The notes under the pieces: generated by a model | The model's input: only the letters and a program-made list of their open reading frames with translations | Told to the model about the DNA's origin: nothing | The model's database searches: none | In this document: positions 1-64,000 of the stretch, in pieces | How positions within the stretch are numbered: the first letter of the stretch is position 1 | How the letters are laid out: each line of letters opens with the position of its first letter | Made by a program: the position numbers and the translations under genes | NCBI GenBank assembly: GCA_964537935.1 | Contig: CAZICT010000001.1 | Span: 70,870 to 134,869 of the forward strand | Direction: 5' to 3' | Origin: an uncultured Candidatus Saccharibacteria bacterium | GTDB lineage: Bacteria; Patescibacteriota; Saccharimonadia; Saccharimonadales; CAZICT01 | Length of the DNA stretch: 64,000 bases

Positions 1-1
1 T

Positions 2-781
2 AATAGCACTCAACTATTGACCGCGGCCGCTAAACAGTCAAACACGGCTATTATCATTGTCGGTCATGTTACCAAAGAAGGTTCGATTGCCGGGCCGAAG
101 GTGCTTGAGCACGTAGTCGATGTGGTGTTACAGCTCGAAGGCGATCGCTACGGCGGCTTTAAAACGCTCAGGGCGGTAAAAAACCGGTTTGGATCAACCA
201 ATGAGACCGGGATTTTTGAAATGACGGAAAAAGGACTTGAGGTGGTCACAAATCCTTCGGCAGCATTGCTTGAAGAGCGTCAGGTCAGTGATGGCTCGAT
301 TGTTCTTGCAACCATGCAGGGAACAAGACCTTTACTGGTTGAGGTCCAAGCTTTAGTTAACCGGACAAATTACGGTTATCCAAAGAGAGCCGCCAGCGGG
401 ATTGACCTGAACAGGGTGAACCTGCTTGTTGCTATGCTGGAAAGGCGAACCAAGCTTAACCTGGCCGATCAAGACATTTACATTAATATTGTCGGTGGTA
501 TTAAGCTCAATGAACCTGCTGCTGATCTGGCTATTGTGATGGCTATTGCATCTGCCTGTAAGGGTATGCAGCTTAGAAAAAATAATGTTGTTTTTGGAGA
601 AGTGGGATTATCTGGCGAAGTGCGACACGTGCCATTTATTGAGAAGCGTATAGCTGAAGCCCGTAAGCTAGGTTTTGATGGCGCAATTGGCCCTAAACTT
701 AAAGCAAAAAGCAAACAACCGGCTCATTACGAACCGGTCGTTGATGTGCGGAGCGCACTTAACAGCTTTTTAGAGAATTAG
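2..781 (+). CDS. radA: DNA repair protein RadA/Sms, C-terminal portion (gene starts upstream of window)
   Basis: Frame open from the window edge; IIIVGHVTKEGSIAGPKVLEHVVD and KNRFGSTNETGIFEM motifs; Lon-like C-terminal domain. Confidence 0.9.
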   Translation, partial: NSTQLLTAAAKQSNTAIIIVGHVTKEGSIAGPKVLEHVVDVVLQLEGDRYGGFKTLRAVKNRFGSTNETGIFEMTEKGLEVVTNPSAALLEERQVSDGSIVLATMQGTRPLLVEVQALVNRTNYGYPKRAASGIDLNRVNLLVAMLERRTKLNLADQDIYINIVGGIKLNEPAADLAIVMAIASACKGMQLRKNNVVFGEVGLSGEVRHVPFIEKRIAEARKLGFDGAIGPKLKAKSKQPAHYEPVVDVRSALNSFLEN

Positions 782-782
782 C

Positions 783-3700
783 TTATCTTTCTACTTCAAC
801 CGAAGCGGTTTTGCCACTGCTGTCGGTCACGGTGATGGTGTACTCTGTATTATTGTCTGACAGCTCGACTTCACATTCTTTGTTATTGGTGTTCGCACAA
901 CCGTTAGCATCACCGCCTGTAACTGTAACGTTATATGGCGCGGTTCCACCTGTCCACCTAAGCTTAACCGTTGATCCTACATTATCGCCGTTTTGATGGC
1001 TGGTTATGGTTATCGACTGACCGCCGCCTCCACCGGAGGACGTTGATCCTTTAACATTGCCGCTGTCAGTCGCCGAGTAGAGTACGCTGTCAACGACCTC
1101 TACCGTGACTTGTTTTGTGCCATTAAAGTTTGCAGTGTAGTTTACACTCACCAGTCCCGGTCCACTAATATTCCGTGATTGTATTTCTTGACCATCCACC
1201 CGGAAGGTAACTGTTCCAGGGTACTGGCTACTGCTGAGCGGATGCGTACCTTGAGTTATGTCTGCTTCGAGCCGGTATTTGTTTCCTCCTGTATTTACCA
1301 TGCTTAATCGCACCGCTGGTTTAATGTCTTCGCACCTGTGTATGTCATCCAGTGCCGTGGTATTGGCGCTTCTGTTACCATCTACAAACTTGTCTGCCGA
1401 AAATTGATTAGCGGTACCTTCGTTTACGGTTTTACGTGCCCGCTCAGGCGTACAGTCAGTCGCAAGCTTGTTTGAAACAATGTCAATCGTTTGTTGCTGT
1501 CTTGAACTATCGACCGGCTCATACCAGGAAGGGAATAAATCGGTTTGAGGACTTGGCTCAATTGACCCCACTCCAACATGATTGCGTACGACGTATGCCG
1601 GTAGGGTTTTCACTCCTTCAGGCCGAGGTCTTTCTATAGGTTCCAAATCGGTGTGAACAGCACGCATCCAACCTTCCCAAATCGGTAGGGTCATGTTTTC
1701 CATGAAACCGCTCATTTCCACTCGCCGGTTATGATAACCTACCCAAACTCCGGCTGCGTACTTGGTTGAAAAGCCCATCATCCAACCGTCCTTAGCATCA
1801 TTGGTCGTACCGGTCTTTATGCTGAAATCCCAATTTCCTTTACCGCCGTTAAAATCGTGTGGTTTGCGACTAAAATAGCTGGCACGCGGATCAGCGAGCA
1901 TGTCTGCTGTTATGTAAGCAGAGTCAGGGCGGACGGCTTGTTCACCCTCGGTTTGTTCCCATTCCTGAATAACATCACCATCACCATCTTCTATTTTCAG
2001 TATGTATGTCATAGGCAGAACTTTACCGTTTCGGGAAATTGATGCGAAACCGTGAACATGCTCATCAAGTTGCAGGTAAGCACCATCTCCGATTGCTGAT
2101 GAAGCATAACATTGTGTAGGAACAGTAAGTTCTTCATCTTCAAAACACTTGTAACCGTCTTCCTCGTCACCCATCAGCTTGTTGGCTGTTTCAATTGTCT
2201 TATCAACACCCGCAGTAAGCATGGCTTTAACTGCCGGCACGTTGCGTGAACCGCCTAGAGCATAACGCAGCGTCAATGGACCGGGATAACGAAAATCATA
2301 GTTCCATAAACAGTTACCGCCGCTTTGCGGACGATTTTTATTGGTACACGGATAACCGTCAATAGGTGATTGAATATCATACAGTACAGACCCGGCTCCA
2401 GCGTTATTTGTGTTTTCCATCATTGCAATGTAATCGTACGGCTTGAAACTCGATCCCGGAGGCAAACGGTAGCGAGCGTAATTGTTCTGTCCGTATTCCG
2501 AATTAGTAAAGTCAGGACCGCCCACAAGCGCCACAATCTGGCCTGTTTCAACATCTTCAGCTACAAACGCCGCTACATCACCTCCCTGGCGACGGACCTG
2601 ATGAATACCGTCAGCGACTTGCTTTTCAGCCTCACGCTGCAGGTTCAGATCAAGGGTGGTAATAACTTTCCAGCCACCGCGCTCTACGTTTTGAGCGCCG
2701 AATTCATGCTCTAACGCTTCTTTCGCGGTTAGCACAAACCATGGCGCAGTGATACCTTCGTATTTCGGCTGTACTTCTTTAACCTTGGCAAGCGTATCAG
2801 TCTGTTTAGCCTCGTCGCGCTCCTCGGCTGAAATCATCCCTTGCTGTTCCATAAGATCAAGTATGTAGTGTTGGCGCCCAACCAGTGCTTCTGGATTATA
2901 GATTGGCCCGTAAGGTGAATAATACGAAGGAGACTGTGGAATTGCGGCCAGAAAAGCGGCTTCATCCAAGGTTAGTTCTTTGGCTGATTTCTGAAAATAA
3001 TCCCTAGTAGCGGCTTCGACGCCGTACTGAACGTTTCCATAAGGAGCCGTATTGAGGTAACCGGTTAAAATTTCCTGTTTGGAGTATGACCTTTCAAGCT
3101 CAATCGATAGAATGAGTTCTTTGATTTTTCTTTGGTATGTTTGCTCTTTACCAACGTCTGATTGAGTTAAGCGGACCAACTGCTGCGTAATCGTGGAACC
3201 ACCTTGCCGGGTGCCATTGTCACCGAAGGTGTTGTTGTAAGCTGCGCGCATAATACCCTTAAGGTCAAAGCCGCTATGCTCAAAAAATTCCTTGTCTTCA
3301 ATAGCGATGGTTGCGTCTTTAATAAACTGGCTAATGTCATCATCCTGTACCGGAATACGCTTTACAGCGTCATAATCTTCCCAAAGCAGAGTCTCGCCTG
3401 TCCTATCGTAATAACGAATACTTCCGCCGATATTATTGCCGGAAATATCCCTTAGGTTAGGAAGATCTTTTCTAAAGTATGCAAAAACGCCTATAACCAG
3501 CAAAAAGCCAGCTATAATCCCGATGCCAGTGACTTTGAGCGCCATGATTGCGCCTTCACGGCTAAACCAGTATTTATAAAGTCGCTTCGGGTGCAGTCGA
3601 TAAAAAAATCGCTTTATGCGTGACTTAGGCATTCCCGCCAATCGCTCGGCACGTTTTTTGGCCAGCGCTTCCCGGCGTGATTTGAACTTTTCACTCAATG

Positions 3701-3809
3701 AGCGATTAATCTTGATCGTCTTTCCGCTTTTAGTGACAAAAGTGTTTTTGCTCTTGCGACCCAGCTGCTTTGAACCACGCGTCGCAATACGCTTACTCTT
3801 CTTATTCAT
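783..3809 (-). CDS. Class A penicillin-binding protein (GT51 transglycosylase + transpeptidase) with ~250-aa C-terminal extension
   Basis: 1008-aa ORF; basic N-tail + TM helix; EDKEFFEHSGFD and GGSTITQQL (GT51); SSFKP (SxxK), SRN, KTGT (transpeptidase). Confidence 0.9.
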   Translation of the reverse strand: MNKKSKRIATRGSKQLGRKSKNTFVTKSGKTIKINRSLSEKFKSRREALAKKRAERLAGMPKSRIKRFFYRLHPKRLYKYWFSREGAIMALKVTGIGIIAGFLLVIGVFAYFRKDLPNLRDISGNNIGGSIRYYDRTGETLLWEDYDAVKRIPVQDDDISQFIKDATIAIEDKEFFEHSGFDLKGIMRAAYNNTFGDNGTRQGGSTITQQLVRLTQSDVGKEQTYQRKIKELILSIELERSYSKQEILTGYLNTAPYGNVQYGVEAATRDYFQKSAKELTLDEAAFLAAIPQSPSYYSPYGPIYNPEALVGRQHYILDLMEQQGMISAEERDEAKQTDTLAKVKEVQPKYEGITAPWFVLTAKEALEHEFGAQNVERGGWKVITTLDLNLQREAEKQVADGIHQVRRQGGDVAAFVAEDVETGQIVALVGGPDFTNSEYGQNNYARYRLPPGSSFKPYDYIAMMENTNNAGAGSVLYDIQSPIDGYPCTNKNRPQSGGNCLWNYDFRYPGPLTLRYALGGSRNVPAVKAMLTAGVDKTIETANKLMGDEEDGYKCFEDEELTVPTQCYASSAIGDGAYLQLDEHVHGFASISRNGKVLPMTYILKIEDGDGDVIQEWEQTEGEQAVRPDSAYITADMLADPRASYFSRKPHDFNGGKGNWDFSIKTGTTNDAKDGWMMGFSTKYAAGVWVGYHNRRVEMSGFMENMTLPIWEGWMRAVHTDLEPIERPRPEGVKTLPAYVVRNHVGVGSIEPSPQTDLFPSWYEPVDSSRQQQTIDIVSNKLATDCTPERARKTVNEGTANQFSADKFVDGNRSANTTALDDIHRCEDIKPAVRLSMVNTGGNKYRLEADITQGTHPLSSSQYPGTVTFRVDGQEIQSRNISGPGLVSVNYTANFNGTKQVTVEVVDSVLYSATDSGNVKGSTSSGGGGGQSITITSHQNGDNVGSTVKLRWTGGTAPYNVTVTGGDANGCANTNNKECEVELSDNNTEYTITVTDSSGKTASVEVER

Positions 3810-3932
3810 GAGAATAACCAGTTAACTCCTTTAATATAAGTCATGAGCTTCAAAGACTATTATAGCAAACCTCAAGCTCGTTCAAGGCTTAAAATTGGCG
3901 AACAATTACACTATTACGTTATACTTCTCATT

Positions 3933-5186
3933 ATGAATATGACATTGTCTGAAGAGTTACTTTGGCGAGGATTCGTAAATCAATCAACTTTCAACGATAT
4001 TTCTGACCTCGATAAAGCAAAACATAAGTTTTACTGGGGTGTCGATCCTAGCGCGTCTTCAATGACCATCGGCAACTTAGCGGCTGCAATGATGGTTCGC
4101 GTCTTCATGAAACACGGATATGAGGCCGTTTTGCTTGTAGGCGGAGCTACGGGACTGATTGGTGATCCGGACGGCAAATCAGAAGAGCGTTCACTCAAAA
4201 CAAAAGAAGAAATAGACAACAACAAGCAATCTATAGTCGAGCAGTATCAAACAATATTCGGTGACAAGCAGTTCGAGGTAGTCGACAACTATGATTGGTT
4301 TAAGGATATCGGCTATCTGGAGTTTTTACGTGAGGTAGGCAAGCATGTTCCAATGCGTCAAATGCTTGGCCGTGAGTTTGTCCAGACACGTTTGGCAGAA
4401 GATGGAGCCGGCATCAGTTACGCTGAATTCAGCTATGCGCTTATCCAGGGCTATGATTTTTTGCATCTGTTTAGAGAATACGGTGTAACCATGCAGGTTG
4501 CAGCATCTGACCAGTGGGGAAATAGCATAGCCGGCGTAGAGCTCGTTAGGCGAATTACCGGTGGTGAAGCACACATATGGACCACTCCGTTAATTGTCAA
4601 TAAATCCACCGGCAGAAAATTTGGCAAAAGCGAAGAGGGAGCTGTCTGGCTTGATTCGAACCTGACCAGTGTTTTTAAGTTTTATCAATTTTGGCTCAAT
4701 GCTGACGATGAAGGGGTAGAAGATTACCTAAAAATCTACACCGAGCTTGATAAGCCGGCAGTCGATGAAATTATGAAAGATTTTAATACTGACCGGGCCG
4801 GGAGGCTTGCTCAAAAGTCATTAGCCTATGAAGTAACTAAAATCGTGCACGGCAAAGAACGTGCGGACTCAGTAAAACGAGTCAGCGAAGTCTTATTTGA
4901 AGGAGGTTCGTATCAATCTCTGAGCAGAGACGATATTTCGCAGCTTAAAGAAGAGCTTCCTTTTAACGAGCTTAAAGCAGGAACAAGCATCGTCGACGTT
5001 CTAGTGACCAGCGGTTTAGCCAGTAGCAAAAGCGAAGCGCGTCGGTTTCTGGAAGGTAATGCAGTCTATATTAATGGTCAACAGGTAGACGTGAGCAAGC
5101 AAACGTTAGATAATGAAGATACACTGAACGGCTTTACTATAATCCGACGAGGAAAAAATACCATGGCTCTTATTGAGCTTGATTAA
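3933..5186 (+). CDS. tyrS: Tyrosine--tRNA ligase
   Basis: GLIGDPDGKS, KFGKS (KMSKS-type loop), C-terminal S4-like domain; ORF opens at 3843 but the conserved N-terminus starts at MNMTLSEELLWRGF (3933). Confidence 0.9.
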   Translation: MNMTLSEELLWRGFVNQSTFNDISDLDKAKHKFYWGVDPSASSMTIGNLAAAMMVRVFMKHGYEAVLLVGGATGLIGDPDGKSEERSLKTKEEIDNNKQSIVEQYQTIFGDKQFEVVDNYDWFKDIGYLEFLREVGKHVPMRQMLGREFVQTRLAEDGAGISYAEFSYALIQGYDFLHLFREYGVTMQVAASDQWGNSIAGVELVRRITGGEAHIWTTPLIVNKSTGRKFGKSEEGAVWLDSNLTSVFKFYQFWLNADDEGVEDYLKIYTELDKPAVDEIMKDFNTDRAGRLAQKSLAYEVTKIVHGKERADSVKRVSEVLFEGGSYQSLSRDDISQLKEELPFNELKAGTSIVDVLVTSGLASSKSEARRFLEGNAVYINGQQVDVSKQTLDNEDTLNGFTIIRRGKNTMALIELD

Positions 5187-5200
5187 CACAAGAGGAATTT

Positions 5201-5983
5201 ATGGCTACACAAAAGAAGAAGACAGCACCGAAGAAGAAAGCAGATCAATACGACGATCCTACGCACAACTACCTGCACTACTGGACAGGCAGAGATTACG
5301 AGCATGAGGCTGAACAGCTTGCCATTAAACGATTCTTAAAAGGCAAGCGGTTTAAGCATGCCGTAGATATCGGCGGCGGCTATGGACGCCTCTGTCTGCT
5401 TCTTGAAAAGTACGCACAAAAGGTAACACTTGTCGAACCATCAAAACAGCAGCTAGAAATCGCTAAGGATTTTCTAAAAAATTATCGCCATATAGAACAA
5501 AAGCAAATGCAGGCTGACGATCTGAAATTCAAAGACGGATCGCTTGATCTGGTAACTATGATCAGAGTCATGCATCATTTGCCTGATCCGAGCCCAGAAT
5601 TCAAAGAGCTGAACAGAGTATTGAGTGATGACGGTTATCTTATTTTAGAAATGGCCAATTATGCACATGGCCGGAACCGGCTTAAGCATCTTGTAAAAGG
5701 GAAAAAGCTGCCTAAAGAACCCGTAGATATCCGCTCAGAAGAAAATAAAACCAAAGACGAAATCCCTTTTGTTAACCATAATCCGCACACCGTTATCCGT
5801 CAGTTGGCTCACGCCGGCCTGAAAGTCGAAAAGGTTTTATCGGTATCAAATTTACGTAGCCCCGGTCTTAAGAAGGTAATGCCCAAAGGACTTATGCTGG
5901 CCGTAGAAGGGTTCTTGCAGCCTACGTTAGCTAAATCGTACTTCGGGCCAAGCGTTTTTATGCTCGTCAAAAAAGCCAAATAG
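5201..5983 (+). CDS. Class I SAM-dependent methyltransferase
   Basis: VDIGGGYGRL glycine-rich SAM motif, Methyltransf_11/25-like layout; SD agagga upstream. Confidence 0.7.
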   Translation: MATQKKKTAPKKKADQYDDPTHNYLHYWTGRDYEHEAEQLAIKRFLKGKRFKHAVDIGGGYGRLCLLLEKYAQKVTLVEPSKQQLEIAKDFLKNYRHIEQKQMQADDLKFKDGSLDLVTMIRVMHHLPDPSPEFKELNRVLSDDGYLILEMANYAHGRNRLKHLVKGKKLPKEPVDIRSEENKTKDEIPFVNHNPHTVIRQLAHAGLKVEKVLSVSNLRSPGLKKVMPKGLMLAVEGFLQPTLAKSYFGPSVFMLVKKAK

Positions 5984-6000
5984 TCAGTATACTTGCAGTT

Positions 6001-8037
6001 ATGCGAGGCGACAGTCCGGTTACCGAAATAAGAGGGGTTGGTGAAGCCGTAGCCAAGAAATTTAAAATTCTTGGCATTGAAACAGTTGATGATCTTATAA
6101 ATTACTTTCCGCGTCGCTACGATGATTATTCTGAAGTACAGAATATTAAATCTATCCAGCCTGGGCCGGTTACGATAGAGGCTACCATCAAGCAGGTCGT
6201 CGGTCGTTATGTTCGGCGTGGCTTGCATGTAACCGAGGCTGTGGCTAGCGATGAAACGGGAAGCGTCAAGCTGGTTTGGTTCAACCAGCCGTATCGAGCA
6301 TCAGCTATAAAACGAGATGTTAAATACTATATCTCAGGTGATTTTACTTTCAACAAACAGCGTTTAAGCATCAATAATCCGTCGATGGAGCTGGTGTCTG
6401 ATTTTCCGGTTAGTACCGCGAGAATTGTACCTGTCTACAAAGAAACCAAGGGCCTGAAGTCCGCGGTTATTCGAAAATCCGTTAGCCAATGCCGGCATCA
6501 CATAGACGAATTACCGGAAGTTTTACCTAAGTGGCTGATCAAACAAGAAAAGTTACTCTCATATTCTGATGCTGTTATGGCAATGCATTTCCCCGGTTCT
6601 AAAAAAGAACTGGAGCTTGCAAAACAGCGACTTGGCTTTCAGGAGGTATTTGAAATAACTCTAGCTGCTTTGCTTAATAAGCAGGAATTACTACAAGAAG
6701 TATCGGTTAAGATACCGTTTATCGAAAGTGTAGCTCAAAAATTCGTTGGTCACCTGCCGTTCAAGCTTACCGATGCCCAGCGGAAAGCCATATGGCGCAT
6801 CTATAAGGATATGGAAAAGTCACAACCGATGAACCGCTTAGTTGAGGGTGATGTCGGCTCAGGCAAAACCGTCGTAGCTGCCATGGCTGGAGTTATGGCA
6901 CTGGAACAAGGTTTTCAAGTAGCTTTGATGGCACCGACCGAGCTCCTGGCCAGGCAGCACGCCGAAACAATCCACAATTTGCTTGAGCCGCTTGGCTATG
7001 GCAAATCCGTCGGTTTATTAGTCGGCGGAATGACTACGTCACAAAAAGAAAGGGCCCGCAAGGCGGTTGCTTCGGGTAATATTTCATTCATCATCGGTAC
7101 GCATGCGTTAATTCAAGAAAAAGTTGACATGCATAAGCTGGGGCTGGTGGTAATTGACGAACAACACCGGTTTGGAGTTGAGCAGCGTAAGTCGTTGCAG
7201 GCAAAAGCTGGACATATGCCGCATGTATTGTCGATGACCGCCACGCCGATACCTCGTACTCTAGCGCTTACACTATTCGGGGAACTTGATATATCTGTTA
7301 TTGACACAAAACCTGAAGGCAGAAAACCGATAATCACCAAACTATGCTCTCCTAATTCCCGAAAACAGCTTTATGAGGCCATTGATCTTGATCTGGCGGC
7401 TGGTCGACAGATGTTTGTCGTCTGTCCTTTGATTACTGAATCTTCAGTTATGGACGTCAGATCGGCTGAGAAAGTTTTTGAAGACTTAAGTAAAGGCGCT
7501 TTTAAGCACAGGCGAGTCGGACTTCTCCATGGCAAAATGAAGCCTCAAGATAAGGATAGCGTTATGCAGGAATTTGTCGAAGGTAAGTTGGATATATTGG
7601 TTTCAACCACCGTCATTGAAGTCGGTGTTAATGTGCCGGAGGCTACGGTTATGTTGATAGAGAATGCGGAACGCTTCGGTCTAGCACAAATTCATCAGTT
7701 ACGCGGACGAGTAGGTCGCAGCCAGCATCAGGGCTATTGTTACCTAATGCTTGGCAACAGTCAGCAGCCAAGCCGTCGCTTAAGAGCACTGGAGCAATCG
7801 AGTAATGGCTTTGAATTAGCCGAGCTAGATCTTGAGATTAGGGGACCTGGAGCTATTTACGGTTCAATGCAGCATGGCCAGCTTGACCTTAGAGTAGCGA
7901 CTTTAACCGATACGCTGTTGATTGAGCGTGCTAGAACAGCTGCTCAGACTTTTATAGATAAAGATGAAGATCTGCTACAATATAGCCATATATACGCTAA
8001 TGTCTCGAAGTATCGAGCTGTCACAAATTTAAACTAG
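6001..8037 (+). CDS. recG: ATP-dependent DNA helicase RecG
   Basis: 678 aa; helicase motifs GDVGSGKT, DEQHRFGV, TATPIPRT, QLRGRVGR; N-terminal wedge/OB region. Confidence 0.93.
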   Translation: MRGDSPVTEIRGVGEAVAKKFKILGIETVDDLINYFPRRYDDYSEVQNIKSIQPGPVTIEATIKQVVGRYVRRGLHVTEAVASDETGSVKLVWFNQPYRASAIKRDVKYYISGDFTFNKQRLSINNPSMELVSDFPVSTARIVPVYKETKGLKSAVIRKSVSQCRHHIDELPEVLPKWLIKQEKLLSYSDAVMAMHFPGSKKELELAKQRLGFQEVFEITLAALLNKQELLQEVSVKIPFIESVAQKFVGHLPFKLTDAQRKAIWRIYKDMEKSQPMNRLVEGDVGSGKTVVAAMAGVMALEQGFQVALMAPTELLARQHAETIHNLLEPLGYGKSVGLLVGGMTTSQKERARKAVASGNISFIIGTHALIQEKVDMHKLGLVVIDEQHRFGVEQRKSLQAKAGHMPHVLSMTATPIPRTLALTLFGELDISVIDTKPEGRKPIITKLCSPNSRKQLYEAIDLDLAAGRQMFVVCPLITESSVMDVRSAEKVFEDLSKGAFKHRRVGLLHGKMKPQDKDSVMQEFVEGKLDILVSTTVIEVGVNVPEATVMLIENAERFGLAQIHQLRGRVGRSQHQGYCYLMLGNSQQPSRRLRALEQSSNGFELAELDLEIRGPGAIYGSMQHGQLDLRVATLTDTLLIERARTAAQTFIDKDEDLLQYSHIYANVSKYRAVTNLN

Positions 8038-8049
8038 GCTATTACAATT

Positions 8050-8922
8050 ATGTATTCCGGAACAACCTTAACCAGGTTCTCGGGGCGCGTACTTGGTGCG
8101 CATCAGAAAATCGATCGAGTGGCACGTAAGCATTTATCTAAACTGATAAGTGATAATAGCTTATTTCCGGCAGCCAAGGAAATACTTAACTTCGAGGGTA
8201 AAAACGGCCCCGATGGCATTAAACGTAAAAGTCCGGCCCGTGACGAGCCATGGCATTATTTCGATCCGTTCGATGACACAGACAAACAGTTAACCGAAAT
8301 AATTGAGCAGCATTATAATGCGCTGGTCAAAGAGCTCAAGGCTAAAAACAATGAAAAGGTGGCATTCGAAGCTGCCTGGTTGGCTCATGCATTGGTTGAT
8401 GGATTGACTCCTGCTCATCATTTTCCGTATGAGGAGAAGCTGATAGAGCTCCGTGGTGGAAAACCCATAGAATCACGAACAACCATAAAGGAAAAGCTGG
8501 TTATGCACGGTGACACCAGACGGGAGAAGATTAAGAATAACTGGCAGATGTGGGGCCCGAAGGGTTTGCTTACTACTCATGGACTTTTCGAGATAGGCAT
8601 TGCAACTCTGATGCTGCCAGCGAGGTTTACTGATGTTACGCCAACCACTGAAGAGCGCCAAGAAGCGGCCGAGCTCGGTATAGTTGAAATATTCAAACGT
8701 TATGCCCGTGAAATTGCTGTACTGGATATGTATGAGCGTTATTATCAACACGGATGGACTCCTAAGCTAGCCTATGATGTACGGCATAAGCTCGGACCTC
8801 TCATTATAAAAGCCGTTACGCTGGCATGGTACAGTGCGCTTATAGATGCTAAGTTAGCCTCGGAGAAAACACATGAAAATAGTCAGCGGAAAGCTCGGCG
8901 GAAGAACGATAGAAAGTCCTAA
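8050..8922 (+). CDS. Hypothetical protein (His/Asp-rich helical, possibly zinc-dependent phospholipase C / P1-nuclease-like fold)
   Basis: 290-aa ORF; AWLAHALVDGLTPAHH segment; functional assignment uncertain. Confidence 0.55.
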   Translation: MYSGTTLTRFSGRVLGAHQKIDRVARKHLSKLISDNSLFPAAKEILNFEGKNGPDGIKRKSPARDEPWHYFDPFDDTDKQLTEIIEQHYNALVKELKAKNNEKVAFEAAWLAHALVDGLTPAHHFPYEEKLIELRGGKPIESRTTIKEKLVMHGDTRREKIKNNWQMWGPKGLLTTHGLFEIGIATLMLPARFTDVTPTTEERQEAAELGIVEIFKRYAREIAVLDMYERYYQHGWTPKLAYDVRHKLGPLIIKAVTLAWYSALIDAKLASEKTHENSQRKARRKNDRKS

Positions 8923-9409
8923 AAATCCCAAAACACACCCGATGAGTGAAAAAATTCGGGGAGCTATATTTAATATGCTTGGTGATGTTTCGGGGCTAAA
9001 TTTTATTGATGCGTTTGCCGGCACGGGAGCGGTCGGTATAGAAGCACTAAGTCGAGGCGCTAAACGCACGGTTTTTATTGAACAAGACCCAAAAGTTGGC
9101 AGGATTCTTATTGGTAATGTTAAGCGTTTGGAAATTAGCAACACCGCAAAAATATTTATTGGCAGCTGCAATAAGTGGTCGCAAAATAATCAAAGACATA
9201 GAGCAGATATTGTTTTCTGTGATCCACCATACGATAATCCGCAACCCGAAGAAGTTGTCAGCATCGTTAGTCACGTAAAACCCAATGGGTTAGCGGTCGT
9301 ATCCTGGCCTGCTGCAGTTACACCCCTAAAGCTAACTGACTTCTCAATTGTCCGAGAAAAGAAATACGGCATTGCTACGATCTTTGTATACCGTCAAACG
9401 CCTAAATAA
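8873..9409 (+). CDS. rsmD: 16S rRNA (guanine966-N2)-methyltransferase RsmD family
   Basis: DAFAGTGAVGIEALSRGA SAM motif, DPPY motif, N-terminal KIVSGKLGGRTI...IRGAIFNML typical of RsmD; overlaps upstream ORF by 50 nt. Confidence 0.8.
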   Translation: MKIVSGKLGGRTIESPKNPKTHPMSEKIRGAIFNMLGDVSGLNFIDAFAGTGAVGIEALSRGAKRTVFIEQDPKVGRILIGNVKRLEISNTAKIFIGSCNKWSQNNQRHRADIVFCDPPYDNPQPEEVVSIVSHVKPNGLAVVSWPAAVTPLKLTDFSIVREKKYGIATIFVYRQTPK

Positions 9410-9419
9410 AGCTGAGTTG

Positions 9420-9448
9420 TTGTGCTCTTGAGCTTAAGTTCGTATAAT
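9420..9448 (+). promoter_or_regulatory. Sigma70-type promoter for tRNA-Leu
   Basis: TTGTGC-N17-TATAAT, ~26 nt upstream of the tRNA 5' end. Confidence 0.5.
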
Positions 9449-9474
9449 GTCACGGTCAAATCCCTGCACGCGAT

Positions 9475-9559
9475 GGGCGAGTGGTGGAATTGGTAGACAC
9501 GCATGCCTTAGGAGCATGTGTCGCAAGACGTGAAGGTTCAAGTCCTTTCTCGCCCACCA
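9475..9559 (+). tRNA. tRNA-Leu (anticodon TAG), CCA encoded
   Basis: Acceptor GGGCGAG/CTCGCCC, D-arm GTGGAATTGGTAGACAC, anticodon loop CTTAGGA, long variable arm, T-loop TTCAAGT. Confidence 0.92.
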
Positions 9560-9601
9560 TCCTCCGTCGCTCCGCTTTTTGCGGAGCTATGGAGGATTTT
9601 T
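9560..9601. terminator. Rho-independent terminator (bidirectional hairpin)
   Basis: tcctcc..gctccgc-ttttt-gcggagc..ggagga followed by ttttt. Confidence 0.7.
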
Positions 9602-9678
9602 AGTTGGAGGAATTGAACCGAGAGGTGATAAGCGTCAAGGGCATTTCTCAAGGAGACTTTTCAGATTTTAAAATATTC

Positions 9679-10407
9679 TCATTGTTTATTATTTTTATGG
9701 GTAGATGATTCAGCTAGCGGCCCTTTCTTAACCTCAGGGTATATGTCGCCCGTAGCTTTGTTTAGTGAAATTGCCGTTAAAGAAGATTCCGAAAGCAGCT
9801 GTGCCTCACCAGCACTTAATTTTTGTCTGTCTGAAGTGGTTGCGATTTTATATATTACCCAAGCCGAAAAAATTAACCCGATAATTCCTGCAAGTATTCC
9901 GATAAAACGAACGCTAATTGCAATTATATTGTCCATCTCCAACAAATTGAACTTACCTAGTATAAAATTCCAGTCGTGAATTATCTCTTCTCCACCGGCC
10001 AGTCCGCCACCAAGACTCACTAAGGGCAGTTGCTGGGTTCTAGCATCGCTTATGTATGTCGCAACACTTTGGCAAGCAAGAAATAACCATAGGAAACAAA
10101 ACAAACTGGCAAAATACGTCCGAGTTTTGAATGCGCCGTATACCAGCAAACCGCCGAGCAGAAGTTCCGAGAGCGAACCGGCTGCCACAGCAAAAAATTC
10201 CGGTAAAAAGCTGGCAAATATGTGAGCCATTTCGTGCAAGAAGAAGTTAAACGAATAAGGCACGGCTATAACGAACGGCATATGAATATGCGAAAAAGAC
10301 AGTAATTTAATAAATACGTATAGCCCAAACAGCCATACCGGCACATACCAATACCAGGTATGTGATGCAGCATAATCTTCAATAGCTGCATTTATATCTT
10401 TAAACAT
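9679..10407 (-). CDS. Polytopic membrane protein with HExxH motif (putative membrane metalloprotease-like)
   Basis: 242 aa, ~6 predicted TM segments, HEMAH motif; no family recognised with certainty. Confidence 0.6.
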   Translation of the reverse strand: MFKDINAAIEDYAASHTWYWYVPVWLFGLYVFIKLLSFSHIHMPFVIAVPYSFNFFLHEMAHIFASFLPEFFAVAAGSLSELLLGGLLVYGAFKTRTYFASLFCFLWLFLACQSVATYISDARTQQLPLVSLGGGLAGGEEIIHDWNFILGKFNLLEMDNIIAISVRFIGILAGIIGLIFSAWVIYKIATTSDRQKLSAGEAQLLSESSLTAISLNKATGDIYPEVKKGPLAESSTHKNNKQ

Positions 10408-10413
10408 AAGCTG

Positions 10414-10422
10414 ATTTTAACA
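10414..10422 (-). promoter_or_regulatory. Extended -10 promoter (cTGtTAAAAT) 6 nt upstream of the ATG at 10407
   Basis: Minus-strand reading tttcTGtTAAAATcagcttATG; no SD. Confidence 0.5.
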
Positions 10423-10463
10423 GAAACAGACGAGGTGTTACCTGTGGCTGGGCTTATTCACCT

Positions 10464-10565
10464 CTATGCGTCTGCTTGAGTGTCTATAAAAAGCACTTTT
10501 ATGACTACAGCTATTACGCCACCTAAGATGGCCCCCGCAAGCTGTATTATGTCTGCTTCGGACAT
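10464..10565 (-). CDS. Candidate 33-aa single-TM peptide (MSEADIIQLAGAILGGVIAVVIKVLFIDTQADA)
   Basis: Below ORF-track cutoff; GGAG 6 nt upstream of ATG; extended -10 aTGgTATAGT at 10607-10615 (minus). Confidence 0.25.
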   Translation of the reverse strand: MSEADIIQLAGAILGGVIAVVIKVLFIDTQADA

Positions 10566-10652
10566 TGGAATCTCCAAATTGTTTTATGTTAAGTGAGGTT
10601 GCCTGCACTATACCATATTTCTTATGTTTAAAGTTATAAATATCCATGTAAT

Positions 10653-10682
10653 TTGTCAGCCGTATCTAATCTGACGTATAAT
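10653..10682 (+). promoter_or_regulatory. Sigma70-type promoter for hisS
   Basis: TTGTCA-N18-TATAAT; ATG 10 nt downstream of the -10, no SD. Confidence 0.55.
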
Positions 10683-10692
10683 CACCGCTGAA

Positions 10693-12000
10693 ATGGCTTT
10701 ATCAACACAACCCTATAAAGGCACCCGGGATTTTTATCCGGAAGATAAGCGTTTGCAAAAATATATCTTTCAAACAATGCGAAAAGTTGCTGAGCGCTAT
10801 GGTTATGAAGAATATGATGCACCGCTGCTCGAGCCATTAGAGCTATATATGGCAAAAACCGGCGAAGAAATCGTCAATGAGCAAACATATCTGTTTACGG
10901 ATCGTGGTGAGCGGCAAGTGGTAATCAGACCGGAAATGACTCCATCGGTCTCGCGTATGGTTGCTGCGCGGCGTCAGGAGCTGGGTTATCCGCTGCGCTG
11001 GTATTCTATCCCTAACCTATGGCGATACGAACGACCGCAAAGAGGAAGGTTGCGCGAACATTGGCAACTTAATGTCGATCTATTTGGTGTTGAGGGTCTG
11101 GAAGCTGAGCAGGAAATAATTATGTTGGCAAACGACATAATGAAAAAGTTTGGCGCTAAACCAGACATGTACACCATTAAGCTCAACAGTCGCAAATTAA
11201 TGAATTACTTTATGGACGAGGTGCTCGGACTCGATGACACACAAGCCAATACTATAAGCAGGCTGATAGACCGTATGCATAAAATGGAATACGCGGAATT
11301 TGTTGCACAGACCGATGCCGTGTTTAGTCCGTCACAACGTGAGAACAACGGTCCGGATCAGCTATTCGAGTTCTTAAAAACATATTCTCTAGCCACCTTG
11401 CCCGAAACACTCAAAGATCAACCGGCTGTTACAGAGCTTAGAGGTTTGCTGGGAATGCTAGAAACCGCCGGAGTAAGCAATGCCGTATTTGATCCTTCAT
11501 TAATGCGGGGCTTTGATTACTACACTGATATCGTATTTGAGATTTATGACACACATCCTGACAACAATCGTTCAATGTTCGGTGGCGGTCGGTATGACGG
11601 GCTCGTCGGGCTTTTCGGTGTTGAACCGGTGCCGACAATCGGTTTTGGCATGGGCGACGTTGCCTTGCAGAATTTTCTTGAGGTTCATGGTCTTTTACCA
11701 ACTTTACCGTCCGAGACGGATGTGTATGTAGTATTAATCGGTGACGTGCAAAACAAATCTCAAAAAGCTATATCGTATTTGCGTAGCAACGGATTAAACG
11801 TCGCGGTTGATTTTTCAGGCCGGAAACCAGATAAACAAATCAAAACTGCCGATAAAAAGGGCATCGCTTATGTGTTGTTCATCGGTGAAGACGAGCTCAC
11901 GGAAGAGCGATTTAACCTCAAACATCTAAAAACAGGTGAAACAGAGACTCACGGTCTTGACCGTATAATCTCAATCGTCAAAGATTACCGTAAAAAATGA
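10693..12000 (+). CDS. hisS: Histidine--tRNA ligase
   Basis: 435 aa; class II aaRS, GTRDFYPED, RPEMTPSVSRM, GGGRYDGL motifs, C-terminal anticodon-binding domain. Confidence 0.93.
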   Translation: MALSTQPYKGTRDFYPEDKRLQKYIFQTMRKVAERYGYEEYDAPLLEPLELYMAKTGEEIVNEQTYLFTDRGERQVVIRPEMTPSVSRMVAARRQELGYPLRWYSIPNLWRYERPQRGRLREHWQLNVDLFGVEGLEAEQEIIMLANDIMKKFGAKPDMYTIKLNSRKLMNYFMDEVLGLDDTQANTISRLIDRMHKMEYAEFVAQTDAVFSPSQRENNGPDQLFEFLKTYSLATLPETLKDQPAVTELRGLLGMLETAGVSNAVFDPSLMRGFDYYTDIVFEIYDTHPDNNRSMFGGGRYDGLVGLFGVEPVPTIGFGMGDVALQNFLEVHGLLPTLPSETDVYVVLIGDVQNKSQKAISYLRSNGLNVAVDFSGRKPDKQIKTADKKGIAYVLFIGEDELTEERFNLKHLKTGETETHGLDRIISIVKDYRKK

Positions 12001-12443
12001 CGGCCACCAACCACGCATTAACCGGTGCGATTATCGGGACCACTATTCATAATCCGGCGATGGCTATAACTTTCGCAGTTTTATCACATTTTCTATTGGA
12101 TAGCCTACCGCACTTCGGATTTAGTGACCTTAAGTCGCGAGACTCTAAATTTACAAAAATGCTTTTAGCTGATATTGCTCTTTGTGTCGGCCTTGTGGTG
12201 CTGCTGTTTTTTACGACTACATCGTGGTTAATAATTAGTCTTTGTGCCTTTATGGCCACGTTACCGGATATCATGTGGCTGCCGGATTATGTCCGAAACC
12301 TAAAAGGCAGCCAGCCGGCAAACGCCACTAACTGGTTAATAGAATTTCATAGCTCCATACAGTGGTCGCAAACACCCAAAGGGGGTGTGATAGAAATGGT
12401 GTGGGCCGCGGTCTCGTTTTTGATTCTTATACAAATTACATAA
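11997..12443 (+). CDS. YdjM/DUF457-like membrane-bound metal-dependent hydrolase
   Basis: 148 aa; HALTGA...SHFLLDSLPH N-terminus, 3-4 TM; start overlaps hisS stop (ATGA). Confidence 0.6.
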   Translation: MTATNHALTGAIIGTTIHNPAMAITFAVLSHFLLDSLPHFGFSDLKSRDSKFTKMLLADIALCVGLVVLLFFTTTSWLIISLCAFMATLPDIMWLPDYVRNLKGSQPANATNWLIEFHSSIQWSQTPKGGVIEMVWAAVSFLILIQIT

Positions 12444-12476
12444 AAGACATACTTTATGGAAAAATTCGCCATAATC

Positions 12477-12485
12477 TGTTAGAGT
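12477..12485 (+). promoter_or_regulatory. Extended -10 promoter (cTGtTAGAGT) 8 nt upstream of tig ATG
   Basis: ataatcTGtTAGAGTaaatactcATG; no SD. Confidence 0.5.
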
Positions 12486-12493
12486 AAATACTC

Positions 12494-13771
12494 ATGCAAG
12501 TAAAAAAATCAGTTTCCAAGACTAAAGCGACACTTACAGTCAATGCCAATGAAAAAGATCTCGGCAGTATAAAAGCACATGTGCTTGGCCACTTTCAGGA
12601 AAATATGAAAGTCGCTGGCTTTCGTGAAGGCAAGGCCCCTCTTTCAGTGGTCGAAAAAAATGTTGACCAAAACTCATTCCAGACTGAGTTTTTGCAAGAA
12701 GCTATCGGCGCTCTTTATTCTCAGGCGGTACGTGAAACTAATCTGAGGGTTGTTGATCAGCCGGAAGTGCAGCTGACCAAGTTTGTTCCGTTTACTGAGT
12801 TGGAATTCACCGCTGAAGTGCCGGTTGTCGGAGAAGTTAAGTTAGGTGATTACAAAGAGCTAAAAGCAGATAAGCCAAAAGTAAGCGTTACGACCAAAGA
12901 TGTTAATGAAGTCGTTAAGTCATTACAGACTCGAATGGCCGAGAAAAAAGATGTCAAACGCGCTGCCAAGAACGGTGACCAGGTCTGGATTGACTTTAGG
13001 GGGGTTGATGACAAAGGCAAGCCGGTAAACGGTGCCGATGGAAAAGATTATCCTTTGCTGCTTGGCAGCAATACCTTTATTCCCGGATTTGAGCCGGAGC
13101 TCGTGGGCCTCAAAGCGGGTGACGAAAAGACATTTACAGTTACTTTCCCTAAAGACTACCGAGTCGCGGCACTTAAAGGCAAAAAAGTTACTTTTACTGT
13201 CAACGTCACTAAAGTTCAGGAAGTTATCGAACCTGAAGTGAACGACGAATTCGCTGCGAAAGCCGGCCCGTTTAAAACCGTGTCCGAGCTCAAAGATGAT
13301 ATAAAAAAGCAACTTACGCATGAACGCTCAAACCAGGCTGAACGTGATTATGAATCCGAGCTGGTGCGTCAACTGGCCGACAAAAGTACCATAGAAATAC
13401 CAGATGTGTTATTGAATGACCAGATCGATCGAATGCTCAACGAACTTAAGCAGAATTTGACATATCGTGGTCAGACATTACAGGAGTTTTTAGAAGCTGA
13501 ACATACCACCGAAGAGAAATACAAAAATGAAGTATTGCGACCGGAAGCCGAGCAGCGGGTTAAGGCAGGGCTAGTGTTGGCTGAAGTTGCTGATGCTGAA
13601 AACCTGACAGTACAACCAGAGGAGCTGGAGATTCGTATGCAAGTGCTAAAGGGTCAATACAAAGACCCGCAAATGCAAGCTGAACTAGAAAAGCCTGAGA
13701 ATCGTCGCGAGATAGCATCGCGACTTTTGACTGAAAAAACTATCGCTAAATTAAAGAGTATAAACTCATAA
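12494..13771 (+). CDS. tig: Trigger factor
   Basis: 425 aa; ribosome-binding N domain (GFREGKAP), central FKBP PPIase (FIPGFEPELVGLKAGDEKTF). Confidence 0.9.
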   Translation: MQVKKSVSKTKATLTVNANEKDLGSIKAHVLGHFQENMKVAGFREGKAPLSVVEKNVDQNSFQTEFLQEAIGALYSQAVRETNLRVVDQPEVQLTKFVPFTELEFTAEVPVVGEVKLGDYKELKADKPKVSVTTKDVNEVVKSLQTRMAEKKDVKRAAKNGDQVWIDFRGVDDKGKPVNGADGKDYPLLLGSNTFIPGFEPELVGLKAGDEKTFTVTFPKDYRVAALKGKKVTFTVNVTKVQEVIEPEVNDEFAAKAGPFKTVSELKDDIKKQLTHERSNQAERDYESELVRQLADKSTIEIPDVLLNDQIDRMLNELKQNLTYRGQTLQEFLEAEHTTEEKYKNEVLRPEAEQRVKAGLVLAEVADAENLTVQPEELEIRMQVLKGQYKDPQMQAELEKPENRREIASRLLTEKTIAKLKSINS

Positions 13772-13792
13772 TCATCTATTGCGGCTAATTAT

Positions 13793-13830
13793 AATTAGCA
13801 CTCTTGCATTGAGAGTGCTAATTTATTATG
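13793..13830 (+). terminator. Rho-independent terminator after tig
   Basis: 12-bp stem aattagcactct/agagtgctaatt, loop tgcattg, then ttatt. Confidence 0.65.
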
Positions 13831-13856
13831 ATGATAGGTACTAAGGAGAAATTGAC

Positions 13857-14447
13857 ATGCCATTAGTACCAACCGTTATTGAACAAGAAGGCCGTGTAGA
13901 ACGGGCTTATGATATATATTCTCGCCTATTAAAAGATCGTATTATCTTTGTCGGCGAAGATATAAACCCGCACACCGCCAACCTTATCGTTGCTCAGCTG
14001 TTGTTCTTGCAGGCTGAAGATTCCAAAAAAGATATCTATCTTTATATAAACAGTCCAGGTGGCAGCGTCTATGATGCGCTTGCTATCTATGACACAATGC
14101 AATACGTCAAAAACGATGTCCAAACCGTTGGAATTGGCGTTCAAGCATCGGCGGCAGCCTTCCTGTTAAGCTCAGGAACCAAAGGTAAACGCTTCTTATT
14201 GCCTAATGCTTCAGTAATGATTCATCAGCCATCAAGCGGAACTCGGGGCAAAGTTACCGACCAGGAAATTGACTTGCGTGAAGCTTTACGGGTCAAGAAA
14301 CTCTTAGAAGAAATTATGGCTAAGAATACCGGACAAAAGGCTTCAAAAATACACGAAGACATGGAACGTGACAAGTGGCTTGACGCAAAAGAGGCCAAAG
14401 CCTACGGTATTGTTGATGCGGTTATCAATACGCCGCCTAAGGGTTAA
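13857..14447 (+). CDS. clpP: ATP-dependent Clp protease proteolytic subunit
   Basis: 196 aa; [25 protein letters not shown]; SD aaggag upstream. Confidence 0.95.
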
Positions 14448-14539
14448 GCGATTAACATAACTGTAAGAAAATTTACTGCCTAGGGCTGGACTGCAAACCT
14501 ATACTTAATTTTTGGCTAAACGTCTGATAGGAGAATATT

Positions 14540-15364
14540 GTGCCTCAATTTACCGATCCCGAGTATATTCAATCACTGGATTATAGAGTTATTCCAGCCT
14601 CAAAACTTTCGTCAGCACAAGCTGAAGACCTAGACGAGCTTCTGCACGCCTCACTTTCTGTAGATTTTCCTGATAGAACTGCCGCTGAAATAGAAGGCTT
14701 TGTGCACATATATCATTCCAGACATAAAAATTTAAATAGACATCTTGGCAGCGCATCTTTGCGGGCAAATCAATTGTATCGTCACCAGCGGCTAGCTGTA
14801 GCAACCGATAAGAACCTTGACAGGGCGGTAAGCTTTTTATTTTTTGCAGATAACGCTTCCAGTACCCGCGATATAGAAATCCCGGCTTTCTTAAGCAAGG
14901 TGATGAATAGAGTGCCTAAGCCGGCTGAATCATTGCTACGAAGAGCAGAGATAGAAGCAAAATTACGTACCGAGCGATTGGTTACTAAGCGATGGCACTG
15001 GTTGGGGATGCGTGCGGTTCTGCCGGAATTAGTACCTGAAGAGACAAGCGAAGCGGATAGTAAAGTATCGGTAGTCGATGTACTGGGATATTTGTCACTA
15101 GATGGAAAAAACTGGGTACAGCCGGTGTCGGCCTATCCATGGCATGGCGAGAAGTGGTGGATGGAATCTCTGAGCAGTTGGGGTTTACGTGCCCAAGAAG
15201 ACGAAGAAACTGAACCCATTTACGCTTTTGGATCAGAGCAGCAACCTGTTCTGCAAGAACGGTGGGTGGCTGAATCTGTTTCTGCGGTTGATGCTCATCT
15301 TCGGTCAAAGCCCTTAGGGCACATGCTTTTATCAGAAGCTAAGCAGAAAGCAGCGATACTCTAA
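14540..15364 (+). CDS. Hypothetical protein
   Basis: 274-aa ORF, GTG start with aggag SD; no recognisable motif. Confidence 0.55.
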   Translation: MPQFTDPEYIQSLDYRVIPASKLSSAQAEDLDELLHASLSVDFPDRTAAEIEGFVHIYHSRHKNLNRHLGSASLRANQLYRHQRLAVATDKNLDRAVSFLFFADNASSTRDIEIPAFLSKVMNRVPKPAESLLRRAEIEAKLRTERLVTKRWHWLGMRAVLPELVPEETSEADSKVSVVDVLGYLSLDGKNWVQPVSAYPWHGEKWWMESLSSWGLRAQEDEETEPIYAFGSEQQPVLQERWVAESVSAVDAHLRSKPLGHMLLSEAKQKAAIL

Positions 15365-15375
15365 GTCATGCCCAC

Positions 15376-15404
15376 TTGACTTCATACACAAGCTAGCTCA
15401 TACT
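15376..15404 (+). promoter_or_regulatory. Sigma70-type promoter for rpoBC
   Basis: TTGACT-N17-CATACT (or N19-TACTAT); ~130-nt leader. Confidence 0.5.
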
Positions 15405-15533
15405 ATACAGTAAGAAGTAGTGTACGCAGGTAGTGCTAAGGAGTTACGAGGACTCGCTTAAGCATCAAAAGCCACGTAGTGAACTTTGTCTTAAAAGGCC
15501 AAAAGACATCAATCTAAATCAAGTGGGAGTAGC

Positions 15534-18500
15534 ATGGCGAAATCAGACGCTGTTAAAGGCGCTTCTAAGCGCACATATTTTACTAATACAAAAGATATTC
15601 TTGATTTACCTAACCTGGTAGATCATCAAAACAGATCGTTTAAATGGTTTATAGAAGAGGGGCTCGGGGAATTATTAGCCGAAATCAGCCCGATCGAAGA
15701 CTATACCGGCACAAAACTGTCACTACGCTTCAAGGATTATCACTTTGAAGATCCTAAAATTTCCGAAGCCGAAGCCCGTGAAAACAATGTCAGCTTCGAC
15801 GCTTCACTCAAAGCTACGATAGAATTAACCAACAAGGTCACAGGTGAGGTCAAGGATCAGGAAATCTACCTCGGTGATTATCCGTGGATGACCGAACGCG
15901 GCACATTCGTTATTAATGGCGCTGAAAGAGTGGTTGTTTCTCAGCTGATACGTTCAGCCGGTGTTTTCTTCACCGCGGACGGTCAAGGTACGAGCAGTCT
16001 TTATGGAGCAAAAGTCATCCCTGGACGCGGTGCATGGCTTGAATTCGAAACAGCTTCATCCGGTGCTATTTATGTGAAGATTGATCGCAAGCGTAAAATT
16101 CCGGTAACCACTTTATTGCGTGCGCTTGGCATGACTGAAGCGCAAATGAAAGACGCCTTCAAACACGTTGATCAGGGAGAGACCAACTATCTGGAAGCAA
16201 CACTTGAAAAGGATCCGGCTCGTGGAACCAACGAGGCTTTGATAGAGGTCTATAGGCGCTTGCGTCCTGGCGATCTGGCGACTGTCGATAACGCCCGCGG
16301 TCTTATAGAAAACATGTTCTATAACTTTAAGCGCTTTGACTTTTCCCGAGTTGGACGCTACAAAATCAACAAGCGCTTAAACCTTGATGTGCCGAACACG
16401 ATCGAAAACCGGGTTATGCGGCTTGATGATCTGACGGCCATTATTGCCGAAATTATCCGTTTGAATAACACCCAGGAACCGGCTGATGATATCGATTCGC
16501 TTGCCAACCGACGCGTCAAGCTGGTCGGCGAGCTGGTGCAGCGCCAATTCCGTATCGGCCTATTACGTATGGAGCGCAATACCAAAGACAGAATGTCAAT
16601 GAGTGAGATAGAAACTGTAACTCCGGCACAATTAATCAATGCCCGGCCGATTGTTGCGGCCGTGCGCGAATTCTTTGCCAGCTCACAGCTTTCTCAGTTC
16701 ATGGATCAAATAAATCCGCTTTCAGAATTGGCCCACAAGCGTCGTCTCAGTTCGATGGGTCCAGGCGGACTTTCCCGCGAACGAGCCGGCTTTGAGGTGC
16801 GTGATGCTCACGCGACTCACTACGGTCGTATTTGTGCAGTTGAAACTCCGGAAGGCGCAAACATTGGATTGGTACTTAACCTGGCAAGTTATGCCCGTAT
16901 TAATGATTACGGCTTGATAGAAACGCCGTATCGTAAAGTTATCAATGCGGTTACAGCAAAAGAGGCTGTTGGGCATACTGCCAACGTCGACCTGGAAGAC
17001 GCTAACGGTAAAGTCATTGTTAAGGCTGGCCAGAAGATATCTGCCGAAGCAGCCAAAAAATTAGACACAGTCAAAGAGCAGGTTACTTGGCCGGTTAAAG
17101 CTGTGGTTACTGATGAGGTTATTTACCTGGACGCTGCCGAAGAAGAGCAGGCAACAATTGCCAGCTCTGGAGAGCCGGTTGATGAAAACGGTCATTTTAT
17201 AAATGAACGTATTTCTGCCCGTAGTCATCTTAAATCAGGAGAAGTCGATTCGAATGATGTTACCCATATGGATGCCACACACAAACAAATTATCGGTTCA
17301 AGCGCTGGTTTAATTCCTTTCATTGAAAAGAATTATGTTTACCGAAGCCTCATGGGCAGCAACCAGCAACGACAGGCTGTACCTCTCGTTAAGCCCGAGT
17401 CGCCGCTCGTAGGCACAGGCATGGAAGCGGTTGTAGCAAACAACAGCGGTCAACTTTTGGTGGCAGAAGCTGATGGTGAAGTCGTAAAAGCAAGCGCAGA
17501 TGAAGTGGTTGTTAAGTACAAGGAAGGTACAAAAACTTATCGACCACAGCACTTCGTTCGCAGTAACGAAGGCAGTTCGATCAACCAAAAGGTTGTCGTA
17601 AGTTCCGGCGATAAACTGAAAAAAGGCGATGCTATCGTTGAGGGTATGTCGGTCGCTGACGGAGAGCTGGCGCTTGGAAAAGATTTGTTGGTTGCGTTTA
17701 TGCCATGGGCTGGTTACAACTTCGAGGATGCCATAATTTTGAGCCGTAGACTCGTTGAAGACGATACGCTGACAAGCATTCACATCGTTGACTTCATGGT
17801 AGAAGTTCGCGAAACCAAGCTTGGCCCGGAAATCGTTACCCGTGACATTCCAAACGTATCAGAAGACGCCTTAAGGCATCTTGACGACGAAGGTATTGTG
17901 CGTATTGGTGCCGAGGTGCATCCTGGTGACATCCTGGTAGGAAAAATTACTCCTAAAGGTGAGCAGGAACTAAGCTCAGAAGAGCGACTTCTGCGGGCAA
18001 TCTTCGGTGAGAAAGCCAAAGAAGTGCGCGATACCTCACAGCGAATGCCTAACGGCAAGCACGGAAAAGTTGTTGGCGTTCGGATCTTCAGTCGCGACAA
18101 AGGTCACGAACTAAAGTCTGGCGTTATCATGCAAATCCAAGTGTTTGTCGCTCAAATGCGTAAAGTCGCTGTCGGAGACAAGTTGGGTGGAAGGCACGGT
18201 AACAAAGGTGTTATCGCCACTATTTTGCCGGTCGAAGACATGCCGTTCACTGAAGACGGCACTCCGATTGACATCATTCTTAACCCACTTGGTGTTCCAT
18301 CACGCATGAACATCGGTCAGTTGTTTGAGGCCCACCTGGGCATGGCCGCAAGGGCACTTGGCATTAAAGTAGCCAGCCCTTCGTTTGATGGTGTTGAAAG
18401 CCCGAAGATCCGTGAACTGCTTAAAGAAGCAGGATTGCCGGAGGACGGCAAGCAACAGCTATACGATGGCCGCACCGGTGAAGCATTCACCGAACGAACA

Positions 18501-19118
18501 ACTGTCGGAGCCATGTACATGATCAAGCTCAATCACATGATTGCAGATAAAATTCATGCCCGTTCAACCGGACCATACACCATGGTCACCCAGCAGCCTC
18601 TCGGTGGTAAGGCCCAAAACGGCGGTCAGCGCTTCGGCGAGATGGAAGTCTGGGCACTAGAGGCTTACGGTGCAGCTAACACATTGCAAGAAATGCTTAC
18701 TATTAAATCTGACGACGTTTACGGAAGATCAAAGGCCTACGAAGCAATCATAAAAGGCACTGAAATTGTCGGACCTAAAGTTCCTGAAAGCTTTAACGTG
18801 CTTGTTAAGGAACTTCAGGGATTAGGACTTAAAGTAGACCTGATTACTTCAGATAAGCTGATCGACGCAGAAGATATACTGTCTGAAAACATCAAAGACG
18901 AAGCTACTAATCAAGCTGATGTTGAGGTGCCGGATTCAGCTATATCAGACGTAGACGTAACAGATGATGCGACCGTTGATGAATACGTGGTTATGGAACT
19001 TGAAGATGACATTCCTGCCACTACGACGGTTAATTCTCAGGATGAAGATACTAACCAAAGCGACGAGGATGATAGCACTACACTTGTCGCAGCCGATGAT
19101 GAAGAGGAGGAGGCGTAA
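15534..19118 (+). CDS. rpoB: DNA-directed RNA polymerase subunit beta, with ~100-aa acidic C-terminal tail
   Basis: 1194 aa; canonical beta motifs (GRHGNKGV, NPLGVPSRMNIGQ, GGQRFGEMEVWALEAYGA). Confidence 0.97.
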   Translation: MAKSDAVKGASKRTYFTNTKDILDLPNLVDHQNRSFKWFIEEGLGELLAEISPIEDYTGTKLSLRFKDYHFEDPKISEAEARENNVSFDASLKATIELTNKVTGEVKDQEIYLGDYPWMTERGTFVINGAERVVVSQLIRSAGVFFTADGQGTSSLYGAKVIPGRGAWLEFETASSGAIYVKIDRKRKIPVTTLLRALGMTEAQMKDAFKHVDQGETNYLEATLEKDPARGTNEALIEVYRRLRPGDLATVDNARGLIENMFYNFKRFDFSRVGRYKINKRLNLDVPNTIENRVMRLDDLTAIIAEIIRLNNTQEPADDIDSLANRRVKLVGELVQRQFRIGLLRMERNTKDRMSMSEIETVTPAQLINARPIVAAVREFFASSQLSQFMDQINPLSELAHKRRLSSMGPGGLSRERAGFEVRDAHATHYGRICAVETPEGANIGLVLNLASYARINDYGLIETPYRKVINAVTAKEAVGHTANVDLEDANGKVIVKAGQKISAEAAKKLDTVKEQVTWPVKAVVTDEVIYLDAAEEEQATIASSGEPVDENGHFINERISARSHLKSGEVDSNDVTHMDATHKQIIGSSAGLIPFIEKNYVYRSLMGSNQQRQAVPLVKPESPLVGTGMEAVVANNSGQLLVAEADGEVVKASADEVVVKYKEGTKTYRPQHFVRSNEGSSINQKVVVSSGDKLKKGDAIVEGMSVADGELALGKDLLVAFMPWAGYNFEDAIILSRRLVEDDTLTSIHIVDFMVEVRETKLGPEIVTRDIPNVSEDALRHLDDEGIVRIGAEVHPGDILVGKITPKGEQELSSEERLLRAIFGEKAKEVRDTSQRMPNGKHGKVVGVRIFSRDKGHELKSGVIMQIQVFVAQMRKVAVGDKLGGRHGNKGVIATILPVEDMPFTEDGTPIDIILNPLGVPSRMNIGQLFEAHLGMAARALGIKVASPSFDGVESPKIRELLKEAGLPEDGKQQLYDGRTGEAFTERTTVGAMYMIKLNHMIADKIHARSTGPYTMVTQQPLGGKAQNGGQRFGEMEVWALEAYGAANTLQEMLTIKSDDVYGRSKAYEAIIKGTEIVGPKVPESFNVLVKELQGLGLKVDLITSDKLIDAEDILSENIKDEATNQADVEVPDSAISDVDVTDDATVDEYVVMELEDDIPATTTVNSQDEDTNQSDEDDSTTLVAADDEEEEA

Positions 19119-22100
19119 ATGATACGACGCTATTCACACGGAACAAACATTGCTGACTTTGATGCAGTACGCCTCGCGGTTGCCAGCGCAGAAGACATTC
19201 TGGACTGGAGCCACGGCGAAGTAACAAAGCCGGAAACAATCAATTACCGTACACAAAAACCTGAACGAGACGGACTGTTTTGTGAACGGATATTTGGCCC
19301 TGTTAAAGATATAAATCCGCACGACGCAAAGTATAAAGGCGTGCGCTCCCGCGAAGCAGCGGTTGATAAAAAAGGTGAGATCGTTACCAAATCAATCGTT
19401 CGTCGTGAACGCATGGGTCATATTTCGCTAGCATCACCAGTGGCTCATATCTGGTTCTTGCGCGGAACACCTTCGGCAATTGGACTATTGCTTGGTTTGA
19501 CAGTCAAGAACCTGGAGCGCGTGGCTTACTTTGCAAGCTACATAATCAAATCTGTGGACACCGAAAAGCGTGACCAAATGCTGGCTGATAAAGAGGCTGA
19601 ATTCGCAGCCGCTCAAGAAGCCATAAAAGCTCGTTATGAAGCTGAGGCACAGAAGGAAGAAGCCAACCTTAAGGCACTGGCAGAGATGCAAACCAAAGAG
19701 CTCGAAGAAGTTTCAAGCGAATTCGAAACACTCAAGGAGCAGCTTACCTCACTGGAACGACTCAATCTTATTTCCGAAAATCAATATCGCGAGCTTCCTG
19801 ATGAAGTCCAGGACCTTATAGAGGTTGGCATGGGAGGCGCAGCGCTTAAGGACCTGCTTGACACGGTTGACCTGACAGAGCTGATCAGTAAATTAACAGA
19901 GGAATCCGAAGATGCCAAGGGTCAACGCAAGAAGAAGCTCATGAAGCGCTTGCGTTTACTGGAAAGTATGCAACGGGCCGGCATCAAGCCTAACAGCATG
20001 TGCTTATCGGTCTTACCGGTAATTCCTCCGGATCTTCGACCGATGGTGCAGCTCACCGGTGGCCGGTTTGCAACCAGCGACTTGAATGATCTTTACCGTC
20101 GTGTCATTAACCGCAACAACCGCCTTAAAAAGCTGATCGAACTAAACGCCCCGGAAGTCATTCGCCGCAATGAACAACGAATGCTCCAGGAAGCAGTAGA
20201 CGCTTTGATCGACAACAACAATGCCCGCAGCGGACGTGCAGTGGCCGCAACCGGTCAGCGCCGACGCCTGAAGTCTCTCAGCGATATGCTGAAAGGTAAG
20301 CAAGGCCGTTTCCGCCAGAACCTGCTCGGTAAGCGCGTTGACTATTCAGGGCGCTCAGTCATCGTTGCCGGACCGGAACTAAAAATCAACCAGTGTGGTC
20401 TTCCTAAGATGATGGCCCTTGAACTCTTCAAACCATTCGTTATAGGACACCTGATAAGTAACGATTACGCACATAATATCCGTTCCGCTACCCGCATGAT
20501 AGAGACTGGCGAAACAGCTGTCTGGGACGCGCTTGACGAAGTCATTAAGGGTAAATACGTACTGCTTAACCGCGCTCCAAGTCTGCACCGACTTTCAATC
20601 CAAGCTTTTCAGCCCGTGCTGATTGAGGGTAAAGCAATTCAATTGCACCCATTAGTTTGTAAAGGCTTTAATGCTGACTTTGACGGTGACCAGATGGCTG
20701 TCCACCTTCCGCTTTCAGATGAGGCTCAGACAGAAGCCAGAGAAATCATGGCCGCCAATCGTAACCTGCTTAAGCCGGCTGACGGTTCGCCGATTCTTCA
20801 TATTGATCAAGACATCGTGCTTGGCTGTTACTTCTTGACGTACCACCGACCGGGACTGAGCAAAGAATACAAACCTTTTGCAGATATTAATGAAGCGCTG
20901 ATGGCCTACGATGCCGGCAAAATTAAACTTCAAAGCCGGGTTAGGTTGCCATTCCGCAATCAAGTCAGAGAAACTACTTTGGGACGATTGCTGTTTAACG
21001 AGCTTTTCCCGGAAGACTTCCCATTCCAGGACGAAGCAATGACCAAGAAAAAATTGCAGTCAACCCTGGCCGTTGCCTATCAATATTATGGTCAGGAAAG
21101 AACGGCAGCTATAGCAGACGCCTTAAAAGACTTAGGCTTTGATTACGCTACCAAGTCCGGACTGAGCATGGGCATGGACGACTTCAGTGACATTGAAGGT
21201 CTATCTGAGATCGTCGAAGCCGGAGAAAAGCGTTCAGCTGAAATAAGTGAACAGTTTGAGCAAGGCTTCATTACAGAAGAAGAACGTCGACGACTGACAG
21301 TTGAAACCTGGATGGAAACTGATGCTACAGTTCAAAAGACTCTTTCCGAGCAATTCGCCGATGAAGACAGTTCTATGTCAATCGCTGTAGTGTCGGGTGC
21401 TCGTGGTAATATCGGTCAGGTTAAGACTGCCGTAGGTATGCTAGGTGTAACCACCGATGCAACCGGACGGGCTATTGAGCTTCCAATTCGCTCTAACTAT
21501 AAGGTCGGTTTGATGCCTCTTGAGTACTTTACCGCCACTCGTGGAGCCCGAAAGGGTATGATCGACACCGCACTGAAAACCGCTGACTCGGGCTACTTGA
21601 CCCGTCGCCTGGTTGATGTGGCACAAGATGTGTTCACGATCGATGGAGAGGATAATGATCCTGGCTTTGCGCTAAACCGTGAAGATTCCGAATACATCGG
21701 CGTATCATTTGGCGAAAGACTTGAAGGACGCTATGCCGCCGAAAATGTTAACGGACACGTCAAGCGAGGTGAACTCATTAATAATGAGATAGCCAAAGCG
21801 ATTGATGCAGACGAAAATATAACCAGCGTCAAAATTATGAGCGTTCTTAGCGCTACATCGGTACATGGCGTACCACGTAAATCGTATGGTATTGACCCGG
21901 CTACAGGTGACCTTATAGCCGATCATCATCCGGTAGGCGTCATCGCGGCCCAAAGTATCGGTGAGCCTGGAACGCAGTTAACGCTTCGTACCTTCCACAG
22001 TGGTGGTTCGGCGGTCGCCGAAGATATTACCCAGGGTTTGCCGCGTGTTGAGGAACTGTTCGAAGTTCGTACACCTAAAGGTCAGGCATATCTAAGCGAC

Positions 22101-22925
22101 ATCGCCGGTACCGTAACGGTGTGGGAGGAAGGCGATCATTACATCGTTCAAGTTTCTGCCGAAGATCAGGAGAATGTTGAACTAGCTATCGAAGACCGGC
22201 AGGCGCGGGTCGAGAACGGCACTTCTGTTGCCATCGGTGATGTCCTGGCAGAGGAAGAAAACGGTGCCAATCCGTTAATTTCACCGATTGCCGGCAAGGT
22301 CAAGGTCACCAAAAAGGCTATAACCGTGACACCTACCAGCAAGAGTGTTGAACGTTACGAAATCCCAGGCTATAAGCAACTACTTGTCAAAGATGGCGAC
22401 ACAGTGGTTGCCGGCCAGCGGCTGACAAACGGTTCGATCAACCTGCATGAGTTGATGAGACTCCAAGGAGTTGAAGCGACACAGCGTTACATCATGAATG
22501 AAGTGCTTCGCATCTTTGCTTCACAAGGCCAGAATATCGCCGATAAACACCTGGAAATCATAGTTCGCCAGATGTTCTCACGCGTTCAAATCGAAGATGC
22601 CGGAGACACCGAATTCGTAACAGGTGACATCGTTTCCAAGCTGGCAGTAGTTAAGGCGAATGAACAGCTGATGGAATCTGGAAAGCAACCAGCTAAGTTT
22701 AACCAGCTTCTACTTGGTATCACTAAGGCTAGCCTCTCAACAGACTCGTTCTTGAGCGCCGCATCATTCCAGGACACGACACGTGTATTGATTGCGGCAG
22801 CTACCAGTGGTAAGGTGGATCACCTCTATGGACTCAAAGAGAACGTTATCTTAGGTCGTCGCATCCCGGTAGGAACCGGTTATTTGCCGGACAAGGATAA
22901 CGATGGCTTCTCTGACGTAGATTAG
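19119..22925 (+). CDS. rpoC: DNA-directed RNA polymerase subunit beta'
   Basis: 1268 aa; NADFDGDQMAVH catalytic motif; start abuts rpoB stop (TAAATG). Confidence 0.97.
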   Translation: MIRRYSHGTNIADFDAVRLAVASAEDILDWSHGEVTKPETINYRTQKPERDGLFCERIFGPVKDINPHDAKYKGVRSREAAVDKKGEIVTKSIVRRERMGHISLASPVAHIWFLRGTPSAIGLLLGLTVKNLERVAYFASYIIKSVDTEKRDQMLADKEAEFAAAQEAIKARYEAEAQKEEANLKALAEMQTKELEEVSSEFETLKEQLTSLERLNLISENQYRELPDEVQDLIEVGMGGAALKDLLDTVDLTELISKLTEESEDAKGQRKKKLMKRLRLLESMQRAGIKPNSMCLSVLPVIPPDLRPMVQLTGGRFATSDLNDLYRRVINRNNRLKKLIELNAPEVIRRNEQRMLQEAVDALIDNNNARSGRAVAATGQRRRLKSLSDMLKGKQGRFRQNLLGKRVDYSGRSVIVAGPELKINQCGLPKMMALELFKPFVIGHLISNDYAHNIRSATRMIETGETAVWDALDEVIKGKYVLLNRAPSLHRLSIQAFQPVLIEGKAIQLHPLVCKGFNADFDGDQMAVHLPLSDEAQTEAREIMAANRNLLKPADGSPILHIDQDIVLGCYFLTYHRPGLSKEYKPFADINEALMAYDAGKIKLQSRVRLPFRNQVRETTLGRLLFNELFPEDFPFQDEAMTKKKLQSTLAVAYQYYGQERTAAIADALKDLGFDYATKSGLSMGMDDFSDIEGLSEIVEAGEKRSAEISEQFEQGFITEEERRRLTVETWMETDATVQKTLSEQFADEDSSMSIAVVSGARGNIGQVKTAVGMLGVTTDATGRAIELPIRSNYKVGLMPLEYFTATRGARKGMIDTALKTADSGYLTRRLVDVAQDVFTIDGEDNDPGFALNREDSEYIGVSFGERLEGRYAAENVNGHVKRGELINNEIAKAIDADENITSVKIMSVLSATSVHGVPRKSYGIDPATGDLIADHHPVGVIAAQSIGEPGTQLTLRTFHSGGSAVAEDITQGLPRVEELFEVRTPKGQAYLSDIAGTVTVWEEGDHYIVQVSAEDQENVELAIEDRQARVENGTSVAIGDVLAEEENGANPLISPIAGKVKVTKKAITVTPTSKSVERYEIPGYKQLLVKDGDTVVAGQRLTNGSINLHELMRLQGVEATQRYIMNEVLRIFASQGQNIADKHLEIIVRQMFSRVQIEDAGDTEFVTGDIVSKLAVVKANEQLMESGKQPAKFNQLLLGITKASLSTDSFLSAASFQDTTRVLIAAATSGKVDHLYGLKENVILGRRIPVGTGYLPDKDNDGFSDVD

Positions 22926-22927
22926 GC

Positions 22928-22956
22928 TTGCAAAATACTTCCGTATCTGTTAAAGT
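22928..22956 (+). promoter_or_regulatory. Promoter of the str operon
   Basis: TTGCAA-N17-TAAAGT with extended -10 (cTGtTAAAGT); ~110-nt leader with hairpin gtgcgac...gtcgcac. Confidence 0.6.
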
Positions 22957-23068
22957 CAAAGTTTGTAAAAATAAGTAATCCGAGCGGGTGAATTTTGGGG
23001 TGCGACAGGGTTGGCACTCGTCGCACGTCTCACCAATGCAGCAGATTACACCTAAATAAGGAGAAGTA

Positions 23069-23479
23069 ATGCCAACAATTAATCAATTAGTGCGCAAAGG
23101 ACGCGGAACCAAAGCCAAGGGCTCTAATTCACCGCACCTGCACCGCGTGGTCAACAACTTAAAGACCACCAAATATGAAAAGCCTGCCCCGTTCAAGCGC
23201 GGAGTATGCGTTAAAGTTACTACCAAAACACCGAAGAAGCCGAACTCGGCACTTCGTAAGGTGGCGCGTGTACGCTTGAACAACGGACATGAGGTTTGGG
23301 CTTATATCGGTGGAGAAGGTCATAATCTTCAGGAGCACGCAGTTGTGATGGTTCGCGGCGGTCGTGTAAAAGACCTTCCTGGTGTACGCTATCACATCGT
23401 TCGCGGCGCTCTTGACCTCCAAGGCGTAAATAATCGTAAGCAAGGCCGCTCCAAGTACGGCACCAAGAAAGAGGGCTAA
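23069..23479 (+). CDS. rpsL: 30S ribosomal protein S12 (uS12)
   Basis: [12 protein letters not shown]..., PNSALRKV motif. Confidence 0.97.
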
Positions 23480-23482
23480 GCG

Positions 23483-23962
23483 ATGCCTAGGAAAGTAACT
23501 AAGTCTCTAGTCCGACAAGTCCAACCAGATCGAATATATAACAGCGTTATGGTAACCAAGCTTATCAACCGCGTCATGCTTGACGGTAAAAAACAGGTTG
23601 CTGAACGATTGGTATATAACGGTATGCAGAAAGCTGCTGACAAACTTAAAGTGCAAAATCCGCTTGATGTATTTGAACAGGCGCTTGCAAACGTACGCCC
23701 ACAAGTCGAAACGCGTTCGCGCCGAGTAGGTGGTGCAAACTATCAAATTCCGTTTGAAGTCAAAGGCCAGCGCCAAAATCATCTGACAATTATGTGGTTC
23801 GTTGCAGCTGCCCGGGCCCGTAAAGGCATGAGTATGGAAGACCGGATCGCGTTAGAGCTGGTTGACGCATACAACAACACCGGTACGGCAGTAAAAAAAC
23901 GCGAAGATACTCATAAAATGGCAGAAGCCAACCGCGCCTTTGCCCACTTCGCGAGGTACTAG
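23483..23962 (+). CDS. rpsG: 30S ribosomal protein S7 (uS7)
   Basis: Translation recognisable as uS7; follows rpsL. Confidence 0.96.
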   Translation: MPRKVTKSLVRQVQPDRIYNSVMVTKLINRVMLDGKKQVAERLVYNGMQKAADKLKVQNPLDVFEQALANVRPQVETRSRRVGGANYQIPFEVKGQRQNHLTIMWFVAAARARKGMSMEDRIALELVDAYNNTGTAVKKREDTHKMAEANRAFAHFARY

Positions 23963-24232
23963 ATGTCGTTTGTCACATCTGGAAGAGCAGATCAACCAAT
24001 TACTGCAGCTCAGCGTGAGCAGTTAACCGCAATAGATATACTTAACTCTGCACCATTATTTGATGATGCAGAAATACCATTAGAACAAGCAACTGATGCG
24101 TTAAGGTATCGCCCTGTCAATCTTGACGAATTAAGCACCTGTGTTATAAGAACTATTGTCTATAATTCATACGGTAGTTGTATCACAGGCTCTAGTGCAC
24201 ATGATTTCGAAAAGTATGAGCATGGAAGTTAG
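23963..24232 (+). CDS. Hypothetical 89-aa protein inserted between rpsG and fusA
   Basis: ATG directly abuts the rpsG TAG stop; no family recognised. Confidence 0.45.
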   Translation: MSFVTSGRADQPITAAQREQLTAIDILNSAPLFDDAEIPLEQATDALRYRPVNLDELSTCVIRTIVYNSYGSCITGSSAHDFEKYEHGS

Positions 24233-24500
24233 AACAACTCATATCCCTCACCATTTACAAACAAGAGATTCTGGTTCGCGCTGGTGTGGCGGCACAGAAC
24301 CACCTACAGAAGTAATCCATAATCCCGTAACTGACGAACTCACGGTCGAGATATTACCGGTAGGATCAAATAATCATGTCGGTGAAGTGATACAACCAAG
24401 TTCAGCTGTAGAGTTTCATACCGATAAGGGACTTGTACTCAACCAAGATAATGTAAGTGAGTTCGCGATAAAGGCACTGAAATCTAAAGGAACTATATAA
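24216..24500 (+). CDS. Hypothetical ~94-aa protein inserted between rpsG and fusA
   Basis: ORF open from 24156; ATGs at 24216/24222 overlap the end of the preceding ORF; ends 14 nt before fusA. Confidence 0.45.
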
Positions 24501-24514
24501 GTAAGGAAGATATT

Positions 24515-26596
24515 ATGGCAGCAGCAAAATATGATATAGGAAAGATAAGAAACATTGGGATTATCGCGCACATTGACGCCGGTAAGACCACCACGACCGA
24601 AGGTATCCTGTACCGAACCGGCATCAAGCACAAGATTGGTACGACTCACGAAGGCGAGACCACGACTGACTGGATGGCCCAGGAACGTGAACGAGGAATC
24701 ACTATCGTTTCTGCCGCTGTGACTTGTTATTGGAAGGACCATCAGATAAACATTATTGATACACCGGGACACATTGACTTTACGGTTGAAGTGGAGCGCA
24801 GTTTGCGTGTTCTTGACGGTGCAGTTGTTGTCTTTGACGGCAAAATGGGTGTTGAATCACAGAGTGAAACCGTATGGCGACAGGCCGACAAATACGGTGT
24901 TCCACGTATCTGCTTTATTAATAAGATCAATCAGACCGGTGGGGATTTTTATAAATCACTAGAATCAATCCATAACCGTTTGAACAAACACGCTTTTCCT
25001 ATTCACCTGCCAATCGGTTTTGAGCAGGGCATCAATGGTGTAGTCGACCTAATTACCATGAAGGCGTACACCTACAATGAATTCACCGACAAAAACCTCC
25101 AGGTTGGCGAGATTCCGGAAGACATGCTTGAAAAAGCTAAGCGTTACCGCAGCCTGCTGATCGAAAACGCTGTCTCTGAAGACGAAACTATGCTTGAGCG
25201 GTACCTCGAGGTTGGCGAAGAAGGCATGACCGAAGATGAGATCCGTCACGCCGTCCGTTATGCCGTACTATCAGGAAACTTCTTCGCAGTTACCGGCGGT
25301 GATGGCCGCGGTGTTATTGTTGAAAAAGTACTTGATATGATTACCGACCTGCTGCCAAGTCCTGAAGAGCGTGGCAGCACCTGGGGAACCCACCCGAAGT
25401 CCGGTGATGAGATTGAGCGCAAACCGACTGATAGCGAGCCGTTTGCTGGATTGGCTTTCAAGATCGCTACAGACCCATTCGTAGGAAAACTTGCCTATTT
25501 CCGTGTTTATTCAGGAAAAATCAAATCAGGTTCATACGTATTAAATAGTTCAACCGGTACCAAAGAACGCGTGGGGCGAATTGTCCGCATGCAAGCCGAT
25601 AAGCGTGAAGATGTAGAAGAAGTAAGTGCGGGTGACATCGCCGCTATCGTCGGCCTTAAGGGTACCACGACCGGTAACACATTGTGCGACCTTAATGATT
25701 CTATCGTTTTGGAGAGCATTACATTCCCTGAGCCGCCAGTTTCAATCGCGATTGAACCCAAGACTAAAAGCGACCAAGAAAAGATGTCGCTAGCCCTGCA
25801 GCGTCTTTCAGAAGAAGATCCGACTTTCCGGATACGTGTCGACGACGAAACGGGACAGACCGTAATTTCCGGTATGGGTGAATTACACCTTGAGATTCTA
25901 GTTGATCGTATGAAGCGCGAGTTCAACGTTGAAGCGAACATTGGTGCGCCGCAGGTTGCATACCGTGAAACCATTCGCAAAGATGGTGTCGAAGCTGAAG
26001 GTAAATTCATTCGTCAAAGTGGTGGCCGTGGTCAATACGGTCACGTATGGCTACGCCTTAGTCAGAACGAAACCGGTAAAGGTTTTGAGTTTATCGACTC
26101 CATCAAAGGCGGCGTCGTGCCAAGTGAATACGTACCGGCTGTACGCAAAGGTATTGAAGAGGCTATGACAAGTGGTGTTGTCGCCGGCTATCCGGTCGTA
26201 GACATTAAGGTAGAGCTGTATGACGGTAGCTACCACGATGTTGACTCATCAGAAATGGCCTTTAGTGCTGCCGGTTCAATCGGTTTCAAAGAAGGTATGA
26301 AGAAAGCCGGTCCTGTGCTACTGGAACCAGTCATGAAGGTTGTCGTTGTCACACCTGAAGAATTCATGGGTGATGTCATCGGTGATCTTAACGCCAAGCG
26401 AGGTCGGATCGATTCTATGGAAGACCTGTCCTCAGGTGTTAAAGAAATTACCGGCTACGTACCGTTAGCTGAAATGTTCGGTTATACCACCAACCTTCGT
26501 TCAATGACCCAAGGTCGGGCCAGCTCAAGCATGGAGCTGGATCACTATGCAGACGTACCTAGCCACATTGCCGAAGCCATAGCCGCCAAAAAATAA
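24515..26596 (+). CDS. fusA: Elongation factor G
   Basis: 693 aa; [22 protein letters not shown]-motifs. Confidence 0.97.
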
Positions 26597-26610
26597 ATTA
26601 CTGCGCAATA

Positions 26611-26832
26611 ATGCCACCTGTTAACAGTGATATCACGAAAAATTACCCTAACATATACGCTTCAGCCGAATGTTTCAGGGATTGTCCGAAGCTTCAGGGT
26701 GTGATGAGTGATGAGACTCAGGATATAGCCGCATGTGAAAGGCAGAGACCACCGTTGATATTGCCCGGAACCCGTTGCGGCATAATAATGATTCCGGTTA
26801 ATGAAAACAGTCGCCGTGCCGACGAAGCTTAA
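26611..26832 (+). CDS. Hypothetical 73-aa Cys-containing ORF in fusA-tuf spacer
   Basis: ORF only; competes with antisense ORF 26662-26868; no SD seen. Confidence 0.2.
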   Translation: MPPVNSDITKNYPNIYASAECFRDCPKLQGVMSDETQDIAACERQRPPLILPGTRCGIIMIPVNENSRRADEA

Positions 26833-26887
26833 ACTCAAGGTAAAATTTCTCGCTTCATCAATTAACAAAAGCCAGTAATATCGACTG

Positions 26888-27094
26888 GTGGAAAAAGATG
26901 CCAGTGAAGATTTATATACAGTAGGGTTGATGAGTACTTCCAGCCGTTGTCACAGGTGTAAGGTCATTGACGGATTGATTGACGAAGCGGTTTCACAAAT
27001 GAACCGTGTACCTCCGGATTCAAGAAAAACACCGGCCCGCTACAGAGTAGACATAGATTGCAAAAACGGCCCCCATGAGGAATATTACCCGTGA
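26888..27094 (+). CDS. Hypothetical 68-aa ORF (CHRC...C...H) in fusA-tuf spacer
   Basis: GTG start, ORF only. Confidence 0.2.
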   Translation: MEKDASEDLYTVGLMSTSSRCHRCKVIDGLIDEAVSQMNRVPPDSRKTPARYRVDIDCKNGPHEEYYP

Positions 27095-27233
27095 AAAATA
27101 CATTTGCAGTGCGGTTGGTTCATTGTGTATAGAATCCGATAATCGTGAAGTCATTACGTATACTGATGTCAACGACATACGCAATGACATAGAAGTCGGC
27201 CCACCAGATAGGTAATTAACTCCTTAAATTTGC

Positions 27234-27262
27234 TTTACATAACGCTTATTGTGCTCTATAAT
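27234..27262 (+). promoter_or_regulatory. Sigma70-type promoter for tuf
   Basis: TTTACA-N17-TATAAT; ~80-nt leader, SD aggag before ATG 27351. Confidence 0.6.
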
Positions 27263-27350
27263 ATTCGGGTATCTCGCGTGAGGGCTTTGCTCATAATGCA
27301 ATATGGATCGCGGACATATTACAATTAACTAACCTATAGGAGTAACTCTT

Positions 27351-28535
27351 ATGGCAGGAACATTTGACCGAAGTAAGCCGCATGTGAACGTCGGTACTAT
27401 GGGTCACGTTGACCACGGTAAAACCAGTTTGACTGCAGCTATCACCCTAACACTATCTAAGCGCCTTCCAAGCGACGTCAATAAGGCAATCGCGTATGAC
27501 CAGATTGACAACGCTCCAGAAGAAAAGCAGCGTGGGATTACCATTGCTACATCTCACCAGGAATATGAGTCAGAAAAGCGTCACTACGCTCACGTCGACA
27601 TGCCTGGACACGCCGACTACGTTAAGAACATGATTACCGGTGCTGCTCAGATCGACGGTGCTATTTTGGTTGTATCAGCAGCTGACGGCCCTATGCCTCA
27701 AACCCGTGAACACGTACTGCTTGCCAAGCAGGTAGGTGTTCCAAGCATCCTTGTTTTCATGAACAAGATGGACCTTGCTGATCCTGAATTGGTTGAGCTA
27801 GTTGAAATGGACATCCGTGAACTGCTTGCTAAGTATGAATTCGATGAAAACTGTCCTATTGTTAAAGGTTCTGCTACTAAAGCCATTGAAGGCGACGAAG
27901 CAAACATGGACGCTGTCATGGAGCTTGTTAAGGCTATGGATGACTACATTCCGGAACCGACTCGTGATTTGGACAAGTCATTCATGATGGCTATCGAAGA
28001 CGTCTTTTCAATCAAAGGTCGCGGTACTGTAGCTACCGGCCGTATTGAGCAAGGTGTCGTGAAGGTTAACGATGAAGTCGAAATCATCGGCGTTCGACCT
28101 ACTCAGAAATCAGTCGTTACCGGTATTGAGATGTTTAAGAAGAGCCTTGACCAAGGTCAGGCTGGCGACAACGCTGGTATTTTGCTACGCGGTATTGAGC
28201 GCGAAGACATCGAACGAGGTCAGGTTTTGGCCAAGCCAGGTTCAATTACCCCTCACACTGAGTTTGAAGCTGAAGTTTATATTCTTACTAAAGAAGAAGG
28301 TGGACGACACACCCCATTCTTTAAGGGATACAAGCCACAGTTCTACTTCCGAACTACTGACGTAACCGGTGAAGTTGAGCTTCCAGCTGACAAAGAAATG
28401 GTCATGCCCGGTGACACAATAAGCTTTAAGGTCAAGCTTTTGCAACCGATTGCCATGGACCAAGGTTTGCGTTTCGCTATCCGTGAAGGTGGTCGTACGG
28501 TTGGCGCCGGTGTTGTTACAAAGATCAACAAATAA
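27351..28535 (+). CDS. tuf: Elongation factor Tu
   Basis: 394 aa; [21 protein letters not shown]. Confidence 0.98.
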
Positions 28536-28551
28536 AGTTGATAAACACCAA

Positions 28552-28586
28552 AAAAGCCCTTACTTCAAGTAGGGGCTTTTTGTTTT
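28552..28586 (+). terminator. Rho-independent terminator after tuf
   Basis: aaaagcccttact-tca-agtaggggctttt followed by tgtttt. Confidence 0.75.
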
Positions 28587-28696
28587 GACTCGGGGCTTTG
28601 ACAATCAGCCCTATACATAGTATTGTCAGCACTAATCGCATCGATAGCGTAGCTTCGGTCTTTAAAGAGTAATTTATTAAATGGTATTCTGTGTTA

Positions 28697-29281
28697 ATGT
28701 TTAAGTTGGTTAAATCAAGAAAATATTTAGTGATTCTCTGCATAGTTTTAGTTGGGATAGCAGGAATTATTTCGTTCGATTTTTATACATACCAGCGCAG
28801 TGGTAACTCTGTTTTATTCGGGAGGCAAGAAGTGCCGGCCGCAGAAACAAACCTGGATGACCTTTCTATCGATGCAGTGCATATCGATACCAAGCCGCTC
28901 AAGTCCAGCATACCGTCTGAATGCCATAGCGTAACACCGGAATTTCATCCTGATGTATCAGAAGAACTCAAACAATGTTTAAATTCGGTCGAACAGCAGA
29001 ACGATAAGAACAATCAGCAGACGAAAAAAGAAACAACCATACGTTTTGAACTGGAAAACAACACTAAAAAACCCATAAACACCAAAGATTACACTATTCA
29101 GATACCTGAAGGGGCCGATATAACTGACCCGGTTATCTCTTTGCCTGAGGTAATTCCTCCCGGAGAAAAACGTGAAGGGCTCATAAAAGGCCTGGTAGGC
29201 GAGGTGCAAGACTCGCTTTTAGACCTTAAAGTCCAAAAAAACAAAGATAATTCACTGCTTAAATTAGACTTGGGATTATAG
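28697..29281 (+). CDS. Hypothetical N-terminally membrane-anchored protein
   Basis: ORF from GTG 28691 / ATG 28697; basic N-terminus + TM (YLVILCIVLVGIAGIISF); extended -10 aTGgTATTCT 6 nt upstream. Confidence 0.55.
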   Translation: MFKLVKSRKYLVILCIVLVGIAGIISFDFYTYQRSGNSVLFGRQEVPAAETNLDDLSIDAVHIDTKPLKSSIPSECHSVTPEFHPDVSEELKQCLNSVEQQNDKNNQQTKKETTIRFELENNTKKPINTKDYTIQIPEGADITDPVISLPEVIPPGEKREGLIKGLVGEVQDSLLDLKVQKNKDNSLLKLDLGL

Positions 29282-29351
29282 CTCAACAAATTTTGAAAAT
29301 TGTTACGGTTTGTCGTACATTGTTAGCAAAGCAACTACAGAAAGGGCTGTA

Positions 29352-29603
29352 ATGGCCATTTACGGTGACAGGTTAACCAATCCTCAGCAGGCCGAAGAAA
29401 CAAGACCTCAGTCAGTGCGTGTCGATATAATTAACCCTGATACCGGAGTATGCGAAGCGTCTTTATCGCAAACGACTTTCAACCAAGATGAACGGTTCAA
29501 AAAAGATGTTTTTCTGGAATCACTCGGCAATGCAATATTAAGAGCTTTGCCTGACGGTGGAAGAATCACGATTGAGTTAACGCAAAGCCCTCAGGACAAT
29601 TAA
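29352..29603 (+). CDS. Hypothetical small protein (83 aa from ATG; 97 aa from TTG at 29310)
   Basis: ORF only; no family recognised. Confidence 0.4.
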   Translation: MAIYGDRLTNPQQAEETRPQSVRVDIINPDTGVCEASLSQTTFNQDERFKKDVFLESLGNAILRALPDGGRITIELTQSPQDN

Positions 29604-29644
29604 TTATTTTGTAGCTGATTAATATGGCGGGAAGTAGACGAAAG

Positions 29645-29653
29645 TGCTATAAT
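29645..29653 (+). promoter_or_regulatory. Extended -10 promoter (gTGcTATAAT) for rpsJ
   Basis: Followed by ~140-nt structured leader. Confidence 0.55.
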
Positions 29654-29800
29654 TCAGTTCGTAAATTAATCGTGGTGACTAAAAGTCGTTGAATATGCTC
29701 TCTATAGCAACTCAGAGATGTTACACCGCAAAAGAATAGATAGCAGTCAGCAGGATACTGCTTACTAAACATCTATTCGCCGACTGAAAGGAGTCGATAA

Positions 29801-30151
29801 ATGGCAGAAGCCAAAAAAACAGCTGCAACCAAAAGCGAGGCTACGTCTAAACAGCGGATACGTATTCGCCTTAAGGCCTATGACCATAAGGTAATAGATC
29901 AGTCTGCAAAGCAGATCGTTGATACTGCGATACGTACTGGTGCAAATATTGCCGGGCCAATTCCATTACCGACAAAAAAGACAACCTATACGGTTATAAA
30001 AAGCCCGCATGTATATAAGAAGGGACGGGAGCAGTTTGAAATGCGCGTCCACAAGCGGCTTATTGACGTCTTTGACCCAACGCCGAAGACAATCGATAGC
30101 CTTATGAACTTAAGCCTGCCGGCTGGTTGCGACGCAGAAATCAAGATGTAA
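29801..30151 (+). CDS. rpsJ: 30S ribosomal protein S10 (uS10) with ~15-aa N-terminal extension
   Basis: [26 protein letters not shown]... typical uS10 core. Confidence 0.96.
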
Positions 30152-30175
30152 TTGATATTTCTTGAGGAACACAGG

Positions 30176-30214
30176 ACTCGGAGTTGAATCGGATTCGACT
30201 CCGAGTTTCATTTT
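30176..30214 (+). terminator. Rho-independent terminator immediately after rpsJ
   Basis: Near-perfect 15-bp palindrome actcggagttgaatc/gattcgactccgagt followed by ttcatttt. Confidence 0.7.
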
Positions 30215-30450
30215 ATAAAAAGATACTAAGAATCAAGCCATGATGAGCCAGAGATTATAATTATAAGGGCAATGTACGCACAGCATGTGTTAACTCGTGG
30301 CATTATAAAGCGAGAATAGTATAGGGTGGGGCTTAATAGAATGAAAATTGAGCCTTACATACGAAAAGCAAAGATCATTAACTGCCTCTGTTTAGTATGT
30401 TCATTAAAGCCAATAGATTGTTGTCGTATACTTGTTATAGTATGGTTATT

Positions 30451-30663
30451 ATGACAGAGGCAGAGGGTGCAAATGTACATGGGTTGCCGCCTAAAGACGA
30501 CCAAGAAACTATAGTGATTCTGGCAGAAAACGCTATAAACGCTATAAGAGAAATTCGAGATTTCTTATGTAGCTCTGACGACGCATGCGTTAACCTTGCC
30601 AAGGCAGCCTTAAACGACATCGTAGATTTTTCTAAAACTGGCAATCATATTGGAAGCGAGTAG
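30451..30663 (+). CDS. Hypothetical small helical protein (70 aa from 30451; ORF open from 30397)
   Basis: ORF only; TATAGT 9 nt upstream of 30451. Confidence 0.4.
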   Translation: MTEAEGANVHGLPPKDDQETIVILAENAINAIREIRDFLCSSDDACVNLAKAALNDIVDFSKTGNHIGSE

Positions 30664-30678
30664 GAGGTAAGGTAAATT

Positions 30679-31314
30679 TTGCGAACAAATCTAAATGCTA
30701 TGATTGAAGTGGTAATCGGGACGTCAAATCCTTCTAAATTAAATGAATTTCGGAACATTGCTGCGTCAAGTAACGTAAAAATATTTTCTTTGGCGGATAT
30801 AGGCGTAGAGGCTCCGGAAATAGAAGAATCGGGAAGCTCTTATGAGGAAAATGCTCACATCAAGTATGATGCCCTCAGACCGTTAATACCAGACAAATAT
30901 ATTCTGATTACCGAAGATTCCGGTGTTTCGATTGATGCGTTAAACGGCGAGCCAGGTGTTCATTCACGACGATGGAATGATGAAGGCCGGGAAATGTCCG
31001 ATAAGGAGCTGATTGAAAAAATGCAAAGCCAACTTGCAGACAAACCTGATAGAACAGCCAGGTTTATAGTTGCAGCAGCCTTCGGCGGATCAGGCTATAG
31101 AATGAAGGCCGTACACGGTGAGATTGTAGGCGAAATGCTTAAAACACCTAGGGTTGAGCTGGCGACAGAAGGCTTTCCTTATAGGGCTTTCTTTTTCATA
31201 CCTTCACTGGGCATCATGCTTTCTGAGCTGCACAACATGCCAGCCAAAACCAGGCCGGGATTTAGGACGCACCGAGAGCAGATTTGGGATCAGATTTTAG
31301 AAACACTTGAGTAG
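30679..31314 (+). CDS. rdgB: Non-canonical purine NTP pyrophosphatase (RdgB/HAM1 family)
   Basis: VIGTSNPSKLNEF, ENAHIKY, EDSGVSIDALNGEPGVHSRRW motifs; TTG start after aggagg (alternative ATG 30700). Confidence 0.8.
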   Translation: MRTNLNAMIEVVIGTSNPSKLNEFRNIAASSNVKIFSLADIGVEAPEIEESGSSYEENAHIKYDALRPLIPDKYILITEDSGVSIDALNGEPGVHSRRWNDEGREMSDKELIEKMQSQLADKPDRTARFIVAAAFGGSGYRMKAVHGEIVGEMLKTPRVELATEGFPYRAFFFIPSLGIMLSELHNMPAKTRPGFRTHREQIWDQILETLE

Positions 31315-31318
31315 AAGG

Positions 31319-31771
31319 CTATTTAGCTTTTGGGTTTTCAATAGATTCTGGAATTTGAGGAGGAAACGTCCTAACATTGTTTTGACTGCGCTCAAGAGAT
31401 AAGGGCGATTCATCGGTAAAGGGAGCTGAATGGAACTCGTCAGACTGGTAGCGCGGCAAAACTTCATCAGTTACAGGCATATTGGCTTCGGTGACAATAA
31501 CCGGCACGGGCTCTTCTTTGCTGGTTAATAAGTTCACACTACCAAAGCCAGCGACACCAATAAGCACCAGACTGCCAACAGCTTTAGCTAGGTGTGGTTT
31601 CGTTGTGGCTTTGTAAGGATCAGATTCGCCCTTTATGGTACCTTCGAAGTTCTTGGCAACTGCACGTAATACCCGTCGAAGCCTGGGTAAACGACCCGGG
31701 CCGACAAAATCCACTCCAGGTCTAGGCTCATATGTTTCGTAAATTCTGGGCTCTAGATCTTTGAGTGTCAT
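31319..31771 (-). CDS. Hypothetical protein with one central TM helix
   Basis: 150-aa ORF convergent with rdgB; AVGSLVLIGVAGFGSVNLL TM. Confidence 0.5.
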   Translation of the reverse strand: MTLKDLEPRIYETYEPRPGVDFVGPGRLPRLRRVLRAVAKNFEGTIKGESDPYKATTKPHLAKAVGSLVLIGVAGFGSVNLLTSKEEPVPVIVTEANMPVTDEVLPRYQSDEFHSAPFTDESPLSLERSQNNVRTFPPQIPESIENPKAK

Positions 31772-31876
31772 TGTTTATATCTTTAATTATTCTCTTTAAT
31801 TTGATTACGTTTATTAAACTTATATTAACAAAAGCGGCTATGGCCGTAAAGCCGCGAAGTATGGTTAAATGGATGT

Positions 31877-32152
31877 ATGGCAAAAAGAAAAACAAAAAAG
31901 AGAAATTATTCGGAATCCGACGGAACTTATTTCCTCAAGCTAGTACTGTACGTAATAGTTGGTTCGCAGTGGGTATGGTTCATTGATGGCGTGCGCCAAG
32001 CATTTTTACCCCTGCCTATTGGGTTGTTTCTCGGTTTGGCATTTGCAACGCATGAAAAGTTTCGGGTAGATCGTAAGATCGAATTCGCATTGCTTCTGGT
32101 CGCAGCTTTGATAGGTTTTTGGTCACAGATTGGCATATTTATAGACGTGTAG
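31877..32152 (+). CDS. Hypothetical small membrane protein (basic N-tail, ~3 TM)
   Basis: 91-aa ORF; upstream TTGATT-N16-TATTAA; competing frames rejected. Confidence 0.45.
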   Translation: MAKRKTKKRNYSESDGTYFLKLVLYVIVGSQWVWFIDGVRQAFLPLPIGLFLGLAFATHEKFRVDRKIEFALLLVAALIGFWSQIGIFIDV

Positions 32153-32165
32153 AAATTGCAACATA

Positions 32166-32195
32166 TTGACACTAGTAACTGTTTTGTGCTACTCT
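32166..32195 (+). promoter_or_regulatory. Promoter for rplC-led ribosomal operon
   Basis: TTGACA-N18-TACTCT with TGc extended -10. Confidence 0.6.
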
Positions 32196-32220
32196 TGCGT
32201 GGTATATAAATTTTCCTGTA

Positions 32221-32283
32221 CTTGGTGAGTCGGTCTAAGTCCCTCCTAAACAGAGGTGAAACTAGCGAACACCAAGCATTTTT
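32221..32283 (+). promoter_or_regulatory. Attenuator-like stem-loop with U-tract in the rplC leader
   Basis: cttggtg (32221-27) pairs with caccaag (32270-76), followed by cattttt; internal cctc/gagg helix. Confidence 0.45.
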
Positions 32284-32349
32284 GTGTCAAAACAAGATGA
32301 ATTGGGTATCCAAAACAGGTGGTAATAAAGGGTAGAGGCCTAAATAACT

Positions 32350-32964
32350 ATGAAAGCTTTAATCACACGAAAGGTTGGCATGACAAGCACCATTGCTGAA
32401 GATGGCACTGTTCAAGCTATTACCTTGCTTTCCGCTAGTCCTTGTGTCATTACGCAAGTGAAGACCGATGAGACCGACGGTTATAGCGCCGTGCAGCTTG
32501 GCACTGAAGAAGCGAAGCACATGGGCAAAGCACAAGCCGGTCACTTTAAAGCAGCAAAGACACAACCGAAAGTTGTGCGCGAATTCCGCATTGCTGAATT
32601 AGATGAAAACACACGCGTCGGCGAGACAATCTCGGCCGACGTTTTTTCTGTCGGAGACACCGTTCATGTTACCGGCACCAGCAAGGGTAAGGGTTGGGCT
32701 GGCACAATTAAGCGCCATAACTTCCACCGACAACGCAAGACACACGGTGGTAAAGGCAACACCAGGAAAGTCGGTTCTATCGGATCTATGTATCCTCAAA
32801 AGATATTCAAGGGCAAGAAAATGGCTGGTCAAATGGGCGATGAACAGGTAACTGTTCGTAACCTTAAAGTTGCGCTGGTTGACACGGAGCTGGGCGTAAT
32901 CGGAGTTACCGGAGCCGTGCCAGGTCCTAAAAAAGGCATTGTAATCATTCGGGAGGCACTGTAA
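32350..32964 (+). CDS. rplC: 50S ribosomal protein L3 (uL3)
   Basis: Translation recognisable as uL3; conserved S10-cluster order. Confidence 0.96.
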   Translation: MKALITRKVGMTSTIAEDGTVQAITLLSASPCVITQVKTDETDGYSAVQLGTEEAKHMGKAQAGHFKAAKTQPKVVREFRIAELDENTRVGETISADVFSVGDTVHVTGTSKGKGWAGTIKRHNFHRQRKTHGGKGNTRKVGSIGSMYPQKIFKGKKMAGQMGDEQVTVRNLKVALVDTELGVIGVTGAVPGPKKGIVIIREAL

Positions 32965-33611
32965 TGGCTGTAAAGACATTCACCAAGACCGGCAATAAGG
33001 CTACCACGACCGCCAAGCTTGATAAGAAAATTTTCGGTGTTGCTCCAGAAAATCATGAGTTATTAAAGCAAGCTTACGTTTCATATCTGGCAAACGGACG
33101 TGAAAGTTCAGCAACCACCAAAACCCGCGGTCTAGTAAGAGGCGGCGGCCGCAAACCATGGCGTCAAAAGGGTACCGGCCGAGCACGGTTCGGTTCTTCA
33201 CGTAACCCGATTTGGCGGGGCGGCGGTATAGTTTTTGGACCTTCCGGAACTGAAAATTACACCAAGAAGCTCAACACGACCGCCAAGCGCCTGGCCATCC
33301 GACAAGCACTAAGCCTTGCAGCTGACAGCAAAGTGGTTGTTATCGAAGAATTTGCAGTTAAGGATAATAAGACATCAGAGGCTGCAAAGTTACTGAGTAA
33401 GATCGGCGCCACCAAGAAAACGCTGGTTGTAGTAGACAACAAGTCAGATGAAGTTGCCCGGTCTGTCAGTAATTTAAAAGATGTAAAACTTGTTCAAGCT
33501 ACCTATCTAAATGTTTTCGACATTCTAAACGCCGACAGCATTGTAATAACCAACAAGGCGCTGGCGTCACTTTCCGAATGGTTAAACAGTACTAAGGGAG
33601 GAGAAAAATAA
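32964..33611 (+). CDS. rplD: 50S ribosomal protein L4 (uL4)
   Basis: TAATG overlap with rplC; uL4-like (GGGRKPWRQKGTGRAR). Confidence 0.96.
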   Translation: MAVKTFTKTGNKATTTAKLDKKIFGVAPENHELLKQAYVSYLANGRESSATTKTRGLVRGGGRKPWRQKGTGRARFGSSRNPIWRGGGIVFGPSGTENYTKKLNTTAKRLAIRQALSLAADSKVVVIEEFAVKDNKTSEAAKLLSKIGATKKTLVVVDNKSDEVARSVSNLKDVKLVQATYLNVFDILNADSIVITNKALASLSEWLNSTKGGEK

Positions 33612-33952
33612 TGAGCAAAACAATGATACTCCGTCCCCGCATCAGCGAAAAGGCTTACGCACACAGCCAGGAAAAGAATGTTTACGTCTTTATGGTACCG
33701 ACTGATTCTAATAAAGCGACTGTAGCTGACGCAGTTGAAGCGCAGTTTGGCGTAACAGTAGAAACAGTTAATTTACTGAATGTAAAAGGTAAGACTAAGC
33801 GAACATATCGTCGTGGTGGCCGTTTTAGTATGGGCAAGCGGGCTGATGTCAAGAAAGCATATGTGACTGTCAAAGAAGGAGACAACATCCCTGTTTTTGC
33901 AGCCGAGGAAGAAGCCGACAATAAAGCTGCTAAGTCTGGAGGTAAGAAATAA
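33611..33952 (+). CDS. rplW: 50S ribosomal protein L23 (uL23)
   Basis: TAATG overlap; uL23-like. Confidence 0.94.
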   Translation: MSKTMILRPRISEKAYAHSQEKNVYVFMVPTDSNKATVADAVEAQFGVTVETVNLLNVKGKTKRTYRRGGRFSMGKRADVKKAYVTVKEGDNIPVFAAEEEADNKAAKSGGKK

Positions 33953-34788
33953 TGGCTATTAAGACATACAAGCCAACGACTCCCGGAAGGCGAGGCATGA
34001 CTGGCCAAGACTTGAGCACTATCACCACTAAGAAGCCGCTTAAGTCGTTGACGGTAATAAAGAACAAGAATTCCGGACGTAACAATCAAGGCAGGATTAC
34101 TACCCGTCACCGTGGCGGTGGTACCCGCAAATTCTATCGGTTGGTAGATTTCAAGCTGTCACCTGGTACTGAGGCCGTAGTTGAGCATATAGAATACGAC
34201 CCAAACCGCAGCGCACATATCGCGCGTATTAAAGATTCAAATAACACTTATCATTACGTACTGGCAGCAGCTGGAATGAAAGTCGGAACCAAAATTACTA
34301 GCGGTGAAGATGCGCCTATCGAGAACGGCAACCGATTGCCACTAAAAAATATTCCTGTTGGAACCATCGTACACGCTGTTGAACTTAGCCCTGGTAAGGG
34401 CGCACAAATGGTGCGTTCAGCAGGAGCGGGCGCACAGCTGATGGCTAAAGAAGACAACTATGCTCAACTTAAGCTGCCAAGCGGCGAAGTACGACGTGTG
34501 CTGGTTACTTGCACGGCAAGTGTTGGGGTAGTAGGAAATGAGCAACACCAAAACATCAAGGTAGGAAAAGCCGGACGTAATCGCAATAAAGGTATCCGTC
34601 CTACCGTCCGTGGTGTTGTTATGAACGCGGCAGATCACCCTCATGGTGGTGGAGATGGTGGACGACACGGTCCAGGTAAAGACCCGCGAACACCTTGGGG
34701 GCAGCGCACGCTTGGTTACAAGACCCGCCGCCGCAAGAATACTAATAAATTTATTGTCCGCAGTCGTCATGCGGCGAAGAGGAAATAA
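33952..34788 (+). CDS. rplB: 50S ribosomal protein L2 (uL2)
   Basis: 278 aa; MNAADHPHGGGDG motif. Confidence 0.97.
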   Translation: MAIKTYKPTTPGRRGMTGQDLSTITTKKPLKSLTVIKNKNSGRNNQGRITTRHRGGGTRKFYRLVDFKLSPGTEAVVEHIEYDPNRSAHIARIKDSNNTYHYVLAAAGMKVGTKITSGEDAPIENGNRLPLKNIPVGTIVHAVELSPGKGAQMVRSAGAGAQLMAKEDNYAQLKLPSGEVRRVLVTCTASVGVVGNEQHQNIKVGKAGRNRNKGIRPTVRGVVMNAADHPHGGGDGGRHGPGKDPRTPWGQRTLGYKTRRRKNTNKFIVRSRHAAKRK

Positions 34789-34791
34789 GCG

Positions 34792-35067
34792 ATGAGTAGA
34801 TCACTGAAAAAAGGTCCATTCATTGACCCAAAGCTCGCTAAAAAAGTTGACGCACTGGGCAAGGAAGACCGAACCATCATTAAGACCTGGGCGCGCAGTA
34901 GCACAATCAGCCCTGAGTTTGTGGGCCGCACCATTGCTGTTCACAACGGAAAAGTTCACGTTCCGGTGTTTATTACCGAAAACATGGTAGGACACAAACT
35001 AGGAGAGTTTGCGCCGACCCGTAAATTCCGCCGACACGGTGGTAAGCTCGCGAAAGGTGGTAGATAA
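34792..35067 (+). CDS. rpsS: 30S ribosomal protein S19 (uS19)
   Basis: [12 protein letters not shown]..., HNGK motif. Confidence 0.97.
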
Positions 35068-35069
35068 TC

Positions 35070-35468
35070 ATGTCAGTTACCGCAACCGCTAAGAGCGTTC
35101 GTATGAGCCCGCGAAAAGTTGGCGTGGTTGCTGCGCTTGTTCGTGGCCGCAGCGTGGCTGATGCTATTACGATTTTAGAACATACACCTCGCCGAGCCGC
35201 CCTAACCGTAAAGAAAGTCATTGAGAGTGCTAGAGCTAATGCTGAAAATAACCACAACTACAAAGCCGACACACTGCAATTGACCACCATAACGGTTACT
35301 CCGGGTCCCCGTCTTAAGCGTTATCGCCCGGCCGCTCATGGTCGTGCACTTCCGTACCAAAGGCGCACATCTCATATTCATGTAGTAGTTGACGGAGAAG
35401 TCCGAGCTCCTAAGAAGCCGGCAGCTCCCGCAAAGAAAGCTGACGCAAAGAAGGAGGCTAAGAAATGA
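35070..35468 (+). CDS. rplV: 50S ribosomal protein L22 (uL22) with Lys/Ala/Pro-rich C-tail
   Basis: uL22-like core; TGA stop at 35466-68. Confidence 0.95.
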   Translation: MSVTATAKSVRMSPRKVGVVAALVRGRSVADAITILEHTPRRAALTVKKVIESARANAENNHNYKADTLQLTTITVTPGPRLKRYRPAAHGRALPYQRRTSHIHVVVDGEVRAPKKPAAPAKKADAKKEAKK

Positions 35469-35569
35469 ATTTAAGAAAAGACAGCAGCCAGAGTTTGAAT
35501 TCATTTCAAGCCCTGCGCGATGTGAAAAACCGTAGGTTTGTATTTAAGACCGAACGGAGTGAGGTGTAG
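35465..35569 (+). CDS. Candidate 34-aa micro-ORF ([34 protein letters not shown]), paralog of 38368-38484
   Basis: ATG overlaps rplV stop (ATGA); stop 2 nt before rpsC ATG; frame conserved with paralog. Confidence 0.35.
   Translation: MNLRKDSSQSLNSFQALRDVKNRRFVFKTERSEV
35468..35545 (+). repeat. Copy 1 of ~77-nt intergenic repeat (partner 38383-38458)
   Basis: 66/75 identical in the core by manual alignment; hairpins ttgaa-ttcat-ttcaa and aaacc-gta-ggttt. Confidence 0.85.
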
Positions 35570-35571
35570 TT

Positions 35572-36204
35572 ATGGGTCAGAAAGTAAATCCGATTAGCAT
35601 GCGACTCCAGGTTAATAAGAACTGGCGCAGCAAGTGGTTCGCCAATAAGCGCGAGTACGCTAAGTATTTGACGCAAGACCTTGAGGTTCGCCGTTTGATT
35701 AAAAATAAGCTCGGTAAACGTGCAGCTATCAATACTATTGATATCGAACGTTCACCTAACCTTGTTTCAGTAACTATCACGACCGCTAAAGCCGGTGTAG
35801 TCATCGGACGCGGTGGTTCAGGCGCTCAAGAATTAAAAGCGGCCATAGAAAAAATCTATGGTGTACCAACCAGGGTTAACATTGAAGAGATCAAGAAACC
35901 TGAGCTTTATGCCAAGCTGGTTGCTGAAAATATCGCTCATCAACTTGAGCGGCGTATCGCATTTCGTCGAGCAGTAAAATCAGCCGCAGCCGCAACCATG
36001 CGTGCCGGAGCTAAGGGAATCCGTATTGAGGTTGCCGGCCGGCTTGGAGGCGCAGAAATGAGCCGCCGTGAAAAAACCGTCGAAGGTTCCGTGCCGCTGC
36101 ACACACTCCGTGCCGATATCGATTATCATGCCGCACGAGCCAATTACCCAGGCGCTGGCATCATCGGTGTCAAGGTGTGGATCTATAAGGGGGAGGTGAA
36201 GTAA
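35572..36204 (+). CDS. rpsC: 30S ribosomal protein S3 (uS3)
   Basis: [12 protein letters not shown]..., KH domain. Confidence 0.97.
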
Positions 36205-36205
36205 C

Positions 36206-36619
36206 ATGTTGATGCCTAACCGAACTAAGCACCGCAAGGTGTTCAAAGGAAGAGTACGCGGACCGGCCACCAAGGGTAACTATATCGCCTTCGGGCAATA
36301 CGCCCTCCAAAGCCAAGGCCATGAACGTATTACTTCCCGTCAAATTGAGTCAGCCCGTCAGGCAATGACCCGCTACATTAAGCGAGGTGGTAAAATTTGG
36401 ATCCGCATTTTCCCTCATACACCTGTAACCCGCAAGGCACTTGGTACGAAGATGGGGAGCGGTAAAGGAAATCCGGAATTTTTTGCAGCCAAAGTAAGAC
36501 CCGGAACTATCCTGTTCGAGATGCAAGGAGTGAGCGAAGAAGTAGCCCGTGAAGCAATGCGACTGGCTGCCCACAAACTGCCTGTGAAGACTAAGTTTTT
36601 AGTGAAGGAGGAGGCGTAA
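36206..36619 (+). CDS. rplP: 50S ribosomal protein L16 (uL16)
   Basis: [16 protein letters not shown]... Confidence 0.97.
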
Positions 36620-36620
36620 T

Positions 36621-36821
36621 ATGAAAATCGCTGATATCCGTAAATTTTCTACAGCAGAACTGGCAACAGAAAGTTCTAAGCTGCGCGAGGAAATTGCCGA
36701 ACTGAAACGAAGAGTCCACATGGGCGAAACCCAGAATGTGCGTGCAATTCGCAATAAACGTAAAGATTTAGCCCGAATGCTGACCGTGCTAGGTGAGCAG
36801 CTGGCGAAGGAGAACATGTAA
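36621..36821 (+). CDS. rpmC: 50S ribosomal protein L29 (uL29)
   Basis: 66 aa, helical uL29-like; position. Confidence 0.92.
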   Translation: MKIADIRKFSTAELATESSKLREEIAELKRRVHMGETQNVRAIRNKRKDLARMLTVLGEQLAKENM

Positions 36822-37096
36822 TGGCAAAAACGCTATACGGTGTTGTGTCCTCAGACAAGGGCGACAAGACAATTGTCGTTACTGTTTCTACCCGAAAAAC
36901 ACACCGGCTCTATAACAAGCAATACACTGAGGACCATAAATTTATGGCGCATGATGAAAAGAACGAAGCGCAGATTGGCGATAAGGTCGCTATCAGTGAA
37001 ACTAAACCACTCAGTGCTCGTAAGCGCTTTAAGCTCGACCGCATTATTGAGAAAGCGGCTATCCGTCACGTTGAGGACGGGGAGGTAGAAGTGTAA
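36821..37096 (+). CDS. rpsQ: 30S ribosomal protein S17 (uS17)
   Basis: TAATG overlap; [14 protein letters not shown] typical uS17. Confidence 0.95.
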
Positions 37097-37464
37097 TGAT
37101 ACAGCAAGAATCCCGATTAACCGTCTGTGACAACAGTGGTGCAAAAGAAATTTTGTGCATCCGAGTTCTTGGCGGCACACGTAAACGCTATGCGCGTGTC
37201 GGTGATCTGATCACTGCTACGGTAAAAGAGGCGAGTCCGACTGGTGCCGTTAAGAAAAAGTCGGTCGTTAAAGCGGTAGTTGTGCGAAGTCAACGCGAAA
37301 TAAAGCGCAAAGACGGATCGACTATCAAATTTGATGATAACGCAGCCGTAATTGTCGGCGACGACAAAAATCCACGCGCAACCCGTATTTTTGGCCCTGT
37401 TCCCCGTGAATTGCGCGATTTAGGTTACACAAAAATTGTGAGCTTAGCTCCGGAGGTACTCTAA
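37096..37464 (+). CDS. rplN: 50S ribosomal protein L14 (uL14)
   Basis: [18 protein letters not shown]... Confidence 0.97.
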
Positions 37465-37793
37465 TGAATACCGTATATAAGATACGATTGCAAAAGGGTG
37501 ACACCGTACAGGTCCTATCCGGTAAGTACAAAGGCAAGACCGGTAAGGTTACTGCCGTACACCCGAAAGAGAATAAAGTAACGGTTGAAGGTGTAAACAT
37601 CGTTAAAAAGCATGTGAAGCCTAATCGCGAATATCCTCAAGGAACTATTCTTGAGATCACCAAACCCATCTGGGTAAGCAAGGTTGGCATTGTCGAACCG
37701 ACCACCAAGAAGCCGTCACGCATCGCTTATAAAATCGGTAAGGATGGCAAAAAGGTTCGCGTATATGCATCAACCGGGAAGGAAGTTAAGTAA
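37464..37793 (+). CDS. rplX: 50S ribosomal protein L24 (uL24)
   Basis: KGDTVQVLSGKYKGKTGKV KOW motif. Confidence 0.96.
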   Translation: MNTVYKIRLQKGDTVQVLSGKYKGKTGKVTAVHPKENKVTVEGVNIVKKHVKPNREYPQGTILEITKPIWVSKVGIVEPTTKKPSRIAYKIGKDGKKVRVYASTGKEVK

Positions 37794-38368
37794 TGGCTAC
37801 CGCTACTAAGATCACACCAACAGCCCGGTTAAAACATGAGTTTAATGAGAAATATGCTCGTGAACTACAAAAAGAATTGGGGCTTAAAAATATCCAGCAG
37901 GTTCCGCGGCTGGAAAAGATTGTTTTGAACGTAGGACTCGGACGCGCAAAGGACGATAAAAAGATTATCGAAGTTGCAACCAACACTATTACAAAGATTA
38001 CCGGCCAGAAACCAGTCGACACATTCGCCAAAAATTCCATAGCCGGATTTAAGCTACGTGAAGGCAATAAGATCGGTATCAAAGTAACACTGCGAGATGA
38101 GCGGATGTATGAATTTTTAGACCGTTTGATTAATATTGTCCTGCCGCGACTTCGTGACTTTCACGGTGTTAGCAATAAAGCATTCGATAAGTCAGGCAAC
38201 TACAGCATCGGTATTCCCGATCAGTCAGTTTTTCCGGAATTAACTTTCGATGAAACGACAACCAGCCACGGATTGCAAGCGGTACTGGTAGTAGAATGTC
38301 AAGAACAAGCGCATGCCAAGGCATTGTTACAAAAGTTTGGTATGCCATTTGAAAAGGAGGCAAAGTAA
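37793..38368 (+). CDS. rplE: 50S ribosomal protein L5 (uL5)
   Basis: 191 aa uL5-like; TAATG overlaps on both sides. Confidence 0.96.
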   Translation: MATATKITPTARLKHEFNEKYARELQKELGLKNIQQVPRLEKIVLNVGLGRAKDDKKIIEVATNTITKITGQKPVDTFAKNSIAGFKLREGNKIGIKVTLRDERMYEFLDRLINIVLPRLRDFHGVSNKAFDKSGNYSIGIPDQSVFPELTFDETTTSHGLQAVLVVECQEQAHAKALLQKFGMPFEKEAK

Positions 38369-38484
38369 TGTTTGCCGTAAGTAATTTAAGGGAAAAGAGC
38401 AGCCAGAGCTTGAATTCATTTCAAACCCTGCGCGATGAGAAAAACCGCAGGTTTGTTTCATGCTCAGACAAGGAGGCAAAGTAA
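38368..38484 (+). CDS. Candidate 38-aa micro-ORF ([38 protein letters not shown]), paralog of 35465-35569
   Basis: ATG overlaps rplE stop (TAATG) and its stop overlaps the rpsN ATG (TAATG). Confidence 0.35.
38383..38458 (+). repeat. Copy 2 of ~77-nt intergenic repeat (partner 35468-35545)
   Basis: Manual alignment; flanked by 17-nt direct repeat aaggaggcaaagtaatg (38354-70, 38470-86). Confidence 0.85.
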
Positions 38485-38753
38485 TGGCTAAAAAGTCTAT
38501 CGTAGCACGCGACCGTAAGCGCCAGAAAATGATCCAGCGCTACGCCGCAAAGCGAGCAGAACTGAAGGCCCTCGGTGACCGAGAAGGCCTCCATTTACTG
38601 CCGCGAAATTCATCACCAACCCGATGGAAGAATCGTTGTAACGAAACCGGACGTCCGCATGGCTATATGCGTCAATTCGGCTTAAACCGTATTTCTTTCC
38701 GTGAACATGCAAGCAAGGGCGAAATCCCTGGTGTAACAAAGTCAAGCTGGTAA
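38484..38753 (+). CDS. rpsN: 30S ribosomal protein S14 (uS14), 89-aa Cys-poor (non-zinc) form
   Basis: [16 protein letters not shown]...; ORF opens at 38460 but conserved start is 38484 after aaggagg. Confidence 0.94.
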
Positions 38754-38763
38754 AGGAGCAGAT

Positions 38764-39165
38764 ATGTCTACAGTAACAACCGACCCAATAGCTGATATGC
38801 TCTCTCGAATTCGGAACGCAATTGCTGTTCGGAAGTCCGAGGTGTCTTTACCGCACTCAAAAGTCAAGGAAGCGGTAGCCCGACTGCTTAAAGAAAACCA
38901 CATGATCGCTGATGTTACGGTTGAAGAAGCCGTGGTTGGTAAAACGCTTAGGATTGTGGTTAATACCGAAAACACCAACGCCAATATCACTGAGATTAAG
39001 CGCCTAAGTACGCCAGGACGTCGTATGTACAGCAGTGCTGATAAAATTCCAGTAGTTAAGCGTGGTCGCGGAATTGTCATCGTCAGCACCAGCAAAGGCA
39101 TGTTGACCGGACAGGAAGCTAAACGCCTTGGTATTGGCGGCGAATTAATCTGCCAGGTGTATTAA
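38764..39165 (+). CDS. rpsH: 30S ribosomal protein S8 (uS8)
   Basis: DPIADMLSRIRNA typical uS8. Confidence 0.97.
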   Translation: MSTVTTDPIADMLSRIRNAIAVRKSEVSLPHSKVKEAVARLLKENHMIADVTVEEAVVGKTLRIVVNTENTNANITEIKRLSTPGRRMYSSADKIPVVKRGRGIVIVSTSKGMLTGQEAKRLGIGGELICQVY

Positions 39166-39183
39166 TAAAGTAAAGGATTAGAA

Positions 39184-39723
39184 ATGAGTCGTATAGGAAA
39201 ACTACCGATCGAAATTCCATCCGGTGTGACAATCACTGTCGACCCAGACGTAATTACAGTAGCGGGCTCCAAGGGCACGCTCACGCAATTTACAATGCCT
39301 GGGGTAGCCGTAAAGCAAGAAGACAATAAAATTGTCGTCACCCGGGATAATGACGAACCGAAGAATCGTGCCAAACACGGCTTAATGCGTTCGCTTATAA
39401 ACAATATGGTTTTAGGCGTTACTCAAGGTTTCAGCAAAAAGCTTGAAATCAATGGTGTTGGTTACCGTGTATCTCTTGCCGGTAACGCTTTAAAATTTAA
39501 TATCGGCTACTCGCATGAAGTGACGTTTACTTTGCCGCAAGGTATCACGGCTACGGTTGAACAAAATGTGATAACCGTCAACGGTATCAATAAGCAACAA
39601 GTAGGTCAGGTAGCTGCAGAAATCCGTGCGCTCCGCAAGCCTGAGCCATACAAGGGCAAGGGCATTAAGTATGCAGACGAGCGAATTATTCGTAAGTCTG
39701 GTAAATCAGGAAAGGATAAGTAA
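39184..39723 (+). CDS. rplF: 50S ribosomal protein L6 (uL6)
   Basis: MSRIGKLPIEIPSGV... Confidence 0.97.
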   Translation: MSRIGKLPIEIPSGVTITVDPDVITVAGSKGTLTQFTMPGVAVKQEDNKIVVTRDNDEPKNRAKHGLMRSLINNMVLGVTQGFSKKLEINGVGYRVSLAGNALKFNIGYSHEVTFTLPQGITATVEQNVITVNGINKQQVGQVAAEIRALRKPEPYKGKGIKYADERIIRKSGKSGKDK

Positions 39724-39734
39724 GGTAGGCTGTC

Positions 39735-40091
39735 ATGAATAGACTGAAGCAAACTACAAACAATCTTGCTCGACGAAAACACCGTATCCGTAAGACAGTT
39801 ACCGGAACAACGGAGCGTCCGCGTCTCAGCGTGTACATTAGCAATCAGCATGTTACCGCTCAAATCGTCGATGATAGCAAACAACATACACTGGCCTATG
39901 TTACTACAGTTGGACAGAAGGCGACTGGCGACACGATGACGGCAAAAGCTGTTTGGGTTGGCAAAGAAGTTGCCAAAAAAGCTAAGTCGGCTAAGGTCAA
40001 AAAAGTAGTTTTTGACCGTAACGGCCGATTGTATCATGGTAGAATAAAAGCCCTCGCCGATGCCGCAAGGGAAGGCGGATTGGAGTTTTAA
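39735..40091 (+). CDS. rplR: 50S ribosomal protein L18 (uL18)
   Basis: uL18-like, ...YHGRIKALADAAREGGLEF. Confidence 0.96.
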   Translation: MNRLKQTTNNLARRKHRIRKTVTGTTERPRLSVYISNQHVTAQIVDDSKQHTLAYVTTVGQKATGDTMTAKAVWVGKEVAKKAKSAKVKKVVFDRNGRLYHGRIKALADAAREGGLEF

Positions 40092-40092
40092 T

Positions 40093-40689
40093 ATGGCACA
40101 AGCACAGACAAATCGTAGACGAGCCGAAGCACCGCGTGAAGAAAAGCAGTTCGACGAGCGAGTCGTAAATATTGACCGGGTTGCCCGCGTAGTTAAGGGC
40201 GGACGTCGTTTCCGTTTCCGCGCATTGGTAGTGATCGGCGATCATAAAGGCAAAGTCGGAATCGGAGTTTCTAAAGGAGCCGATGTTACAACTGCAGTTG
40301 CTAAAGCTGTCGATGTAGCTAAGAAAAACATGATCACAATCAGCACCTACAATGACACGATTCCTCATGAGGCACAGGCAAAGGTCGGTGGCGCACAAAT
40401 CTTAGTTAAACCGGCTGCCCAGGGTACCGGTTTGATAGCCGGTGGTGTCGTACGAACCATTTTAGAGGTTGCTGGAATTAGTAACGCACTTTCTAAGTCA
40501 CTTGGTTCAACCAATAAGATAAATACAGCTTACGCAACCATTACAGCACTTCAAAGTATACAACCGGCAAATAAATGGATTACGCGGCAAAGCAAGGAAC
40601 GTACAGATTCAAAGAAATCCACTACGAAAGAACAAGCTAAGCCTGCAGATAAGAAGCCGGTTAAAAAAGCAAAAGCGGAGACTAAGTAA
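40093..40689 (+). CDS. rpsE: 30S ribosomal protein S5 (uS5) with basic C-terminal tail
   Basis: ORF opens at 40060; ATG 40093 follows rplR stop; VVKGGRRFRFRALVVIGD typical. Confidence 0.95.
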   Translation: MAQAQTNRRRAEAPREEKQFDERVVNIDRVARVVKGGRRFRFRALVVIGDHKGKVGIGVSKGADVTTAVAKAVDVAKKNMITISTYNDTIPHEAQAKVGGAQILVKPAAQGTGLIAGGVVRTILEVAGISNALSKSLGSTNKINTAYATITALQSIQPANKWITRQSKERTDSKKSTTKEQAKPADKKPVKKAKAETK

Positions 40690-41159
40690 TGAAGTATAAC
40701 GAACTAAATATCTCAGCCAATCGTCGTTCACGTCGTGTCGGACGCGGTATCGCCGCCGGACAAGGTAAAACCGCCGGACGCGGTACAAAAGGACAGAGCG
40801 CACGCAAGGGAAATGGACGACGTCCAGGATTTGAAGGTGGGCAAAACCCCTTAATGCAACGCCTGCCTAAGCTTCCTGGCTTTACTTCCATACGCCCTAA
40901 AGCTGAGCTGGTCTATACCGGACAGTTGGACCAATTTGCCGGTGGTACAGTTGACAACTTTACGGTCGCTAATGCCGGCCTGACCTCCAGCCCTTACGTT
41001 AAGGTCAAACTGATTAATAAAGGCGAAGTGACTAAAAAAGTCACTGTTAAGCTTCAAGCTGCCAGCCAATCAGCGATTGAAGCTGTTCAAAAAGCCGGCG
41101 GAACCTTTGCTCAGGTCAAACAAGTGGGCCGCAGCAAGAAGGAAAAAAAGACCGATTAA
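40689..41159 (+). CDS. rplO: 50S ribosomal protein L15 (uL15)
   Basis: TAATG overlap directly with rpsE (no rpmD between); GRGIAAGQGKTAGRGTKGQ. Confidence 0.96.
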   Translation: MKYNELNISANRRSRRVGRGIAAGQGKTAGRGTKGQSARKGNGRRPGFEGGQNPLMQRLPKLPGFTSIRPKAELVYTGQLDQFAGGTVDNFTVANAGLTSSPYVKVKLINKGEVTKKVTVKLQAASQSAIEAVQKAGGTFAQVKQVGRSKKEKKTD

Positions 41160-41184
41160 CATATCATGCCTACCAGGGCTACAA

Positions 41185-41217
41185 TAACCGCTCTAACATT
41201 CAGGGCGGTTATTTTTA
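41185..41217 (+). terminator. Rho-independent terminator after rplO
   Basis: ataaccgc-13 nt loop-gcggttat followed by ttttatt. Confidence 0.6.
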
Positions 41218-41323
41218 TTGAATTTTAGTCAAAATATTAATGCGAAAACATCGTTGCTCATGTATACTAGGTAGAAGTTTTATGTTGGAATAATCTCAAA
41301 AAAGAGGGAAAACAGTTTTTGTT

Positions 41324-42835
41324 ATGAGCTGGAAAATCATCTGGAAATCACTGAAAAGCAGCGATATGCGCAACCGCATATTGGCTGTTTTGGGCATGCT
41401 GCTGGTGTTTAGAATACTTGCACACATACCTATTCCGCTAAGTGACCCGCAAACATTACGTCAAGTACTCGATAACCTGTTTAATACCGATACGCCTCAG
41501 CTTCTGAACTTTATCAATGTTTTATCCGGGGGAGCGCTAACTAATTTCTCCATAATGCTTGTTGGGCTTGGGCCTTATATTAATGCCAGCATCATTATGC
41601 AGTTGCTCACCAAGGCCATACCAAAGCTGGAAGAACTTAACAAAGAGGGTGAATTCGGCCGCAAGAAAATCAACCAGTACACGCGTATGCTTACATTGCC
41701 TTTGGCTATAATTCAATCAATCGGTGCTATTTATCTGGTACGACAACAAGCCAGCCAGGTGGCCGGTATCGGAGATATTACGGCCAACACAACGTTAATG
41801 CAGTGGGGATTGATGGTTGCTGCCCTGACAGGTGGGGCAATGCTGCTTATGTGGCTGGGTGAACTCATTACCGAACAAAGTATCGGTAACGGTATCTCAC
41901 TGATTATTACAATTGGTATCGTGAGTACTTTGCCGACAACCATATCAAGTATTGCCAGTGCGGTGACCGATCCTTCTATCGCAGACAGGACCTTCTCGCT
42001 GCTTAACAGGAGTATTTCTATCAACTATCAACAGTTATGGGTAGCGCTGGCTATTTTGCTCGTTACTATTTTAGTAACCGTCTTCATAGTCAAGATAAAC
42101 GAAGCGTCCAGGCGACTTACCGTGCAGTACGCTAAGCGTGTTCAAGGTAACCGCGCATATGGCGGCGTAACGACCGTCCTGCCGGTTAAACTTATAACAG
42201 CTGGTGTTATTCCGATCATTTTCGCGGTGGCTTTCCTCAGTGTGCCCAGCTTCGTCGGTCAGCTGTTACTTAATAATTCAAGCGCCAGGCTACAGGAATT
42301 AGGTAGCAACCTCGTTTTATGGTTCCAGCCACCTACATCTCAAACATTTGCTCAGGGCGGCTTTGAGCCTTTTATCTATCCGGTAACTTACTTTCTGTTA
42401 GTTTTTATATTTACCTTCTTCTATACGGGCATTACCTTCAACTCCAAAGAGATTGCCGAAAACCTGCAGAAACAAGGCGGCTTCATAGAAGGTGTCCGAT
42501 CCGGAAAACAAACCGAAAAATATCTAAGCAAGGTTGTTAACCGGCTAACATTGTTTGGCGCTTTGGCGCTCGGTTTAATCGCTATTTTGCCGATCGTCGG
42601 TCAAATCTTCGTTGCCAGCAGCATTGCTATCGGAGGAACCAGCATTTTGATCCTGGTGTCGGTAGCTCTTGAAACGCTGCGATCTGTCGAGTCACGCGCT
42701 CTGATGGTGACCTATGATCAGTATGAGCAACCTGACTTTTTCTATGACCAAAGCGCACCCGCACACGCTGCCACCGGCGCCCGAAAATTACGCTTTTTAC
42801 CACGTCGCAATAAAAAAGACAAAAAAGAATCATAA
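41324..42835 (+). CDS. secY: Protein translocase subunit SecY (503 aa, longer than typical)
   Basis: 10-TM SecY-like translation, GGALTNFSIMLVGLGPYINASII motif. Confidence 0.95.
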   Translation: MSWKIIWKSLKSSDMRNRILAVLGMLLVFRILAHIPIPLSDPQTLRQVLDNLFNTDTPQLLNFINVLSGGALTNFSIMLVGLGPYINASIIMQLLTKAIPKLEELNKEGEFGRKKINQYTRMLTLPLAIIQSIGAIYLVRQQASQVAGIGDITANTTLMQWGLMVAALTGGAMLLMWLGELITEQSIGNGISLIITIGIVSTLPTTISSIASAVTDPSIADRTFSLLNRSISINYQQLWVALAILLVTILVTVFIVKINEASRRLTVQYAKRVQGNRAYGGVTTVLPVKLITAGVIPIIFAVAFLSVPSFVGQLLLNNSSARLQELGSNLVLWFQPPTSQTFAQGGFEPFIYPVTYFLLVFIFTFFYTGITFNSKEIAENLQKQGGFIEGVRSGKQTEKYLSKVVNRLTLFGALALGLIAILPIVGQIFVASSIAIGGTSILILVSVALETLRSVESRALMVTYDQYEQPDFFYDQSAPAHAATGARKLRFLPRRNKKDKKES

Positions 42836-42840
42836 AACCC

Positions 42841-42870
42841 TTTACAAGTCGTTGTAGTTTTTGGTATAGT
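42841..42870 (+). promoter_or_regulatory. Promoter for infA-rpmJ-rpsM...
   Basis: TTTACA-N18-TATAGT with TGg extended -10. Confidence 0.6.
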
Positions 42871-42889
42871 TAAACCTTGTTATATCTGT

Positions 42890-43108
42890 ATGGCCAAAAA
42901 TAAGGAAGTTATCGAGTTGACGGGGGTGGTAACCGAGGCATTGCCTGGGACACAATTCCGCGTGGAGCTCGAAAACGGTCACCAGATCATAGCTCATGTC
43001 GCCGGCAAGATGCGAAAACATTACATTCGTTTAGTGCCCGGAGACAGCGTTACGGTTGAGTTAACCCCTTACGACCTTTCGAAGGGCAGAATCACCTACC
43101 GCAAGTAA
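42890..43108 (+). CDS. infA: Translation initiation factor IF-1
   Basis: 72 aa S1-like; [25 protein letters not shown]. Confidence 0.96.
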
Positions 43109-43168
43109 TTTTATAAATCATATAAGCAGTGTGTCATTGACCGAAGCAAGAAAGGAACAATGATCCGT

Positions 43169-43285
43169 ATGAAAGTACGTGCAAGCATCAAGAAGATCAG
43201 CCCTGACGACAAAATTGTTCGTCGCAAGGGGCGTCTTTACGTTATCAACAAGAATAAACCTAAGCACAAGCAGCGCCAGGGGTAA
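43169..43285 (+). CDS. rpmJ: 50S ribosomal protein L36 (bL36), Cys-free form
   Basis: Not in ORF track (38 aa): [38 protein letters not shown]. Confidence 0.92.
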
Positions 43286-43291
43286 TTATAT

Positions 43292-43678
43292 ATGGCAAGA
43301 ATTTCCGGAGTAACTATTCCTGACAACAAACAGCTGCATGTGGCCTTGACCTATATTTACGGCATTGGTCCTAAGACAAGTGCTGACATCATCGAGACGG
43401 CTAAGATTGACCCGACAGTCCGCGTCAAGAACCTAACCGATACCGAAATTGCTCGCATCCAGGACATAATCAATGACGAGTATACCGTTGAAGGTGAGCT
43501 ACAGCGTATCGTGACCACTAATATTAAAAGACTCAAGGACATCAATAGCTACCGCGGCATAAGACACAAGGGTAATTTACCGTCACGCGGACAACGCACC
43601 CGCACCAACGCACGTACCCGACGCGGCAGGCGTATCGCTGTTGGTGGCAGTCAACCTAAAGCAGCGTCTAAGACCTAG
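43292..43678 (+). CDS. rpsM: 30S ribosomal protein S13 (uS13)
   Basis: MARISGVTIPDNK... Confidence 0.97.
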   Translation: MARISGVTIPDNKQLHVALTYIYGIGPKTSADIIETAKIDPTVRVKNLTDTEIARIQDIINDEYTVEGELQRIVTTNIKRLKDINSYRGIRHKGNLPSRGQRTRTNARTRRGRRIAVGGSQPKAASKT

Positions 43679-43690
43679 GAGTAAAGTAAT

Positions 43691-44086
43691 ATGGCAGAAA
43701 TTTCTACCGCAGCTCGCAAAAAGAAGGCAAAGCGCTCCGTACCATACGGTCAGATGCATGTACTTGCGACCTTCAATAATACGATCATCACATTTACCGA
43801 CCCCACAGGCGGCGTTTTGACAATCGCCAGCGCCGGTGCTATGGGTTTTCGTGGCTCAAAGAAGGGCACAGCCTACGCAGCTCAGGTTGCTGCTGAAAAG
43901 GCAGCCAATGCTGCAAAACAGCTCCACGGGCTTAGTAAAGTTGATGTTTTTATTAAGGGAATCGGTTTAGGTCGGGAGGCGGCGGTTCGAACGCTCACCA
44001 ATCTAGACATCCGTGTTGAATCAATTAAAGACGTTACGGGAATACCGCATGGTGGTGTGCGACCCCGCAAGGCACGTCGAGTTTAA
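43691..44086 (+). CDS. rpsK: 30S ribosomal protein S11 (uS11)
   Basis: uS11-like, ...TGIPHGGVRPRKARRV. Confidence 0.97.
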   Translation: MAEISTAARKKKAKRSVPYGQMHVLATFNNTIITFTDPTGGVLTIASAGAMGFRGSKKGTAYAAQVAAEKAANAAKQLHGLSKVDVFIKGIGLGREAAVRTLTNLDIRVESIKDVTGIPHGGVRPRKARRV

Positions 44087-44104
44087 GGGTGAGGAGATAA
44101 TATA

Positions 44105-44719
44105 ATGGCAAGAGATACTCACTCAATCGTAAAAATGAGCCGACGTGAAGGTTATGCGCTTCATCCCAAGGCTCACAAGGCACTGGTCAAACGTTCGACT
44201 ATTCCGGGTGAACATGGCCGCTCAAGGCAAGGCAAACCAAGCCAGTACGCGCTGCAATTACGCGAGAAGCAAAAAGTAAAGCGGCTTTATGGCTTATTGG
44301 AACGTCAGTTCGCTAATTTGATGAATGAAGCAACTCGCCGCGAAGGCCAAGCAGGTGAAATGCTCTTACAACTACTTGAGCGCAGAGCTGACAACGCGAT
44401 TTACCGCGCTGGTTTTGCTCCATCACGTCGAGCAGCTCGTCAGCTTGTTACCCACGGCCACTTTATGTTAAACGGCCGGCGAGTTGATATACCGTCGATA
44501 CGCCTAAAGGCAGGTGACGTGCTTGTTATTCGTGACAAAAGCAAGTCAAATGAATACTTCAAGAAAATTGATGATGTAAGCCCGACTCCTTCTGAAGTTC
44601 CAGGCTGGCTTAAGGTTAACCGTAAGAAATTTGAAGTAACCGTTACCGGCGTTCCTTCTCGTGAAGAAGCCGAACCGGATATTAATGAACAATTAATCGT
44701 TGAATATTACTCACGCTAA
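44105..44719 (+). CDS. rpsD: 30S ribosomal protein S4 (uS4)
   Basis: 204 aa; S4 RNA-binding domain. Confidence 0.96.
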   Translation: MARDTHSIVKMSRREGYALHPKAHKALVKRSTIPGEHGRSRQGKPSQYALQLREKQKVKRLYGLLERQFANLMNEATRREGQAGEMLLQLLERRADNAIYRAGFAPSRRAARQLVTHGHFMLNGRRVDIPSIRLKAGDVLVIRDKSKSNEYFKKIDDVSPTPSEVPGWLKVNRKKFEVTVTGVPSREEAEPDINEQLIVEYYSR

Positions 44720-44738
44720 GGGAGGCGAAGAAGATATT

Positions 44739-45677
44739 ATGTCAAAAACAATATACACACCGGGAGTAGTCAGCGTAGACGAGCACAACGATAACAGTGC
44801 TACATTTACCGTTGAACCGCTCCACACAGGCTACGGCATGACCCTCGGCAACAGCCTTCGTCGCGTGTTGCTGTCAAGCATTGCCGGTGCAGCAGTTACT
44901 GCCTTCAAGGTAGAGGGCGCAACCCATGAGTTTACAACTCTACCGGGCGTCAAAGAAGATATTGTCGACATTATGCTAAACCTTAAGGGTATACGGTTCC
45001 GTGTGTTTGGTGATGATGCTCAAACGCTCCGTATCACTAAGAAGGGTAAAGGCGCAGTAACTGCCAAGGATATTCAGGTAAACGCTGACGTTGAAGTTGT
45101 AAATCCGGACCATGTTATTGCTAACGTTGACGATGATAAAGCGAACTTTGTAATGGACTTAACCGTAGAAGTAGGCCGAGGTTACCGAACGATCGAAGAA
45201 GGTACTGCCCGAAAAGCGAGCGATATGATTGCCGTTGATGCTGTATTTAGCCCGGTTCAACGAGTTCGCTACAAGGTGGAAAATACCCGTGTCGGCCAAA
45301 TGACTGACCTGGATAAATTGCTGCTTACGGTTGATACCGACGGTTCAATCACTCCACAAGACGCTTTTGAAGAAGCATCTGCAATCCTGGTAAATCAATA
45401 CACTGCCCTAGCTGGCCAAACGACCGTTGAGGCTTCAGCACCTCTAACAGCCAGTGGAGCAGATGATATGAATGAGGAAGAAGATTCAGCTGAACTAATG
45501 ACACCGATCGAAGATCTTAACCTGTCAGCACGCACAACCAATGCGCTTATCAATAACGACATTCATACACTTAAAGACCTGTTTTCGCTGAGCGATACCG
45601 AACTGCGAGAACTCAAGGGATTTGGCAGCAAAGCACTTGACGAGGTAAAAGATAAACTCGCGGAGTTGGAGCTGTAG
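44739..45677 (+). CDS. rpoA: DNA-directed RNA polymerase subunit alpha
   Basis: ORF opens at 44700; ATG 44739 follows aagggagg; NTD + CTD (LNLSARTTNALINNDIHTLKDL). Confidence 0.95.
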   Translation: MSKTIYTPGVVSVDEHNDNSATFTVEPLHTGYGMTLGNSLRRVLLSSIAGAAVTAFKVEGATHEFTTLPGVKEDIVDIMLNLKGIRFRVFGDDAQTLRITKKGKGAVTAKDIQVNADVEVVNPDHVIANVDDDKANFVMDLTVEVGRGYRTIEEGTARKASDMIAVDAVFSPVQRVRYKVENTRVGQMTDLDKLLLTVDTDGSITPQDAFEEASAILVNQYTALAGQTTVEASAPLTASGADDMNEEEDSAELMTPIEDLNLSARTTNALINNDIHTLKDLFSLSDTELRELKGFGSKALDEVKDKLAELEL

Positions 45678-45678
45678 T

Positions 45679-46137
45679 ATGCATCGTCATGGATATAAAG
45701 GACGTAAGTTCAATCGCGAACGAGATCAGCGCCGAGCACTCATGAAGGGCTTAGCTGACAGTCTGATTAAATACGAATCGATTGAAACTACTTTGCCTAA
45801 GGCAAAAGAGGTGGTGCCATACGTAGAAAAGCTTATCACCAAAGCTAAAAAGGGTGATTTACACAATCGACGTCAGGTTATAGGCAAGCTTCAGACGCTA
45901 GAAGCAGCTCATAAGCTGGTCGACGATATCGCACCAAAGCTCAATGCACGCAACAGCGGACACTTAAAGGTCGAGCGCACTACTGTGCGCCGTGGTGATA
46001 ATGCACAATTGGCACGTGTAAGCTTTGTGGACGACTTAAAAGAAGCTCCAGTTGCTAAGGCCGCCACTCCTAAAGCAAAGAAAGCTGGAACACCGTCCAC
46101 CAAAAAGGCGGCCGTCGCTACTAAGGAGACCAAGTAA
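45679..46137 (+). CDS. rplQ: 50S ribosomal protein L17 (bL17) with Lys/Ala/Pro-rich C-tail
   Basis: MHRHGYKGRKFNRERDQRRAL... typical bL17. Confidence 0.96.
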   Translation: MHRHGYKGRKFNRERDQRRALMKGLADSLIKYESIETTLPKAKEVVPYVEKLITKAKKGDLHNRRQVIGKLQTLEAAHKLVDDIAPKLNARNSGHLKVERTTVRRGDNAQLARVSFVDDLKEAPVAKAATPKAKKAGTPSTKKAAVATKETK

Positions 46138-46583
46138 TGAAAACTTACAATGCCAAACCATCAGAAATCACCCGTAAGTGGTATGTTCTCGATGCTTCAA
46201 AGGTAGCTTTAGGGCGTCTTTCTACTCAGGCAGCCTCATTATTGACCGGTAAAAATAAGCCGAGCTACACACCGCACATTGACACTGGCGATTATGTGAT
46301 TGTTGTGAACGCTGACAATCTGATTGTTACCGGTAATAAGCAGGAAAAGAAGAAGTATTATCGTCACACCCAGTACCCCGGTGGAATAAAGGAAGAAACC
46401 CTGAAAGACAAGATGGAAAAAGATTCTACTCAGGTAATTTACCGGTCTATCAGGGGAATGCTCCCGGTCAATAAGCTTCGTGATGGCCGTCTGGCTCGCC
46501 TAAAGGTATACGCCGGCGCAGAGCATAATCACGAGGCGCAAAAACCAGTAGCACTAGATATAAAGGAAGGCAAAAAGTCATGA
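46137..46583 (+). CDS. rplM: 50S ribosomal protein L13 (uL13)
   Basis: TAATG overlap with rplQ; MKTYNAKPSEITRKWYVLDA. Confidence 0.96.
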   Translation: MKTYNAKPSEITRKWYVLDASKVALGRLSTQAASLLTGKNKPSYTPHIDTGDYVIVVNADNLIVTGNKQEKKKYYRHTQYPGGIKEETLKDKMEKDSTQVIYRSIRGMLPVNKLRDGRLARLKVYAGAEHNHEAQKPVALDIKEGKKS

Positions 46584-46681
46584 TTTCATCATTTCATTTA
46601 ACACTTCGCGTTTATCAGTTTCCATTTGAAATGACAAATGACAAACGACCAATGACAAATGCCTCCAAAGGAGGTTTCTAA
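46580..46681 (+). CDS. Candidate 33-aa micro-ORF (MISSFHLTLRVYQFPFEMTNDKRPMTNASKGGF) between rplM and rpsI
   Basis: ATG overlaps rplM stop (ATGA); stop overlaps rpsI ATG (TAATG); spacer also rich in CATTT/AAATG repeats. Confidence 0.2.
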   Translation: MISSFHLTLRVYQFPFEMTNDKRPMTNASKGGF

Positions 46682-47082
46682 TGGCCGCAGCCAATTATTT
46701 TTATGCACTTGGACGACGTAAGAGCGCTACAGCTCGAGTTCGACTGATGAACGGCAAAGGCAATATCACTATTAATGATAAGCCGGCAAACGAGTATTTT
46801 TCAGGAAGCAAATATCTGCTCACAGAACTTACACGTCCGTTTAATGCAGTTGAACTTGAGAACAATAAGTTCGATGTCAGCGTTGTTGTTTCAGGTGGCG
46901 GACATAACGGACAAGTAGAAGCAATCCGCTTGGGCATTGCAAAAGCTCTGGCCGTTATGAACGAAGACCTTAAGGGTACGCTTCGTCGCGCTGAACTTCT
47001 TGGTCGAGACCCAAGAGAAAAAGAACGCAAGAAGTTTGGCCTCAAGGGCGCCCGTAAACAACGACAGTTCACCAAGCGTTAA
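46681..47082 (+). CDS. rpsI: 30S ribosomal protein S9 (uS9)
   Basis: uS9-like, ends ...KGARKQRQFTKR. Confidence 0.96.
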   Translation: MAAANYFYALGRRKSATARVRLMNGKGNITINDKPANEYFSGSKYLLTELTRPFNAVELENNKFDVSVVVSGGGHNGQVEAIRLGIAKALAVMNEDLKGTLRRAELLGRDPREKERKKFGLKGARKQRQFTKR

Positions 47083-47101
47083 ACAATACGGTATTAATAT
47101 C

Positions 47102-47128
47102 AAAAGCTCGGACCAGTTCCGGGCTTTT
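47102..47128 (+). terminator. Rho-independent terminator after rpsI
   Basis: aaaagctcgga-ccagt-tccgggctttt. Confidence 0.7.
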
Positions 47129-47142
47129 GGTATATTTATCTA

Positions 47143-47305
47143 TTGCATAAAATGACAATGTTGATATATTACACCTTATGATAGCGAGCTTGCGGAACAA
47201 GAATTATTTTTGGTTTACCGACACCTGCCGTGGCGGTTTGTTCCGTGTGTTTGCATAAAATACCCTCGAATATATAGAAGAAACCGCCACCAAGGGCGGT
47301 TTTTT
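47143..47305 (+). promoter_or_regulatory. Promoter + leader-peptide-type transcription attenuator upstream of ORF47334-trpS
   Basis: TTGCAT-N16-TATATT. 26-aa ORF 47178-47258 with Trp codon at 47211. Mutually exclusive helices 1:2 (47217-24/47230-37), 2:3 (47230-39/47281-90, 10 bp perfect) and 3:4 terminator (47281-88/47295-302 + T-run). Confidence 0.5.
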
Positions 47306-47333
47306 AATTATTAAGTCAGAGAGAATAATAGCA

Positions 47334-47531
47334 ATGGAATTAAAAACAAGATCAATAATTGACGAGACCCATGCGCGCCAGATACTGCGCGAAAACAGGG
47401 TGACGGTTGAAGTTGAAGAAAGAGATACATACCCGCTTATAGTTCATAGGCTAGGTCATTGCGTGATAGATGGTATGGTTTGTGTCTATTGTGTAGATTA
47501 TCAGGAATCAAACACTGAGGTTGCGGTATAA
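47334..47531 (+). CDS. Hypothetical 65-aa protein translationally coupled to trpS
   Basis: Stop overlaps trpS ATG (TAATG); no family recognised. Confidence 0.4.
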   Translation: MELKTRSIIDETHARQILRENRVTVEVEERDTYPLIVHRLGHCVIDGMVCVYCVDYQESNTEVAV

Positions 47532-48571
47532 TGCAGGTAATGACCAAACCTGTGATTTTAACCGGGCTTCGCTCTAATAATGAGCTGCATGTAGGCAACT
47601 ACCTGGGCGGGTTGTTGCCGATAATTGATATGGCTAAAAACCATGCTGACGAGTGCCAGATTAACTTGTTTGTGCCGGATTTACATAGCTTTACCACACC
47701 TATTGATCACGGCCAACTGTATCAACAGACCATACATAATATTAAGTCATATGTAGCGTGTGGCTTGCCGCTTGATAACCCAGACATTCACATTTACCGC
47801 CAAAGCTATATACCGGCGCACAGTGAGCTTACCTGGATTCTTGATTGTTTTACCGGCTTTGGAGAAATGTCGAGAATGACCCAATTCAAAGATAAGTCTT
47901 CCACGCTTAGTGACGATCGTATTAGTGTCGGATTATTTAACTATCCTGTTTTAATGGCAGCCGATATCCTTTTGTACGGCGCTACATATGTGCCGGTCGG
48001 CGACGACCAAACACAACATCTGGAGTTTACACGAGATATAGCCGAGAGAATGAATAATCAATTCGGGGAACTGTTTGTTATACCAAAGCCCGTCAAAGAA
48101 CAGCATAAGCTCTTCGGTAAAGATCAAGGGCTTCGTATACGTGACCTGACAGACCCAACCAAGAAGATGAGCAAATCTGATCAAACCGGTAAAGGAGTTA
48201 TCTTCTTGAACGACAGTCCGAGTGTAGCTAAGAAAAAAATCATGAGTGCAACAACCGACAGCTACGGCCGGATTGCCTACAACCGAGCCGAACAACCTGG
48301 AATCACTAATTTAATTGACCTGCTGGCCCTTTTATCTGGAAAAGATGTAGGAAAAGTCAGCAGTGAGTACGTCGGAAGCACGGTATACGGTCCGCTGAAG
48401 CAAGCAGTCGCAGAAGCGGTGGAGGCTTTTCTAACCGATTTTCAAAATAAACTTAAAGCCGTAGATGAGAATGGCGTGCTTAAAAAGCTTGAGAAAAGCG
48501 AAGAAGCCATGCGCAAGCAAGCCAATGCGACTTTGCTTAAAGTACAAAAAGCCGTAGGTCTGCGTCCATAA
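47531..48571 (+). CDS. trpS: Tryptophan--tRNA ligase
   Basis: 346 aa; ELHVGNYLGG (HIGH-type), KMSKS motif. Confidence 0.94.
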   Translation: MQVMTKPVILTGLRSNNELHVGNYLGGLLPIIDMAKNHADECQINLFVPDLHSFTTPIDHGQLYQQTIHNIKSYVACGLPLDNPDIHIYRQSYIPAHSELTWILDCFTGFGEMSRMTQFKDKSSTLSDDRISVGLFNYPVLMAADILLYGATYVPVGDDQTQHLEFTRDIAERMNNQFGELFVIPKPVKEQHKLFGKDQGLRIRDLTDPTKKMSKSDQTGKGVIFLNDSPSVAKKKIMSATTDSYGRIAYNRAEQPGITNLIDLLALLSGKDVGKVSSEYVGSTVYGPLKQAVAEAVEAFLTDFQNKLKAVDENGVLKKLEKSEEAMRKQANATLLKVQKAVGLRP

Positions 48572-48574
48572 CTT

Positions 48575-49435
48575 ATGAAAAGTATGGTTATAAATGAAAC
48601 CAATAAAGGCAAACGTTTTGATATAGTAGCGTCCGAAATGCTTCCAGAACTCAGCCGCAGCTATGTGACTAGTCTGATATCTGCCGGGGGTATCAAGCTG
48701 TCTGACAGGATAGAAAAACCTGGTTATAAGCTGCGAGAAGGGGATGAAATAAGTATTGAAGCCGACCTTGAATCGATGCAGCAAATACCTGATATTGACC
48801 TGCCTGTGATTTACGAAGACAACGACGTGCTGGTCATTAATAAGCCGGAAGGGGTTGTTAGCCATAGTCGAGGGCGGTATTGGTATGAACCGTCTGTGGC
48901 ATCTTTTGTGCGGCAAAAAACCGGTCAAGAAGGCGATAGAGCCGGTATAGTTCATCGTTTAGATAGAGCTACTTCGGGTGTTATGGTGTGTGCTAAAAAC
49001 CAGGCTGCCATGAAGCACTTGCAACGTCAATTTTCTGACAGGTCGGTTATCAAAAAATATTCGGCTATCATCGAGGGTCATATCTCGCCTAAGGCAGCTA
49101 TCATCGATATGCCTATAGAACGCAATCCGAAGGCACCAGCTACATTCCGGGTAGGCGCCAATGGCAAGCCCGCAATAACCGAATATAAGGTACTGCGGTC
49201 AATAGGCGATTACGAGCTGGTGGAGCTTTTGCCTAAATCCGGCCGCACGCATCAGCTGCGTGTTCATATGAAGCAATTGGGTCATCCGATTGTCGGCGAT
49301 CATCTTTACGGAACCTCTGGTGAAAGGCTATATCTGCATGCTCATATGCTTGAAATCAACCTACCGAACGGGGTTCGTAAGACATTTGAAGCAAAATTAC
49401 CAAAAGAATTTCATGCTTTCATGGAGAACTATTAG
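48575..49435 (+). CDS. rluD: RluA-family 23S rRNA pseudouridine synthase (RluD-like)
   Basis: N-terminal S4 domain, HRLDRATSGVMV catalytic motif. Confidence 0.85.
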   Translation: MKSMVINETNKGKRFDIVASEMLPELSRSYVTSLISAGGIKLSDRIEKPGYKLREGDEISIEADLESMQQIPDIDLPVIYEDNDVLVINKPEGVVSHSRGRYWYEPSVASFVRQKTGQEGDRAGIVHRLDRATSGVMVCAKNQAAMKHLQRQFSDRSVIKKYSAIIEGHISPKAAIIDMPIERNPKAPATFRVGANGKPAITEYKVLRSIGDYELVELLPKSGRTHQLRVHMKQLGHPIVGDHLYGTSGERLYLHAHMLEINLPNGVRKTFEAKLPKEFHAFMENY

Positions 49436-50301
49436 TGGTTAAGCCAATTTTCAGTACCGTTACCAAATCGCATGTTGAGCGCATCATTTCCCGTCCGCCA
49501 CACGGCCTTTTACTACAAGGCGCGGACGGGGCAGGTAAGCGTTATGCAGCTCGGCAAATCGCTTATCAATTACTAGGATTAACAGCGGAAGATAAGCTTA
49601 CAAATCACCCTTATTACCTACAAATTGAACCGACTAAAGGCGTCCTTGGTATTAATGATGTGCGCTCCCTAACACGCTTTATGCAACTTAAAACCACCGG
49701 CAAAGCCGCTATCCGGCGCGTGGCTGTGGTATGTGACGCACATACAATGACAATCGAAGCGCAGAATGCTCTTCTAAAAATAATGGAAGAGCCACCCGCA
49801 GACAGCGTTATCATACTAAGCGCAGAAGGCGAGAGATCACTGCTCACAACAATTTACTCCCGCCTGCACGCAGTAAATTTACAACCCATATCTTTTGAAG
49901 AAGCTAAAGCCGTATTGCCTGACATTAACGAGCTAGAGCTAAAAAAAGCATACCTTTTAAGCGGCGGTAATGTAGGCTTGCTCTTGGCCTTACTTGATAA
50001 ATCGGTGGAGCATCCGCTGGTAGAGGCCATAGGAACAGCAAAATCATTGCTAGGCGAAACCGTATATGAACGACTTGGACGCATTGATAAGTTAGCAAAA
50101 CAAAAAGAAAGCTGTGAACTGCTGTTTGATGCTTTGAGCAGAATAGCCAGAGCGGGATTAGAACAATCTGTTTCGTCTCACAAAGCGCAACAGGTAAAGC
50201 GGTGGCATTCTATAAGACAGCAAGTATACGACGCAAAGTCTTCGTTATCTGCTAATCCGAACCTTAAGCTTTTACTGACTGACTTGTTCATGAGTCTGTA
50301 G
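49435..50301 (+). CDS. holB: DNA polymerase III subunit delta'
   Basis: GTG start overlapping rluD stop; HGLLLQGADGAGKRY P-loop-like, NALLKIMEEPP motif. Confidence 0.75.
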   Translation: MVKPIFSTVTKSHVERIISRPPHGLLLQGADGAGKRYAARQIAYQLLGLTAEDKLTNHPYYLQIEPTKGVLGINDVRSLTRFMQLKTTGKAAIRRVAVVCDAHTMTIEAQNALLKIMEEPPADSVIILSAEGERSLLTTIYSRLHAVNLQPISFEEAKAVLPDINELELKKAYLLSGGNVGLLLALLDKSVEHPLVEAIGTAKSLLGETVYERLGRIDKLAKQKESCELLFDALSRIARAGLEQSVSSHKAQQVKRWHSIRQQVYDAKSSLSANPNLKLLLTDLFMSL

Positions 50302-50315
50302 TATAATTACCTTCG

Positions 50316-50969
50316 ATGTACGAGTTATTGGCATTGGTAGGATTTGGAGTGTTAGCTTTTCGCAACTCCAAAATTAAGCATGACGGCGAAGATTCGCTGC
50401 CGCGTAAAGTAAGTGACCGCATGGGCAAGCTATGGGATATAGCCCATCAGGGCATGCGTGAAAATCGCTTTTTGAGGGCCGAAAAAGCTTTGCTAACCAT
50501 TCTTAACATGGACCAACGAAACGCCGCGGCCTACAACCGACTAGGAATTCTTTATGCCAAACAAAAAGAATATCGTGATGCAATTGACTGTTTTGAGATC
50601 GCCTCATCAATCGAACCAACCGCCTCAAGCTTGCACAACTTAGGGCTTATTTATTACGAAACTGAAAATTATATGAAAGCTGCAACCGCTTTTGAACAGG
50701 CTTTAAAACTTGAAGAAGATTTAGCAGCAAGGCATATTGCCTATGCCAAAGTTCAAGAAAAACTTGGCAATACCAAAATGATGCTCTCTGGTTTAGAACG
50801 AGCGGTCGAGCTTGAGCCAAATCATGAAAGTTACACACTGTTGCTTAAGGCATACGAGAGTGCCGGCAAAGCCATAGAAGCAGACCAGATCAAAGAAAAG
50901 CTTGATAAGTTGATAGTTGGATCCGGTCGACGAAAGCGCGTATCAAGGCCCAGAAAGGTTGTAATTTAA
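50316..50969 (+). CDS. TPR-repeat protein with N-terminal TM helix
   Basis: Repeated A..YN.LG..Y.....Y..A...FE.AL TPR signatures. Confidence 0.7.
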   Translation: MYELLALVGFGVLAFRNSKIKHDGEDSLPRKVSDRMGKLWDIAHQGMRENRFLRAEKALLTILNMDQRNAAAYNRLGILYAKQKEYRDAIDCFEIASSIEPTASSLHNLGLIYYETENYMKAATAFEQALKLEEDLAARHIAYAKVQEKLGNTKMMLSGLERAVELEPNHESYTLLLKAYESAGKAIEADQIKEKLDKLIVGSGRRKRVSRPRKVVI

Positions 50970-51041
50970 CTTAATTTTTCATCTGTTGCTGAAGAGTTAA
51001 GTTTTTGATACACTTCATCGGTAGTTTTAGCGCAAATACGC

Positions 51042-51118
51042 GCCACCTTAGCTCAGCTGGTTAGAGCGGCGGTTTTGTAAACCGTAGGTCGTCGGTTCGA
51101 ATCCGACAGGTGGCTCCA
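51042..51118 (+). tRNA. tRNA-Thr (anticodon TGT), CCA encoded
   Basis: Acceptor GCCACCT/AGGTGGC, anticodon loop TTTGTAA, T-loop TTCGAAT. Confidence 0.92.
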
Positions 51119-51119
51119 T

Positions 51120-51148
51120 AATTAGCTTATAGCTATCAGCTAATAGCT
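51120..51148 (+). repeat. AGCT heptad array (AGCTnnn x4); 22/24 match to 63680-63703
   Basis: AGCT at 51124, 51131, 51138, 51145 (exact 7-nt period). Confidence 0.8.
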
Positions 51149-51161
51149 CATAGATAAATGT

Positions 51162-51247
51162 GCAGGGATAGTGAAGCGGTCAAACACGGCAGACTGTAAA
51201 TCTGCTGGCATTCGCCTTCGGGGGTTCGAATCCCTCTCCCTGCACCA
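51162..51247 (+). tRNA. tRNA-Tyr (anticodon GTA), long variable arm, CCA encoded
   Basis: Acceptor GCAGGGA/TCCCTGC, anticodon loop ACTGTAAATC context, T-loop TTCGAAT. Confidence 0.9.
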
Positions 51248-51249
51248 TG

Positions 51250-51284
51250 CTAAAATAGCTCACCTTCATGGTGGGCTGTTTTAG
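51250..51284 (+). terminator. Hairpin after tRNA-Tyr (terminator-like)
   Basis: ctaaaa-tagctcacc-ttca-tggtgggctg-ttttag then tttctg. Confidence 0.45.
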
Positions 51285-51311
51285 TTTCTGTAACCGGGTA
51301 GGGATTCGAAC

Positions 51312-51332
51312 GGGTTTGCCAGTGGCAAACCC
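51312..51332 (+). other. Hairpin A: 8-bp stem, AGT loop (apex TGCC-AGT-GGCA)
   Basis: ggtttgcc-agt-ggcaaacc; covaries with hairpin B at 51675-51693. Confidence 0.7.
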
Positions 51333-51363
51333 CGGCACTTTTGGAGATTCATCGACAAAAGCG

Positions 51364-51381
51364 ATCCCTCTCCCTGCACCA
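51364..51381 (+). repeat. 18-nt exact duplicate of the tRNA-Tyr 3' end (atccctctccctgcacca = 51230-51247)
   Basis: Direct repeat 116 nt downstream of the genuine 3' end. Confidence 0.9.
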
Positions 51382-51419
51382 AACTAAGGGTCGGGCCATG
51401 AGCCCGGCTTTTAGTTTGG
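51379..51419 (+). terminator. Long hairpin after the duplicated tRNA-Tyr 3' end
   Basis: ccaaactaa-gggtcgggc-catg-agcccggctt-ttagtttgg. Confidence 0.45.
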
Positions 51420-51486
51420 TTACCCATAATCAATGTAGATAAGTTTTTAAATTATCTTATAAAAGTACTGATTACGTTAAGGGCGG

Positions 51487-51515
51487 TTTAAAATTAGGTT
51501 GATATCTGTTAAAAT
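51487..51515 (+). promoter_or_regulatory. Promoter upstream of the tRNA-Thr(GGT) unit
   Basis: TTTAAA-N17-TAAAAT with extended -10 (cTGtTAAAAT). Confidence 0.5.
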
Positions 51516-51529
51516 CTGGTAGTTGTTAC

Positions 51530-51557
51530 ACCATCTTAGCTCAGGGGTAGAGCACCT
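51530..51557 (+). pseudogene. 5' tRNA fragment (acceptor strand ACCATCT + D-arm + start of anticodon stem)
   Basis: 51537-51557 is 21/21 identical to 51581-51601 of tRNA-Thr(GGT); diverges after cacct. Confidence 0.6.
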
Positions 51558-51573
51558 AGTACATTTTCATTAT

Positions 51574-51648
51574 GCCGTTGTAGCTCAGGGGTAGAGCACC
51601 TCCATGGTAAGGAGGGGGTCACGAGTTCAAATCTCGTCAACGGCTCCA
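51574..51648 (+). tRNA. tRNA-Thr (anticodon GGT), CCA encoded
   Basis: Acceptor GCCGTTG/CAACGGC, anticodon stem-loop cctcc-atggtaa-ggagg, T-loop TTCAAAT. Confidence 0.92.
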
Positions 51649-51674
51649 GATCACAGAGAGATGGTCTCGGGTGA

Positions 51675-51693
51675 GAACTGCCAGTGGCAGTTC
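51675..51693 (+). other. Hairpin B: 8-bp stem, AGT loop (apex TGCC-AGT-GGCA)
   Basis: gaactgcc-agt-ggcagttc; three basal pairs changed compensatorily relative to hairpin A. Confidence 0.7.
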
Positions 51694-51758
51694 GCAAGGA
51701 AACCTTCCGATGAAAACTTGTTTTCAATCGTGAAGTTTCGGGGTCGCCGAAGGTGACT

Positions 51759-51778
51759 AAATCCCGAAGATGGCTCCA
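51759..51778 (+). pseudogene. 3' tRNA fragment (aaatcccgaAGATGGCtcca) matching the 51530 5' fragment
   Basis: AGATGGC (51768-74) complements CCATCT (51531-36) in 6 of 7 acceptor positions; ends in TCCA like a tRNA. Confidence 0.5.
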
Positions 51779-51780
51779 GG

Positions 51781-51809
51781 TTGAAAAACATCGTATAATC
51801 TGTTAAAGT
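51781..51809 (+). promoter_or_regulatory. Promoter for rpmG
   Basis: TTGAAA-N17-TAAAGT with extended -10 (cTGtTAAAGT); a TATAAT also at 51794-99. Confidence 0.55.
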
Positions 51810-51842
51810 TAATTGGATTGATTTAGAAAAGGTAGGATAATA

Positions 51843-52043
51843 ATGGCTAAAAATACTAAACGAAAGACTGTTGGGCTGGTTTCGACCGAGAGTGGCCACC
51901 GACACTACTACACACGTAAAAATACAATGAACACGGCAGAAAAACTTACTTTGCGTAAGTACGATCCCGTACTGCGCAAGCATGTAGTATATGAAGAAAC
52001 CAAAAAGAATCTTGGCCGCAACGAAGTTAAGCCAAAGAAATAA
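51843..52043 (+). CDS. rpmG: 50S ribosomal protein L33 (bL33), Cys-free form
   Basis: MAKNTKRKTVGLVSTESGHRHYYTRKN...LRKYDPVLRKHVVYEETK. Confidence 0.9.
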   Translation: MAKNTKRKTVGLVSTESGHRHYYTRKNTMNTAEKLTLRKYDPVLRKHVVYEETKKNLGRNEVKPKK

Positions 52044-52097
52044 TTAAAGTTTAAAACTGCTATAAAAACACCCCCGGTGGTAACCTACGGGGTATTT

Positions 52098-54029
52098 TTA
52101 TAGCTTGGTGATATCGAGTACCGTATTGATGTATTCGGCGTGACTCCAAACCAGGGGAGTGACTCCTATGGGTGTCGAATCATTAGGGTTTACTTGCTCG
52201 GACAACACACCGCTTGGCAGAGAGCGCTCCATAGCCCAGTCAACTATACTATTAGCTTTGTCTACCTGCTGCGTTCGCGCATAATACTGCGCCATCCAAA
52301 ACGTCGTTACAAACCAAGGATTTCCAAGATGACTCGGTTCTGATTCGAAATACTGGTCATGCTCATAGCGCGGTGCTCCGCCTGACGGAGATACGTCAAT
52401 CAAAACTTCTTCAGCAGTAGCAACAGAAGTTTTGAGTTTTTCTATGTCATCACACAGTCCGAACATCATGGCGCCATAAATGCTGGATATATCGATAGTA
52501 TTATCAAAACTAAGTGAACCATCCTGCTGCAACAAATATCCTTTGCGATAAGCCTGACGATCTTCATCGAAAAATACCGCCGATCCGGCATGTATCGATT
52601 CCGCCACCGTTCGCCAGTGCGCGGCATCATCGGGATGCTCGAACTTTTCAGCAAATTCAGCGGCTACTTGTAGCGCTTGATAGGTTACAGCTACGGTATA
52701 GGTTGAAGTCAAGAATTTTTCTTCCCATAAGTCATAGCTGGCGTGAGGTAAGCTGGTTTGCTCATCAATGAATTCACTCATGAAGTGGGCTGCCGGTTGT
52801 ATGAGTGTTTCGTACAAGCTTTCGACAAACTCCTCGTCACCTGAATAATGAAGATATTCACCGAGCATGTAAATAACAATTGCGGTTTCATCTTCTTGAA
52901 TAGCTAATTCTTTGTGTCGTCCATGCAGCATTGGATGCCAGGTACTACCAATAGCTTTATCCGGCTGAAATTTGTGCCTTATATATCCATCAGGGTGGAG
53001 AATATCGCGGCAGAAGGCAAAAAATCGCTTAGCTTCCTCTGTATAGCCTAGTCTTATGAGCGGCCAGATGGCATACGCGCCGTCACGTGGCCAAACGTAA
53101 CTGTAATAATCACGGCCGTAATTATAAATCGACGAATCACACGAAGCGATAATACCACCGCGCTTATCAGTGTGAGCCTTGATTACCATCAGTGATTTTT
53201 TCATAAAATCCAAGTGTTGTTTGTCTACGGAATGAAGCTTGTTGGCTCCGATAGCCAGCCAATCATGCCAATTTTTTCTGGTAGATTTAAGTCTCGATTC
53301 AAGTCCGTTTTTCTTAATAGCCAAGTGGATTTTTTCAGCTGCATACTGGGATTCGGCTGCCACAATCCAGTAGTGTACGTCCTTTGAATTGTTGCCGCCA
53401 ATTTGCAATGAAAGCCTTTGCACCGAGTCTACACCGCCATGCTCTACAGCGCTTCCTGATAGCTCTCCGTCTTCAGCGTCAATGTAAGTACCTTGCTTTC
53501 CCTCGATTCCGTAATTACCGATAGCAAATTGGTCATAAGCCTGCCCATCAGCATCCTGACTATAGATGAGTAAAGCGCAACGACCTTTGTAATCAAGAAT
53601 ATAGTGCTCATCCGGCTCATACAACGCCGTATCGGCCCGACCACCGCGGGATATTTCAAATACCTGATGTAGGAAAAGACGAATTTCCCTGGTTTCATCA
53701 CGTTGATTGGTAACGATAATTTTTCTAAGCAAGGCATTGTATTTATGATCTACAAAATCATTAAAGAAAAGTTCCACGCCAAGCTCGTCGTTTTGCATTC
53801 TGACTTGGCTTATAAGCGCATCATTGTCAAAATTGACATTAATGTCCCATGCACCTTCATCCACCCAAGAAAACACACCATCAACCCATACGCCAATACG
53901 ATGTTGTGTGCTCCGGGCAGTAGTTAGATTTTCCAAACCGACGTACGGATAGTAAAAATCATGCACTAAACCCTGTTCGTTTATTCCGACAGTTAAACTG
54001 CCGTTTCCAAGTATTACCGGTCTTGCCAT
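52098..54029 (-). CDS. Glycoside hydrolase family 15 (glucoamylase-like)
   Basis: 643 aa; N-terminal beta-sandwich + (alpha/alpha)6 catalytic domain look, WPRDGAY-type motif (YVWPRDGAYAIWPL). Confidence 0.8.
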   Translation of the reverse strand: MARPVILGNGSLTVGINEQGLVHDFYYPYVGLENLTTARSTQHRIGVWVDGVFSWVDEGAWDINVNFDNDALISQVRMQNDELGVELFFNDFVDHKYNALLRKIIVTNQRDETREIRLFLHQVFEISRGGRADTALYEPDEHYILDYKGRCALLIYSQDADGQAYDQFAIGNYGIEGKQGTYIDAEDGELSGSAVEHGGVDSVQRLSLQIGGNNSKDVHYWIVAAESQYAAEKIHLAIKKNGLESRLKSTRKNWHDWLAIGANKLHSVDKQHLDFMKKSLMVIKAHTDKRGGIIASCDSSIYNYGRDYYSYVWPRDGAYAIWPLIRLGYTEEAKRFFAFCRDILHPDGYIRHKFQPDKAIGSTWHPMLHGRHKELAIQEDETAIVIYMLGEYLHYSGDEEFVESLYETLIQPAAHFMSEFIDEQTSLPHASYDLWEEKFLTSTYTVAVTYQALQVAAEFAEKFEHPDDAAHWRTVAESIHAGSAVFFDEDRQAYRKGYLLQQDGSLSFDNTIDISSIYGAMMFGLCDDIEKLKTSVATAEEVLIDVSPSGGAPRYEHDQYFESEPSHLGNPWFVTTFWMAQYYARTQQVDKANSIVDWAMERSLPSGVLSEQVNPNDSTPIGVTPLVWSHAEYINTVLDITKL

Positions 54030-55240
54030 TAGACTTCAAAGCCTTTCTCCGTCAAACGGAATTTAAGATCGTGGTAAGTGTTGATGAAATTCATGAAAGC
54101 TTCGTACGGCGTTTCGTACGGACTGAAATAGGCGTGAATATCTCCGTCACTAAACCATTTGGTGCACATATAATAAAAGTGGTCGGACGTTTGTAATTTT
54201 CGCCAATCTTCAATCAACTGCCAGTCGCCACTTTTGATTATCGGTGTCTGAAGTTCGTACAAAGCAGTTATGGCCTGATGCTGCATAGGATTACCCAACC
54301 AGGCCGAAAGATCTCGTTCGGTATCAGCCCAGGTTGTGGTGTGCGGTGTATCGACTCTGTCAACCGGATCAAAGCTGTCAGCAGCTTCACTGACCGTCAT
54401 GAACGTATGGCCGTCTCCTGTCAGCCACTTTTCTGGCAGATGTTTTAAAAATTCAAAAATCCCGGAATCGCTCCACTGGTGCTCGCCAAACGTCTCGTAA
54501 TCCATAAATAAGTTAAAGTTTGTAGCTTCACCAGATTCGCTTAGCCAGTGGGTGAACTTATCGGTTGTTAGCGGCCACTCCTTCCAGTGACGGTTACCGA
54601 AGCGGAAAGCAATATCATCGCTCAACTTGTAGTTTTTCATGAGCAGGCGAATGTTATTAGTATAAGTCGGTCGATAGACAAAATTTGGACTGCGCCAACC
54701 GAGGATTGGGTCCCAGCCTTCGGCTAAAATAGCCTTGTAGCCAGCTCTATCAGCCCAGTAAGCTAAATCATTGTTGTAGCTGAGTTCAGTATTTCTAAAA
54801 ACTTGAGGTGTCACGCCAAATAATTGTTGGACCTTATTTTTGTGCATTTCCACTTGGGCCTCGAATTCAGCCAGGGAATAGAAAAAGGCCAAGCTGTGAT
54901 GATAGGTTTCAGCGACAATCTCTACTTTGCCGGTAGAAACAAGCTCCTGGAACGAAGCCAAAGTTGCCGGCGACCAAGCTTCTAGCTGCTCGAGTAAGGT
55001 GCCGGTAATCGACAAACTCACCTTAAACTCCGGATATTTATTCAGGAGCTCAAGCAGCACTTTATTGGTTGGGATATATGATTTATCAGCAACTTTGTGC
55101 ACGATCCTTTCATTATTGGTACGAGCATCATAATCAGCAGCAAAATAGTTATGGTCTACGCCCGGATCAAACACCGTATAGTGCTTTATGCGGTAAGGTT
55201 GGTGTACATGTAAATATAAGACAATGGCTTTTTGACTCAT
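54029..55240 (-). CDS. Glycoside hydrolase family 57 (alpha-glucan acting)
   Basis: 403 aa; N-terminal LHVHQPYR motif typical of GH57; overlaps neighbours by 1 and 4 nt. Confidence 0.75.
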   Translation of the reverse strand: MSQKAIVLYLHVHQPYRIKHYTVFDPGVDHNYFAADYDARTNNERIVHKVADKSYIPTNKVLLELLNKYPEFKVSLSITGTLLEQLEAWSPATLASFQELVSTGKVEIVAETYHHSLAFFYSLAEFEAQVEMHKNKVQQLFGVTPQVFRNTELSYNNDLAYWADRAGYKAILAEGWDPILGWRSPNFVYRPTYTNNIRLLMKNYKLSDDIAFRFGNRHWKEWPLTTDKFTHWLSESGEATNFNLFMDYETFGEHQWSDSGIFEFLKHLPEKWLTGDGHTFMTVSEAADSFDPVDRVDTPHTTTWADTERDLSAWLGNPMQHQAITALYELQTPIIKSGDWQLIEDWRKLQTSDHFYYMCTKWFSDGDIHAYFSPYETPYEAFMNFINTYHDLKFRLTEKGFEV

Positions 55241-56445
55241 GCCGGCACCACCTTTCGATGGTGGTGATTATACAAATCAATCAGTTTATCTGCCGATGCA
55301 TCCCAGCTCAGGCGGTTATACTCTTTTAAAGAATTAGTATGGAGTTCGTCTCTGAGAGAATCGTTCTGAACCACGGCTGTTATCTGATTAGCCATTTCCG
55401 CTACATCCCAAAAGTCAACCTTAAGGCAATTAGTGAGAACTTCAGCGACTCCGGACTGCTTACTAATAAGGGCAGGGGTACCGTAACCAATTGCTTCGAG
55501 CGGCGTTAAGCCGAACGGTTCGGATATTGAGGGCATTACGAACAAATCACCAATTGCATAGGCATCACGCCATTTTTTACCCCTTTGAAAACCGGCGAAC
55601 ATGACATTTTTGCTTATTCCTAGTTCGGCAGCTAGTTGAATAAGCTCAATTTCTTGCTCACCACTCCCAACGATTAGAAAAATTGTTTTCGGAGCTCGGG
55701 CTACGACCTCTTTTGCCGCCCTGAGCAAATTCGGAAGTCCTTTTTGTACAGTTATACGACCAATGTTCACAACCACACGATAGCCTTGCTGCTTCATGCG
55801 GTCTAAATAATGGTAAATATTGCTACCATCCAAAGGCTCTACGGCTGAGATATCCATGCTGTTATGGACCACTTCTATGCGTTCTTCAGGTATGGCATAG
55901 TCACGAATGATGGCGTTTTTGGTTTGTTGGCTAACAGCGATGACCCTATCGGCTAGCATCATCGACATGTATTCGATTTCACGCACCATTGGATTACCGT
56001 AGCCGCCACCGGCACGATCCCGCTCCACCGAATGAACGTGCAAAATCATCGGCTTGTTGGCTTTTTGTCTTGCTCTTACGGCCGCGCGAAAGGTCAACCA
56101 GTCATGGGCATGAATTACATCGAACTCGGTACATTCTACGATCTTTTCTACGGCTTTTTCATAAGCGAACTGCTGCCCGAATATATTGACTACCTCTTCC
56201 TTGCCATCGGTATAAATGTACTTGTAGCTATCATAGGCAATTCCAGATTTAAGGATTTCTTTTACTCCTTGTGGGTGCGCTGCATTGATACGCATAAAAT
56301 CAATGTTGTGTTCGGCGGAGTAGGGGAGAATAAACTCTATATCAACACCTTTTTTTGAGAGAGTCTTACAGAGCTGGTAGCATGCTACACCAAGTCCACC
56401 ACTGTTATGCGGGGGAAGTTCCCACCCCAACATTAATACTTTCAT
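55237..56445 (-). CDS. GT-B glycosyltransferase (GT4/GT5-like, glycogen-synthase-like)
   Basis: 402 aa; MKVLMLGWELPPHNSGGLGVAC N-terminus, C-terminal E-x7-E-like region (EPFGLTPLEA). Confidence 0.8.
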   Translation of the reverse strand: MKVLMLGWELPPHNSGGLGVACYQLCKTLSKKGVDIEFILPYSAEHNIDFMRINAAHPQGVKEILKSGIAYDSYKYIYTDGKEEVVNIFGQQFAYEKAVEKIVECTEFDVIHAHDWLTFRAAVRARQKANKPMILHVHSVERDRAGGGYGNPMVREIEYMSMMLADRVIAVSQQTKNAIIRDYAIPEERIEVVHNSMDISAVEPLDGSNIYHYLDRMKQQGYRVVVNIGRITVQKGLPNLLRAAKEVVARAPKTIFLIVGSGEQEIELIQLAAELGISKNVMFAGFQRGKKWRDAYAIGDLFVMPSISEPFGLTPLEAIGYGTPALISKQSGVAEVLTNCLKVDFWDVAEMANQITAVVQNDSLRDELHTNSLKEYNRLSWDASADKLIDLYNHHHRKVVPA

Positions 56446-56633
56446 ACCCTCTTTTTGCTTGTTTTTAAGTTTGCTTTAACCTCAGTATAGTAAGAATAAT
56501 TACAAAGCACAACCGCGTTAATCAATTACTTTTAAAGCAATATGTGATTAAATATTAGTTTCATACGCTTAACAAGAGAAATGACAAAAGCCAACTTCTT
56601 AGGTATTATTATTTCCGACAGCGCAGCTACCGA

Positions 56634-56709
56634 AGGGGAGTAGCTCAGTTGGTAGAGCACCGGTCTCCAAAACCGGGTGTCGCAGGTTCAAGTCCTGTCT
56701 CCCCTGCCA
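56634..56709 (+). tRNA. tRNA-Trp (anticodon CCA), CCA end encoded
   Basis: Acceptor AGGGGAG/CTCCCCT, anticodon stem-loop ccggt-ctccaaa-accgg, T-loop TTCAAGT. Confidence 0.92.
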
Positions 56710-56746
56710 ACACAAAAGTCCGGCCGCGTGTCGGGCTTTTGTGTTG
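56710..56746 (+). terminator. Hairpin terminator after tRNA-Trp
   Basis: acacaaaagtccgg-ccgcg-tgtcgggcttttgtgt. Confidence 0.55.
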
Positions 56747-56898
56747 ACGGTAATGCACGATTAATACTTTTGTGGCAAATATCGAACTAAGAGTTACAGT
56801 ACTTGATATTCTCGTATTATTATGCTGCGTATTTTATAATATAGGTATGTCTCATAGCGAGGCAGTTCTTTAAAATTTTTTACTAAGGGGATGGACTG

Positions 56899-57486
56899 AT
56901 GAGCAACGATGGCAATGCCGGAGGTATCGTTAGCACTATTGCAGGCATGGCATTACTCTATTGGTTGGCAGTCGGACTGGTCTGGACATTAATTTTCGCA
57001 GTAGCAGCCATCATTCTTGCTTTTGTGATTGGTATAACCCTGCTGTGGGGAGCATTTAATTATATACGCCTTGCCAACAGGGCAATTGCTGATCATAACG
57101 AGACCGAAATCAAACATCTAATAATTGCACCTATGTTGGTGCCTGCAGGAATCATGCTAGGGCTCTTTATGACGGAAGTCATCCACATTGCTCCTATGAT
57201 AGATTTAATGACATTACTCGAGGAAGCCAATGAACATGGATATGATACAGGAGAAAGTGCACTTATAAGCTTTATGCGGCTTATTCTAATGTTTGCTTTT
57301 GCTTTTTTGTATGTACCATTCTTGTGGTTCGGCTGGGCCTTTGCAGGACGCTATTCTTATAAGAATAGTTCTTTCGAAGGTAGCGTACCTATATCCTTCA
57401 GCTTGTGGTTCGGCTGGGGATTTGCTTGGGCATTAGCTATTGGATGGACACACCTCCAAGAGCTCGTCGAGAAACTATCCGGGTAA
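56899..57486 (+). CDS. Hypothetical polytopic membrane protein
   Basis: 195 aa, ~5 TM, Trp/Phe-rich; SD aagggga. Confidence 0.6.
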   Translation: MSNDGNAGGIVSTIAGMALLYWLAVGLVWTLIFAVAAIILAFVIGITLLWGAFNYIRLANRAIADHNETEIKHLIIAPMLVPAGIMLGLFMTEVIHIAPMIDLMTLLEEANEHGYDTGESALISFMRLILMFAFAFLYVPFLWFGWAFAGRYSYKNSSFEGSVPISFSLWFGWGFAWALAIGWTHLQELVEKLSG

Positions 57487-57699
57487 GAAATTTATAGGTG
57501 TGCATATTATATGAGAAATGAACTGTATTGAGTAATTACTCGTACACTTTAACAGTCTCAGAACTTGCGCACCTATTTTCATTGCAAAAACGTATTCAAC
57601 GTTATTTATCTTAATAGCTAGCAACAAGCACGTTTGTAAGTTTTTTAAGCTGTTTTTACTTTGCAATAACACCTTAAATGTTGTAGTGTACATACATAG

Positions 57700-58362
57700 A
57701 TGAGCAAACTGACACTCAACAAACCTTCTATGATAATGCTGTATGGTTTTCCCGGTGCGGGTAAGACTCATTTCGCGCGTCAGTTCTGCGAACAGGTCTA
57801 TGCCGCACACCTGCAAAGCGACCGTATACGCTACGAACTTTTTGAAGACCCAAGACATGACCAGCAAGAAGACCAGGTCATTAGCCACCTGATGCAGTAC
57901 ATGGCTGAAGAATTTTTAAAAGCAGGCGTTAGCGTCGTATACGACATGAACGCAATGCGTATGAGCGATAGAAGACAGCTGAGAGAACTTGCCCGAAAGG
58001 CAAAGGCTCAACCAATCCTTATTTGGTTCCAGATAGATCTTGAAAGCGCGTTTACACGAGTCGTTAAACGCGATCGCCGAAAGGCTGATGATAAATATGC
58101 CAGTCCGCTCGATAGAACGACTTTTGAAAAAATTGTTACCCAAATGAAGAACCCGGCACCAACAGAAGATTATTTTGTAGTCAGCGGCAAGCACACATTC
58201 AAAACCCAGTACAGTGCGATTATCAAACGATTCTATGAAAACGGCCTGATTGCAGCCGACACAGCCAGCGCCAAAGTAGTAAAACCGGGTATGGTTAATC
58301 TGATTCCCAAAGTAAGCGGCGGTCGAGTCGATAACTCGCGAAGAAACATCGTTATACGGTAA
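57700..58362 (+). CDS. P-loop kinase/ATPase (AAA_33 / zeta-toxin-like fold)
   Basis: LYGFPGAGKTHFARQF Walker A at N-terminus; 220 aa. Confidence 0.65.
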   Translation: MSKLTLNKPSMIMLYGFPGAGKTHFARQFCEQVYAAHLQSDRIRYELFEDPRHDQQEDQVISHLMQYMAEEFLKAGVSVVYDMNAMRMSDRRQLRELARKAKAQPILIWFQIDLESAFTRVVKRDRRKADDKYASPLDRTTFEKIVTQMKNPAPTEDYFVVSGKHTFKTQYSAIIKRFYENGLIAADTASAKVVKPGMVNLIPKVSGGRVDNSRRNIVIR

Positions 58363-58366
58363 AAAT

Positions 58367-59122
58367 ATGGCATCAAAACTATTTCATATACCTGACGTTG
58401 GTCAGGTTGTTTTGCACAAACGCAAAGGTACCCGAAGCATGCGCCTCACCATAACCCACGAGGGTGTAGTACGCGTCACCATGCCACCATGGGCACCTTA
58501 CCGCCTAGGAGTAGAGTTTGCCAAAGCCAAGTCCGAATGGATTATCAGTAAGCAAAAGCCACAGGTAATTCTTGAAAATGGGGATGTTATTGGCAAATCT
58601 CATGTGATATCAGTAACTTTAGCGGCAGATTTACAAAAACCATTGGTACGAGTCAATGCCACCTATATAAATTTACGGCTACCGGCAACGATGCCAATCA
58701 GCGATCCATTGGTCCAAAACGAACTTTCAAAAGCAGCTATCAGGGCTCTAAAAAGGCAGGCCGAGCAGATATTGCCACAACGGTTGCGGGCTCTATCGGA
58801 AACATATAACCTGCCATTTAAATCGCTCACTATTAAACGGCTTAAGAGCCGGTGGGGCAGCTGTAATGAACAAAAGAACATTGTTCTTAATTGTTATCTG
58901 ATGCAGCTGCCGTGGGAGCTTATTGACTATGTGATGTTACATGAGTTGACGCATACCAAAGTGATGTCTCACGGAAAGCCCTTCTGGACACAAATGCAAA
59001 CCTACATCGATGATGTTGCGTGGTATAGAAAAGCGATTAAGCAATATCATCCTTCGCTTATACCAATAAAGCAAACTTCTGACTACTCCAGTTCCGGATC
59101 GCGACAGATACAAGTTGCTTAG
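58367..59122 (+). CDS. DUF45/YgjP-like (M48-related) metal-dependent hydrolase
   Basis: LKSRWGSC and HELTH (HExxH) motifs. Confidence 0.75.
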   Translation: MASKLFHIPDVGQVVLHKRKGTRSMRLTITHEGVVRVTMPPWAPYRLGVEFAKAKSEWIISKQKPQVILENGDVIGKSHVISVTLAADLQKPLVRVNATYINLRLPATMPISDPLVQNELSKAAIRALKRQAEQILPQRLRALSETYNLPFKSLTIKRLKSRWGSCNEQKNIVLNCYLMQLPWELIDYVMLHELTHTKVMSHGKPFWTQMQTYIDDVAWYRKAIKQYHPSLIPIKQTSDYSSSGSRQIQVA

Positions 59123-59160
59123 CTGTTTTCTGTAGTGTTTTGTATGTCATAATGGTGCTA

Positions 59161-60321
59161 ATGGCAAAAACCAAGTTAAGTAAACATCGTGGTGCGCGTG
59201 TTCGTGCTGCAGCCAAAAGAGTACGTATGACTGTCAGAAAGCCTGCTGATGCAGAAATTGAACGCGAGCGTTTAACCAGTCTTATCAATAGTATGGCTGA
59301 TGGAGTTATCGCTATTGATAAGAGCGGAAGCATAGTGATAACCAACGGAGCCGCGCTAAACATACTGGACGTTAACACGACTATTGCCGGCATGTCCCTC
59401 AAACAAGTGGTTAAACTTATTGACAAAAACGGTCAAGAGGTTGACCTTGAAAAAATAATTAGGGAAACAAAAACCCAGACCTCATCCAGAGATTGGCGTC
59501 TGCAGTATAAGGATGGAGACACTATTAACCTCTATACTAGTATCGCACCGGTAAGGCTTGGCTATGGACAAGAAGGACTAAAAGGCCATGTAGTGCTGAT
59601 TCGTGACATCACACGAGAAAAATCACTTGAAGAAGAACGCGATGAATTTATTAGCGTCGTCAGTCACGAACTTCGAACACCTATCGCCATTGCTGAAGGT
59701 AATATTAGCAACGCCGAATTTTTGTTCGAAAAATCCGGATTGAAAAACGATACGGTTCAACAGGCACTTAAAGCAGCTCACGACCAAATTACTTTTCTAT
59801 CCGGTATGATGAACGATCTGGCAACACTCTCCCGTGCAGAACGCGGCAAACTAACAGTCGAAATAGAACCAATCAACGCGCTTGAGCTTGTCACGGAAAT
59901 TGCCGCAACCTATAAAACCGATGCAAAAGCTAAAGGGCTTGAGATACGCAACGAGGCCGATCCGCGTCTGGAACTACTCTATACAAGCAGACTATACGCC
60001 AAAGAAATTCTTCAAAACTTCGTTACTAACGCCATTAAATACACCGAGAAAGGTCACGTAACCATAGGTGCGCATGCACATGATAATGGCGTTGAATTTT
60101 ACGTAACGGATACTGGCATAGGCATAAGCAAGGCCGATCAGGAAAAGATATTCGATAAGTTCTTCAGAAGCGAGGATTACCGCACAAGAGCCAGCACCGG
60201 CACCGGATTAGGGCTGTACGTTACGATGAAATTAGCAAGGCTCTTGCACGCTGAAATCGATATTAGGAGCGAGATAAATAAAGGTTCTACCTTTACGATT
60301 TTTATGCCTAACCTTCAGTGA
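59161..60321 (+). CDS. Cytoplasmic PAS-domain sensor histidine kinase (no cognate response regulator nearby)
   Basis: H-box SVVSHELRTPI; N, G1 (DTGIGI) and G2 (GTGLGLY) boxes; ORF opens at 59140, ATG 59161 lies 7 nt after TGtCATAAT. Confidence 0.85.
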   Translation: MAKTKLSKHRGARVRAAAKRVRMTVRKPADAEIERERLTSLINSMADGVIAIDKSGSIVITNGAALNILDVNTTIAGMSLKQVVKLIDKNGQEVDLEKIIRETKTQTSSRDWRLQYKDGDTINLYTSIAPVRLGYGQEGLKGHVVLIRDITREKSLEEERDEFISVVSHELRTPIAIAEGNISNAEFLFEKSGLKNDTVQQALKAAHDQITFLSGMMNDLATLSRAERGKLTVEIEPINALELVTEIAATYKTDAKAKGLEIRNEADPRLELLYTSRLYAKEILQNFVTNAIKYTEKGHVTIGAHAHDNGVEFYVTDTGIGISKADQEKIFDKFFRSEDYRTRASTGTGLGLYVTMKLARLLHAEIDIRSEINKGSTFTIFMPNLQ

Positions 60322-60610
60322 TAATCTGTTGTCTTGGTTGTTGAAGTTGTTCTATGAGGCTGGTAGTATGGCGGACATTTGATTCCAGCTCAATTCCGGC
60401 CTCCCAGGTTCTCCAAGCTACCGGAATGGCAGTTGCAGTAAGTGAGGCGCCTATTACTGGCTGCCCATTATCCATAAGCAGTATGCCTGCGCCCGCCAAA
60501 GCACTTGCGCCAATCGCAATACCTTTGCTTACTATCTCTGCAGCCCTTAAAAACTTGATTTCTATAACCATGTCAGCAACGCTTCGTTCTGGTTGCTCCA
60601 CTCTGTTCAT
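60308..60610 (-). CDS. Hypothetical 100-aa protein with Gly/Ala-rich TM segment
   Basis: ORF downstream of GT2 on the same strand; overlaps the HK 3' end by 14 nt; no SD. Confidence 0.3.
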   Translation of the reverse strand: MNRVEQPERSVADMVIEIKFLRAAEIVSKGIAIGASALAGAGILLMDNGQPVIGASLTATAIPVAWRTWEAGIELESNVRHTTSLIEQLQQPRQQIITEG

Positions 60611-60630
60611 GCCGTAAAGTATATATTTAA

Positions 60631-62148
60631 CTAGATTTTTGGCAAGCGAGGCGTTACATGCATAACCGGAATGCAGACATTACGTTCTTTCCATATAACT
60701 TTTCCGAATTCATACCTATACATAGATAAAATGAGCAAGCCTAATTCAGAAATAACCACGGCCGGGAAATTAATGAATGCCAAAGGTACGTTGGCCGGAC
60801 AGGTAATGTGAATTATCAGCGTATGTGTAAGTGTAAGTAAAAACGAGCTGATTATGGCGCCCGTAGCCAATATGATGTTTCCAAACAATATTGACGCTAT
60901 TGCCAGCACGAACGGTCCGATCAAAAACAGTAGTTCAGCTGCAAAAAGCAACATTATATTCTCAGGGCGGCGCTTAAGCTGAGGATAGCGAGTTCTGATA
61001 GCGGTATTGCGCTGTTCTTCGAATGACTTTACGGTTTGCACATCCAGCTCTTCGTCAGCCCGAATAAAGCTGTAGGCGTCATCTCGTACGGCTAATTCAC
61101 GCGCAAAGTAAGTTTCGGGAATAATTGCTCGGCTGACGGCCTTGAAGCCACCAAGAGAGTTTAACGCCTGTCGTGTAATCAGCCAACAGGTACTAAGTGC
61201 CGGCGGACGATTAAAGAAGCGCCTCGGAGGCACCAGTTCCCACCAATAGCGCATTGGTTGGATTAACGTGCCGTCAGGTGTCGCATAATGTCGCAGAGGC
61301 AGTACGCTTATCATGGATTTTTTACGATTTAACATAGTCGTAACAAGTGCTCTTATCGCCCGTGGCCCAAACCGGGTATCAACGCCGCAAAACATCAATA
61401 TTTCACCGGTAGCTTCATCTCGTAATTTTTCGTATGCCTGATTTTTTGCCAACCATCTATCTTGCGGCTCACTGCCACTAATAAACCGTACGCCATCATG
61501 AGCAAAACTTTTAATAATTTCGGCTGTTTTATCTTGAGAACAATCGTCATATACAAGTATTTCGAGCTTTGGATAATCGTTTGCAATCAGTGAGTGAAGA
61601 CAAGCCTCAAGGTCAGTCGTTTCGTTGCGGGCCGGAATAGCTACGCTGACCGTCGGCAATTCACTATCGGCAAAATGATTTGTATTTTTGCGGTGAGTTG
61701 CCTTGGTGATAGTACGTAACAGCGACAAAAATGCCATCGCACTAACAAAAACCTGTATTGTTACCAACGTATAAAGAACTGGCCAAGAGAGCAAATTAAG
61801 CTTATCCGGGTAGCGCACCGAAAGAAGCAGCATAACTAAGCTGATTATAATAAGCACTAAACTTGAACGAAGCGTGTGGTGTCTTAAGTATTGCTCATGC
61901 ATACGTCCCTTAATAACTCGTGCCAAATTGAAAATTCTAAAAGCAAACACAAATGCCAAACATAACCAAAAAGCTATCGGAACATTCGGTATGACCGCAA
62001 ATGCCGTGAATGCCACGATTGCCACGGTCAAGCTGGCAAGCATTGCGCGCCATCGCCACAGTGGCCTGAACATAAGTAGTGACAGCTCGACAACAACAGT
62101 TATTAGGAATAAAAGCACTATCATTATTACAATAAAACTATAACTCAA
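60631..62148 (-). CDS. Membrane-embedded family 2 glycosyltransferase (synthase-like: TM-GT2-TM)
   Basis: 505 aa; VSVAIPARNE, YDDCSQD (DxD-type) motifs flanked by multiple TM helices. Confidence 0.8.
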   Translation of the reverse strand: MSYSFIVIMIVLLFLITVVVELSLLMFRPLWRWRAMLASLTVAIVAFTAFAVIPNVPIAFWLCLAFVFAFRIFNLARVIKGRMHEQYLRHHTLRSSLVLIIISLVMLLLSVRYPDKLNLLSWPVLYTLVTIQVFVSAMAFLSLLRTITKATHRKNTNHFADSELPTVSVAIPARNETTDLEACLHSLIANDYPKLEILVYDDCSQDKTAEIIKSFAHDGVRFISGSEPQDRWLAKNQAYEKLRDEATGEILMFCGVDTRFGPRAIRALVTTMLNRKKSMISVLPLRHYATPDGTLIQPMRYWWELVPPRRFFNRPPALSTCWLITRQALNSLGGFKAVSRAIIPETYFARELAVRDDAYSFIRADEELDVQTVKSFEEQRNTAIRTRYPQLKRRPENIMLLFAAELLFLIGPFVLAIASILFGNIILATGAIISSFLLTLTHTLIIHITCPANVPLAFINFPAVVISELGLLILSMYRYEFGKVIWKERNVCIPVMHVTPRLPKI

Positions 62149-62218
62149 GCACAGATAACCCGCCAGCTAAAGGCTAGTTGATAATAAAATGTTGGCAAGC
62201 AGTCTTACCCGTGTTATA

Positions 62219-62246
62219 TTGACATCTGACGAACATACCATAATGG
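62219..62246 (+). promoter_or_regulatory. Possible promoter for secE-nusG
   Basis: TTGACA-N16-TAATGG (weak -10). Confidence 0.35.
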
Positions 62247-62272
62247 TATGTTTTTAAATTTTAGGAGAACTT

Positions 62273-62677
62273 ATGGCCGCTGAGGAATCAAAAAAGAAGC
62301 GCCGCATAAAGAAGGTAGAGACTGTTCGGGAGAAAACCGAAAAATCCACAACTGCTAAGCCAAAGCCTCATCGCATAAAGCGAGCAGCATCGGGTGTAAA
62401 GCGGCCTATTATTGCTGCACGGAATGTCGCACGCAAGGAATATCACATCGTTAAACCTAAAGAAGGCAAGGAATCTGGCTTCTTTACTAAAAGCCGCCGG
62501 CTTACTCCGGGTTTTTTGGTAAATGCCTGGAAAGAACTTCGTCAGGTCACCTGGCCGTCACGCGGGGAAACTTTTAAGCTTACCTTAGCGGTGCTGATTT
62601 TTGCTGTCGTGCTCGGGCTAGCTATCGCCGGAGTCGATTATCTACTACAAAAGCTATTTAGAGAGGTAATTTTATAA
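62273..62677 (+). CDS. secE: Protein translocase subunit SecE with ~70-aa basic N-terminal extension
   Basis: C-terminal ELRQVTWPSRGET + single TM (LAVLIFAVVLGLAIAGV). Confidence 0.8.
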   Translation: MAAEESKKKRRIKKVETVREKTEKSTTAKPKPHRIKRAASGVKRPIIAARNVARKEYHIVKPKEGKESGFFTKSRRLTPGFLVNAWKELRQVTWPSRGETFKLTLAVLIFAVVLGLAIAGVDYLLQKLFREVIL

Positions 62678-62761
62678 TGAGTCCCCTTAGGAAATATGCG
62701 GGACAAAAAAGAGGAGCAAATATGAAACTACAGTATGTTAACGGAGAGGATTTCTAACAGG

Positions 62762-63304
62762 ATGAGTAAACGCTACGATTCGCACAAACAATGGTATGCG
62801 ATCCATACCTATAGCGGCTATGAAGAAAAGGTCGCCGAAAGTATCAGGCAACGTGCAGAAAGCCTTGATATGCGGGACAAAATCTTCCAGGTTTTGGTAC
62901 CCAAAGAGAAAATGATAGAAGTTAAAAACGGTAAACGCAAAGTCGTAGAAAAGCGTATTTTTCAAGGCTATGTCATGGTTCAGATGAAAATGAGCGAAGA
63001 CGCCTGGTATATCGTACGTAATACACCTTCAGTTACCGGATTTGTTGGTTCAGGATCAGAGCCAACGCCAATCAGCACGGAAGAGATCGAAAAGATTATG
63101 AAGCGCATGGGCCGTGAAGAACCGAAGCACAAAATTGATTTCAAAGAAGGCGAAGTGGTCAATATCATTGATGGGCCATTCAAAGGCTTTGACGGTACGA
63201 TTAACGAGATCGACGTCGCCAAAGGCAAGCTTAAAGTGCTGGTCAACATGTTCGGCCGCGAAACCCCAGTCGAACTCGACAGCCTCCAGGTAAAGCGAGT
63301 GTAA
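62762..63304 (+). CDS. nusG: Transcription termination/antitermination factor NusG
   Basis: WYAIHTYSGYEEKV NGN start, KOW (GEVVNIIDGPFKGFDGTI); ORF opens at 62735. Confidence 0.92.
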   Translation: MSKRYDSHKQWYAIHTYSGYEEKVAESIRQRAESLDMRDKIFQVLVPKEKMIEVKNGKRKVVEKRIFQGYVMVQMKMSEDAWYIVRNTPSVTGFVGSGSEPTPISTEEIEKIMKRMGREEPKHKIDFKEGEVVNIIDGPFKGFDGTINEIDVAKGKLKVLVNMFGRETPVELDSLQVKRV

Positions 63305-63308
63305 TCTT

Positions 63309-63620
63309 GTGGAGCTGTTTGGTGCAGATGGCCGTCCATACCCTGAAAACGACCCCATGTTTGAGCCGGTGCCAATCACGCTTTTCCCGGAGATTTCAGA
63401 CCATTTATCGGCGTTTTCTTTTTATGGTTTCCTATTAGAGACTTATGATGACTATTCGACAGGAGAAGTAATTCTATCTGTAGAAGCGATTGTCGATACG
63501 CCAGCTGACAGAATTATGAGCGCCGTGACAAGCGGTGAACTATCCGAGATAGACTTTTATAAAATTTTCGATGACATCCCTCGCGACCAGCTTGAAAAAA
63601 ACTGGCCGGAATATCTCTAG
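63309..63620 (+). CDS. Hypothetical acidic ~100-aa protein inserted between nusG and rplK
   Basis: GTG 63309 (or ATG 63357); ORF only. Confidence 0.4.
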   Translation: MELFGADGRPYPENDPMFEPVPITLFPEISDHLSAFSFYGFLLETYDDYSTGEVILSVEAIVDTPADRIMSAVTSGELSEIDFYKIFDDIPRDQLEKNWPEYL

Positions 63621-63669
63621 ACAACAGAGGTAACTTGTAGTACAATTTATCAGTTACGCACTCCTGGCT

Positions 63670-63703
63670 AGCTGTAAGCAATTAGCTAATAGCTGTCAGC
63701 TAA
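63670..63703 (+). repeat. AGCT heptad array upstream of rplK; 63680-63703 matches 51120-51143 (22/24)
   Basis: AGCT at 63670, 63684, 63691, 63698. Confidence 0.8.
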
Positions 63704-63720
63704 ATTTACGGAGTAATTTC

Positions 63721-64000
63721 ATGGCTAAAGAAGTAAGAGCAAATCTTAAAATGAAAATTAAGGGCGGGCAGGCATCTGCAGCGCCGCCGGTTGGTAGCAC
63801 CCTCGGTCAGTACGGTGTGAATATGATGGATTTCATTAATCCCTTTAATGAAGCCACCAAAGATTACATGGGCAAAGATTTGACCGTTCACATCACAATC
63901 TATGAAGACCGTTCTATGGATTTTCGTTTCGTTACGACTCCAACCGACGATCTAATTCGTCAAAAATTAGGCGTCCAGAAGGGATCTGGCCGGCCTAATA
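63721..64000 (+). CDS. rplK: 50S ribosomal protein L11 (uL11), N-terminal part (runs off window)
   Basis: Own translation: MAKEVRANLKMKIKGGQASAAPPVGSTLGQYGVNMMDFINPFNEATK...; SD ggag upstream. Confidence 0.92.
   Translation, partial: MAKEVRANLKMKIKGGQASAAPPVGSTLGQYGVNMMDFINPFNEATKDYMGKDLTVHITIYEDRSMDFRFVTTPTDDLIRQKLGVQKGSGRPN

Follow-up and report, generated by a model that had tools for sequence, protein, structure and literature searches.

The window, by which we mean the whole stretch of 64,000 nucleotides that was analysed, comes from an uncultured Candidatus Saccharibacteria bacterium and includes its S10/spc cluster of ribosomal protein genes. We will deal with two spacers of this cluster, rplV|rpsC and rplE|rpsN, whose flanking genes are identified by Pfam as L22, S3, L5 and S14. 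Each spacer is filled by a short open reading frame, as the original prediction had described:

35465..35569, plus strand: bridge micro-ORF 1, 34 aa, its ATG overlapping the rplV stop (ATGA)
38368..38484, plus strand: bridge micro-ORF 2, 38 aa, reaching from its overlap with the rplE stop to its overlap with the rpsN start

In both cases the frame is open and is coupled to the genes on either side. The stop of micro-ORF 1 (TAG, 35567-35569) is followed by the rpsC ATG at 35572, 2 nt further on. Micro-ORF 2 starts within a TAATG at 38366-38370 and ends within another TAATG at 38482-38486. Micro-ORF 1 is among the genes called in two public Logan assemblies, and the peptide of micro-ORF 2 has an exact match in public gene calls (P0047). 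The same TAATG coupling had been attributed to at least nine other junctions of the cluster; we count eight in the window, so that the earlier figure was approximately right.

The two spacers share a sequence. Positions 35468-35542 and 38383-38457 align without gaps with 66 of 75 nucleotides identical, and their 9 differences fall in 8 codons, four of which have only a synonymous change in the third position; all this is as first read. With blastn the two copies align with 93% identity over 59 nt (E = 1e-19). A degenerate core of 40 nt has exactly two matches in the window, which are the two copies, and none in 100 shuffled sequences. As the copies are 88% identical and only 2.9 kb apart, they might be thought to come from a local event, a single duplication or gene conversion between two junctions of the source genome with no wider family behind it. 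However at least 142 copies are found in other genomes and metagenomes, in unrelated contexts. This reading is already refuted and we give it practically no credence.

The shared sequence is a member of a family of small, non-coding, structured repeats found throughout the Saccharibacteria, with a core of about 80 nt. On its 5' side the element has a purine-rich tail (GGAAAAGAGCAGC), which is followed by the variable hairpin P1 and then by P2, a conserved one (AUGAGAAAAACC-GUA-GGUUUGUCUCAU). The tail is single-stranded, P1 is free in sequence but keeps its pairing, and P2 is conserved in sequence. We have recovered 142 distinct copies of the family from genomes and metagenomes. Those from metagenomes were retrieved with a pattern which forces 25 conserved bases, so that conservation is overestimated and decayed copies are under-sampled. 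The features of the window that belong to the family are:

35473..35552, plus strand: element copy 1, partly decayed, 61.6 bits with model R1
35487..35518, plus strand: P1 of copy 1, intact, with a U.G wobble at one pair which is a C.A mismatch in copy 2
35520..35546, plus strand: P2 of copy 1, upper stem AAACC/GGTTT intact, lower stem degenerate, three non-pairs in the R1 alignment
38354..38370, plus strand: left 17-nt duplication AAGGAGGCAAAGTAATG, with the original Shine-Dalgarno (SD) sequence, the rplE stop TAA and the ATG used by micro-ORF 2
38388..38470, plus strand: element copy 2, canonical, 87.7 bits with model R1 (E = 5.6e-23), aligned with 124 other copies
38402..38433, plus strand: P1 of copy 2 (variable hairpin), GC-CAGAGCTTGAA / TTCAAACCCTG-GC, loop TTCAT, with an internal A.C mismatch
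38435..38461, plus strand: P2 of copy 2 (conserved hairpin), ATGAGAAAAACC-GCA-GGTTTGTTTCAT
38470..38486, plus strand: right 17-nt duplication AAGGAGGCAAAGTAATG, with the SD, the micro-ORF 2 stop TAA and the rpsN ATG

In copy 2 the 5' tail is AAGGGAAAAGAGCAGC, and a linker GCGCG joins the two hairpins. Its flanks are an exact direct repeat (17/17) of the SD-stop/start junction, a feature absent from the original prediction. In copy 1 the tail is mutated (AAGAAAAGACAGCAGC) and P2 is without its three basal pairs (GTATTTA versus GTCTCAT in the family). The four synonymous differences between the two micro-ORFs sit in the degenerate 5' tail, in a P1 stem pair, in the P2 loop and in the decayed P2 stem.

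What is conserved in this family is a base-paired RNA structure with compensatory substitutions. Two hairpins, ttgaa-ttcat-ttcaa and aaacc-gya-ggttt, had been suggested from the window, and covariation in 125 copies confirms both. In this alignment 94.5% of the paired cells do form pairs, versus 82.4% in shuffles and 38-51% when the partners are slid; cells with a double change number 307, versus 81 ± 12 in shuffles. In P1 compensatory changes are present at 8 of the 10 pairs; columns 18-46, for example, are CG in 70 copies, GC in 31 and AU in 21. In P2 97% of the cells are paired, with covarying pairs AU>UA (52-84) and CG>UA (66-73) and with compensated A/T insertions. G.U exceeds A.C in the paired columns, 37 to 19. 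The sequences of the 5' tail and of P2 are almost invariant across the aligned copies, which the search pattern partly forces.

The element is not represented in Rfam. With Rfam 15 there is no match in the window at the gathering score, none in 35000-39000 at E ≤ 10, and the element is unmatched in 16 other loci at the gathering score. A third helix P0, between the 5' tail and upstream sequence, is not a general feature: the best pairings have 4.8-6.2 bp, versus 4.3-5.5 bp in shuffles. Known self-cleaving ribozymes, K-turns and C/D motifs were also rejected, with no match by cmscan and an unfitting order of the conserved blocks. Nor does the element appear to contain a promoter: on reading, its 3' end has no -10-like hexamer with an A at -11. 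Real TTGACN/TATAAT boxes are found upstream of it, at variable distances. Sequestration of the SD by the element would make it necessary to translate through it, but the predicted accessibility of the SD is no different at junctions with the element (0.42) and at normal ones (0.48; p = 0.17).

The copies nearly always have the sense orientation and directly precede a start codon or the end of a mature RNA. A large group, 39 copies, is found 2-16 nt upstream of a tRNA gene of the same strand, with a single tRNA-adjacent copy in the opposite orientation. Another 16 copies interrupt 23S rRNA or closely precede it, at no fewer than five sites. Ten of them lie inside 23S genes, at variable helices in five or more internal positions; the window copies are not among these. 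A 23S leader copy is present in 4 of the 5 loci which include the 23S 5' end; it is placed 6-15 nt before that end, within the leader/trailer processing stem. About 25 copies are found at coupled operon junctions and about 20 are similar to 5'-UTRs, 13-26 nt ahead of start codons, while about a dozen are antisense. The genes and RNAs which the element precedes elsewhere include rplD, rplB, rpsQ, rplN, rplE, rpsM, rpsD, atpG, jag, rnc, dnaB, tRNAs and 23S. A locus may hold several copies, and copies resemble each other more within a genome than between genomes. None of the copies was located within a long conserved ORF, and viral contigs scanned with the element pattern gave 0 matches. The element is thus an entity at the nucleotide level, which occupies many kinds of transcribed, non-protein positions.

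This distribution bears directly on the first interpretation of the two loci, in which the 34-aa and 38-aa ORFs were paralogous functional peptides, perhaps a small ribosome-associated protein specific to this lineage, and the hairpins were secondary. Several observations would agree with it. Both frames are open and have SD-ATG starts, 545 clusters of similar peptides of about 33-43 aa are matched in public gene calls, and the N-terminal segment REKSSQS...LRDEKN is read in a single frame in all junction copies. Nevertheless the same nucleotides are present in at least 55 tRNA-leader and 23S copies, where translation is not expected, and few of the tRNA-leader copies (3 of 39) have an in-frame ATG followed by an open frame. 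For the C-terminal third of the peptide two different frames are in use, ...NRRFVS... and ...NRQVCLI..., with a tally of 23 versus 37 made by eye among the first 60 database peptides. The spacing from block to block is 29, 30, 31 or 32 nt (63, 41 and 19 copies in the three classes modulo 3), with no fixed multiple of three in the family as a whole. Variation is even over the codon positions, with no excess in the third one: the entropies are 0.30/0.36/0.37 in the junction copies and 0.35/0.35/0.37 in the non-coding tRNA-leader copies. The amino acids of the P1 region change freely alongside the compensatory base changes, and antisense copies yield unrelated bridge peptides. Neither of the two micro-ORF peptides has a match in Pfam or NCBIfam at E ≤ 1. 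Among the 120 matches listed of the 545, there is no Pfam domain and no name beyond "hypothetical protein"; they are stand-alone ORFs with lengths of 33-64 aa. A conserved small protein is thus very improbable. From these sequence comparisons the micro-ORF peptide appears to be a by-product of the repeat.

It had also been suggested that the micro-ORFs are regulatory uORFs which control the translation of rpsC and rpsN. Another reading is an autoregulatory mimic of rRNA, to which S3, S14 or another protein close by in the 30S head would bind and so give feedback on the two genes. The element is certainly structured and both window copies precede genes of neighbouring 30S head proteins. However the specific tie does not survive the comparison, since atpA|atpG, yidC|jag, the position before rnc and numerous further r-protein junctions also hold the element, apart from the tRNAs and 23S mentioned above. 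No r-protein leader of Rfam is matched, and the element is missing before rpsC and rpsN in most relatives. We consider such a mimic extremely improbable.

The occupancy of orthologous positions is patchy. The rplV|rpsC spacer is absent in 33 of 37 related species and the rplE|rpsN spacer in 31 of 33. Among 38 species-level r-protein loci only three (L006, L012 and L015) hold the element, at other junctions; the S10/spc cluster holds it in only 4 of 39 lineages, with different junctions in each. In the complete Saccharibacteria genome CP025011.1 this cluster has two copies. It is absent from 42 of 42 loci which do not belong to Saccharibacteria. Some copies are flanked by exact duplications of 10-44 nt, variable in length, which are found in about 13 of 132 copies and lie beyond the control distribution: when flanks from different loci of the same class were paired, the 99th percentile was 10 nt and the maximum 13 nt. 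Most copies, including every tRNA-leader copy, have no such duplication. Patchy occupancy together with long exact duplications in some copies, copy 2 among them, indicates that the element behaves as a mobile insertion. Since the duplications vary in length and are missing from most copies, we infer its mobility: the element is probably non-autonomous and mobile, now or in the past. Among the retrieved loci we saw no transposase, reverse transcriptase or other partner. Terminal inverted repeats are also absent, as direct reading of the alignment shows no complementarity between its two ends, GGGAAAAGAGCAGC (5') and GGTTTGTCTCAT (3'); the internal hairpins P1 and P2 are the only ones.

The bias in orientation and position and the 23S leader copies could also mean that the element has a role for its host in RNA processing or stability. 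If this were its whole nature, it would be a cis-acting leader module, for example an RNase entry site or a barrier to 5' exonucleases, or else one that acts in processing or antitermination. Its original place would be the pre-23S leader, from which tRNA leaders and operons with high expression would have acquired it. In the window, the two copies would regulate the processing or stability of the rpsC and rpsN mRNA segments, and the ORF would merely let the ribosomes pass. In part this reading overlaps with the explanation that we propose below. It would account for the sense copies close to the 5' ends of tRNAs and 23S, for those similar to 5'-UTRs and for the preference of G.U over A.C; the tail and P2, nearly invariant in sequence, would also agree with it, although this invariance is partly forced by the search pattern. 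Furthermore the orthologous tRNA-Lys leaders of different genomes all hold the element, with a diverged P1. On the other hand, only 2 of 39 tRNA genes other than the index ones hold it, and the 5 window tRNAs are all without it. The rare and shifting presence in the S10/spc cluster, the antisense copies and the flanking duplications, which indicate insertion, also speak against a host module, as does window copy 1, whose structure is partly lost while the operon still keeps its ORF. We find this reading unlikely. The low occupancy of tRNA genes also removes a universal tRNA-leader processing signal from consideration.

The junction copies have a property in common. Every copy at a coupled junction is spanned by an ORF which goes from the upstream stop to the downstream start, so that the translational coupling first noticed at the two window loci holds and extends to other junctions. 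An automated screen gave 24 junction copies between genes of the same strand, to which window copy 1 and the rplX|rplE copy of L006 should be added. In the 24 copies the starts are offset by -5 to +1 with respect to the first ATG base; for the stops, the offset is -1 to +5 in 23 copies and +20 in the other one. The bridged junctions comprise eight or more between r-protein genes, atpA|atpG, yidC|jag and one upstream of rnc. We note that a spacer from ATG to core which is always a multiple of three has no value as evidence; the argument is circular, since the ATGs were chosen in that frame. The rule is not restricted to this family: among the spacers of 30 nt or more in 38 species, which include unrelated repeat families, 28 of 41 are bridged, versus 4.1 expected. 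Of the 15 antisense copies which adjoin gene starts, 9 are bridged on the strand of the gene, with a wholly different peptide. Unrelated repeat families, in either orientation, persist in the overlapping-gene operons of these reduced genomes only when an ORF bridges them from stop to start, which would imply that the hand-over of ribosomes is strongly selected there.

The explanation which we regard as probable is that the two window loci are insertions of a non-autonomous structured repeat, which coupled operons would tolerate only if a translated ORF bridges it. An insertion into a TAATG junction would be viable only by duplicating the SD-stop/start segment, as in copy 2. On the first copy of the junction the upstream gene would be terminated and ribosomes would restart on the short ORF, which runs through both hairpins. 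Since this ORF ends on or beside the second copy of the junction, coupling to rpsC or rpsN by termination and reinitiation would be restored. With coupling restored through the bridge ORF, selection would keep the frame open and its ends coupled, and would not act on the amino-acid sequence. It is thus an integral part of this probable explanation, judged from sequence, that the bridge ORF is under selection for its open frame and not for its peptide. Copy 1 would be the older insertion, in which the RNA structure and the flanking duplication have decayed and the bridge ORF is intact.

These results remove a false lead: the micro-ORFs do not represent novel micro-proteins of the ribosome, and the similar "hypothetical proteins" of public databases, at least 545 in number, appear to be by-products of the repeat. 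In its place a widespread structured element of Saccharibacteria is newly defined, which lies outside Rfam and for which we have found no description in the literature on Saccharibacteria or Patescibacteria. It affects the annotation of tRNA leaders, rRNA and operon junctions, and it provides an unusually clean natural experiment on translational coupling. A wider interpretation is possible but rather doubtful: an undescribed class of structured mobile RNA/DNA present throughout the phylum, with an unusual insertion chemistry and 5' targeting, maybe also serving as a host leader or processing module, together with a strict rule against untranslated spacers. If it were true, long variable duplications (10-44 nt) in the absence of terminal inverted repeats would represent an unusual chemistry, and the preference for positions 5' of strongly expressed RNAs (tRNA, 23S, r-protein cistrons) might be due to a mechanism which is mediated by RNA or coupled to transcription. 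The r-protein operons of Saccharibacteria would tolerate no untranslated spacer, and each repeat family which colonises them would have to evolve a coupled bridge ORF.

Several known systems have some features in common with this element. It differs from the autoregulatory leaders of r-protein operons by having no specific association with one r-protein gene. Like MITEs it is small, non-coding and multi-copy, with filled and empty orthologous sites, but it has neither terminal inverted repeats nor a fixed short target-site duplication. In the Correia elements of Neisseria the target duplication is TA. These elements, ERIC of enterobacteria and BOX of pneumococcus are non-autonomous, form hairpins, are transcribed within operons and can influence mRNA processing or stability (PMC10969869, PMC3184786). 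Our element also forms hairpins and is transcribed within operons; it is probably non-autonomous too, and might influence mRNA in a similar way. However terminal inverted repeats and target duplications of a short, fixed length are features of those elements, whereas ours has no such repeats and its duplications are long and variable; its strong sense bias 5' of genes and its bridge-ORF rule also set it apart. The copies inside 23S genes recall the 23S IVSs by their variable-helix positions. Classical IVSs are excised by RNase III. Of 66 rRNA insertions in Saccharibacteria, 64 are short sequences of at most 250 bp which have no intron and are uncharacterised (Tsurumaki et al. 2024, PMC11270868); no family, structure or occurrence outside rRNA is described there. 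Plausibly they include the present element, which probably explains some of these short insertions.

The RPE of Rickettsia (Ogata et al. 2000, as presented in PMC10969869) are small palindromic repeats of a reduced genome, found as in-frame fusions inside protein genes; in that account they survive in translated sequence because the reading frame is kept open. Our element is also small and palindromic, belongs to a reduced genome and has its frame kept open. Unlike the RPE so described, it forms a separate coupled micro-ORF between genes and most of its copies are in non-coding RNA leaders; given the peptide lengths in the 120 matches listed, no fusion inside a gene is seen among them.

The closest known analogue is the mycobacterial MIRU, although our element belongs to an unrelated phylum. 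MIRUs are often found in tandem arrays with a variable number of units, while the element is almost always single: all junction copies are, and there is one tandem dimer among the database peptides (P0001). It is also found in tRNA leaders and 23S rRNA. In the account of Supply et al. (1997) given by the review of Delihas (PMC3184786), MIRUs are units of 40-100 bp with tetranucleotide direct repeats, in contrast with the duplications of 10-44 nt described here; in that account they are not presented as covarying two-hairpin RNAs, whereas RNA covariation is strong in our element. The same review describes them as short repeats between the genes of polycistronic operons, co-transcribed with them, with small ORFs that overlap at one end with the stop of the gene before and at the other with the start of the gene after (PMC3184786). 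On these points the likeness is close, as our element is also intercistronic, oriented with the operon and provided with a bridge ORF from stop to start.

Two long spacers of the S10/spc cluster contain a micro-ORF that spans a copy of the same element, a structured repeat of about 80 nt with a purine-rich 5' tail, a variable hairpin P1 and a conserved hairpin P2. We call copy 1 the one at rplV-rpsC and copy 2 the one at rplE-rpsN. Two other long spacers have no ORF bridge:

35465..35569, micro-ORF 1 (34 aa), long spacer between L22 and S3
38368..38484, micro-ORF 2 (38 aa), long spacer between L5 and S14
32153-32349, spacer rpsJ-rplC, 197 nt, no ORF bridge
41160-41323, spacer rplO-secY, 164 nt, no ORF bridge

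The genes flanking both micro-ORFs are L22, S3, L5 and S14 according to Pfam. The original prediction described the pair correctly: when ORFs, common segment and codon differences were measured again, the ungapped common segment had 66/75 identities, with 9 differences in 8 codons, four of them synonymous in third position. A 40-nt degenerate core has exactly two matches in the window and none in 100 shuffles; the 64 kb yield no third copy, either with nhmmer or with the covariance model with filters off. The covariance model gives 87.7 bits to copy 2, a canonical member. On its two sides the SD-TAATG junction is present as an exact 17-nt duplicate (38354-38370 and 38470-38486), which had been overlooked. 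Copy 1 is decayed (61.6 bits): its tail is mutated, three P2 pairs are gone and no flanking duplication is recognisable; it has lost RNA pairs and retained its ORF.

The host is a member of Saccharibacteria whose RpsC has at best 89% identity to any species representative. In related species-level loci rplV and rpsC overlap or are at most 3 nt apart in 33/37 cases, and rplE-rpsN is tight in 31/33. Since both are tight in most relatives, the tight junction is, judging from these loci, the ancestral state and the window spacers are insertions. In most relatives, too, the rpsJ-rplC and rplO-secY spacers are long and lack a bridge (13 loci for the former, 18 for the latter); in the window they are therefore probably true untranslated stretches with a regulatory or promoter role. 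In the ORF list rplR (39735-40091) and rpsE (40060-40689) overlap by 32 nt (40060-40091); the true rpsE start is probably downstream of the first ATG.

An element profile detected copies in three of the loci fetched for comparison (handles in L), all confirmed by the covariance model; by the same model the remaining 34 Saccharibacteria loci and 42 loci of other phyla have no copy:

L006 (CP025011), rplC-rplD, copy with a 21-nt exact flanking duplication
L006 (CP025011), rplX-rplE, divergent copy
L015, rplW-rplB, rpsQ-rplN and rplE-rpsN, copies
L012, rpmC-rpsQ, copy

The family is much larger in metagenomes. A pattern formed by block GAAAAGAGCAG, 20-46 nt and block GCGATGAGAAAAAC has matches in at least 120 contigs, and nhmmer on the contigs listed gave at least 142 distinct copies. 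The consensus of 125 aligned copies is (A)AG-GGAAAAGAGCAGC, P1, GCGCG and P2 (AUGAGAAAAACC-GUA-GGUUUGUCUCAU). With the structure which we specified, 94.5% of cells pair, as compared with 82.4 +/- 0.4% in shuffles; with slid partners the figure is 38-51%. Cells with double changes number 307 versus 81 +/- 12 in shuffles. The structured RNA repeat, one of the readings originally offered, is thus well founded. P1 is free in sequence (one pair is CG in 70 copies, GC in 31 and AU in 21) and retains an internal A.C mismatch. P2 is near-invariant, yet some of its pairs have switched (AU>UA, CG>UA) and A/T insertions are compensated. Paired columns have 37 G.U versus 19 A.C, which points with moderate strength to folding of the sense strand. 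We found no general helix involving the 5' tail and no Rfam match to the element. There is also a variant sub-family, with 43-58 bits in the element model R1, in which a branched domain of two hairpins replaces P1, for example GCGAGCTTGGTTCGCC-TCTA-GGCGAAC-TCGGC-TTT-GCCGA-CGAGC. Its members are in L086, L105, L127, L162, L088 (2594-2681), L141, L116 (7693-7788), L006 (8289-8385), L092 and L142 (11016-11109).

A paralogous protein had also been proposed, and here the evidence is contrary. Among the copies listed the conserved blocks are 29, 30, 31 or 32 nt apart, with 63, 41 and 19 copies in the three classes modulo 3. In junction copies the N-terminal part always reads (R)EKSSQS...LRDEKN; the P2 loop then differs by 1 nt between copies, which sends the rest into one of two frames, ...RRFVS... 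or ...RQVCLI... (23 and 37 of the first 60 public peptides, by our own count). The C-termini KEAK and RRRK are no more than the SD of the next gene in two alternative frames. The three codon positions vary to the same extent, which is also that of the tRNA-leader copies, and the four synonymous differences of the window copies map to the tail, where the sequence is degenerate, to a P1 pair and, in P2, to the loop and the decayed stem. A profile search of public gene calls gave 545 peptide clusters; the 120 listed have 33-64 aa, no domain and no name beyond 'hypothetical protein'. Neither micro-ORF peptide has a Pfam or NCBIfam match. The database peptide P0001 (64 aa, 20-kb JGI contig) has two tandem element copies in one bridge ORF, the only such arrangement among the peptides listed. 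The profile search also found the 38-aa sequence of 38368-38481 as P0047, in an NCBI contig of 352 kb, in disagreement with the exact-sequence contig look-up, which gave no gene with that product.

Many copies are in non-coding contexts. Among the copies listed, 39 are 2-16 nt upstream of a tRNA gene in the same strand, with 15 specificities, and only one faces a tRNA in the opposite strand. They are preceded, at variable distances, by real promoters or by the 3' end of another tRNA, and are therefore part of transcribed leaders. The element is found at 2/39 tRNA genes other than those for which loci were fetched and at 0/5 in the window; the viral contigs scanned have none. Another 16 of the listed copies are in or adjoining 23S rRNA, ten inside the gene (at least five positions) and six upstream of its 5' end, four of the latter at 6-15 nt:

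L088, 3409-3670 (minus strand), 23S leader
L123, 1089-1144, 23S leader
L133, 1431-1490, 23S leader
L200, 1149-1239, 23S leader

L088 has two such copies, and in this locus the 23S-leader copy lies inside the leader/trailer processing stem. In L123 and L133 a GCGAAGC mini-hairpin takes the place of P1, with a P1-like hairpin further upstream. In Saccharibacteria 64/66 rRNA insertions are short and uncharacterised (Tsurumaki et al. 2024, PMC11270868); the element family may account for part of them. Rfam matches in Saccharibacteria-like contigs include a LOOT RNA (L116, 2664-2783), a group I intron within 23S (L109, 1796-2054) and a group II intron D1-D4 fragment adjoining 16S (L179, 1846-1932). 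Coupled gene junctions hold 24 listed copies; the remainder are about 20 5'-UTR-like, about a dozen antisense beside gene starts, in many cases that of msrA, and some truncated at contig ends.

We infer that the element is mobile, because its occupancy is patchy, copies sharing a genome (window copies 1 and 2; L015 a and b) resemble each other more than copies of different genomes do, and about 13 copies have exact flanking duplications of 10-44 nt, where the 99th percentile of controls is 7-11 nt by context class. The start codon often coincides with one duplication boundary, as survival of an insertion at a stop/start overlap would require. In L144 (31 nt) and L094 (20 nt) the duplicated flank forms a hairpin followed by a T-run, like an intrinsic terminator, so the element appears also to insert downstream of a terminator, ahead of the next promoter, duplicating the terminator. 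Against mobility stand the lack of terminal inverted repeats, of a fixed duplication length and of an identified partner enzyme, and a strong sense bias 5' of genes, which may instead be due to targeting or to a role for the host in the maturation of RNA. The 23S-leader copies in 4/5 loci, sometimes devoid of P1, may be the ancestral functional site. Such a host function is the main rival to mobility, although it seems to us unlikely in view of the duplications.

Copies at junctions are bridged by an open frame. All 24 junction copies have an ATG on or adjoining the upstream stop (TAATG or ATGA; the upstream ORF is not assignable in three), in most cases with an SD before it, and a frame which is open across both hairpins; in 23/24 this frame stops on the downstream start or no more than 5 nt from it. 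A multiple-of-3 distance from ATG to core carries no weight here, since the ATGs had been chosen in that frame. The original interpretation is thus supported in part: coupling and the structured repeat stand, the paralogous protein falls. The ribosomal protein junctions are rplC-D, rplD-W, rplW-B, rplV-rpsC, rpmC-rpsQ, rpsQ-rplN and rplE-rpsN; two more we take provisionally to be junctions of alpha-operon genes. The others are atpA-atpG, yidC-jag, x-rnc and dnaB, to judge from motifs recognised in the sequences. Only 3/39 tRNA-leader copies have an in-frame ATG and open frame.

Bridging extends beyond this element. Among 41 spacers of at least 30 nt at normally tight junctions (38 species) 28 are bridged, versus 4.1 expected from shuffles with length, start and stop fixed. 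Many of them are other, unrelated intragenomic repeat families (L005, L029, L040), different in each locus, and each repeat is a coupled micro-ORF:

Unrelated bridged repeats in S10/spc clusters
L040: rplW-rplB, rplV-rpsC (~5889-6001), rplR-rpsE, rplC-rplD; e.g. MQHATCN...HFAYPILPNPATERS
L029: rpsS-rplV, rplV-rpsC (5864-6001), rpsC-rplP, rpmC-rpsQ, rpsN-rpsH; e.g. MKRF..HQFLV.SFQFIVSKLQTTNYKLQT
L005: rplB-rpsS, rplV-rpsC (5939-6001), rpsN-rpsH, rpsH-rplF, rplR-rpsE
L009: rplV-rpsC, rpsC-rplP

With distinct families in several Saccharibacteria, colonisation of junctions by bridged repeats looks general to the phylum. Antisense copies are found directly upstream of gene starts in L121, L143, L154, L095, L136 and L096 (adjoining a minus-strand msrA start) and in L156, L112, L104 and L141; in several of them the first codons of the gene are duplicated over 12-44 nt. 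In 9/15 antisense copies adjoining gene starts a gene-strand ORF crosses the element and ends on the gene's ATG, with a wholly different peptide; antisense P2 provides an ATG of its own (ATGAGACAAACC). The bridged unrelated repeats, the bridged antisense copies and the ORF of copy 1, which has outlasted its pairs, suggest that the host selects ribosome hand-over and not the peptide. No support was obtained for hairpins or SD occlusion as the reason why bridging is necessary.

We found no description of this family in the Saccharibacteria/Patescibacteria literature. The nearest concept is the mycobacterial MIRU, which is also an intercistronic repeat with small ORFs overlapping the flanking stop and start (PMC3184786). 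Rickettsia RPEs are an in-gene analogue (PMC10969869), and Correia, ERIC and BOX are likewise co-transcribed structured repeats.

Follow-up and report, generated by a model that had tools for sequence, protein, structure and literature searches.

Among the small inserts described in bacteria, the 23S IVSs, which are insertions at helix 25 or helix 45 removed by RNase III, offer a first comparison for the element discussed here, one copy of which lies between the ribosomal-protein genes rplE and rpsN of a Saccharibacteria genome. The window, as we call the whole stretch of DNA analysed, is 64,000 nucleotides long. Like the IVSs, the family copies found in 23S rRNA are ~100 nt, sporadic and without an ORF, intron or homing endonuclease. 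One of them (L176, ~105 nt) replaces the helix-45 loop, a position typical of an IVS that is seen in this family member and not in the window copies. Others lie elsewhere in 23S (L176, L086), and L086 has two copies inside 23S and two in the preceding spacer. From their flanks, the L086 and L111 copies presumably belong to the helix-25 region. Unlike the IVSs, the family has its core also in tRNA and 5S leaders, at ribosomal-protein junctions and beside ordinary genes, and outside rRNA its copies have flanking duplications and can be translated. In Saccharibacteria, 64 of 66 rRNA insertions are short (≤250 bp) and without an intron (PMC11270868). Neither PMC11270868 nor Rfam 15 describes a family that crosses contexts or a conserved motif, and in the literature we found only a general report of short rRNA insertions and no description of the motif.

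The Correia elements of Neisseria (CREE/NEMIS) and the enterobacterial REP/BIME and ERIC elements are likewise small, structured, multi-copy and intergenic. They are co-transcribed with their neighbours, lie in either orientation and can be terminators or processing sites; in the present element, it is the antisense strand that resembles an intrinsic terminator. Correia elements are bounded by terminal inverted repeats and duplicate TA, and REPs are mobilised by RAYT transposases without long duplications. We know of no Correia, REP or ERIC element that forms a translated, coupled cassette between overlapping genes, nor of any that duplicates 12-43 nt of its target.

Rickettsia palindromic elements (RPEs) insert in frame inside protein genes, where they join the protein and survive within translated sequence by way of an open frame; they are also found in RNA genes. 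They are said to have been described by Ogata and colleagues in 2000 as palindromic repeats of ~100-150 nt. The present element, compared by description, differs in lying between genes as a separate coupled ORF and in belonging to another lineage. In pattern only, there is also a likeness to SINEs, namely, a structured RNA core, variable flanking duplications of 10-40 nt, variable 5' and 3' linkers, and copies that concentrate in, or derive from, highly transcribed stable-RNA loci. However, we identified neither a reverse transcriptase partner nor a poly(A)-like tail or internal promoter for the element, and to our knowledge SINE-type retroposition has not been described in bacteria.

Saccharibacteria and other bacteria of the candidate phyla radiation (CPR) have tiny, packed genomes, yet their most highly expressed operons are peppered with small inserts. 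One two-hairpin family unites short 23S rRNA insertions that had lacked an explanation, structured tRNA leaders, hypothetical ORFs and expanded ribosomal-protein junctions, four peculiarities that had not been connected before. Judging from our searches, this element appears to be previously uncatalogued and widespread in Saccharibacteria.

The duplicated junction between rplE and rpsN

The features of the window that concern the element are as follows.

35465-35569, +, putative pass-through micro-ORF copy 1, 34 codons, at rplV-rpsC (ORF list; gene called on an identical contig)
35473-35549, +, degenerate core motif copy 1 (R1 56.8 bits, three broken P2 pairs)
37793-38368, +, rplE, ribosomal protein L5 (ORF list; last four codons and stop within the upstream junction copy)
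38354-38370, +, upstream junction copy (exact 17-mer; extended repeat 38351-38370, 19/20)
38368-38484, +, putative pass-through micro-ORF copy 2, 38 codons (TAATG coupling at both ends)
38371-38387, +, variable 5' linker of the insert (contains a third AAGTAAT)
38388-38467, +, conserved core motif copy 2 (covariance model R1 80.9 bits, E 5e-17)
38470-38486, +, downstream junction copy (exact 17-mer)
38484-38753, +, rpsN, ribosomal protein S14 (ORF list; Pfam Ribosomal_S14 on identical contigs)

The L5 of the window is 64-80% identical to that of 80 Saccharibacteria genomes, and Pfam Ribosomal_L5 is recorded on a contig identical to the window. The sequence AAGGAGGCAAAGTAATG occurs exactly twice on the + strand, at 38354-38370 and 38470-38486, with an interior of 99 nt and a period of 116 nt, just as an earlier, sequence-only reading had it. 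The repeat widens to 20 nt at 19/20 (GAAAAGGAGGCAAAGTAATG versus GACAAGGAGGCAAAGTAATG). Over 100 dinucleotide shuffles, the matches at ≤3 mismatches averaged 0.25 and never exceeded 2, versus 5 observed, and chance is ruled out for an exact 17-mer pair 116 nt apart. Nor is the pair an assembly artefact, because three sequencing runs, independent of one another, gave contigs that agree with the window at 100% identity. Two of these contigs (window 34484-39215 and 37224-39215) span both 17-mers; the third begins at 38451 and covers the downstream 17-mer alone. No empty allele was found among the contigs encoding an identical S14, and strain-level polymorphism was rejected, since all of these contigs match the window at 100%.

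The upstream junction copy contains an SD-like AAGGAG, the rplE codons A-K, the TAA and an overlapping ATG, which is now the start of the pass-through ORF. The downstream copy contains both the SD and the ATG of rpsN, along with the end of the pass-through ORF (its last codons and TAA). Both rplE (...FEKEAK-TAA) and the 38-codon ORF (...SDKEAK-TAA) end in KEAK-stop, which had been pointed out from the sequence, and each stop overlaps the following ATG as TAATG. The TTTGCC of the 5' linker is complementary to GGCAAA in the upstream repeat, and the two pair around the GTAATG stop/start.

We consider it likely that 38371-38469 is a copy of a non-autonomous, multi-copy structured repeat of Saccharibacteria, inserted in an ancestral overlapping rplE-TAATG-rpsN junction. 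The 17-20 nt of the junction that reach from the Shine-Dalgarno to the ATG would have been duplicated in the process. The left copy would still end rplE, its ATG opening the 38-codon frame across the insert, and the right copy would end that frame and restart rpsN behind the original SD, so that ribosomes would be handed from rplE to the pass-through ORF and from there to rpsN. Duplication of the SD-stop-start module, with the coupling kept via a pass-through ORF, would be a clean, natural way to insert foreign sequence between overlapping genes. The data show the insertion itself, the membership of the family, the core structure, the recurring site-specific duplication of flanks and the excess of open frames; the way in which the copy was made and the function of the core are inferred.

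The structured core and its genomic contexts

Of the element as it was first read, the insertion stands, but the micro-ORF does not as the mobile unit: the conserved unit is a structured nucleic-acid motif of ~80 nt. It begins with an unpaired 5' strand (AAGGGAAAAGAGCA). Hairpin P1 (38402-38433) follows, containing an A.C mismatch and a bulged C, and a G linker joins it to hairpin P2 (38435-38461), in which an A.G mismatch is conserved. The hairpins have 11-13 bp each and are shorter than typical RNase III substrates. Compensatory changes are found in 19 of the 22 pairs, with more of them at the P2 base, outside the pattern-selected set, and paired cells reach 92.6%, versus 79% in shuffles and 40-50% with the partners slid. 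In the 3' strand of P2, G.U is tolerated 16-fold more often than A.C; in P1, the wobble is symmetric, G.U being about equal to A.C. The strand of function was not assigned from wobble pairs, as P1 is symmetric and a sense-RNA signature is confined to the 3' strand of P2. Antisense P1 folds ~2.5 kcal/mol better than sense, because the conserved A.C turns into G.U. A further hairpin, P0, with a likeness to the tRNA D-arm, was not adopted; pairing of an upstream GCUC with the GAGC of the 5' strand is only weakly enriched (12 six-bp cases versus 5.5 expected).

With Rfam 15, the window at gathering thresholds gave five tRNAs and nothing else, and the region 35300-38700 gave no match at E≤10. The best-scoring copy (L087 380-560), also at E≤10, gave the adjacent tRNA and two chance matches outside or across the motif. 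The known self-cleaving ribozyme classes in Rfam have no match to the motif.

Homologous copies in metagenomes number more than 130 (~135). The metagenome scan yielded at least 120 DNA stretches with a match, and the covariance model 121 matches. The ribosomal-protein setting noted in the sequence-only reading does hold copies, but the family is not restricted to such junctions, extending to tRNA leaders, rRNA and other genes. Thirty-three copies lie 1-15 nt upstream of tRNA genes, one precedes the 5' end of 23S by 8 nt, and another lies 12 nt ahead of 5S; the S10-spc ribosomal-protein operon has copies at nine of its junctions, and 16 copies lie within it. Others are upstream of L10, L11, S18, SSB and aminoacyl-tRNA synthetase genes, and the motif recurs in the Thr-Tyr tRNA spacer of several contigs. 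About half of all copies are at translation-apparatus loci, every one of them in sense, as are all of the ~70 at tRNA genes, rRNA operons or ribosomal-protein operons. Moreover, ~45 nucleotides, unpaired ones included, are nearly invariant across genomes whose ribosomal proteins are only ~70% identical.

These features, and the tolerance of P2 for G.U and not A.C, speak for the core being primarily a host-functional RNA module that was repeatedly recruited as a processing signal, self-cleaving ribozyme or regulator-binding site; the copies at ribosomal-protein junctions would then regulate or process the operon mRNA and would not be neutral passengers. We regard this as possible, though somewhat unlikely. 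None of the five tRNA leaders of the window has the motif, nor do 73 of 80 ribosomal-protein loci, and different P1 subfamilies are found at the same orthologous position, which indicates turnover rather than vertical retention. Between other genes, copies occur in either orientation, and 17 are antisense, their neighbours being genes of the other strand. The pairs are nearly all Watson-Crick (2299 WC, 30 G.U, 21 A.C), copy 1 of the window has a decaying motif in a retained ORF, and the sense bias may come from the terminator-like antisense strand. Still, the sense bias and the G.U tolerance of P2 hint at a role at the RNA level that a purely selfish element would not need. Most likely, the core is a self-folding RNA module that is tolerated in spacer RNA, from which it is probably cut out; in the rplE-rpsN mRNA it would simply be translated through.

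It is unlikely, in our judgement, that the core represents a new functional RNA class of the translation apparatus, excised copies of which are re-inserted by an RNA-mediated or template-switch route with 12-43-nt duplications. The core would, in that case, serve for processing, self-cleavage or regulator binding, and would sit directly ahead of the mature 5' ends of tRNA, 23S and 5S as well as inside 23S expansion sites. Its dispersal, which would extend to translatable cassettes between coupled genes, would be the bacterial equivalent of the spread of SINEs. A demonstrated role in RNA processing or catalysis, or a spread by way of RNA, would make the motif a new kind of bacterial element.

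A viral origin was rejected, as a scan of viral contigs found no exact match to the motif pattern. As to a fixed orientation relative to replication, loci so short carry too little signal: bulk GC skew was positive in 55 and negative in 43, and third-position skew corrected for gene strand gave 7 versus 13, which is not significant.

Empty and filled sites and the route of insertion

Insertion into an ancestral tight rplE-rpsN junction, as proposed from the window alone, is supported both by empty sites in relatives and by further flanked copies. The two genes overlap or are ≤3 nt apart in 72 of 80 Saccharibacteria loci, and the empty site carries a single junction (e.g., gaaaaggagaagaagTAATGgct). 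The junction is expanded in 8 of the 80, and three of these eight have the element (the window, L051 and L055); these lie in three clades far from one another, and the closest relatives of each have an empty site. The rplV-rpsC junction, the site of copy 1, is tight in 65 of 74 relatives. By nhmmer and covariance model, the core was found at rpsC-rplP, rpmC-rpsQ, rplE-rpsN and rplO-secY in 7 of 80 genomes.

The duplication recurs at other sites, each time with the local sequence. In L055 it is AAGGAGAATAAATAATG, present twice at rplE-rpsN; in L038, TTAAGGAGACCGTGTAATG, twice at rpmC-rpsQ; in L025, GGAGGTAGCATAATG, twice at rpsC-rplP; and in L138, CATTAAGGAGGCCAAGTAATG, twice upstream of rplD (presumably rplC-rplD). 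The flank duplication of L051 matches at 16/17. The interior of the window copy starts with TTTGCCG, as does that of L138 at another junction, and at each of the two junctions it is the local sequence that is duplicated. In a near-identical genome pair, the rpmC-rpsQ site is empty in L006 and filled in L004; DNA identity is 98% in the adjacent rpmC and 90-99% in most of the other segments aligned at the locus. The upstream and downstream repeats of this pair differ at 5/17 positions despite nearly identical flanks, and a simple, clean target duplication therefore fails here. Derivation of the downstream repeat of L004 from its rplE end was rejected, as comparison with L006 identifies it as the original local junction.

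In the window, L051 and L055, the same 17 nt form the boundaries and a GAY codon precedes the downstream copy, which could alternatively reflect shared ancestry with many losses. The rplE-rpsN insert would then be ancient and orthologous in all three, and its 17-mers would have been held identical by gene conversion or selection; recombination between the 17-nt direct repeats would give back a perfect empty site. This is improbable: at least 10 independent losses would be needed on the ribosomal-protein tree, and both copies match the junction of their own empty relatives (L055 versus L059; L051 versus L013 and L031). In addition, L122 has an independent insertion in the same junction with other boundaries (23 nt, ending in ATGGCC), and the P1 hairpins of L051 and L055 are from different subfamilies.

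Across the family, about one copy in six has a site-specific direct repeat of 12-43 nt. Of 123 copies, 22 are above the 99th percentile of mismatched-flank controls, and 19 of these are genuine, with repeats in the same range of lengths. To these 19, L113 adds a flank repeat of 42 nt. The lengths listed are 12, 15-19, 17, 17, 19, 21, 23, 27, 31, 38, 42, 42 and 43 nt. Repeats at junctions begin at an AAGGAG-type SD or ≤11 nt upstream of it and reach the ATG, seven of eight ending exactly there and one 3 nt past it. Flank repeats were not detected in 84% of copies, and none was found for tRNA-leader copies. For the latter, a duplication of tRNA 5' ends was rejected because a copy's own tRNA matches the leader no better than other tRNAs do (mean 5.3 versus 5.0). 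The sites preceding the inserts have no sequence in common.

The sequence-only reading had doubted that a classical transposon would leave so long a duplication, and the spread of flank repeats from 12 to 43 nt does argue against a fixed-stagger transposase. We tentatively favour a copy-and-paste route by template switching or illegitimate recombination, because the repeats vary over this range and are bounded near the SD and the ATG. Such a route would use the AAGGAG and TAATG microhomologies common to all junctions. Saccharibacteria are naturally competent, and the copying may therefore have taken place on incoming DNA. RNA-mediated or staggered-break insertion, followed by selection for events that restore the junction, is an alternative with some chance of being right. 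Neither an enzyme nor a donor copy was identified among the sequences searched.

We think it very improbable that a DDE transposase acting in trans, with a fixed staggered cut, mobilised the element as a classical MITE. The element is small, multi-copy and non-coding, has direct-repeat flanks and lies in either orientation beside ordinary genes, all of which would suit a MITE. However, its flank repeats have no single length, the linkers that separate repeat from core range between 4 and 34 nt, and no transposase-like ORF was noticed adjoining any of the ~135 copies. Within 38340-38500, no terminal inverted repeats join the insert ends; the inverted repeats there are P1, P2 and the 6-bp GGCAAA/TTTGCC pair, which involves the target. 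A palindrome-associated element derived from IS200/IS605 was rejected, as P1 and P2 differ in sequence, the flank duplications are long and a common preceding sequence is lacking.

The open frame through the insert

An open, in-register frame crosses the motif at 23 of 28 sense coding junctions, versus 13 of 46 tRNA/rRNA sites (Fisher 9e-6); among tRNA-leader and 23S rRNA copies, 72% are out of frame or have stops. The 38-codon ORF appears to be a pass-through frame kept open for translational coupling, and its peptide a by-product: selection would act on the open frame and the TAATG ends, and not on the amino-acid sequence. The protein database holds 550 similar called ORFs (the best 120 of the 550 have 33-49 codons), and hundreds of hypothetical ORFs would be explained in this way. 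Annotators may take it as a caution that such micro-ORFs are probably by-products.

It is scarcely credible that the 34-38-codon ORFs are real genes for a small basic protein (e.g., a lineage-specific ribosomal protein) duplicated in the operon: the called proteins share REKSSQS..RDEKNR, are tightly coupled to ribosomal-protein genes and have their open frame enriched at coding junctions, but conservation is at the nucleotide level, synonymous positions included, with none at the amino-acid level beyond it, the motif is also present in non-coding contexts, and compensatory hairpin changes give the peptide a different middle part (QSLNSFQTL to QSARIYFAAL to PNMNSFHVR). Indels in L004 and L025 restore the frame and not the sequence, altering the peptide, and L060 has no ORF. 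In 10 of the 17 antisense copies, the frame that stays open across the motif is another one, read from the other strand.

In copy 1 the motif has decayed, yet the coupled ORF is intact, starting in an ATGA that overlaps the rplV stop and ending 2 nt ahead of the rpsC ATG. In the core of this copy, GGG has become AAA, GAGC has become GACAGC, and the base of the P2 hairpin has been lost after GGTTTGT. The 74-nt repeat that holds this core (35468-35541) shares 89% identity with its counterpart in copy 2. The junction duplication is absent from copy 1, in agreement with the earlier reading; it has an imperfect 11-nt direct repeat of its own, TGAATTTAAGA at 35466-35476 and TGTATTTAAGA at 35539-35549.

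Duplicated junction at rplE|rpsN

The rplE|rpsN junction of the window lies in a Saccharibacteria (TM7, Saccharimonadales) S10-spc ribosomal-protein operon, an assignment based on gene order and on how the 80 closest rplE relatives are titled. It holds element copy 2, an approximately 80-nt repeat with two hairpins (P1, P2), between exact copies of a 17-mer, AAGGAGGCAAAGTAATG:

38354-38370: upstream copy, with the last rplE codons (..EKEAK) and the TAA stop overlapped by an ATG
38470-38486: downstream copy, which closes a 38-codon ORF (..DKEAK) and opens rpsN

The repeat is in fact longer, with 19/20 identity over 20 nt. Contigs from three other sequencing runs match the window at 100%, two spanning both 17-mers and the third the downstream copy only. 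The duplication seen in the sequence-only reading is thus real and not due to chance, and rplE and the micro-ORF do both end in KEAK and a TAATG stop/start, as that reading had it.

The same reading proposed insertion into an ancestral tight junction. Eighteen gene junctions were annotated across 80 species-level Saccharibacteria genomes. The rplE|rpsN junction is tight (overlap or ≤3 nt) in 72 of the 80, and rplV|rpsC, where the window has element copy 1, is tight in 65/74. An example of an empty rplE|rpsN site, gaaaaggagaagaagTAATGgct, has one junction copy. The element occupies this junction in the window, L051 and L055 (L-numbers denote comparison loci, that is, Saccharibacteria genomes or metagenome contigs), which belong to three distant clades whose nearest relatives are empty in a concatenated r-protein tree. 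In every filled genome, both repeat copies agree with the junction of its own empty relatives. At rpmC|rpsQ the element is present in L004 and absent in L006, their r-proteins being 97% identical and the adjacent rpmC 98% identical in DNA. Empty single-copy sites in relatives and the scatter of filled genomes bear the proposal out; the filled architecture in all relatives and the other outcomes named beforehand as contradicting it were not found among the 80 genomes. The insertion interpretation of the 17-mer duplication is essentially right.

A family of structured elements

Copies 1 and 2 of the window have a 74-nt core in common (89% identity), and a covariance model of it, R1, matches the window at these copies only, scoring 80.9 bits for copy 2 and 56.8 bits for copy 1, whose 5' strand is decayed and P2 base broken. 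With nhmmer and R1, the core was found in 7/80 genomes, at rpsC|rplP, rpmC|rpsQ, rplE|rpsN and rplO|secY. A pattern scan of metagenome contigs gave at least 120 DNA stretches with a match; among the matches listed from it, R1 has 121 matches in 100 loci. The 5' part is an almost invariant single strand, AAGGGAAAAGAGCA. Next come P1, which varies at its top and has a bulged C and a conserved A.C mismatch, and P2 (AUGAGAAAAACC-loop-GGUUUGUCUCAU), in which an A.G mismatch is conserved. Compensatory changes occur in 19/22 modelled pairs, and 92.6% of cells are paired, vs 79% when shuffled and 40-50% with slid partners. At the P2 base, copies from beyond the pattern-selected set supply further compensatory changes (UUGAGA/UCUCAA, ACGAGA/UCUCGU, AUAGGA/UCCUAU). 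No Rfam 15 family matches the core, and a literature search found no description of it. This is a widespread, previously uncatalogued Saccharibacteria element family, of which the window has one intact and one decaying copy.

Among the matches listed, 33 unique copies are found 1-15 nt ahead of same-strand tRNA genes of many specificities, and 16 lie in the S10-spc operon, where the junctions with the element are rplC|rplD, rplD|rplW, rplW|rplB, rplV|rpsC, rpsC|rplP, rpmC|rpsQ, rpsQ|rplN, rplE|rpsN and rplO|secY. L176 has two copies inside 23S rRNA, one in place of the helix 45 loop, and a third 12 nt before 5S. In L086, a whole rRNA operon, a tandem pair ends 8 nt short of the 23S 5' end, with further copies inside 23S. 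The element also precedes genes for L10, L11, S18, SSB, ArgRS, a class-I aminoacyl-tRNA synthetase, DnaK, DnaB, RNase III and ATP synthase gamma. In L100 and L200 it is a coupled pass-through ORF, a micro-ORF running through the element, directly upstream of rnc. This gene encodes RNase III, which cuts out classical 23S IVSs; the link may be a coincidence. All the tRNA, rRNA, S10-spc and other-gene copies are in sense orientation; 17 more among the matches listed are antisense, between opposite-strand genes. The antisense strand has a GC-rich hairpin followed by GCUGCUCUUUUCC, resembling an intrinsic terminator. Such a structure would be harmful inside operons, which may account for the lack of antisense copies in rRNA, tRNA or r-protein operons. 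On the minus strand at 38404-38430 of the window, antisense P1 followed by GCTGCTCTTT was flagged as terminator-like. In a 2024 survey, 64 of 66 Saccharibacteria rRNA insertions were ≤250 bp, without introns or endonuclease genes, and the short ones were located at known RNase III IVS sites (PMC11270868). The element family probably accounts for part of these short insertions.

Our reading of the element is that of a structured repeat persisting in spacer positions. Its orientation, always sense at stable-RNA and ribosomal-protein loci, its position just before mature 5' ends, its almost invariant unpaired nucleotides, and a P2 3' strand that tolerates G.U (9/238) and not A.C (2/833; p = 4e-5) favour a role at the RNA level. 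However, the element is absent from every tRNA leader in the window and most genomes lack it at any given site, an orthologous position can hold different P1 subfamilies, antisense copies exist, pairing is nearly all Watson-Crick, and copy 1 is decaying. These points speak against an essential role, and we give the element a real but minor chance of being a new processing or regulatory RNA.

Flanking repeats, coupling and proposed routes of insertion

Flanks of up to 90 nt per side of each copy were compared with a control of mismatched flank pairs, and 22/123 copies exceeded its 99th percentile. Three of them are coincidences, involving tRNA or otherwise, and were discarded. The other 19 have site-specific direct repeats of 12-43 nt, making duplication a family trait; there is one further flank repeat, of 42 nt. 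At gene junctions the repeated target is an SD-stop-start module of 15-27 nt, starting in all cases either at an AAGGAG-type SD or a short way ahead of it (up to 11 nt) and ending exactly at ATG in 7/8. Elsewhere it is the final 6-14 codons of the gene upstream, the initial 13-14 codons of a gene on the opposite strand (L131, L121, L096 and L181, where we take the gene to be msrA-like from our reading of the encoded MEQAIFAAGCFWG start, and a further gene in L183), or an intrinsic terminator in full (L095, L168). The interior of the insert begins with TTTGCCG both in L138 and in the window; the two junctions differ, and the repeat at each is of local sequence, as insertion with target duplication predicts. 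No such flank repeats were found for tRNA-leader copies.

The REKSS...RDEKNR frame is open and in register at 23/28 sense coding junctions vs 13/46 tRNA/rRNA copies (Fisher 9e-6). The indels in L004 and L025 are offset by others: the frame still ends at the downstream TAATG, with an altered peptide. The L060 copy, in an untranslated spacer, has no ORF. Antisense copies are crossed by an open frame on the operon strand in 10/17 cases. In the msrA-type cases the open frame begins at the duplicated gene start; that of L121 presumably ends beside the real start codon, with a new SD in the linker. The protein database has 550 called proteins of the pass-through kind, the best 120 of which are all 33-49 aa. 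The open-frame enrichment, compensated indels and called ORFs, together with hairpin covariation that rewrites the peptide middle, show selection on frame openness and coupling and not on the protein. Coupling would stay intact through insertion, as had been suggested.

How the element inserts we can only infer. One route would be template switching or illegitimate recombination via the AAGGAG and TAATG microhomologies that every junction has. Copying would exit the target after TAATG, pass through a donor copy and re-enter at AAGGAG, so that the junction is copied again. Such re-copying would account for the SD-to-ATG boundaries, for a shared GAY triplet before the downstream copy, and for copy 1, whose 3' junction looks foreign and which, as noted earlier, lacks a local repeat. 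In the L004/L006 pair, the upstream repeat deviates at 5/17 positions, which points to recombination with foreign DNA, at least there. Natural competence could supply the donor DNA; two reports describe Saccharibacteria as naturally competent (PMC10633639, PMC10187176). A second route, in which RNA-mediated or staggered-break insertion makes variable duplications and selection then retains the events that restore both neighbours, would better suit the repeats of 31-43 nt found at gene ends and terminators. The variable repeat lengths, variable linkers and absence of terminal inverted repeats at copy 2 argue against a fixed-stagger transposase, in keeping with the earlier remark that 17 nt is longer than a classical transposon duplication.

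Other inserts and repeats at ribosomal-protein junctions and near tRNA genes

In a minority of Saccharibacteria genomes many S10-spc junctions are widened by 80-165 nt (L004, L005, L006, L013, L014, L015, L018, L020, L051 and L077; for example, L005 1409-1514, 6550-6655 and 9290-9395, and L020 1180-1294 and 3851-3965). These inserts belong to several other families, long hairpins made of inverted tandem repeats of 7-8 nt (such as GACAAGA x4 ... TCATGAC x4). They start at the ATGA/TAATG overlap, usually end in ...GCGAC(T/C)GAAAGGAG-N6-8-ATG, lack junction duplication, and vary between genomes with 97% identical r-proteins. At rplB|rpsS (L2|S19), about 20 loci have a 250-440-nt gap apparently encoding an extra small ORF (for example, L049 2775-3021, L080 2701-2952, L004, L020); the window has 3 nt and no extra ORF. 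Some genomes have 1-2.5 kb of extra sequence at rplO|secY (for example, L019, L042 and L040, with gaps of 1.9-2.5 kb), a junction that is 164 nt in the window. In L047, runs of masked sequence (N) at 3584-3737 and 7251-7358 fall exactly at rplV|rpsC and rpsH|rplF, making the junction state unreadable there. A mini-variant of the motif, with GCGAAGC in place of P1, occurs at L133 1091-1145 and L149 1432-1487, preceded by a separate CTCGAATTTACTTCGAG hairpin and lying just upstream of what we take to be a putative 23S rRNA 5' end.

Three features lie near tRNA genes of the window:

51526-51557 and 51570-51601: duplication of the tRNA-Thr(GGT) 5' half, 32 nt, 84%, 12 nt upstream of the real gene
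51360-51383: tRNA-Tyr 3' end ATCCCTCTCCCTGCACCA repeated ~120 nt downstream of the gene
51119-51161 and 63669-63719: TAGCT(N)ATAGCT-type short repeats, in the tRNA-Thr/tRNA-Tyr spacer and again 12.5 kb away

The tRNA-Thr duplication may have been left by an earlier rearrangement or by an insert since excised, and the tRNA-Tyr repeat resembles the remnant of an att site from an integrated element. The tRNA-Thr/tRNA-Tyr spacer holds the R1 motif in other genomes and the TAGCT-type repeats instead in the window.

Follow-up and report, generated by a model that had tools for sequence, protein, structure and literature searches.

In the trpL leader of Escherichia coli, Trp codons lie just 5' of segment 1 within a short ORF, the RNA pairs exclusively as 1:2, 2:3 or 3:4, an intrinsic terminator precedes the first structural gene, and a stalled ribosome frees segment 2. 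Aminoacyl-tRNA synthetase genes may be controlled in a comparable way: attenuators were predicted upstream of trpS and leuS in Streptomyces, which gives a precedent for attenuators of trpS and pheST (PMC1262725). In Actinobacteria some leader peptides are themselves leaderless, e.g., those of the Corynebacterium diphtheriae ilvB leader (PMC5784534) and of the mycobacterial polycysteine short ORFs (bioRxiv 10.1101/834739). There, a sensory ORF begins at the transcription start and stalling on cognate codons controls the operon. Two further systems respond to amino acids by other means. T-box riboswitches comprise a Stem I with a specifier loop, the T-box sequence, and an antiterminator bulge that pairs with the NCCA end of the tRNA. 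TnaC carries the residues W...D...P at fixed spacing, and its Pro is the last codon before the stop.

Here, we describe a leader upstream of trpS in a Saccharibacteria bacterium. It was detected in a window (the whole stretch of DNA that was analysed) of 64,000 nucleotides. The leader has the anatomy and the alternative folds of an attenuator, and both are conserved in relatives. We are fairly confident, from sequence and predicted structure, that it is a ribosome-mediated (leader-peptide) transcription attenuator, which would tune read-through to the supply of charged tRNA-Trp. The full-text literature that we searched contains no published description of an amino-acid-sensing attenuator in Saccharibacteria.

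The leader resembles trpL in all the traits listed above, the freeing of segment 2 by a stalled ribosome being predicted. Yet it matches trpL neither in sequence nor by covariance model, and has one Trp codon instead of two. Its ORF is predicted to lie at the 5' end of the transcript and lacks a Shine-Dalgarno sequence. Its stop codon is 3' of segment 2, whereas that of trpL precedes segment 2, and the operon that it would control encodes a tRNA synthetase, not enzymes of Trp biosynthesis. With pheM/pheST of E. coli and with trpS and leuS of Streptomyces it would share leader-peptide attenuation of a synthetase gene through a leader with cognate codons. The differences are the phylum (Patescibacteria/CPR), the unrelated sequence, the frequent presence of DAHP synthase in the Trp-type operons, and the use of a single RNA scaffold that would serve Trp, Phe and probably Tyr by codon exchange.

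Anatomy of the trpS leader

The features of the locus, in window coordinates, are the following:

47097-47133, + strand: intrinsic terminator of the rpsI (S9) operon, an inverted repeat with a 16-pair stem and then a T-rich tail
47143-47170, + strand: promoter, with -35 TTGCAT (47143-48), a 16-nt spacer and -10 TATATT (47165-70)
47178-47258, + strand: leader ORF of 26 codons plus TAA, MIASLRNKNYFWFTDTCRGGLFRVFA (sequence read and ORF translation)
47184-47254, + strand: 5' domain (anti-antiterminator; minimum-energy fold and inverted repeat)
47211-47213, + strand: TGG, the only Trp codon of the ORF and its predicted regulatory (stall) position (sequence read)
47217-47224, + strand: segment 1, ACCGACAC (sequence and minimum-energy fold)
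47230-47243, + strand: segment 2, GTGGCGGTTTGTTC, partner of either segment 1 or segment 3 (inverted repeat and folds)
47277-47290, + strand: segment 3, GAAGAAACCGCCAC, a shared arm, 3' in the antiterminator and 5' in the terminator (inverted repeats)
47295-47305, + strand: segment 4, GGCGGTTT, running into a T6 run and forming the intrinsic terminator with segment 3 (sequence, fold and inverted repeat)
47334-47531, + strand: ORF47334, an orphan of 65 aa and the first gene past the attenuator (ORF translation)
47531-48571, + strand: trpS, tryptophanyl-tRNA synthetase, the proposed regulated gene (PF00579, E = 6.6e-60)
48575-49435, + strand: rluD-like gene, after trpS
49435-50301, + strand: holB, after the rluD-like gene

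The rpsI terminator is the upstream boundary of the attenuator element. An earlier note on this DNA had described a promoter TTGCAT-N16-TATATT after this terminator, and we read both hexamers where it had placed them. A consensus promoter scan of the window did not list the leader promoter, because TTGCAT agrees with the consensus TTGACA at only three of six positions. The ATG at 47178 lies 7 nt past the -10 and has no Shine-Dalgarno sequence, again as first described, and the transcript is therefore predicted to be leaderless. The 26-codon ORF with one TGG at 47211-13 was also found as claimed. This codon is flanked by Phe codons and has a Tyr codon two codons upstream. Classical trp leaders have two or three Trp codons, and this one has a single Trp codon. 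The stop codon (47256-58) is 3' of segment 2, so that an unstalled ribosome would cover segment 2 in passing and not, as in trpL, while parked at the stop. A ribosome stalled at the TGG, whose last base is 47213, is predicted to cover about 12-15 nt beyond its A site on the 3' side; this takes in segment 1 but stops short of segment 2, whose first base is 47230.

The 5' domain consists of an outer helix (47184-47200/47238-47254), a weak hairpin (47201-16) and the segment 1:2 hairpin (47217-37). Segment 1 begins 4 nt past the Trp codon, within the predicted footprint of a ribosome stalled there. The three alternative pairings that had been proposed were all recovered. The fold pairs ACCGACAC of segment 1 with GTGGCGGT of segment 2 (47230-37) by 7 bp and one A/G mismatch, and the terminator forms between 47278-88 and 47295-305, with the T-run at its end. 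The pairing of segments 2 and 3 is also present, but its size had to be corrected, from 10 bp to 14 nt at 93% complementarity (47230-43/47277-90). A strain SNP in segment 3, A47283G, keeps both the 2:3 and the 3:4 pairing as G.U.

The full leader has a folding energy of -44.2 kcal/mol, whereas its dinucleotide shuffles are at -29.4 +/- 3.2 (z = -4.59); none of the 200 was as stable. When the leader is cut before segment 4, the minimum-energy fold moves to the 2:3 helix (z = -3.5). We used this truncated fold, which mimics the co-transcriptional order, in place of the full-length equilibrium fold; full-length equilibrium folds with ribosome masks gave mixed terminator and antiterminator outcomes. 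When a ribosome is placed on the stop codon in the model, the leader of the window still has the antiterminator as its minimum-energy fold. We also considered a third hairpin, AACCA/UGGUU, in which a CCA further 5' would pair with the UGG, and rejected it, as it was no better than in shuffled sequence (mean z = -0.4).

Recovery of homologous leaders

Saccharibacteria MAGs and metagenomes yielded 31 homologues of the leader, and with the one in the window the family numbers 32. The stop codon of ORF47334 overlaps the start of trpS (TAATG). This ORF gave no handle for retrieving relatives: it has no Pfam match, and a homologue search returned ORF47334 itself alone. We scanned metagenomes with a DNA pattern that put no constraint on the ATG or the TGG, on the stop codon, or on segment 4, which makes up the 3' half of the terminator. 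This pattern retrieved 22 true leaders, making 24 with the window and L001. A covariance model added two leaders in L085, one in L087, the second copy in L118, one each in L208 and L209, and two in L210. Of the two in L210, the Trp-type match is strong and lies on the minus strand, and the Phe-type match is weak and divergent. Protein homology alone had led to L085, L087 and L208-L210, so that nothing was required of their leader sequences. In a scan of genome contigs with a TrpRS alignment the universal TrpRS motifs dominated, and Saccharibacteria made up 6 of the 80 returned loci. In the closest TrpRS relatives (P0006/L085 and P0004/L087), trpS directly follows other genes; it belongs to a longer operon there, and the leader lies upstream of these genes, where that operon begins. 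The attenuator element was not found in the Nanosynbacter loci examined.

Conservation of the start, the frame and the predicted regulatory codon

The earlier note had made its reading depend on conservation of the leader ORF and its Trp codon in relatives, and across the 31 homologues this conservation was found. Most of the 32 leaders have a TAnnnT -10 with a -35-like hexamer 16-18 nt upstream, which in relatives is often TTGACA, and otherwise TTGCAT, TTGCCA or similar. The 11-nt direct repeat ttgcataaaat pointed out previously does exist in the window, but it is not conserved in relatives and has no evident role; since the -35 differs in relatives, we take it as coincidence. The distance from the -10 to the ATG is 6-8 nt in 24 of the 32 leaders and at most 10 nt in all 32, and a Shine-Dalgarno sequence was found in none of them. 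The ATG and the TGG share a frame in 26 of the 27 Trp-type leaders, L132 being the exception; the distances between them are 24, 27, 30, 33 or 36 nt, which correspond to five ORF lengths. Past the regulatory codon, the loop between segments 1 and 2 varies by 3-6 nt and the distal peptide lies in three different frames. Indels 3' of the Trp codon are not multiples of three, so that the frame is kept only up to the regulatory codon. The in-frame stop codon of the homologues is always 3' of the 5' domain.

Twenty-seven family members retain the Trp codon, among them those of L085, L087 and L210, found without the DNA pattern. At its position four copies have Phe codons and one has a Tyr codon. 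The spacing between this codon and segment 1 is the same in nearly all homologues (TGG TTT ACCG). Changes in the peptide around Trp, NNQYWFT[D/G]T, are partly synonymous (AAC/AAT, CAG/CAA, TAT/TAC). We tested the 5' half of the leader ORF for three-base periodicity of conservation and found none, so that the coding signature comes down to where the ORF starts, its frame and how long the indels are. Judging by the -10 spacing, the frame and the length classes, the leader ORF may be translated from a 5' AUG. The likeness to actinobacterial leaderless leaders has two limits: the leaderless start in Saccharibacteria is deduced from the spacing between the -10 and the ATG, and the mycobacterial Cys elements unmask a ribosome-binding site, i.e., act on translation, whereas the Saccharibacteria element has a canonical intrinsic terminator and an antiterminator.

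The predicted stall-site codon changes with the downstream operon

The leader always heads an operon on the same strand, and its aromatic codon matches the gene content wherever the downstream genes are identifiable; the first genes after several leaders gave no match in Pfam scans. Trp-type copies head trpS operons, often with DAHP synthase, and trpS is found within about 1.1 kb downstream of 18 of them. In L094, L208 and L209, AlaX-pheS(-HIT)-pheT operons are headed by leaders that lack Trp and carry F-F-F or F-F at its position. These Phe-type copies would be a direct functional parallel of pheM. The divergent Phe-type leader in L210 heads a prephenate dehydratase gene. The three codons at the predicted stall site are Y-W-F in most Trp-type leaders, F-F-F in the Phe-type and F-Y-F in one copy. 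Two loci, L085 and L118, carry tandem leader copies within one operon.

Conservation of the alternative structures

In the 24 leaders that we folded, a ribosome mask reaching to 15 nt past the Trp codon, combined with a transcript cut before segment 4, always resulted in pairing of segments 2 and 3. The terminator hairpin ranged from -8 to -18 kcal/mol in the 24 homologues tested. Paired cells in the alignment amounted to 81.6% for the antiterminator (35-58% when slid), 87% both for the segment 1:2 helix and for this helix plus the terminator (31-50% when slid), and 86.7% for the terminator. Seven pairs of the antiterminator, and six of the segment 1:2 helix and the terminator, had both sides changed, a result obtained in none of 500 shuffles in either case. 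The search pattern fixed the cores of segments 1, 2 and 3 in 24 of the 28 aligned sequences, which left less covariation that could show. In the second leader of L085, segments 2, 3 and 4 are altered together (GTAGCGG / CCGCTAC / AGCGGAT).

The outer helix CGGAACAA/TTGTTCCG, which the earlier note had mentioned, was confirmed in the window (duplex z = -5.2) but is strong in only about half of the homologues: z is below -2 in 12 of 24, and the helix is weak or absent in several. Its sequences differ (CGGAAC/GTTCCG, CAGAAC/GTTCTG, ACAGC.AAAC/GTTT.GCTGT and others). RNAalifold on a MAFFT alignment yielded no helices beyond the invariant ones, since the alignment misplaced the outer helix on its 5' strand.

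Free RNA cut before segment 4 already favours the 2:3 helix in 17 of the 24 homologues. Hence, the switch must be kinetic, and basal read-through could be high.

Proposed mechanism

The first transcribed base would be the A of the start codon at 47178, or one no more than two bases away, and a ribosome would load on this 5' AUG with no Shine-Dalgarno sequence to guide it. Under a shortage of Trp-tRNA, it would stall with the UGG (47211-13) in its A site, covering segment 1 and leaving segment 2 (47230-43) free. The freed segment 2 could then pair with segment 3 (47277-90) as this emerges, no terminator would form, and RNA polymerase would continue into trpS. Read-through from the leader's own promoter would in this way feed ORF47334-trpS-rluD-holB. 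When Trp-tRNA is plentiful, the ribosome would pass segments 1 and 2 and reach the stop codon at 47256-58. Segment 2 would by then be within the ribosome or re-paired with segment 1, the 3:4 helix would form, and transcription would end at about 47305. If translation is absent, the 5' domain is expected to fold and the terminator to form. The attenuator reading of the earlier note finds support in the conserved ATG, the frame, the alternative pairings, and the switch from Trp to Phe codons with the operon.

Alternative explanations

The same elements could in principle sense tRNA without translation, as a T-box does: the CCA anticodon of uncharged tRNA-Trp would pair with the UGG and stabilise the 2:3 helix, the ATG being incidental. 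The triplet does track the synthetase (UGG with trpS, UUC/UUU with pheS), as a specifier codon would, and the nucleotides around it (UAUUGGUUUACCG) are strongly conserved. The trpS T-boxes of Firmicutes act on the same gene, also choosing between terminator and antiterminator on tRNA-Trp charging by means of an amino-acid-specific triplet. Yet the Saccharibacteria leader has neither the T-box sequence nor any Rfam match. At gathering thresholds, Rfam matched only tRNAs in the whole window, with no Trp, Phe or Thr leader and no T-box. The best scores in the leader region were below threshold and fell on the terminator hairpin (Phe_leader 23 vs 55 bits, on the wrong strand; STnc370 30 vs 54), and a search of 801 nt gave no match to the Rfam T-box (RF00230) even at E <= 10. 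The leader is only about 125 nt long, with no Stem I or specifier-loop architecture, and the 2:3 helix of the window is a continuous 14-nt duplex with one mismatch, lacking a 7-nt UGGN bulge for the tRNA acceptor end. Tuning by uncharged tRNA alone would also leave unexplained why an ATG lies 6-10 nt past the -10 in all 32 copies, why indels between ATG and triplet are all multiples of three when those downstream are not, and why the in-frame stop always follows the 5' domain. We therefore regard it as very unlikely; the evidence points to read-out by a translating ribosome rather than by a T-box RNA. A ribosome could also be arrested in the manner of TnaC, with the peptide N-N-Q-Y-W-F-T stalling it on free tryptophan or another ligand instead of on a lack of charged tRNA. 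NNQYWFT[D/G]T is indeed more conserved than is usual for classical leader peptides, with several changes synonymous, and TnaC likewise depends on a single Trp and then a Phe. We give this reading very little credence: conservation in the ORF shows no three-base periodicity, and the residues past W-F-T vary, as D and G alternate and the remaining peptide lies in three frames. There is no conserved Pro before the stop, and the spacing from Trp to stop is variable. Three leaders, L141 (SWQ), L118 (AWW) and L085b (AWY), lose the motif yet retain Trp, whereas the Phe-type and Tyr-type copies swap Trp itself yet retain the RNA. Stalling at high Trp would moreover raise trpS and DAHP synthase when Trp is abundant, which is the wrong logic.

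Conditional control might be lacking altogether, the unit being an independent transcript of 150 nt (an sRNA or a micro-protein gene) with a constitutive terminator, and trpS being expressed by read-through or from another promoter. The unit does have a complete promoter and a strong terminator, and within ORF47334 there is a weak promoter-like match (47359-86). In other bacteria, RNAs derived from attenuators, and leader peptides too, can act in trans, as is reported for rnTrpL and peTrpL of Sinorhizobium meliloti (PMC6614838, PMC7298713); such a role could add to control in cis but would not replace it. Segment 2, however, amounts to a conserved second copy of the terminator's 3' arm, placed upstream, for which a constitutive terminator would have no need, and this copy is maintained by co-ordinated changes in segments 2, 3 and 4. 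Nor would such a terminator account for the match of operon content to the aromatic codon, with trpS and DAHP synthase on the one hand and pheST and prephenate dehydratase on the other. An unregulated transcript is in our view highly improbable.

Implications for Saccharibacteria

Under the ribosome-mediated attenuator that we favour, the leader represents a new RNA family for which Rfam has no model. A covariance model could annotate it in metagenomes and help to define operons. The scaffold stays the same while its codon (W, F or Y) varies with the gene downstream, which makes the family a natural experiment. The leader also suggests that leaderless attenuators occur outside Actinobacteria and that initiation at a 5' AUG is in use in Saccharibacteria.

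Saccharibacteria are regarded as epibionts that depend on their hosts for amino acids. A bolder view, which we put forward tentatively and consider rather unlikely, is that a modular attenuator scaffold, retargeted by codon swaps, acts as a general sensor of host-supplied aromatic amino acids. If so, the three stall-site codons would set the specificity, and the flanking Tyr and Phe codons would make the Trp-type leaders respond to all three aromatic amino acids. This would fit the frequent joint control of DAHP synthase and trpS, and the tandem copies in L085 and L118 would permit combinatorial control. Independently of this broader view, a conserved trpS/pheST attenuator would suggest that Saccharibacteria gauge tRNA charging through their own ribosomes. 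The synthetase, and in relatives DAHP synthase and prephenate dehydratase, would then be adjusted to the amino-acid supply.

Anatomy of the trpS leader

The window belongs to a Saccharibacteria (TM7) genome, and its best TrpRS matches are named Candidatus Saccharibacteria or Saccharimonadales. The leader sits between an upstream ribosomal-protein/rpoA block and the downstream trpS operon.

Surroundings of the leader (window coordinates)
Up to 47082 (rpsI end): upstream block rpsK-rpsD-rpoA-rplQ-rplM-rpsI
47097-47133: rpsI's own terminator
47334-47531: 65-aa ORF (ORF47334), first gene after the attenuator
47531-48571: trpS, followed by an rluD-like gene and then holB

The stop codon of the 65-aa ORF overlaps the trpS start (TAATG). 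A search of 5.8 billion proteins gave no homologue of this ORF, and it has no Pfam domain. Directly behind the leader, each lineage of relatives has a different gene, usually likewise an orphan. Three tRNA genes are clustered at 51042-51645, 3' of the TPR gene that follows holB (Rfam scan), with no evident link to the attenuator.

The earlier note had proposed a leaderless Trp leader peptide and an attenuator with alternative helices. The promoter (TTGCAT-N16-TATATT) lies where it had been placed, followed 7 nt past the -10 by an ATG without a Shine-Dalgarno sequence, which opens an ORF of 26 codons with a sole TGG at 47211-13. The outer helix (47184-47200 with 47238-47254) and the terminator (47278-88 with 47295-305, into T6) were also found. 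Segment 1 (47217-24) does pair with segment 2, over 7 bp with one mismatch, and the antiterminator formed by segments 2 and 3 is longer than claimed, spanning 14 nt with 93% complementarity (47230-43 with 47277-90). The 11-nt direct repeat TTGCATAAAAT (47143-47153 and 47251-47261) is real and its role doubtful: the first copy is the -35 region, unconserved among relatives, the second closes the leader ORF (GCA TAA), and the repeat is probably a coincidence.

The predicted fold, a three-way 5' domain plus the terminator, is more stable than that of shuffled sequences (-44.2 vs -29.4 +/- 3.2 kcal/mol, z = -4.6). Truncation before segment 4 shifts the minimum-energy fold to the 2:3 helix. The leader matched no Rfam family, T-box and leader families included, and gave only sub-threshold matches to its terminator hairpin. 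A candidate hairpin between the UGG and a CCA 5' of it was no better than chance.

A family of leaders in Saccharibacteria

Loci from relatives (MAGs and metagenome contigs of Saccharibacteria) are denoted by L-numbers. Two near-identical strains carry the same leader with one SNP (A47283G), which leaves both the 2:3 and the 3:4 pairings intact as G.U. In L001, a Saccharimonadales MAG whose TrpRS is 67% identical, the layout after rpsI is the same (TTGACA-N17-TATATT, 7 nt, ATG) and the ORF, MSTSQNNQYWFTGTTRGGRFCVSA, has the same GCATAA end; its outer helix shows a compensatory change from CGGAAC/GTTCCG to CAGAAC/GTTCTG. We then scanned metagenome contigs with a pattern that fixed segments 1 and 2 together with six bases of segment 3; it placed no constraint on the ATG, TGG, stop codon or segment 4. 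After removal of GC-rich chance matches, 22 true leaders remained, which the window and L001 bring to 24. A covariance model trained on these identified two leaders in L085 and one in L087 (loci obtained through TrpRS identity alone), a second copy in L118, and leaders in L208, L209 and L210 (loci obtained through an AlaX-like protein), for a family total of 32. The model detected no further copy in the 64-kb window, and no leader at the trpS loci L002 and L004 (Nanosynbacter) or L003, L005 and L006 (other Saccharibacteria); L003 and L005 have only a terminator and an ordinary promoter after rpsI. Within the phylum the attenuator thus has a patchy distribution, with an apparent absence from the cultivated Nanosynbacter lineage.

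Start position and reading frame

In 24 of the 32 leaders a TAnnnT -10 element precedes the ATG by 6-8 nt (maximum over all leaders, 10 nt); most leaders have a -35-like hexamer 16-18 nt further 5', and none has a Shine-Dalgarno sequence. Across the family, the predicted leaderless arrangement is thus conserved. A TTGACA-like hexamer also occurs only 6-7 nt 5' of the -10 in the window (47153-47158, ATGACA), and at the same place in L001, L085, L118, L132 and L142. Most members with this hexamer also have a normally spaced -35, which is not evident in the first leader of L085 and the second of L118; the hexamer may serve as an operator or as an alternative promoter.

ATG and TGG share a reading frame in 26 of the 27 Trp-type leaders, at distances of 24, 27, 30, 33 or 36 nt, all multiples of three. 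The sole family member out of frame is L132 (29 nt; reverse-complement coordinates 1815-1940), which may be a decayed copy or carry a single-base misassembly in an A-run. Past the regulatory codon, the 1:2 hairpin has a loop of 3 to 6 nt depending on the leader, and the remainder of the peptide is read in three frames (...RGGxFxVxA, ...VAVCSVRS, ...SSWRYVCMFA). Thus, the frame is kept exactly to the sensing codon and not beyond, as would be expected for attenuation. Nucleotides 3' of this codon are conserved for RNA pairing rather than for protein. No three-base periodicity of conservation is seen in the 5' half of the ORF, as fits a leader peptide of unimportant sequence.

Conservation of the RNA switch

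A stalled ribosome was mimicked by masking all bases between the 5' end and a point 15 nt downstream of the regulatory codon's first base, with the transcript ending before segment 4. In this setting 24 out of 24 leaders formed the pairing of segment 3 with segment 2. The terminator hairpin is present in all 24, with energies from -8 to -18 kcal/mol. Pairing statistics were computed on a model-based alignment of 28 sequences with slid and shuffled controls. The search pattern preset the helix cores in 24 of these 28, and the counts therefore mainly reflect helix extensions and the four pattern-independent sequences: for the antiterminator, 81.6% of cells were paired (slid, 35-58%) and 7 pairs had changed on both sides; for the 1:2 helix plus terminator, 87.0% (slid, 31-50%) and 6 pairs. 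None of 500 shuffles reached this number of changed pairs in either case. The clearest covariation is the concerted change of segments 2, 3 and 4 in the second leader of L085. The outer helix differs in sequence by lineage; it reaches z < -2 in half of the leaders (12 of 24) and is weak in several. The comparison among relatives suggested in the earlier note hence shows the Trp codon kept in 27 family members, and alternative pairings above both controls.

The codon at the predicted stall site matches the downstream genes

In 18 Trp-type leaders trpS lies within about 1.1 kb downstream. Intervening genes are frequent and vary by lineage; they include small orphan ORFs and, in L085 and L112, an Asp/Glu racemase. 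In four loci a DAHP synthase (PF00793) stands at the start of the operon after a Trp-type leader, with trpS later.

Loci with a DAHP synthase after a Trp-type leader
L087, 449-1552
L103, 3989-5072
L146, 1301-2554
L153, 3725-4684 (reverse-complement coordinates)

It is worth noting that this entry enzyme of the shikimate pathway is under predicted Trp-codon control in Saccharibacteria. In some leaders Trp is kept and its neighbours are changed: A-W-W (L118), S-W-Q (L141) and A-W-Y (second leader of L085). Others have the same RNA scaffold with F-F-F or L-F-F and no Trp, and all three of these head AlaX-pheS(-HIT)-pheT operons.

Leaders with Phe codons
L094, 469-589: Phe-type, before AlaX-like-pheS(-HIT)-pheT
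L208, 1950-2064: Phe-type, before AlaX-like-pheS(-HIT)-pheT
L209, 2124-2236: Phe-type, before AlaX-like-pheS(-HIT)-pheT
L210, 1355-1475: divergent F-F leader, before prephenate dehydratase-AlaX

In the divergent L210 leader the segments have changed jointly to GGAGGC / GCCTCC / GGAGG. Two gene clusters carry paired leaders in series, L085 (292-406 and 788-927) and L118 (3400-3523 and 5043-5169). The second leader of L085 is internal, beginning 2 nt past the stop codon of the preceding ORF. In L118 the predicted stall site is F-Y-F (Tyr) in the first copy, followed by genes without assigned function, and W-W in the second.

Proposed mechanism and alternatives

Classical ribosome-mediated attenuation is the best-supported explanation. 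A ribosome stalled at the UGG would cover segment 1 and leave segment 2 free to form the 2:3 helix, allowing read-through into ORF47334-trpS-rluD-holB. Under unimpeded translation the ribosome would cross segment 2 and reach the stop codon (47256-58), so that 3:4 would form and transcription would stop near 47305; with no translation, the 5' domain would fold and the terminator form. Equilibrium folding separates the terminator and antiterminator states poorly, and the decision would therefore have to be kinetic. We infer the transcription start, the translation of the leader, the stalling and the response to Trp.

A T-box-like tRNA sensor would equally account for the match between codon and genes, but the leader showed no match to the Rfam T-box model and no bulge in the 2:3 helix. 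Such a sensor does not explain the start-codon evidence or the frame pattern, and the latter would not be explained by a ligand-binding RNA either. An arrest peptide resembling TnaC is not supported: its regulatory logic would run in reverse, the motif residues are unconserved and the stop codon has no Pro before it. An sRNA or micro-protein gene standing alone, for its part, accounts neither for the conservation of segment 2 nor for the agreement between leader codon and downstream operon content.

The proposed mechanism is that of trpL and pheM of E. coli, and of the classical attenuators predicted in Streptomyces ahead of trpS and leuS (PMC1262725). Unlike in trpL, the stop codon lies past segment 2, so this segment would be occluded by a passing ribosome and not by one parked at the stop. 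Actinobacteria provide known cases of leaderless leader peptides (PMC5784534; bioRxiv 10.1101/834739). By sequence, the leader belongs to no Rfam leader family, and a full-text literature search returned no description of an attenuator in Saccharibacteria. Several traits of the family are unusual: on sequence grounds, a single sensing codon, a conserved, predicted leaderless start, and one scaffold reused for Trp and Phe and probably for Tyr; and tandem copies in some operons. While it involves no new principle, the leader is a well-supported and experimentally testable regulatory element of a poorly understood bacterial group.
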